The notes: a model not told the origin generated them from the sequence alone. A DNA stretch of 20,000 nt from an uncultured virus (IMG/VR IMGVR_UViG_3300030101_003309) (IMGVR_UViG_3300030101_003309:45898-65897); one strand, 5' to 3'. Shown: positions 1 to 20,000, counted from the stretch's first letter. Made by a program: numbers and translations.

Positions 1-732
1 GCTAGACAGCAAGGCGTTGAGTACATAGATCAACATCATTTTATTAGATACAGTTCTGATGATGATTGTGAAGGGCCTTTATGTGTAGATCATTTTGCTG
101 CTAAAATAGAGTATTTAAAAGATGGATTTGCAGATGTAGAATATTTTGAAGTATCTGAAAGATATAGACACAAACATAATAAAGACTTATCTTTTAGTAT
201 AGGTTTCACACACAGACTTGCAGAACCATACGGATATAATCCGCTGCAAGAATGGATCTTGGATAATGGAAATTTACATTACACTTACTTAGCAATACAA
301 GAAGGATACACAATAGATGTTGTAAATAGTGAGTATAAAGATCCTTCTGGAAACCTAGTTGCTACAAGTCCAGAGGTTTGGAAAGAGGTGGTAATACCAA
401 AAGTATTAGCAGACTACACGCAGAAGAAAAGAAACGAATTAGAAAGAATTATACAACACTCTTTAGTTATTGGTTTTGACTATTATAAATACAGTAAAAA
501 TACATGGCTACACGCATGGGGCAATTTATTGCCTTGGCATTATAATGATAGTAATCAATTTTCTTATCACAATTATATAGAGGATGATCAATGGTATGAC
601 TATACTGCAGGTTTGATATACGGAATAAAAGTAAACAAAAATTTAGGATATTTTGTAGAAGGCAAATACAATAAGTACTGGAATAGAGAATGGTACGACT
701 TTAAATTAGGTGTTAACTATATAATATTTTAA
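1..732 (+). CDS. Outer-membrane beta-barrel protein, 5'-truncated by the window
   Basis: Frame is open from base 1 (ARQQGVEYIDQHHFIRY...), so the TTG at 259 is not the start. Aromatic-rich amphipathic strands (YTAGLIYGIKV, LGYFVEGKY) and C-terminal YDFKLGVNYIIF resemble a BAM beta-signal with terminal Phe. Confidence 0.65.
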   Translation, partial: ARQQGVEYIDQHHFIRYSSDDDCEGPLCVDHFAAKIEYLKDGFADVEYFEVSERYRHKHNKDLSFSIGFTHRLAEPYGYNPLQEWILDNGNLHYTYLAIQEGYTIDVVNSEYKDPSGNLVATSPEVWKEVVIPKVLADYTQKKRNELERIIQHSLVIGFDYYKYSKNTWLHAWGNLLPWHYNDSNQFSYHNYIEDDQWYDYTAGLIYGIKVNKNLGYFVEGKYNKYWNREWYDFKLGVNYIIF

Positions 733-733
733 A

Positions 734-817
734 ATGAAAAAAATAATTTGTAAATTTGTAAAAATAATAACTTTTGGAAAAATTTGTTTGAACGACTGTT
801 ATTGTAACAAAAAATAA
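734..817 (+). CDS. 27-aa Cys-rich basic micropeptide (MKKIICKFVKIITFGKICLNDCYCNKK)
   Basis: Hand-translated; ATG 1 nt after the previous stop and TAA 3 nt before the next ATG, so it fills the gap exactly; 4 Cys. Confidence 0.6.
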   Translation: MKKIICKFVKIITFGKICLNDCYCNKK

Positions 818-820
818 AAA

Positions 821-1102
821 ATGGCTAAAGAGTTAAGCGAAGAAACATCCTTTCAGGTAAGTGTAAAAACACTTGGAGGTATTGCTGCCTTAATTGCAAC
901 ATTAGTTGGTATGTGGTTTACATTACAAGCGGATATTGCTGAAGCAAAAGAATTGCCCGCTCCACCAGATCCAGAGGTTACAAGAATGGAGTTTGATATG
1001 AAAGACCAGATGATACGTCAAACAATCATGGACACAAAAAAAGATGTGGAAGAAATGAAAGAAACTCTTGAGAAAATAGAAGATAAGCTTTACAACAGAT
1101 AA
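821..1102 (+). CDS. Single-TM membrane protein with Pro linker and C-terminal coiled coil
   Basis: TM segment LGGIAALIATLVGMWFTL, linker LPAPPDP, heptad-like DVEEMKETLEKIEDKL; TAATG coupling to the next gene. Confidence 0.75.
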   Translation: MAKELSEETSFQVSVKTLGGIAALIATLVGMWFTLQADIAEAKELPAPPDPEVTRMEFDMKDQMIRQTIMDTKKDVEEMKETLEKIEDKLYNR

Positions 1103-1461
1103 TGAAAAAATCTGATAGTTTTTACCAGTTCGTAATATACTTTTTAATAATGATATTTGTGTTTTTTGCTGGTACTGCTTTTGGACAAATAAAGGTAATA
1201 CAGTTTAATGCTGCTTGGAATAGTGCAAATGATGTTGCTTGGGTTAACAATTTAAAAGAATGTAAAAGCATAGGATACACAGATGTAGCAAAAAATGTAG
1301 AAGCACAAAAAAAACATAAGATTGCAGTCGTGCCTACTATAATAATATTTAAAGATGGAGAAGAAGTGGCAAGATTTCAAGCTGATTTGAGTTTTAAAAT
1401 GGTTGCAACAAAAGAAGAAGTACAAGAAGAAATAGATAATCAAATGATGAGTGATTTTTAA
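1102..1461 (+). CDS. Exported thioredoxin-fold protein lacking the CxxC motif
   Basis: Signal peptide ending TAFG|Q; VIQFNAAWNSAN aligns with Trx VDFWAEWCGPC; KHKIAVVPTIIIFKDGEEVARF matches the cis-Pro strand region of thioredoxins. Confidence 0.75.
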   Translation: MKKSDSFYQFVIYFLIMIFVFFAGTAFGQIKVIQFNAAWNSANDVAWVNNLKECKSIGYTDVAKNVEAQKKHKIAVVPTIIIFKDGEEVARFQADLSFKMVATKEEVQEEIDNQMMSDF

Positions 1462-1462
1462 T

Positions 1463-3673
1463 ATGAAAAATATATTTTTGTCTATACTATTATTACCTTT
1501 ATTTGTTTTTGGACAAAAGGATTTTGTAGTACATATAACTACTGATAGCTATCCGTCAGAAACAAGGTGGGTATTGTTTGCAGACAGTTTTCAAGGACCA
1601 ATTATATCGGAAGTACAATTTGGGCATTATACTTTACAAAATACAACACACACAGATACGGTATTATTAGCGGACAGCATAACGAATATATCTTGGGTTA
1701 TATATGACTCGTATGGCGATGGTATACCAGGAGGTAGTTATTATGTTTCAGTTTGTGAAGATACTATCGTTAGTTACCCTAACCCTACATTTACAACTGG
1801 CTTAATTCATAATAGAGTAGTGCCTCAATGCATGCCTCAACCACCACCTTGCGTTCCTGCTAAAGTTATAATAAATTTAGACCAATATCAAGGCGAAACT
1901 AGTTGGGACATAAAAGACAGTAATGGTGTAGTGTATGCACAATCAGTAACTTATGCGGGTAATCCAGATTACGCGACTATTGTAGTGCCTGTATGTATAC
2001 CAAAAGGTGAGTTAATATTTACTATGTATGACAGCTATGGTGACGGATTGAATGGTTCGTTATGGCAAGGACAAGACGGATCATATTTCGTAAAGCAATG
2101 TAATGATACATTAGTATATGGCACAGATCCTGCTTTTGGGACTGACACGTCACATGTATTTGTTTCTGATTCTTGCCCACCCATATATGGATGTACAGAT
2201 GATGATTATGTAGAATGGAATCCATTTGCAGACGTAGACGATGGTAGTTGTCAAACTTTAAAAATATATGGATGCACCGATTCTACAATGTTTAATTTTG
2301 ATCCGAATGCTAATACTATGGATATGATTGCAGATTGTGAGTTTACCTTAGTGTTGCATGATCTAATGGGTAACGGATGGGTAGGTTCGCATTTAGTTTT
2401 GAATCATCCAGATAGTGTATATCACTTTAATCACACAGGTGGATTTAACGATGAATATCAAATGAATTTATCAGCACCTGCACCAATGGAGTTTATATTT
2501 CATATATCGGCTCAAGCAGCACTAACAACTATAGAGTGTGGTTTTACTTTTATTAATCCTGAAGGAGATACCTTGATAAGTATACAGCCACCTTTTATAC
2601 AGCCTTTATTTCCATATGGACTACTTACAAATTGTGGTAATACCTGCGAAGAAAAAGTTTATGGGTGTTTAGATTCATTGGCAATTAATTATGATGAAGA
2701 AGCAAACACTAGTGACTCTAGTTGTTATTATACGCCAGGTTGTACTAACTCAAGTTATTTAGAATATTATACACAAGGTTTTGTAGCAGACTATGATGAT
2801 GGCAGTTGTATTATTAAAGCTGTATGGGGCTGTATGGATACATCAGCATTCAATTATGATTCTACTGCTAATATAGACAATGGAGGCTGTGTTCCTGTAA
2901 TATACGGATGTATGCAGCCGCTTGCCTATAATTACAACCCAAATGCAAATACCGCAGATACTTGTATAGCATTTTTGTATGGGTGTACTGATCCAACAAT
3001 GTACAATTATAATCCGTTAGCTAATGCTGATGATGGTAGTTGTATACCTTATGTGTTTGGTTGCACAGATTCAACAATGTTTAACTTTAATCCACTAGCA
3101 AATGCTGACAATAATTCTTGCATACCTTATATTTATGGTTGTACTGACCCTAGCATGCTTAATTACAACCCACAAGCAAACACTGAAGATTTTAGTTGTA
3201 TCGCTTATATATATGGTTGTACCGATAGTTCTGCTTTTAACTATGACTCTTTGGCTAATACTGATAATGGTTCGTGTATATCTATTGTTGAAGGATGTAT
3301 GGATCTCAATGCGTACAACTACAATGAAATAGCTAATGTAAACGACACATTGTCTTGTTTATATGCTGCGAATTGTATAACTGGACCAGGAGTACCATAT
3401 TGGTTAAATGATCCGTGCTATGAATGGGTAATATCTGTAGATGAATATTGTTGCCAAAATCAGTGGGATAATATATGTCAATTAACTTATAACTATTGTG
3501 ATGGTTCTTATTATGGTCCAATTCCTAAGCGTGTAGCCAAAAAATTAATTGCAATAACAGATCTGTTGGGTAGACCTGTAAACAATATTAAAAATAAATT
3601 TGTTATCTTTATATACGATAACGGCACAACAGAAAAAAAATTAATAAAAAAATGGCGGTACTTACAACAATAA
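1463..3673 (+). CDS. Secreted Cys/Asp-rich GCxD-repeat protein with T9SS-like C-terminal sorting domain
   Basis: ATG at 1463 gives signal peptide MKNIFLSILLLPLFVFG|Q. Two to three DSYGDG-type modules, 11 GC[TML][DNQ]...C repeats, a CC..WD..C module, and C-terminal KKLIAITDLLGR...FIYDNGTTEKKLIK. Confidence 0.8.
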   Translation: MKNIFLSILLLPLFVFGQKDFVVHITTDSYPSETRWVLFADSFQGPIISEVQFGHYTLQNTTHTDTVLLADSITNISWVIYDSYGDGIPGGSYYVSVCEDTIVSYPNPTFTTGLIHNRVVPQCMPQPPPCVPAKVIINLDQYQGETSWDIKDSNGVVYAQSVTYAGNPDYATIVVPVCIPKGELIFTMYDSYGDGLNGSLWQGQDGSYFVKQCNDTLVYGTDPAFGTDTSHVFVSDSCPPIYGCTDDDYVEWNPFADVDDGSCQTLKIYGCTDSTMFNFDPNANTMDMIADCEFTLVLHDLMGNGWVGSHLVLNHPDSVYHFNHTGGFNDEYQMNLSAPAPMEFIFHISAQAALTTIECGFTFINPEGDTLISIQPPFIQPLFPYGLLTNCGNTCEEKVYGCLDSLAINYDEEANTSDSSCYYTPGCTNSSYLEYYTQGFVADYDDGSCIIKAVWGCMDTSAFNYDSTANIDNGGCVPVIYGCMQPLAYNYNPNANTADTCIAFLYGCTDPTMYNYNPLANADDGSCIPYVFGCTDSTMFNFNPLANADNNSCIPYIYGCTDPSMLNYNPQANTEDFSCIAYIYGCTDSSAFNYDSLANTDNGSCISIVEGCMDLNAYNYNEIANVNDTLSCLYAANCITGPGVPYWLNDPCYEWVISVDEYCCQNQWDNICQLTYNYCDGSYYGPIPKRVAKKLIAITDLLGRPVNNIKNKFVIFIYDNGTTEKKLIKKWRYLQQ
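2183..3358 (+). repeat. 11 degenerate ~24-28 aa repeats, consensus YGCTDxxAxNYxxxANxDDGSC (2 copies, a spacer domain, then 9 tandem copies)
   Basis: Counted directly in the translation; DNA copies are diverged at synonymous sites. Confidence 0.9.
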
Positions 3674-3921
3674 ATGGTATACCTTTGTATACTACAGTAG
3701 CTGAAGCTTTATCGTATGCTGCAGCAAATGGGCTATCAGGGTTTCACACACATAATTATCAAGGACAATTAGGGTATATGGGTGGAGCTACACATAGTCA
3801 AGCAGCTACACCATCTTCAGGTTTTAATCCAAATAATCAAACTAACACACCCCCTGCAACAAGCTCTGCTGGTTTTTCTAGTGGCGGAAGTAGTGGTGGA
3901 GGCGGTGGCGGAGGTTACTAA
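3652..3921 (+). CDS. Small hypothetical protein with Gly/Ser low-complexity tail
   Basis: A-rich leader; GFHTH..G..GYMGG core; ends SSGGSSGGGGGGGY. Confidence 0.7.
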   Translation: MAVLTTINGIPLYTTVAEALSYAAANGLSGFHTHNYQGQLGYMGGATHSQAATPSSGFNPNNQTNTPPATSSAGFSSGGSSGGGGGGGY

Positions 3922-3931
3922 ATAATTTAAT

Positions 3932-4318
3932 ATGTTAAGCAAAATATTTTCAGCAGGTGCAGGAGAACTAATAAAAAATGTAGGTGGAGTTATAGATAAT
4001 CTTCATACATCAGCAGAAGAAAAAGCAGATGCTGAAAGAAAAATAAAAGATATGATAATGGGTTACGAAGCAGAAATGCAAAAACAAGTAACCGAACGTT
4101 GGAAAGTAGACATGGCCTCTGATTCTTGGTTGTCAAAAAATATCAGACCATTAGTGTTAATATTTTTATGCGTATCTACAGTACTTTTAATATTTATTGA
4201 TGCTGGTGTAATATCTTTTGAAGTAAAAGCATCTTGGGTAGATTTGTTACAATTAGTTTTAATAACTGTAATTGGTGCGTATTTTGGAGGTAGATCATTA
4301 GAAAAAGTTAAAAAATGA
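3932..4318 (+). CDS. Holin of the 3TM / GTA-holin type
   Basis: SDSWLSKNIRPL, two C-terminal TM helices and the YFGGRSLEK motif typical of this family. Confidence 0.8.
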   Translation: MLSKIFSAGAGELIKNVGGVIDNLHTSAEEKADAERKIKDMIMGYEAEMQKQVTERWKVDMASDSWLSKNIRPLVLIFLCVSTVLLIFIDAGVISFEVKASWVDLLQLVLITVIGAYFGGRSLEKVKK

Positions 4319-4584
4319 TAGACGACTTAGACGGAGAAGTAAAAGAAATTATACATGAGTCTATGACAAACTCATACATGATTATAACAAATAAACTTAC
4401 TTTTGAAGATTTATTAGATTATAATGGATGCGCATTACCATTTAATCCTCAAAAAAAAATAGACAACAAAGTAATTGACAAAATAATTGATTATTTTTGT
4501 GAGTTGGAGGAATATGAAAAATGTAATGAGCTTAAAAAACTTAAAGATTCTAAAAAATATAAGAAAAATTTCATAAATTTGTAA
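4315..4584 (+). CDS. Hypothetical protein with UVR-like helical hairpin
   Basis: IDYFCELEEYEKCNELKK resembles the EdYExAaxl UVR motif; ATGA overlap with the holin. Confidence 0.6.
   Translation: MIDDLDGEVKEIIHESMTNSYMIITNKLTFEDLLDYNGCALPFNPQKKIDNKVIDKIIDYFCELEEYEKCNELKKLKDSKKYKKNFINL
4574..4581 (+). promoter_or_regulatory. Bacteroidota -7 promoter element TAAATTTG
   Basis: Matches TAnnTTTG 16 nt upstream of ATG 4598, followed by an A-rich leader. Confidence 0.4.
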
Positions 4585-4597
4585 AAAATAAAAAACT

Positions 4598-4987
4598 ATG
4601 CCGCAAAATTATACATTAAACGCAACCATGAGCATGACTGCTAGCTCAGCAACAGGATATTCACAATCACAATCTGGAGCATATACATTAAATATTACTG
4701 GAGTAGATCAAATAGCGACTGGAAGAATTGATGTTGCGCATAACAGTGACGCAACTATAATGGCTGCACCTGGACATGGAAGATTTATTTATGTAAAAAA
4801 TTTAGATGATACAAATTTTGTAAAAATATATGACGGACCGTCTAGTGAGGCTGATTACATTGGTATATTAAAACCAGGAGAGTTTTTAATGACAGTAATT
4901 AGAGGAACAGGTACAACGGTTGCAAAAGCTGATACAGCCACAGTAACAGTAGAGTACGCTGCAGTAGAAATAGATTCAAACGCATAA
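4598..4987 (+). CDS. Putative virion structural protein (paralogue A)
   Basis: Thr/Ser/Ala-rich beta-type sequence; YVKNLD...ILKPGE motif shared with the next ORF. Confidence 0.6.
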   Translation: MPQNYTLNATMSMTASSATGYSQSQSGAYTLNITGVDQIATGRIDVAHNSDATIMAAPGHGRFIYVKNLDDTNFVKIYDGPSSEADYIGILKPGEFLMTVIRGTGTTVAKADTATVTVEYAAVEIDSNA

Positions 4988-4997
4988 AAAATAAAAT

Positions 4998-5426
4998 ATG
5001 GCAACACAATCATTAACAATATCAATAACAGGTTCTGTAACTTTAGTAGACGCTACAGGAACAACAGTATTTACATATACTCCTAATTTTACTACAGATG
5101 CAACTACAGTTGATTCTGCATTAATATCTACAGGAGAAATACTTACTAACGGAACATCAGACACTACTATAAATTTAGCAAGTCACAATAAAGACCGATT
5201 ATATGCATTAATAAAAAATGTAGACACAGACTATCCAGTAGCTGTCAAACCAGACGGTGATGTAATAGCTGATTTAAAACCAGGAGAATGCATGGTAGCC
5301 CCTTTAAATTTAGATGGAGCGGCAAATGATTCAGCAAATTTAGATGTTGCGGCAACAACAGCAGCCCAAAAAGTACAATATTTATTATGTGATGGGGCAG
5401 ACTTAGGTTTGTCGGATGATGACTAA
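4998..5426 (+). CDS. Putative virion structural protein (paralogue B)
   Basis: LIKNVD...DLKPGE motif; Thr-rich. Confidence 0.6.
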   Translation: MATQSLTISITGSVTLVDATGTTVFTYTPNFTTDATTVDSALISTGEILTNGTSDTTINLASHNKDRLYALIKNVDTDYPVAVKPDGDVIADLKPGECMVAPLNLDGAANDSANLDVAATTAAQKVQYLLCDGADLGLSDDD

Positions 5427-5434
5427 AATATAAT

Positions 5435-5911
5435 ATGAAACTTAAAGTATTAAGATTTAGTAGCCAGGAGGATAGTACTTCTGGCTTACTTTTTTTAGAA
5501 GGAGATTTAGGTCTTGAATTTTTGTGTTATACATTAGAAGATGAAAGAAGAGCACTAAAGATAAAAGGAGAAACAAGGGTACCTGCAGGTATATACGAAA
5601 TAAAATTAAGAACAGAAGGTGGTTTTCATGCTAAATACAAAAAAAGATTTGCTCCAATACATAAAGGGATGCTACACGTTATTGACGTGCCGAATTTTAA
5701 ATGGGTACTTATACACACTGGTAATACTGATGAACATACTGCTGGATGCCTTTTGGTTGGCGACTCGCAAGAAAACAATATCATCATCAAGGATGGGTTC
5801 ATTGGAAAATCAACTAATGCGTACAAGAGAATATATCCGAATATTGCTAAAGCGATAGACAGGGGAGATAAGGTTACCATACAATATATAGACTTAGATA
5901 AAAATATCTAA
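5435..5911 (+). CDS. DUF5675-like protein, candidate peptidoglycan hydrolase (His/Cys, YkuD-like motif)
   Basis: MKLKVLR..STSG, CYTLEDE, TRVPAGIY and LIHTGNTDEHTAGCLLVG are hallmark motifs of this Bacteroidota phage family. Confidence 0.75.
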   Translation: MKLKVLRFSSQEDSTSGLLFLEGDLGLEFLCYTLEDERRALKIKGETRVPAGIYEIKLRTEGGFHAKYKKRFAPIHKGMLHVIDVPNFKWVLIHTGNTDEHTAGCLLVGDSQENNIIIKDGFIGKSTNAYKRIYPNIAKAIDRGDKVTIQYIDLDKNI

Positions 5912-5912
5912 A

Positions 5913-8354
5913 ATGAAATTTATAGGACAGTTTATACAAAATTTTATTGCAAGATTTCGTAACGATGTTTTCTTAGAAGACGTTGATACAGGAACTATTG
6001 CTAGTGGTGGTAACTTAGGATTAGATTCAAATAATAAAATTGTAAAAGCTTCAATATCCGCATCTGATACTACTTATGGTGTTTCCTGTGTAGACGGAGA
6101 TAATTCAGATGAAGAAAAAATTAGATTAACGTCTAGTGACGGTGAAACTGACGATGTTGTTTTGGAGGCTGGAACAGGATTATCAATAGCCAGAGATGAT
6201 GATAAGATAACATTTACAAACACAGTTTCAGATACTAATACACAGTTAAGTAATGCAGAGGTTAGAACAGCTGTTGAAGCCGCTAGTGATTCTAATGTGT
6301 TTACTGACGCTGATCACACTAAGTTGAATGGCATAGAAGCCAGTGCAGATGTAACGGACACGTCTAACGTTACAGCCGCAGGTGCATTAATGGATAGTGA
6401 AGTAACAAATCTTGCAGATGTTAAGTCTTTTGATACAAGCGATTATGCTACAGCTGCTCAAGGAGCTAAGGCTGATAGCGCACAACAACCGCCATCAGAA
6501 GGTGCATTTGCAAATGGAGACAAGACTAAGTTAGATAATATAGAAACAGGAGCTACAGCAGATCAAACAAATGCAGAAATTAGAGCTGGTGCGTTAATGG
6601 ATTCAGAACTTACAGATTTAGCTGGAGTAAAAGGTGTTACAATAAGTACTCTACAGGTTAAACCATCAGAAGGTGCTTTTGCAAATGGAGACAAGACTAA
6701 GTTAGATAATATAGAAACAGGAGCTACAGCAGATCAAACAAATGCAGAAATTAGAGCTGCAGTTGAAGCGGCATCAGACAGTAACGTATTCACGGATGCT
6801 GATCATACTAAGCTAAATGGTATAGAAACATCTGCAACCGCTGATCAAACAGCAGGTGAGATTAGAACTTTATTAGGAACTGGTAATGGTAATTTAGTAC
6901 CAGCAGCAGGATCAGACGGTGAGTTTTTAAAGCATGACGGTACGTTTGGCACTCCAAGTTATACAACTAATACTAACACTCAACTTAGCACCGAACAAGT
7001 ACAAGACATTGCTGGTCCGTTAGTAGCAACTGGTGGTACTAAAACACTAATTAGCGTTACTTATGATGATGCTAATAATAATATGGATTTTGTTGTAGAT
7101 AATGATTTATCTAACTATGATAACAGTTCAAGTGGATTTGTAACTTCAGATACTAATACACAGAACTCATACGCGATATCTTGTGTTGATGGAGACAACT
7201 CTGATGAAGAAAAAATAAGACTTACTCAAAGTGGTGCTGATGGCGCGGCAACAGATGATGTTGTATTAGAAGCAGGTACTGGTTTAAGTATTGCTAGATC
7301 TGGAGATAAGATAACATTTACAAACACTGTATCTGACACAAACACTAATCAATTAACTGAATTTACATTAACAGGTGATAGTGGTAGTAATCAAACAATA
7401 GCTCATGGTAATACACTAGACATTGCAGGCGGTAATGCTATCAGTACAGTTGTTGGTGCTACTGATACAGTTACCATTAACCATGACGATACATCGTCTC
7501 AAGCTAGTGTTAATAATTCTGGTAGAACTTTTATACAAGATATACAGTTAGATACTTATGGTCACGTAACAAGTATAACTTCTGCAACAGATTCTGATAC
7601 ACATGTTGGCGATATAACAGGAGTTACTATTCAAACGGATGATGAAGGCGTGGCTTCAGACACGGCAGGCTCTGCAGATTTTATTTTATCAGGTGGTGAA
7701 GGTATAGATACAAGTTCATCTGGCACTACTATAACTATAGCTGGTGAAGATGCTACAACGTCTAATAAAGGTATTGCTAGTTTTAATAGTAGTCACTTTA
7801 GCGTAAGCTCAGGTGCTGTTAGCCTAAGATCACCGGCAATAGCTAATTATTCTTTAGTAAGTTCATCTGGTACCACGACAACTAGTACTACAGCAGGAGA
7901 GGCAAATGCAGTAGTAATACCATATGACACAGAAGATTTAGTATCATCTAATAATACTGTAATATTAACAGGTTCAAGTGGTTTGACAGGTATTTCTGGA
8001 AGTTCTTATGCTTGGTACTCAGAAACACAAGGTGATTGGGAATATCAATGGAATGTTATGACTAATACAAATATAGTAAACAATAGAATATTAAATGGCG
8101 TTAAATTACAAAGAGGTACTCACAATGGCAGTACTATGACTTGGACTGATTATGATCCATCTACTTCTTTTATATATGATAGAGGTACTGGTACTGTGAG
8201 AAAAGGATCTACTACAAATCAAACGTTGGTTACACAAGGTGGTACTCAATATTATTGGAGATTAGTAATTTGGAAAGAAGCCGCATCAAATGCCTCAATG
8301 AATGCTATAACCGTAGTTACAGGTGTTAGTTTAATAGTAAAACAAATAAGTTAA
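5913..8354 (+). CDS. Tail fibre / receptor-binding protein, 813 aa
   Basis: Asp/Thr/Gly/Ser-rich, KLNGIExxAxxD fibre repeats, EQVQDIAG, DTYGHVT and DATTSNKGIASF fibre motifs, distinct aromatic C-terminal domain. Confidence 0.8.
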   Translation: MKFIGQFIQNFIARFRNDVFLEDVDTGTIASGGNLGLDSNNKIVKASISASDTTYGVSCVDGDNSDEEKIRLTSSDGETDDVVLEAGTGLSIARDDDKITFTNTVSDTNTQLSNAEVRTAVEAASDSNVFTDADHTKLNGIEASADVTDTSNVTAAGALMDSEVTNLADVKSFDTSDYATAAQGAKADSAQQPPSEGAFANGDKTKLDNIETGATADQTNAEIRAGALMDSELTDLAGVKGVTISTLQVKPSEGAFANGDKTKLDNIETGATADQTNAEIRAAVEAASDSNVFTDADHTKLNGIETSATADQTAGEIRTLLGTGNGNLVPAAGSDGEFLKHDGTFGTPSYTTNTNTQLSTEQVQDIAGPLVATGGTKTLISVTYDDANNNMDFVVDNDLSNYDNSSSGFVTSDTNTQNSYAISCVDGDNSDEEKIRLTQSGADGAATDDVVLEAGTGLSIARSGDKITFTNTVSDTNTNQLTEFTLTGDSGSNQTIAHGNTLDIAGGNAISTVVGATDTVTINHDDTSSQASVNNSGRTFIQDIQLDTYGHVTSITSATDSDTHVGDITGVTIQTDDEGVASDTAGSADFILSGGEGIDTSSSGTTITIAGEDATTSNKGIASFNSSHFSVSSGAVSLRSPAIANYSLVSSSGTTTTSTTAGEANAVVIPYDTEDLVSSNNTVILTGSSGLTGISGSSYAWYSETQGDWEYQWNVMTNTNIVNNRILNGVKLQRGTHNGSTMTWTDYDPSTSFIYDRGTGTVRKGSTTNQTLVTQGGTQYYWRLVIWKEAASNASMNAITVVTGVSLIVKQIS
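6075..7355 (+). repeat. Duplicated ~60-aa tail-fibre module (6075-6248 and 7170-7355)
   Basis: Both read YxxSCVDGDNSDEEKIRLT...TDDVVLEAGTGLSIARxxDKITFTNTVSDTNT; many synonymous differences. Confidence 0.9.
6492..6759 (+). repeat. 97-bp direct repeat (6492-6588 and 6663-6759), one mismatch, 171-bp period
   Basis: ccatcagaaggtgc(a/t)tttgcaaatggagacaag...gaaattagagctg; the only difference is 6506 A vs 6677 T (synonymous). Confidence 0.95.
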
Positions 8355-8367
8355 TAAAATATAAAAT

Positions 8368-8970
8368 ATGGTATACATAAAAGATAAATATAGAGGTAAA
8401 GGTGCACAAATAAGATCAAATTTTATAGCAAGACAAAAAGATTCAGCAAAAAAAGAAAACGCACCTACTGGCCTGACAAATCAACAAAGGGATCAAATTG
8501 CTACAGAAAATTTTAGGTCTTTTTCAAATGAAACAGCAAGGGGTCAATCTTTAAATATGACTGGAGCATCTACATTAGCAACAAATCAATTACAATCTAA
8601 GATTAGAGGTTTCAAGATAGAAGATGCTAATGTTGCGCTACGAATACTTGATCTACAACAAGGGTCTAGTTTAAATAATATTGTAATTCACAATCATCAT
8701 ACAAGTGAGGCTAATATTAATATTTATTGGAGTCCAGGTGACCAAACAAGAGCTACGTTTGATATATCAACTGGTTTTATAACATCATTCAAAGGAATAT
8801 CTTTAATAAATTTATACGGAGATAATTTTTCTGCTAACGCTACAGTATCATTAGAAGGTTTAGTTCAACATACATATAGAAATATTTCTAATCCAATAAC
8901 TTTTTATGCAGTTTCTTCAGTAGTTGGACCAAGCATAACTATTAGCTCAACTGATGAACTATCCCAATGA
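8368..8970 (+). CDS. Hypothetical protein, possibly structural
   Basis: 200-aa ORF in operon context; basic N-terminus, beta-rich C-terminal half. Confidence 0.7.
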   Translation: MVYIKDKYRGKGAQIRSNFIARQKDSAKKENAPTGLTNQQRDQIATENFRSFSNETARGQSLNMTGASTLATNQLQSKIRGFKIEDANVALRILDLQQGSSLNNIVIHNHHTSEANINIYWSPGDQTRATFDISTGFITSFKGISLINLYGDNFSANATVSLEGLVQHTYRNISNPITFYAVSSVVGPSITISSTDELSQ

Positions 8971-9205
8971 TACATATTGCGTGCCTATATGGTTAAGCAG
9001 CTGGACATTCAGAGATAGTAGAAACAAAATTTATACATTAAATAATCAGGTTGTTAAAGGGTATAATAAAGAAGAAATATTTGCTAATCCAAAAATTGTT
9101 AATAAACTTGTTAATAAAATTAAAGGAAGACGATCAAAACAAAAGCTTGTTGCCTTAAATTTAACATTAACAAGTCAACACGGTTATGGTGTTGAAGAAA
9201 ATTAA
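8954..9205 (+). CDS. Hypothetical basic protein
   Basis: 83-aa ORF overlapping the previous stop and filling the operon gap. Confidence 0.6.
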   Translation: MNYPNDTYCVPIWLSSWTFRDSRNKIYTLNNQVVKGYNKEEIFANPKIVNKLVNKIKGRRSKQKLVALNLTLTSQHGYGVEEN

Positions 9206-9216
9206 ACAATTTTACA

Positions 9217-10500
9217 ATGTCTTTAAACGATAAAATAAGAGAATATTTATTACAAAATCCTAATTTCTTACGCAGCAAATATGCAGATACAGCAAAAAAA
9301 TTTGGAACTAATTATGAACAAATTAGAACTATAGCAAGAGCACTTAGAAGAAAAAATCCAGACACAGAACCAAAAGAAAAAGAAGTAATTAATTTTCAAG
9401 AAACCAAATCTAGTGCTGTGCTTACTGCAGAAAATTGCACAAGAGTTAAATCACTAGAAGATTTATTAGCAGCATGTGAGGTGGATTTGGATTTGTGGGA
9501 TGTTGAAAAATATGATATAGGTACTTATGAGGTAACTGGTTTTGATAATGATCGTAACCCTGTTACTGTTACTATGTATAGAACAAAAGCGTGGTTAAAA
9601 AAAATAAAACAAGATTTAAATATAAAAAAAATAAAACAAGAACTTATTGAAGACTTACGTAATATATCGCCAATAGTTTCAAAAAAAGATAGAAAAAGAC
9701 CAAATGATAGAAAAGATTTACATTTATTAGAAATATCTGCATTTGATTTACATTTAGGTAAAATAGGAATAAAAGGAGATGAGTATAGTTTAAAAATAGC
9801 TGAAAAACGTCTTTTAAACGCCGTAGAGCACCTTTTGTATAGGGCTAAAGGGTTTTACATAGATAAGATACTTTTTATCGTAGGACAAGATTTATTGAAT
9901 TCTGATGGTGATTGGCCAATACCATCTACTACAAAAGGAACGCCACAGTTTAACAGTGATTACCATATAGATATGTATAGATCAGCTAGAAAGCTAATGA
10001 TAAAGGCTATAGATATATTAAGTGAAGTTGCTGATGTTCATGTTATGGTAATACCAGGTAATCACGACAGAGAATCTGTAATGCATTTAGGAGATACATT
10101 AGAGTTGTATTATGATAATAATGAAAATGTAAAAGTGGACAATGGAGATTGCTTAATGAAAGCTTTACCATACGGTAATAATCTTATTATATCAGATCAT
10201 GGTGACGGTCCAAAAACAAATGACCTGCCAGGTATTATAGCTCAAAGATTTAAGAATCTATGGAGCAATACAGTATATGTTGAAGTACATAGAGGCCATT
10301 ATCATACCAATAAAGCTATGAAATTACAAGCAATAGAAGAATTGAACGGTATAACTGTTAGAAATTTATCTTCTATGTCTGCCACAGATTATTGGCATGA
10401 TAGTAAGGGTTTTATAGGTAATATTAAAAAAGCACAAGCTTTTATATATAGTAGACAAAATGGTTTACAAGGTATATTAAACTACAACGTTAGCATTTAA
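9217..10500 (+). CDS. Calcineurin-like metallophosphoesterase with N-terminal HTH-like region
   Basis: Motifs DLHLG, GQD, PGNHD, HGD, GHYH in canonical order; N-terminal YADTAKKFGTNYEQIRTIAR is HTH-like. Confidence 0.85.
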   Translation: MSLNDKIREYLLQNPNFLRSKYADTAKKFGTNYEQIRTIARALRRKNPDTEPKEKEVINFQETKSSAVLTAENCTRVKSLEDLLAACEVDLDLWDVEKYDIGTYEVTGFDNDRNPVTVTMYRTKAWLKKIKQDLNIKKIKQELIEDLRNISPIVSKKDRKRPNDRKDLHLLEISAFDLHLGKIGIKGDEYSLKIAEKRLLNAVEHLLYRAKGFYIDKILFIVGQDLLNSDGDWPIPSTTKGTPQFNSDYHIDMYRSARKLMIKAIDILSEVADVHVMVIPGNHDRESVMHLGDTLELYYDNNENVKVDNGDCLMKALPYGNNLIISDHGDGPKTNDLPGIIAQRFKNLWSNTVYVEVHRGHYHTNKAMKLQAIEELNGITVRNLSSMSATDYWHDSKGFIGNIKKAQAFIYSRQNGLQGILNYNVSI

Positions 10501-10508
10501 TTTTTATT

Positions 10509-10649
10509 TTACTCATACCAAACTTTATATACTTTTACACCGTTATAAGTGATACATGCGAGTTCTTTTCTTTTTATTTTTTGTGTCACTATCTGACTTG
10601 GGTCCATGTATTTCGGATTTTTGCTGTTTAGTTTTCTTTTTTTCGGCAT
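10509..10649 (-). CDS. 46-aa basic protein (MPKKRKLNSKNPKYMDPSQIVTQKIKRKELACITYNGVKVYKVWYE)
   Basis: Hand-translated; AATAATT-ATG context as in neighbouring genes; stop lies 8 nt from the convergent + gene stop. Confidence 0.6.
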   Translation of the reverse strand: MPKKRKLNSKNPKYMDPSQIVTQKIKRKELACITYNGVKVYKVWYE

Positions 10650-10764
10650 AATTATTCAAATTATTAATTAATGATTTATTTTGATCTGTTTTTACAAAAT
10701 CATACACATACGCTATAATTATAAATAACGTAAATAAAAGTATAAAATAAGCTACGTATTGCAT
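10543..10764 (-). CDS. Small membrane-anchored hypothetical protein
   Basis: N-terminal TM helix YVAYFILLFTLFIIIAYVY; overlaps the DUF3310 stop. Confidence 0.55.
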   Translation of the reverse strand: MQYVAYFILLFTLFIIIAYVYDFVKTDQNKSLINNLNNYAEKKKTKQQKSEIHGPKSDSDTKNKKKRTRMYHL

Positions 10765-11030
10765 TTTTCTAATTTTTCTAGTTCAAATTGTAAATGTGCT
10801 ATTGCTTTTTTTATACAATCAACTGGAGATGTATGTTTGCGGTTAGCACGTAAAAGATAAGTCACTGCAGTCCCGCAGTTGTAAGAAAGATCAAAATCTT
10901 CTACAACTTTACGGGCTTCATATTTATGTATTTTTCCTATATAATAAGAAGGTATTCTTTTGTCTACAGTTGTATCAGCAATATAGCCGTTTCTACCTAC
11001 CTCCCAATAGTATTTATTGTGTTCTGTCAT
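10752..11030 (-). CDS. DUF3310 family protein (T7 gp1.7-like nucleotide kinase family)
   Basis: PSYY...EA..V...YNCGTAVTYLLRANRK....DCIKKAIAHL follows the family pattern. Confidence 0.75.
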   Translation of the reverse strand: MTEHNKYYWEVGRNGYIADTTVDKRIPSYYIGKIHKYEARKVVEDFDLSYNCGTAVTYLLRANRKHTSPVDCIKKAIAHLQFELEKLEKCNT

Positions 11031-11422
11031 TAGTCTAGTTTAGTTTTAAAGTGATCTATAATTTTATTCATTTGTCTTTTATAAAACAATTCAAAATCTA
11101 CATATTCCATTTGCCCTGTATCTCCATTTATAGATTTTGGTTGTGTTTTTTCCCATAGTTTATACAATACACCACGCATTCTTTGACTAGGTGTTTTTTC
11201 ATTAAACTCATTAGTTGCTGTAGCTTTTTCTACAGCATCAATTTGATCTTGATTAATGTTATTTGTAGATATTAATACATATCCTGGTTTTTTGATTAAA
11301 CTAAAAAGGTTAACCATAGTTTCGTGTGCTAACTCAGGAGTACCTACGAATATACGTAGGCTCCCGTCAGCTAAGGTGCTAACTTTATCTATACCACCTT
11401 CAAATACAACTGAATGTTTCAT
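11030..11422 (-). CDS. Conserved-looking phage hypothetical protein
   Basis: 130-aa coupled ORF; TLADGSLR, KTPSQRMRGVLYKLWE, FELFYKRQMNKII. Confidence 0.75.
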   Translation of the reverse strand: MKHSVVFEGGIDKVSTLADGSLRIFVGTPELAHETMVNLFSLIKKPGYVLISTNNINQDQIDAVEKATATNEFNEKTPSQRMRGVLYKLWEKTQPKSINGDTGQMEYVDFELFYKRQMNKIIDHFKTKLD

Positions 11423-12228
11423 AATATATCTTCTGTCATTATGTGAATAGTTCGTTTTGATTTTTTGTCCAAGTAATCAAATCCTTGACCTGGCCAATAA
11501 TTATTATCTAAACAGTATTTGTATATTTCTAGATCTCTATTGTATAGTTCTCTTCCTCTATCTATTAGATCATCACCTAACTGCACAATACTTATACTAT
11601 ACGGTTTAGTTTTTTCTACCGCTACTATATAATATTCATCTGCTTTGACAGCATCCATATAAAATGCTGCTTGTTTGTGATAGTTATATCTTTTGATAGC
11701 TTTAGCAAAACCATAGTAAGATGTATCTTTAGTAGTTTTTAGGTCTACAATAATATTTCTTTCTTTATCAAATACGTCTAGCATACCTTTGCAATTTACA
11801 TCATATTCTTCATTATGCCAAACAACTATATGTTCTTTTTCTCCATTAGATAATAGCTGTACAGCATCACTATCTTGAAATAATTTGCTTGTTATCTCCT
11901 GTATAGTATCATGATCTTCTTGTGATAATAAAGTTTTGAACATATGTTTGTTAGTAAATGCTTCAAAATCTTCTTTACCCTGCTTAGTTCTTTTGTCAAA
12001 TTTAGGCATAACTACATAATGTTTGCTGTATTCTTCAGGCTGTAAAACTTGCATATGTAAAGCAGATCCAAATTTCATAGCTGCAGAAGCAGGCTGTGGA
12101 TTTTGTATCATGTGTTTAAAATATTCAGGCGATTTACCTGTTAAATTATTCAGCATACTATTTGTTACATGCTCTGTATCAATATAATAGCTGTCGTGAT
12201 CAATATTGTGATTATTAATTAATTTCAT
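11419..12228 (-). CDS. PD-(D/E)xK exonuclease, RecE/ExoVIII-like (DUF3799 type)
   Basis: AMKFGSALH..LQP, DKRTKQGK, CKGMLD...IVDLKTT, YHKQAAFY, VAVEKTKPY. Confidence 0.85.
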   Translation of the reverse strand: MKLINNHNIDHDSYYIDTEHVTNSMLNNLTGKSPEYFKHMIQNPQPASAAMKFGSALHMQVLQPEEYSKHYVVMPKFDKRTKQGKEDFEAFTNKHMFKTLLSQEDHDTIQEITSKLFQDSDAVQLLSNGEKEHIVVWHNEEYDVNCKGMLDVFDKERNIIVDLKTTKDTSYYGFAKAIKRYNYHKQAAFYMDAVKADEYYIVAVEKTKPYSISIVQLGDDLIDRGRELYNRDLEIYKYCLDNNYWPGQGFDYLDKKSKRTIHIMTEDIL

Positions 12229-12245
12229 ATATTTTATTTTAAAGA

Positions 12246-12277
12246 CATCAAGACCCTACCGAAGTAGGGCCCTAATG
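12246..12277 (-). promoter_or_regulatory. 14-bp RNA hairpin with C(UUCG)G tetraloop in the exonuclease 5' leader
   Basis: Minus strand CAUUAGGGCCCUAC-UUCG-GUAGGGUCUUGAUG pairs fully with three G-U wobbles. Confidence 0.8.
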
Positions 12278-12319
12278 AATCAAAACAAAAACCATGTGAA
12301 CATGGATAAGAAAGCAGTA

Positions 12320-12327
12320 CAAAAGTA
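12320..12327 (-). promoter_or_regulatory. Bacteroidota -7 promoter element TACTTTTG
   Basis: TAnnTTTG in the intergenic region upstream of the exonuclease operon. Confidence 0.55.
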
Positions 12328-12347
12328 CTAAATATATTCTTTGCTCC

Positions 12348-12686
12348 CTATTCTTTCTCTTTTTTGTTTTGAACTTTCTGTTTTTCTTTTAATCTTTCTT
12401 GTATATCTTTCTCTAGACGATCATCTATCTCTTGCATTCTTTTTAGAATTTTATCTGATTCTGGTATTTGCTCACAATATTCATTCAAACTTTTTCTGAA
12501 ACTTTCTACTTCGTTTTTGGAAAATTTGCCTGATGAAGTATAATCTTTATGTACCCATGTTAATAAAGCTACTTCATGTGATTTTAATGCTTCTGACATA
12601 GATTTTAGTGTTTCATTGATTTGTTTTTCTACTTTATAGGTTTTACCCATAACTTTAATTTCAATTTTTTCAGTTTTTGTTGTCAT
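12348..12686 (-). CDS. Hypothetical helical protein
   Basis: 112-aa Lys/Glu-rich ORF overlapping the upstream gene end. Confidence 0.7.
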   Translation of the reverse strand: MTTKTEKIEIKVMGKTYKVEKQINETLKSMSEALKSHEVALLTWVHKDYTSSGKFSKNEVESFRKSLNEYCEQIPESDKILKRMQEIDDRLEKDIQERLKEKQKVQNKKEKE

Positions 12687-13113
12687 TTAATTCTTTTTTT
12701 AATTGTTTTATTTTTGATTTAAGTTTATCATTATTATCTAGTAGTATGTCTACAAGTTGTTTATTTCTTTCAATATCTGATAGTATTGGAGATTTGTAAT
12801 ATTCTGCTAAATTTTCTTTATGTTCAATTAAACACTCTTCTGCTACATCATAATATCTTCTTATGTATGGGTATATTTTTAGAAAATTTTCTATTGTTTT
12901 TACAGCATGCATTACAGTAGCGTGGTTTTTATCAAAAGCTTGAGCTATTTTGTGTAAAGTCATACCAAGTGATCTACGCAAAGTATACATTAACACCATT
13001 CTTTTTTCTACTAAATCTCTTTTGCGTGATTGTCCACATAATTCTTCAACAGATATATCTACCTCTGCAGCATAGTCTGTAAAATAATCTATTAGGCTTT
13101 GATTATCTGTCAT
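12670..13113 (-). CDS. Stand-alone DnaA domain IV (DNA-binding HTH) protein with C-terminal coiled coil
   Basis: SVEELCGQSRKRDLVEKRMVLMYTLR...TLHKIAQAFDKNHATVMHAVKTIE parallels DnaA R.R.....RQ.AMYL...SL..IG..F.RDHTTV.HA. Confidence 0.85.
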   Translation of the reverse strand: MTDNQSLIDYFTDYAAEVDISVEELCGQSRKRDLVEKRMVLMYTLRRSLGMTLHKIAQAFDKNHATVMHAVKTIENFLKIYPYIRRYYDVAEECLIEHKENLAEYYKSPILSDIERNKQLVDILLDNNDKLKSKIKQLKKELNDNKN

Positions 13114-13475
13114 ATCACTTCTATTTTAACACCAGCATTATTTTTATCTACAGAATATATGCCAAAGCTAGGTATTATATTTTCACAGTTATCATTTTCT
13201 ACGTAGCCATAATGTTCCATAAGATCCTGTATAGTTTGACAAGGGTTTATATAATCAAATTTACGTTTAGTATCTCTAATAAATGTAAATTTTATATTAT
13301 AAGGTTTTTGTTTGTTTTGTATCAATTGTAAAAATTTTTTTTTGTTTTTCATCCAGTCTGCTTTTGTTTCTTTTATGTAATTTCTAACTGTTTTAGAATG
13401 TACTAAATACTTGCCTGTCCATTGTTTACTATTTTTGCTAGACGGCACATTCTTTGGTATAAAAATTGCACACAT
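13110..13475 (-). CDS. RusA-like Holliday junction resolvase
   Basis: PSSKN near the N-terminus and KRKFDYIN....IQDLM...GYVENDN acidic pattern. Start reassigned to ATG 13475 because the upstream extension runs through a promoter motif and a structured element. Confidence 0.7.
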   Translation of the reverse strand: MCAIFIPKNVPSSKNSKQWTGKYLVHSKTVRNYIKETKADWMKNKKKFLQLIQNKQKPYNIKFTFIRDTKRKFDYINPCQTIQDLMEHYGYVENDNCENIIPSFGIYSVDKNNAGVKIEVI

Positions 13476-13479
13476 TTGA

Positions 13480-13487
13480 CAAATATA
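13480..13487 (-). promoter_or_regulatory. Bacteroidota -7 promoter element TATATTTG
   Basis: TATATTTG-tcaa-ATG upstream of the RusA-like gene. Confidence 0.55.
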
Positions 13488-13493
13488 GTAAAA

Positions 13494-13617
13494 AAAATAA
13501 AGAGTTGCACCCATGATGTTCTTACGACTAGAATAGAGGAATTTGGCGCATTTAAGTCTTAAAAAACTAACTAGTAGTTTTACCTGATACTCTAGGGATT
13601 TGTTATCTCTTTATTTT
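13494..13617 (-). ncRNA. Candidate multi-helix structured RNA (or ssDNA element), ~124 nt
   Basis: 11-bp closing inverted repeat (13494-13504/13607-13617), nested 8-bp helix with a G-U pair on the minus strand (13528-13535/13588-13595), inner 7-bp hairpin (13563-13581), U-tract after the closing stem. Confidence 0.5.
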
Positions 13618-13624
13618 ATTTTAT

Positions 13625-14197
13625 TTAGAACGGCATATCATCATCAGCATCTTGTGCTACTGCTTTCGCTCTGCCCCATGATGCATGTTTAACATTAAAC
13701 TCAGCCATTTCTTCTTCAGTCAAAGTCTTGTTCATATCATTATTATATGTACATTTACCTCCAACTTTAGAAGACCATCTGTATTTAACAGCTGTCCTTA
13801 TAACAGGCTCTTCTGTTTCTTTATTAATACCTATATATTCTTCTGATATAAAAGCTATCATTAAATCTTGATGTATAGCTTCGTTCATAGCAGTGCTATC
13901 ATCACTAAAGTCTTTTACACCTGCATTAATAAGAAAGTCTTTAATTTGTTTAGTTTTCCATTCTTTAGTAGATGGTTTGTCAGATTCTTTTACAACCCAA
14001 AACCTACATCTACCTACTTTGCCATTTGTACTTTTTACAGTATACTGTATAAATGGAGAGCCATTATAATTTTCAAGATTATCGGATGATGTAAGTCCTG
14101 TGATTTTGCAATGATGAGCTCCAGGTTCAATATATTCTACTTTTTCACCTTGTGTTCTTGTAGTAGTTGTTGTGTTTAAATTAAAAGGTAATGCCAT
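13625..14197 (-). CDS. Phage single-stranded DNA-binding protein (DUF669-like OB fold)
   Basis: YIEPGAHHCKI N-terminal strand pattern, acidic SSB-type tail DADDDMPF, located beside Rad52/Sak. Confidence 0.7.
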   Translation of the reverse strand: MALPFNLNTTTTTRTQGEKVEYIEPGAHHCKITGLTSSDNLENYNGSPFIQYTVKSTNGKVGRCRFWVVKESDKPSTKEWKTKQIKDFLINAGVKDFSDDSTAMNEAIHQDLMIAFISEEYIGINKETEEPVIRTAVKYRWSSKVGGKCTYNNDMNKTLTEEEMAEFNVKHASWGRAKAVAQDADDDMPF

Positions 14198-14199
14198 AT

Positions 14200-14403
14200 T
14201 TATTTATTAATTAGTTCTTGTACTTTGTTTAACTTTTTTTTGATTTCAATATACTCTAATTTATAATACTGATTATTTTGTCTTAATCTTGAATTTTCTT
14301 TTTTAAGATCATGTAAATCATTAATTAACTCATCTCTTGAATGTTCTATAGGTGTGTTAATACTGTTTTTTGGTAATGCTGGTGCATATTCTTGTTTTTC
14401 CAT
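14200..14403 (-). CDS. Small coiled-coil protein
   Basis: Heptads LINDLHDLKKENSRLRQNN; tight spacing to neighbours. Confidence 0.65.
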   Translation of the reverse strand: MEKQEYAPALPKNSINTPIEHSRDELINDLHDLKKENSRLRQNNQYYKLEYIEIKKKLNKVQELINK

Positions 14404-14406
14404 TAT

Positions 14407-14580
14407 TTATTGTTTTTGATTTTTATTTATTTTTAATTCTTCATACAGATCATATCCATAAGATTCTTGGTGTTCATCGTCTTCATTAAATCTGTCATAA
14501 ACAACACCTTCTATGTCAAACTTGATTTGTATGTAATCTCCACTAGGTAAATATATATATCTATATTTTTTATTTTCCAT
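14407..14580 (-). CDS. 57-aa acidic hypothetical protein (MENKKYRYIYLPSGDYIQIKFDIEGVVYDRFNEDDEHQESYGYDLYEELKINKNQKQ)
   Basis: Hand-translated; overlaps the Rad52 stop and fills the gap. Confidence 0.7.
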   Translation of the reverse strand: MENKKYRYIYLPSGDYIQIKFDIEGVVYDRFNEDDEHQESYGYDLYEELKINKNQKQ

Positions 14581-15052
14581 TTTTGATTTTCCAGTTAATA
14601 TATTTAGTTAATGTATCTCCATCAAAGATAATCTTATCTTTTTCAGGAGCATATGGATAGTCCTTCCCTTTCCATTGTTTAGTTTGTAGCGTTTGTATTG
14701 GTAATCTGTATAAAAATCTACCTATACCCCACTCTACACATGCACGTTTAAATGCATCTGATACGTGACCTTTGTCTTTTTCTACTTTAGTTTCTGATCC
14801 TGTGTCTGATTTCCACACCCATTTACCATATTCTTCAGCACCAGTTTCTGGACAATATATACCTACTTTACAAAACAATAATCCGCTTGCTTCGTAAAAT
14901 ATACTTTGCCAGTTTTCTGGACCACATACTTCGTCTAATATATCCATGCAGTCTCTAGCGTCTATATACGCTACACAGGTAGTTTTTCCGTATTTAGTGG
15001 ACTGTACACGCCACTTATACGGTAGTTCTTTCTTTAGATCGTTTAAATTCAT
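14570..15052 (-). CDS. Rad52/22-family (Sak) single-strand annealing protein
   Basis: WRVQ, VAYIDARDCMDILDEVCGPENWQ, KSDTG, KGHVSDAFKRACVEWGIGRFLY. Confidence 0.9.
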   Translation of the reverse strand: MNLNDLKKELPYKWRVQSTKYGKTTCVAYIDARDCMDILDEVCGPENWQSIFYEASGLLFCKVGIYCPETGAEEYGKWVWKSDTGSETKVEKDKGHVSDAFKRACVEWGIGRFLYRLPIQTLQTKQWKGKDYPYAPEKDKIIFDGDTLTKYINWKIKNGK

Positions 15053-15284
15053 TTTTGTTTTCTTTACTTTGTTTTTTCATTTTTCTAATAGCTGCAGCTG
15101 CAACTACAAATTTTACAAAACGTCTTATCATAACGTTCTTACCTTTTAGTAATAGGGTAATACCTATTTCTTTAAATGTAAGTATAAGAACCTCTTTGAC
15201 AAGTTTTTTGTTAATGCCTAGATCGTAAGCAATCTCATTAATTATGGATAAAAACTTAGATTTTTGCTTATCTTTCTTATTCAT
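15015..15284 (-). CDS. Divergent HU/IHF-like DNA-binding protein
   Basis: IINEIAYDLGINKKLVKEVL...FKEI...LLKGKNVMIRRFVKFVV follows the HU helix-helix-strand pattern (G..V.I.GFG.F); the DNA-binding arm looks shortened. Confidence 0.65.
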   Translation of the reverse strand: MNKKDKQKSKFLSIINEIAYDLGINKKLVKEVLILTFKEIGITLLLKGKNVMIRRFVKFVVAAAAIRKMKKQSKENKNEFKRSKERTTV

Positions 15285-15291
15285 TAGAAAG

Positions 15292-15299
15292 CAAATATA
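15292..15299 (-). promoter_or_regulatory. Bacteroidota -7 promoter element TATATTTG
   Basis: TATATTTG-ctttcta-ATG in a short intergenic gap. Confidence 0.55.
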
Positions 15300-15307
15300 A
15301 TATTTTT

Positions 15308-15466
15308 TTATTTATCATAAAAAATTTGAACAGCTAAATAAAGGGGTACCATAATTAGTGCTGCTACAAACAAACTAAGTATTATACGCCATGTAAAATA
15401 TATAATTGTGCCAAGAACAACAGTTATTATAAGAGGATATTCTTTTATTATTTTCTGTTTATTCAT
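15308..15466 (-). CDS. 52-aa two-TM membrane protein (MNKQKIIKEYPLIITVVLGTIIYFTWRIILSLFVAALIMVPLYLAVQIFYDK)
   Basis: Hand-translated; overlaps the DnaB stop by 8 nt; hydrophobic hairpin. Confidence 0.65.
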   Translation of the reverse strand: MNKQKIIKEYPLIITVVLGTIIYFTWRIILSLFVAALIMVPLYLAVQIFYDK

Positions 15467-16742
15467 AATCAATAAATTTTGTTATTGCACTTTTGAATTT
15501 TAAAGTAACTTCACCTACACCAATGTTTCTACCTTTTGCAAATATTATATTGGCAGTGCCTTTACTTTCTTTGCCGTTATCATTGAATTCTATACCGTAG
15601 TATTCTGGACGATAGATAAGCATTACAACATCTGCTGCTTGTTCTATTTCACCTGATTCTCTAAGATCGGCTAGTGTTGGTTTGCTATTATTACGCATAC
15701 CCACACCTCTGTTAAGCTGGCTTAGTGCGATTACAGTAATATTTAATTCTTTTGCTAAATTTTTTAGTGTTCTAGCTACCTTACTAACTTCCTGTTCGCG
15801 ACTACCTGCTTTGTTTTTTGAACTTACTAACTGTAAGTAATCAATCATGACTAATTTAACTTTTTTTGTTTTAACATATTCTTTTATTCTATGCACTAAA
15901 TATGACAATGATGTAAGATTACCTTCATCTATATTCAAAGGTATTTTTTCTATTTCTCCTATAGATTTATGTATTCTTTTTAATTCATCATTATTTAATG
16001 TGCCATTGGTTATGTATTTATTATTTATTTCTGACTCCATAGAAGCCAGTCTTCTTATTAACTGTAAAGCTGACATTTCATAAGAAAATATTACAGTAGG
16101 TGTATTTGTATATTTAGCTGCATTGTATGCTAGAGCTAAAGCAAAACTTGTTTTACCCATAGATGAGGCACCACCTACTATAATAAGATCTGTTTCTTGC
16201 CAACCTCCTGTAAACCTATCAATATCTTTAAATCCTGAAGCTATACCTAACAAACCATCTGTATTCATACGAACTTCTACGTCTTTTAAAAAAACAGTAA
16301 TTTGTTTACTAATATCTCCAAGTTGCTCAGGTTGTCCTATTTGCAGTTTTGACATTTCGCTTGTCAGCTTACCTACAATAAGTTCAAGTTCTTCATGATT
16401 AGATAATTGATTGTGTACATTATGTACAATGCCTGATAAAGTTCTTTTTTGAAAATTTTCAGTTAACACTCCTATACAAGTTAAAGCTTCCATAAATTCA
16501 AAAGCTTTATCTGCCATTTGTGATAATTGAAATACTACGTTTTTTCCTTTTATTAGTTTACCTACAGTTAATAAATCTATAGTTCTGTTGTCATCATGTA
16601 GATTTAAAAGAGCATGAAAAGTTGCTCTATTAAAGTCATCCTCAAATAAATCTACATGTAGTAGTTTGTGAAACTTGTCAATTAATTTTGGTTCAACTAT
16701 TAATTTACCAAGAAGAGTTTGTTCTATATCATAGTCGTTCAT
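15459..16742 (-). CDS. dnaB: DnaB-like replicative helicase
   Basis: GGASSMGKT Walker A, FSYEMS, MIDYLQL, ALSQLNR, DLRESGEIEQAAD; ATG 16742 preferred over the TTG at 16766, which overlaps a promoter motif. Confidence 0.95.
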   Translation of the reverse strand: MNDYDIEQTLLGKLIVEPKLIDKFHKLLHVDLFEDDFNRATFHALLNLHDDNRTIDLLTVGKLIKGKNVVFQLSQMADKAFEFMEALTCIGVLTENFQKRTLSGIVHNVHNQLSNHEELELIVGKLTSEMSKLQIGQPEQLGDISKQITVFLKDVEVRMNTDGLLGIASGFKDIDRFTGGWQETDLIIVGGASSMGKTSFALALAYNAAKYTNTPTVIFSYEMSALQLIRRLASMESEINNKYITNGTLNNDELKRIHKSIGEIEKIPLNIDEGNLTSLSYLVHRIKEYVKTKKVKLVMIDYLQLVSSKNKAGSREQEVSKVARTLKNLAKELNITVIALSQLNRGVGMRNNSKPTLADLRESGEIEQAADVVMLIYRPEYYGIEFNDNGKESKGTANIIFAKGRNIGVGEVTLKFKSAITKFIDYE

Positions 16743-16763
16743 TTTGATTTTTGTTTGAACCAA

Positions 16764-16771
16764 CAAATATA
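16764..16771 (-). promoter_or_regulatory. Bacteroidota -7 promoter element TATATTTG
   Basis: 21 nt upstream of the dnaB ATG, followed by an A-rich leader. Confidence 0.55.
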
Positions 16772-16786
16772 TAATTATTTACAAAA

Positions 16787-16993
16787 CTAACGTCTTTCGT
16801 CAGCCATCATTTCTAAATAATTTTCTCTTTGTATAGCTTCATACTCATAATCTTCAATAGCTTCACAACCTTCACCACAGTATGAGCATCTGTACTCTGA
16901 CTCGTCCACTCTTTTTCCACAGCAATTGCTTACCATGTCATATCCATAGCCATCATCTGCTGGATTACTTAATTTCCATTGATCGTAATTCAT
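16787..16993 (-). CDS. Small zinc-ribbon-like protein
   Basis: SNCCG...CSYCGEGC; ATG 16993 forms an ATGA overlap with the upstream ORF. Confidence 0.7.
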   Translation of the reverse strand: MNYDQWKLSNPADDGYGYDMVSNCCGKRVDESEYRCSYCGEGCEAIEDYEYEAIQRENYLEMMADERR

Positions 16994-17166
16994 TTTTTCC
17001 AATTTTCTTTAATTATTATATCATTGTGAGTTATCATCCATTGACAATGCAAAGGTTTGTGACCCATTTCTATTAATAGGTCACTTACCTCATCGTCTAA
17101 TATTCTTTCATCTAAAGTATACATGTAAGTAATGTCTTTGAAAAAATCTAATACTATTAGTTTCAT
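16990..17166 (-). CDS. 58-aa hypothetical protein (MKLIVLDFFKDITYMYTLDERILDDEVSDLLIEMGHKPLHCQWMITHNDIIIKENWKK)
   Basis: Hand-translated; ATGA overlaps at both ends. Confidence 0.75.
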   Translation of the reverse strand: MKLIVLDFFKDITYMYTLDERILDDEVSDLLIEMGHKPLHCQWMITHNDIIIKENWKK

Positions 17167-17609
17167 GCTATTTCTTTTTTTAATGCAATAAATTTTTCAG
17201 GTTTACCATCAAATATAATCTCTTTAGCCCAAATATCATATATACGCATGTGCACTTTTCCATCTTTTTTATAAATAGTGTAAGTATATTCTTCGCCACA
17301 ATCTTTGTCATCAGGATGATGTATGTATATATTTCCAATACCATCTTTGTAATGTGCAATTATTTGAGCCGCCAAACATCCCATACCATTCGCAGAAGGT
17401 TTAGGATCAGTAATACTATAACCATTGACAATATTAAAATCTTGCAAAAATTCAGCAAGCTCCATGCCATGACCACTAGGATACCCATCATACTGACGAT
17501 ACATACAAAGTATGTTTTTTGTTGTTTTATGTACTTCATTATTATTTTCTTCATCTGCTACGCATGTTTCATAAGATTCTTCTATGTAAGTTAAGCTTCT
17601 TGTTCCCAT
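17163..17609 (-). CDS. Phage hypothetical protein with MGTR...YRQYDGYP...G motif
   Basis: MGTRS start, MYRQYDGYPSGHG, NGMGCLAAQ, EEYTY; pattern familiar from phage early genes, function unknown. Confidence 0.8.
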   Translation of the reverse strand: MGTRSLTYIEESYETCVADEENNNEVHKTTKNILCMYRQYDGYPSGHGMELAEFLQDFNIVNGYSITDPKPSANGMGCLAAQIIAHYKDGIGNIYIHHPDDKDCGEEYTYTIYKKDGKVHMRIYDIWAKEIIFDGKPEKFIALKKEIA

Positions 17610-17611
17610 AA

Positions 17612-17725
17612 TTATTTCGTTTTAGATTTAGTTTTTTTTAATTCTTTTTCTAATTCTTTTGTTGTTTTGTTTTCTTTAATCATTTTTTTAATTATACCAA
17701 AATATCTTTGTGATAATTCATCCAT
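17612..17725 (-). CDS. 37-aa Lys-rich peptide (MDELSQRYFGIIKKMIKENKTTKELEKELKKTKSKTK)
   Basis: Hand-translated; fills the gap exactly. Confidence 0.55.
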   Translation of the reverse strand: MDELSQRYFGIIKKMIKENKTTKELEKELKKTKSKTK

Positions 17726-17729
17726 AATT

Positions 17730-18335
17730 TTAGTGTTTTATTAGTCCTACTTTGTTATTTTTATTAAACCATTTTGTAGCATACAGATCTATTTTAGATG
17801 CATTGATATAATTATTATTTAGCAATTCTTGATAATTATCAAATATTTTTGTATGTCTATCTATTTTTCTGTTAATCAGATGTTTTTGTTTACCGCTATC
17901 AGAAAATATGATATCATAGTTATCTGGTAGCTTAGCTTCTTTGAGCATTTTTACGCAATTAGTATAGCTGTAGAACTTAACTGCGTGATGCATTACTGCA
18001 AGATCTATCCACTTTTGTAAATACTTAGGTGAATAGTAATCGCCAGAGTCATGTACACGTACAAAGTCTGGTTGTTTTTTTATAATTTCTTTGGACATAG
18101 CTTCTACAAACTGATCTGTAAGTGTAAGCTGGTAACGTTTCTCAAAGGCAGGTTGTACATTACTCCATATGTAAGCACCTTTCTTTGCGTAACAAAACTT
18201 TACACACTCGTCAGCAAAAGGGCAAGTTAGCTTACCACTAGCAGATTTGTATGCAGGTATACCAAAGTTGTATACTTTTACGCCAAGCTCTTTAGATGTT
18301 TTTTTAAGCTTGCTGTTCTGTGTCAGTAAGTTCAT
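17730..18335 (-). CDS. GP88-like protein (Cys-cluster, radical-SAM-like)
   Basis: NSKLKK, TCPFADECVKFCYAKKG, VRVHDSGDYYS, FYSYT; ATG 18335 preferred. Confidence 0.75.
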   Translation of the reverse strand: MNLLTQNSKLKKTSKELGVKVYNFGIPAYKSASGKLTCPFADECVKFCYAKKGAYIWSNVQPAFEKRYQLTLTDQFVEAMSKEIIKKQPDFVRVHDSGDYYSPKYLQKWIDLAVMHHAVKFYSYTNCVKMLKEAKLPDNYDIIFSDSGKQKHLINRKIDRHTKIFDNYQELLNNNYINASKIDLYATKWFNKNNKVGLIKH

Positions 18336-18525
18336 GTATTTCCCAATTATCGTTAGATACATCCATTTGTTCTAGTTCTTTTTCAGCTATTAGATCCCAT
18401 ACACCTATATCTCCTGCTGATATTTTATCATCAATAATATCCATATGATTTCTACCATCATCTGGAAAATGTAATTTTATATATGTAGTGTATGTTCTAC
18501 TAATTGCTACTTCATATGTTTTCAT
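18304..18525 (-). CDS. Small acidic hypothetical protein
   Basis: 73-aa ORF overlapping neighbours. Confidence 0.65.
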   Translation of the reverse strand: MKTYEVAISRTYTTYIKLHFPDDGRNHMDIIDDKISAGDIGVWDLIAEKELEQMDVSNDNWEIHELTDTEQQA

Positions 18526-18769
18526 AATAATAACTTTTAATTCTTTCTATTATACCTCTGCCATTCGCAGTATGAAACCCATAACTATGCGTATACAAAG
18601 AAGGTATTGGTTTATTTTCAATTAACAAATATAATAAATCCCACTCATCAGAATAATCCATATCCTGTTGTGTTTGATTTATAGCCTCTGCTAATGCATA
18701 AGGATCGTGTCTTAATGCTTCTTTTCCATATGTTTTGCATATGTATTTTTCTACATCTAATGCTGTCAT
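18512..18769 (-). CDS. Hypothetical protein
   Basis: 85-aa ORF, ATGA-coupled. Confidence 0.7.
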   Translation of the reverse strand: MTALDVEKYICKTYGKEALRHDPYALAEAINQTQQDMDYSDEWDLLYLLIENKPIPSLYTHSYGFHTANGRGIIERIKSYYYENI

Positions 18770-19032
18770 AGTTCTAATTTTATTTGTTTATGTGATTCTG
18801 TATCCCATTCGTAATAGTATAGTGTATATGTTTTATCTCTACCAAACTTATCAGGAAACGTTTGTTCTCCAAGTAATGGAGTGTTTTGATCTATAGTCAT
18901 TTTCTTGTTACTATGTTCAACAAGTATTTTTGTATTATTGTACTTATACGGCAAAGCCACAAGCTGTTTGTCCTTGTGATCTGGACCTAGCTTGTAGCCT
19001 GGTATAAGTTTTTTAAGAAGATATGGTTTCAT
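18766..19032 (-). CDS. Hypothetical protein
   Basis: 88-aa ORF, ATGA-coupled; FPDKFGR..YTLYYYEW. Confidence 0.7.
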   Translation of the reverse strand: MKPYLLKKLIPGYKLGPDHKDKQLVALPYKYNNTKILVEHSNKKMTIDQNTPLLGEQTFPDKFGRDKTYTLYYYEWDTESHKQIKLEL

Positions 19033-19208
19033 TCCGATGTAATTAATAATACTTCTCCATCTTCTTCGTAACCACTTATCCCTTTATTATATTCTTCTAC
19101 ATCTACAACCCAATAGTTTGTAGGATCATTAGAATTTTGTTGAAAAGTGTTTACTTGTAAGTCTGGATCGCATTCTTGTAATAATTTAATTAGCTCTATT
19201 ACTTTCAT
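19029..19208 (-). CDS. 59-aa protein MKVIELIKLLQECDPDLQV...GEVLLITSE
   Basis: Hand-translated; ATGA overlaps at both ends. Confidence 0.75.
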   Translation of the reverse strand: MKVIELIKLLQECDPDLQVNTFQQNSNDPTNYWVVDVEEYNKGISGYEEDGEVLLITSE

Positions 19209-19381
19209 ATAATATTCATAAATAACGTTATACTTTCATCTCCGTCATCCCACACTTCTATATTGTTAAAAATAACGTCCAAGTCTGTATCCTCTCCATT
19301 AGTTTTATTTCCTAATAAATGTATATACTTATCTTGATTTTCTACTTGTTGTAGTTCTTTAATTAGTTCTATTACTGTCAT
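19205..19381 (-). CDS. 58-aa protein MTVIELIKELQQVENQDKYI...ESITLFMNII
   Basis: Hand-translated; ATGA overlaps at both ends. Confidence 0.75.
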   Translation of the reverse strand: MTVIELIKELQQVENQDKYIHLLGNKTNGEDTDLDVIFNNIEVWDDGDESITLFMNII

Positions 19382-19527
19382 GATTTTTTTAATTTTGATT
19401 CCAAAATTTCTATATATTTCATTAACGCATTTATATAGTATACATCGTCAGACTTTAACTCTTCTAATCTAAATCCGTTAAAGTAATTAAATGCATCATC
19501 TACCTGATCTATAAGTTTTCTACCCAT
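19378..19527 (-). CDS. 49-aa helical protein (MGRKLIDQVDDAFNYFNGFRLEELKSDDVYYINALMKYIEILESKLKKS)
   Basis: Hand-translated; overlaps both neighbours. Confidence 0.7.
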   Translation of the reverse strand: MGRKLIDQVDDAFNYFNGFRLEELKSDDVYYINALMKYIEILESKLKKS

Positions 19528-19771
19528 TTACTTTGCTTTTATAAGTTGTTCTATTCTTTTTAGAGTCAACGTGTACAACGCTTTTAAGCGTCCATAACGC
19601 TGTTTCTTTCTTAACAGTAGCGTAGCATTCCTGTATAAGTTCTTGCCTTTGTTCTTCAATAGATCTTGTAGGATCCACAGTAATACTTTGACCATAATTA
19701 ATCTTAATAGCTTCAAAGTTACCGATGTTAATAGTTTTGCTGACATTAAATGATATTGTATTAGTTTCCAT
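19520..19771 (-). CDS. Phage hypothetical protein with TINIGNFE motif
   Basis: SKTINIGNFEAIKI beta-hairpin followed by a helix; AAATT-ATG start context. Confidence 0.7.
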   Translation of the reverse strand: METNTISFNVSKTINIGNFEAIKINYGQSITVDPTRSIEEQRQELIQECYATVKKETALWTLKSVVHVDSKKNRTTYKSKVNG

Positions 19772-19774
19772 AAT

Positions 19775-19951
19775 TTATTTTTTAAAATAGTTTAATAATT
19801 CAGTTAAGTTTAAATAATATATAGACCATCCATCTACAGTACAGTGTACTTCCCATTTGTCTGTATTTGCTCTTCTTATTAATTTTGTTGAAAGTCCTTT
19901 TTTAATTTCTAAGTGTTCATTCATACTCATTGATAAAAATTTTTTTTTCAT
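19775..19951 (-). CDS. 58-aa hypothetical protein (MKKKFLSMSMNEHLEIKKGLSTKLIRRANTDKWEVHCTVDGWSIYYLNLTELLNYFKK)
   Basis: Hand-translated; stop 3 nt before the next ATG; alternative starts possible. Confidence 0.6.
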   Translation of the reverse strand: MKKKFLSMSMNEHLEIKKGLSTKLIRRANTDKWEVHCTVDGWSIYYLNLTELLNYFKK

Positions 19952-20000
19952 AATTAATTTTTAAAGTTTTTATTGTACCATTGTTTCATAGAATTAAGTT

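What the first reader, a model, noticed from the sequence alone, without database searches (positions are those of the whole stretch)
1..3673. Phage-encoded multi-compartment cell-envelope cassette: OMP + micropeptide + TM coiled coil + redox-dead thioredoxin + T9SS-type cargo
Seen: five + strand genes separated by at most 3 nt, with predicted locations spanning the envelope. These are a beta-barrel with terminal Phe (outer membrane), a 4-Cys peptide, a single-pass coiled coil (inner membrane), a Sec-exported Trx fold (periplasm) and a signal-peptide + CTD protein (cell surface). They sit just upstream of holin and tail genes. Known: such protein types are host surface machinery in Bacteroidota, not standard phage morphogenesis or lysis genes. 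Inference: a dedicated phage surface-remodelling or display system, e.g. for superinfection exclusion, adhesion of infected cells to particles, vesicle-associated release, or a non-canonical outer-membrane lysis step. I know of no description of such an operon.
Basis: partly seen in the sequence, partly recalled or inferred. Interest (0 to 1): 0.82.

Follow-up and report, generated by a model that had tools for sequence, protein, structure and literature searches.

The report
Phage envelope gene set with secretion-tagged cargo
An uncultured ocean phage of flavobacteria sends four of its own proteins into its host's inner membrane, periplasm, outer membrane and probably cell surface; the set travels with the cell-bursting genes across very different phages, and its job, possibly opening the outer membrane, has never been tested.

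Summary
The window is the last 20 kb of a 65.9-kb marine crAss-like phage record. In its late operon lie p1 (a 12-strand outer-membrane barrel of 371 aa that starts 383 nt before the window), p2 (a 27-aa 4-Cys ORF), p3 (a membrane helix plus a short heptad helix), p4 (a Sec-exported thioredoxin fold with no CxxC) and p5 (736 aa, signal peptide, three beta-sandwich domains, Cys mini-repeats, C-terminal tail).

- p1, p3, p4 and p5 co-occur in related viral contigs. p3 and p4 are always adjacent.
- The set and the holin stay 56-88% identical in phages whose portal is only 21-29% identical.
- The p5 tail is not a canonical T9SS domain. It matches a C-terminal tag on 28-51 secreted proteins per genome in small marine Flavobacteriales genomes.
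- Three p5 orthologues carry a true T9SS type A domain in place of that tail.
- p1 is phage-specific, and the genome has no lipoprotein candidate for an o-spanin.

Best reading (inferred): a lysis-linked envelope module in which p3-p4-p1 bridge the two membranes like a spanin, plus a T9SS-sorted adhesin-like cargo. Function is untested. This scan has met the same cassette on other genomes before.

The parts
1..732 (+). p1: the 3' 243 codons of a 371-aa phage-specific outer-membrane beta-barrel. The gene starts 383 nt upstream of the window, at genome 45514.
   Evidence: ORF. AF2 model of 12 strands. Z 15.8-12 to Tsx, KdgM, NanC and autotransporter barrels; Foldseek E 9e-8. No Pfam, PHROG or NCBIfam family. 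3679 homologues, all unnamed.
734..817 (+). p2: a 27-aa basic ORF with 4 Cys. Doubtful or lineage-limited member.
   Evidence: tblastn finds it in 13 of 80 loci, and it is an intact ATG ORF in all 13. Net charge +6; its amphipathic moment is not above shuffles (fraction 0.30).
821..1102 (+). p3: a 93-aa bitopic membrane protein with a short N-terminal segment, one hydrophobic helix and about 57 aa of helical, heptad-patterned C-terminal domain.
   Evidence: Alignment A3 of 68 sequences has an invariant R-M-E-F-x-M-K-D block. No PDB or family match.
1102..1461 (+). p4: a 119-aa Sec-exported thioredoxin-fold protein without CxxC. Its start overlaps the p3 stop.
   Evidence: The p3-to-p4 gap is -11 to +12 nt in 70 of 70 loci. 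W-N-x-x-N, the cis-Pro motif and the C-terminal M-S-D-F are invariant.
1463..3673 (+). p5: a 736-aa secreted modular protein. It has a signal peptide, three beta-sandwich domains (aa 18-120, 131-235, 291-388), about 11 two-Cys mini-repeats (aa 244-292 and 400-632) and a helical Cys-rich domain (aa 646-679).
   Evidence: AF2 model pLDDT 69.1. Foldseek gives only generic C2/galectin/CUB-type sandwiches. Homologues are 611-1055 aa with shuffled N-terminal domains.
3533..3670 (+). p5 C-terminal sorting tail (about aa 691-736), with conserved D-L-L-G-R and I-Y-D-x-G-T motifs.
   Evidence: No TIGR04183 hit. The same tail ends 85 of 85 inspected ORF instances in marine Flavobacteriales genomes and occurs on 28-51 ORFs per small genome. 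hhalign to type A CTD: 76% probability, E 2.3e-5. Three orthologues have a true TIGR04183 domain instead.
3652..3921 (+). p6: an 89-aa protein with a Gly-rich tail and no export signal. It overlaps the end of p5. Membership is unclear.
   Evidence: tblastn finds it in 18 of 80 loci.
3932..4318 (+). Holin, co-conserved with the cassette.
   Evidence: phrog_3427 E 1.3e-31; PF11351 at 24.1 bits, just under its 24.8 cut-off. It is 68-88% identical in 13 loci outside this phage's own lineage.
5435..5911 (+). DUF5675 protein, a possible cell-wall hydrolase of the lysis set. This role is unproven.
   Evidence: PF18925 E 3.5e-27. No PDB sequence match. The enzyme idea rests on a recalled H...G-C motif resemblance to YkuD enzymes.

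Best explanation
SHOWN BY SEQUENCE. This is a conserved set of exported late proteins of marine crAss-like phages that infect small-genome Flavobacteriales. It lies at the end of the structural/lysis operon and is kept or exchanged together with the holin. p1 goes to the outer membrane as a 12-strand barrel. p3 is anchored in the inner membrane with a short helical periplasmic domain. p4 is a periplasmic thioredoxin fold that cannot do redox chemistry. p5 is a variable, adhesin-like, disulfide-rich protein that carries the host's own C-terminal sorting tag.

INFERRED.
(1) p5 is exported by Sec, folds oxidatively in the periplasm and is then passed outward by the host's T9SS, because its tail can be exchanged with a true T9SS type A domain.
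(2) p3, p4 and p1 form an inner-membrane to outer-membrane link. Once holin and wall hydrolase have acted, this link breaks or fuses the outer membrane. It would be a spanin-like last step of lysis in which a barrel plus a soluble adaptor replace the usual lipoprotein.

The p5 cargo may coat the cell surface, for example by masking receptors so that progeny are not lost on debris.
For: - Export signals occur only on these genes and the holin within the late operon (crude scan).
- A Gln follows the hydrophobic segment and is invariant in p4 and at least 90% conserved in p1 and p5. This fits the Bacteroidota signal-peptidase 'Q rule', which is recalled, not looked up.
- The p1 barrel fold is supported.
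- p4 has a thioredoxin fold without Cys.
- p3 and p4 are adjacent in 70 of 70 loci and overlap in 52 of them.
- Co-occurrence in related loci: p1 80, p3 73, p4 71, p5 67 of 80. The three gene orders seen are cyclic rotations of one order (39, 14 and 2 of 55 loci).
- In five contigs the portal is 21, 22, 23, 29 and 84% identical, and the capsid protein is undetected in three, 30% and 82%. In the same contigs p1 is 63-78%, p3 59-80%, p4 56-67% and p5 50-64% identical.
- In loci outside this lineage the holin is 68-88% identical, but the exonuclease is only 33-35% in 7 of the 8 where it is found (81% in L074).
- In a distant phage (L046) an endolysin (phrog_894, E 5e-28) lies two genes after p5.
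- No lipobox ORF exists in any called gene, so there is no canonical o-spanin or u-spanin.
- Kongari et al. 2018 (PMC6139136, abstract and section 15 read) state that an outer-membrane protein could in principle act as an o-spanin.
- The T9SS link rests.
Against: - No binding among p1, p3 and p4 is shown.
- Spanins are among the most divergent phage proteins (143 i-spanin families, more than 40% singletons; abstract of PMC6139136). This trio is instead unusually conserved (mean column identity 71% in p1). That fits contact with conserved host machinery, an enzymatic role or recent transfer better than a plain membrane bridge.
- p3 has no Cys, whereas intermolecular disulfides are proposed as a general feature of two-component spanins.
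- Its periplasmic part is only about 57 aa.
- The steady company of p5 is not needed by a lysis model.
- The tail fails TIGR04183, and its link to the type A domain is modest (76% probability over 39 columns).
- Signal peptides, topology and coiled coil come from crude rules.
- The host assignment rests on MAG titles.
Confidence: 0.4

Rival explanations
1. A dedicated surface-display system. p5 is the product and the other three serve it. p1 anchors or receives p5 at the outer membrane, as PorP/SprF-like barrels do for T9SS type B cargo. The p3-p4 pair holds the cysteine-rich p5 in the periplasm, with a redox-dead thioredoxin groove acting as holdase. The purpose would be receptor masking, superinfection exclusion or adhesion.
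For: - All four genes stay together, and p5 lies directly before p1 in the 3-4-5-1 order seen in 14 of 55 loci.
- p5 has 37 Cys and shuffled N-terminal domains, as expected of a host-contact protein.
- The residues conserved in p4 lie where thioredoxins bind peptides (their location on the fold is recalled).
- The same Cys mini-repeats occur in long signal-less proteins of sibling phages and in a cyanophage protein annotated as a virion structural protein.
Against: - p1 shows no homology to host PorP/SprF; hhalign aligns only the signal peptide at 26% probability.
- Host genomes carry 28-51 tail-bearing proteins without any p1 homologue, so the tail does not need p1.
- Small unrelated ORFs often separate p4 from p5, with gaps up to 2.9 kb.
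- The holin is co-conserved with the set.
- Earlier notes of this scan say the trio also occurs without cargo. That was not tested here.
Confidence: 0.25
2. Unrelated accessory genes that merely share a late-operon hot spot. For example, p1 could be a Tsx/KdgM-like solute channel that raises uptake during infection, with p4, p3 and p5 each doing separate jobs.
For: - The best fold matches of p1 include the nucleoside channel Tsx and the sugar-acid channels KdgM and NanC.
- Small variable ORFs are inserted at the junctions, as in moron hot spots.
Against: - p3-p4 adjacency in 70 of 70 loci, and the conserved cyclic order of all four genes, are hard to get by chance.
- The genes sit in the late structural/lysis operon, not among the early genes on the other strand.
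- A barrel made late has little time to feed replication.
Confidence: 0.12
3. An artefact or an ordinary locus: host genes joined by a prophage boundary or a chimeric assembly, or plain virion proteins.
For: The p1 profile hits 2 of 301 Flavobacteriales genomes. A few tail or p5 hits lie on contigs binned as Rickettsiales, Comamonadaceae, Thalassomonas or Pelagibacterales.
Against: - The cassette lies inside a 98%-complete phage record, between virion genes and the holin.
- 135 viral stretches encode p1.
- One of the two genome hits is the cassette itself (p5-p1-p3-p4) on a MAG contig.
- Sec signals on three proteins exclude assembly into a cytoplasmic tailed virion (established knowledge).
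Confidence: 0.02

Closest known systems
Two-component spanins (lambda Rz/Rz1 type; Kongari et al. 2018, PMC6139136, abstract and section 15 read)
   Same: Both are encoded with the lysis genes. Both include a small bitopic inner-membrane protein with a helical periplasmic domain whose gene overlaps the next exported gene. In both, an outer-membrane partner would allow an envelope-spanning link. The paper notes that an outer-membrane protein could act as an o-spanin.
   Different: There is no lipoprotein and there are no periplasmic Cys in p3. There are three parts instead of two, including a thioredoxin fold and a beta-barrel. Conservation is far higher than is usual for spanins. No sequence homology and no functional test.
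Phage-encoded T9SS type A cargo of 'Cryophage' (Bellas et al. 2020, PMC7468147, passages read)
   Same: Both are variable phage genes for secreted proteins that carry the Bacteroidota C-terminal sorting signal, presumed to hijack the host T9SS. Three p5 orthologues carry the same TIGR04183 domain.
   Different: Here the cargo is non-enzymatic by fold and Cys-repeat rich. In this window it bears a shorter tag that no current model covers. It is tied to a conserved barrel, membrane-protein and thioredoxin-fold trio and to the holin.
T9SS type A C-terminal domain (TIGR04183 / PF18962)
   Same: Both sit at the extreme C-terminus of Sec-signal proteins of many kinds in T9SS-bearing Flavobacteriales. 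A profile-profile match covers the last two thirds of the domain. Orthologues exchange one for the other.
   Different: The tail is about 45 aa against about 72. It lacks the P-N-P strand and one middle strand. 0 of 19 host tail proteins and the window's p5 reach the model.
Twelve-strand outer-membrane barrels (Tsx, KdgM/NanC, autotransporter translocators, FapF, LpxR)
   Same: The predicted fold and strand number agree.
   Different: Sequence identity is only 4-12%. p1 has a 75-residue, highly conserved insertion between strands 7 and 8. No family model matches.
PorP/SprF outer-membrane partners of T9SS type B cargo
   Same: Both are barrel genes encoded next to a T9SS-type cargo gene.
   Different: No detectable homology. 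The cargo tail resembles type A, not type B.

Membership tests
T9SS type A cargo (TIGR04183 CTD) | C-terminal domain scoring above the model's cut-off (23 bits) | tested here: not met
   The window's p5 and its last 90 aa give no hit at E <= 1. Three orthologues score 33, 42.4 and 38.6 bits.
T9SS type A cargo (TIGR04183 CTD) | N-terminal Sec signal peptide | tested here: inconclusive
   There is a K-rich start, a hydrophobic run and G-Q, and Q18 is at least 90% conserved. No dedicated predictor was run.
T9SS type A cargo (TIGR04183 CTD) | Host possesses a T9SS | tested here: met
   Among genomes that use the same tail, SprA_N is found in 3 of 5 (the other two are fragmented MAGs), PorP/SprF in 5 of 5, and TIGR04183 proteins number 37-67 or more each. 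That these genomes are the hosts is inferred.
T9SS type A cargo (TIGR04183 CTD) | Export depends on T9SS and the tag is removed by PorU | not testable with these tools
   Needs secretion assays in T9SS mutants.
Host C-terminal tail tag (unmodelled; marine Flavobacteriales) | The same motif at the extreme C-terminus of many unrelated signal-peptide proteins | tested here: met
   At least 540 confirmed hits. 85 of 85 instances end 7-10 aa before the stop. Carriers include LRR, plastocyanin-like, PHB-depolymerase-like and choice-of-anchor J/X proteins. p5 ends 14 aa after the motif.
Two-component spanin | i-spanin: N-terminal membrane helix with a helical periplasmic domain | tested here: inconclusive
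   p3 has one hydrophobic segment and a heptad spacing read by eye. Topology is not determined.
Two-component spanin | o-spanin: outer-membrane lipoprotein with a lipobox, encoded within, overlapping or near the i-spanin gene | tested here: not met
   No lipobox ORF lies in any called gene; the only three candidates are antisense ORFs inside giant genes. The overlapping gene p4 has a signal-peptidase-I type signal and no Cys at the cleavage site.
Two-component spanin | Periplasmic Cys for intermolecular disulfides | tested here: not met
   p3 has no Cys. The feature is taken from the abstract of PMC6139136.
Two-component spanin | Located with holin and endolysin genes | tested here: met
   The holin starts 259 nt after the end of p5. 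The holin lies within a few kb in 27 of 80 loci. An endolysin lies near the cassette in L046.
Thioredoxin family | Thioredoxin fold | tested here: met
   Profile against PDB thioredoxins, E 3.6e-7 over positions 25-95. Pfam scores are below cut-off.
Thioredoxin family | CxxC redox motif | tested here: not met
   W-N-x-x-N in 66 of 66 sequences. HMMER treats the CGPC of thioredoxin as an insertion relative to p4.
PorP/SprF (PF11751) | Sequence or profile homology to the family | tested here: not met
   No Pfam hit. hhalign of p1 against 12 host PorP/SprF proteins aligns only 22 signal-peptide columns at 26.5% probability.
Crassvirales-like phage | Crass-type capsid, portal, terminase and tail ring genes | tested here: met
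   PF23898 E 1.5e-37, PF25702 E 2.9e-7, phrog_6547 and phrog_6681. The capsid protein is 24-29% identical to gut crAss-like phages. No phylogeny was made, so order membership is not settled.

The most novel reading that the evidence does not exclude
Marine Flavobacteriales phages open the outer membrane with a three-part device unlike any spanin or disruptin: an inner-membrane helix protein, a redox-dead periplasmic thioredoxin adaptor and a phage-made beta-barrel in the o-spanin role. The same module also ships an adhesin-like coat protein through the host's T9SS. That protein uses a truncated sorting tag about 45 aa long, which current T9SS models miss and which marks dozens of secreted proteins in streamlined ocean flavobacteria.
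Probability: 0.3. Interest if true: 0.85.

Novelty: new variant of a known kind. Interest (0 to 1): 0.68.

Why it matters
- p1 has 3679 homologous clusters at 90% identity, mostly from ocean data. These are therefore among the commonest unexplained genes of marine Bacteroidota phages.
- How Bacteroidota phages breach the outer membrane is unknown. In the spanin survey, Bacteroides and Croceibacter phages are listed among those with no spanin (PMC6139136, section 15).
- If the trio does this job, it is a new lysis principle and a new use of a dead thioredoxin.
- Independently, the short C-terminal tag would extend the recognisable T9SS secretome of abundant, uncultured, small-genome marine Flavobacteriales by 28-51 proteins per genome.
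- The tag also gives a sequence-based way to assign hosts to such phages.

Tried and rejected
- **Complex prediction.** The job used mature p1, the periplasmic part of p3 and mature p4, with p4 as partner. It gave no answer (score 0.00, mark 0.32, controls not run). It counts neither for nor against binding.
- **Family searches.** Pfam, PHROGs and NCBIfam name nothing for p1, p2, p3 or p5. Pfam on 21 divergent p1 homologues gave nothing relevant.
- **Cultured phages.** tblastn of p1 against 50,697 phage records found no match. p5 hit only its repeats in 5 records. The DNA search found only tail-fibre pieces.
- **p3.** The PDB profile search found nothing below E 0.2. ESM Atlas gave only unnamed viral clusters; DUF2730 at 0.83 is below the trust level.
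- **p5 domain 2 in the Atlas.** Unnamed viral clusters only.
- **p5 Foldseek.** Top rows are ferlin C2 arrays with TM <= 0.17. I read these as generic beta-sandwiches, not as a family.
- **p2 as a cationic amphipathic 'disruptin-like' peptide.** Its hydrophobic moment is not above shuffles, so the idea was dropped.
- **p2 as an o-spanin lipoprotein.** It has no lipobox (read from the sequence; one search found none).
- **Fused p3-p4 or longer p4 forms.** One odd 340-aa protein with AAA domains was found, likely chimeric.
- **p1 as PorP/SprF.** Rejected.
- **DUF5675 against the PDB by sequence.** Nothing.
- **Literature.** Full-text searches found Cryophage and the spanin survey but no paper on this cassette. 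The searches were 'type IX secretion' + 'phage-encoded' + 'C-terminal domain'; crAss-like + marine + Flavobacteriales + 'outer membrane protein'; spanin + Bacteroidetes; Crassvirales + marine; and T9SS + phage + cargo. Subscription journals are not covered.
- **Own-genome notes.** None.

Full report
**What is there.**
The window is bases 45898-65897 of a 65,897-bp IMG/VR virus record judged 98% complete. The record has a crAss-type capsid protein (PF23898, E 1.5e-37), a crAss tail ring protein 2, and portal and terminase of crAss-related PHROGs. It also has a tail lysozyme domain and giant ORFs of 2287 and 3814 aa. The 2287-aa ORF matches a virion structural PHROG. The capsid protein is only 24-29% identical to gut crAss-like phages, and no cultured relative carries the cassette.

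In the window, the + strand up to about 10.5 kb is the end of the late operon. The - strand beyond holds replication and recombination genes: DnaB-like helicase, Erf-like annealing protein, RusA-like resolvase and exonuclease VIII.

**Check of the observation.**
The five ORFs and their spacing are as described. p1 is cut by the window edge. The full gene encodes 371 aa with a typical N-terminal signal-like segment and a C-terminal Phe.

- **p1.** Its AlphaFold2 model, built from 72 homologues (pLDDT 71.7, pTM 0.65), has 12 long antiparallel strands and a 75-residue insertion between strands 7 and 8. An all-against-all structural search puts 12-strand outer-membrane barrels on top: Tsx Z 15.8, EstA 15.2, KdgM 14.9, NalP 14.7 and NanC 14.5. 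Foldseek agrees.
- **p4.** It matches thioredoxins by profile (E 3.6e-7), but every one of 66 homologues has W-N-x-x-N where thioredoxin has W-C-x-x-C. The cis-Pro motif, a block R-F-Q-A-D-L-S-F and the C-terminal M-S-D-F are invariant.
- **p3.** It has one hydrophobic segment and a short heptad-patterned helix. It has no relative in PDB or any family library.
- **p5.** Its model shows three confident beta-sandwich domains, a low-confidence string of two-Cys mini-repeats, a small helical Cys-rich domain and a three-strand tail. Structural matches are generic sandwiches of the C2, galectin, CUB and LamG kinds, with no enzyme fold.
- **p2.** It is found in only 13 of 80 related loci, although it is intact there.

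**Conservation and linkage.**
A scan of IMG/VR found 135 stretches encoding p1; 80 loci were kept. tblastn of the window's proteins on these loci finds p1 in 80, p3 in 73, p4 in 71 and a p5-like protein in 67. Most misses are loci that end soon after p1. By contrast, the upstream neighbours are found in only 8-15 loci and the downstream ones in 8-27.

The p3-p4 pair is adjacent in 70 of 70 loci, with gaps of -11 to +12 nt and an overlap in 52. The three gene orders seen are 1-3-4-5 (39 loci), 3-4-5-1 (14) and 5-1-3-4 (2), out of 55 loci with all four genes. These are rotations of one cycle. Small unrelated ORFs are often inserted between p1 and p3 and between p4 and p5.

The most telling result comes from five contigs. 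Their portal proteins are 21, 22, 23, 29 and 84% identical to this phage's. Their capsid proteins are undetected in three, 30% and 82%. Yet p1 is 63-78%, p3 59-80%, p4 56-67% and p5 50-64% identical.

The holin behaves like the cassette, at 68-88% identity in 13 loci outside this phage's own lineage. The exonuclease drops to 33-35% in 7 of the 8 such loci where it is found; the eighth, L074, keeps 81%.

In the distant phages the cassette again follows a giant ORF and ends the late operon. In L046 an endolysin lies two genes after p5.

So the cassette and the holin form one unit that is either exchanged among very different phages or held under unusual constraint.

**The p5 tail.**
The window's p5 does not reach the T9SS type A model, even at E <= 1. 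Most homologues end in the same 45-residue tail. Three end instead in a true TIGR04183 domain (33, 42.4 and 38.6 bits against a cut-off of 23). One of these, L038, is 70% identical to p5 over residues 12-633.

Of the 77 loci kept, all but four carry titles of marine Flavobacteriales or other Bacteroidota MAGs. In these loci all 85 tail instances lie 7-10 residues before a stop codon. They end ORFs of 172-1340 aa, most of which start with signal-like sequences.

Nineteen such host proteins were scanned. They include LRR proteins, a plastocyanin-like protein, PHB-depolymerase-like esterases and choice-of-anchor J and X domains. None matched TIGR04183.

Four small genomes (1.3-2.1 Mb) carry 28-51 tails each, beside 37-67 canonical type A domains. 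A 4.2-Mb Fluviicola genome carries 5 tails and at least 150 canonical domains. SprA is found in 3 of the 5 genomes and PorP/SprF in 5 of 5.

A profile-profile comparison aligns the tail with the last two thirds of the type A domain, with one strand deleted (76% probability, E 2.3e-5, 39 columns).

I conclude that the tail is a host sorting tag, most likely a cut-down T9SS type A domain. p5 is therefore cargo of that pathway. This is inference: no export has been measured.

**Phage-specific or host-derived?**
The p1 profile finds nothing in the five tail-using genomes and hits 2 of 301 Flavobacteriales genomes. One hit is the cassette itself (p5-p1-p3-p4) on a MAG contig; the other is a 28%-identical relative. 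A profile search of 1.84 billion representatives finds 375 relatives and no named family. p4 touches host thioredoxins only weakly. p1 is not a PorP/SprF protein.

**How it most likely works.**
Within the late operon, only p1, p3, p4, p5 and the holin have N-terminal hydrophobic segments. No called gene has a lipobox, so a canonical spanin is absent (crude rules). The unit is tied to the holin in genomes that otherwise differ greatly.

I therefore favour a role in the last stage of infection. In this model p3 (inner membrane), p4 (periplasm) and p1 (outer membrane) form a link that disrupts the outer membrane after the wall is cut. The spanin survey explicitly leaves room for an outer-membrane protein as o-spanin (PMC6139136, section 15). 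p5 would be put on or outside the cell by the T9SS. Its domain shuffling and adhesin-like folds suit surface or receptor binding.

Several things weigh against this. Binding is unshown. The trio's very high conservation is unlike spanins. p3 has no Cys and a short periplasmic part. The model gives p5 no necessary role.

The main rival makes p5 the point of the system and the trio its helpers. A weaker rival sees unrelated accessory genes. An artefact or host locus is excluded for practical purposes.

**Comparison with what is known, and novelty.**
Phage T9SS cargo has one published precedent (Cryophage, PMC7468147, passages read). Spanins are well described. Phage-made outer-membrane proteins are known (recalled: lambda Lom). 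The combination seen here, and the short tag, are not covered by any family library searched, and my five literature searches found no description.

Earlier follow-ups of this same scan met the cassette on at least 16 other genomes and reached the same reading. I reached mine before seeing them and took from them only the lead to the spanin paper.

- The tail is shown to be a widespread host C-terminal tag, with a quantified link to the type A domain.
- There is a measured contrast between the cassette and holin on one side and the portal, capsid and exonuclease on the other.

I did not see the earlier reports in full, so I cannot say whether they cover these points too.

Noticed in passing
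L086-L161 and G001-G005 (host genomes): A C-terminal tag of about 45 aa (D-L-L-G-R ... I-Y-D-D-G-T-V-E-K) ends 28-51 ORFs per genome in 1.3-2.1 Mb marine Flavobacteriales genomes. TIGR04183 misses it (0 of 19 carriers). It looks like a truncated type A T9SS domain (hhalign 76%).
   Followed up: yes
L012:1916-6112, L035:1620-6071, L039:1679-6097: Sibling phages encode proteins of 1399-1484 aa without signal peptides that carry the same two-Cys mini-repeats as p5. A cyanophage S-CAM3 protein annotated as a virion structural protein shares the repeats at 29.5% identity. The repeat may be a shared binding module of virion fibres and secreted cargo.
   Followed up: partly
P0223: One 314-aa metagenomic protein joins an FGE-sulfatase domain (PF03781, E 1.6e-25) to a segment matching the C-terminal third of the p1 profile. 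It may be a chimera or a real fusion. GldK/PorK of the T9SS are of the FGE-sulfatase type (recalled).
   Followed up: no
window 5435-5911: A DUF5675 protein lies three genes after the holin. It contains an H...G-C motif reminiscent of YkuD-type L,D-transpeptidases (recalled), so it may be this phage's wall hydrolase. It has no PDB sequence match.
   Followed up: partly
L085 (MAG titled Rickettsiales), L094, L096, L146: Contigs binned to non-Bacteroidota MAGs carry the tail. L085 carries the whole cassette plus the holin. These are probably mis-binned phage or Flavobacteriales contigs.
   Followed up: partly
L182 (G068:C35): A 405-aa ORF in a Flavobacteriales genome is a distant p1 relative (28% identity over 310 aa). 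Its context was not examined.
   Followed up: no
window 3652-3921: p6 is an 89-aa ORF that overlaps the end of p5 by 22 nt and ends in a run of Gly/Ser. It is found in 18 of 80 loci and its role is unknown.
   Followed up: no
genome 32357-43801 and L046/L070/L077 (ORFs of 2381-2592 aa): A giant ORF without any PHROG match lies shortly upstream of p1, or directly before it, in this phage and in phages with 21-23% identical portals. The cassette's place after it is conserved.
   Followed up: partly
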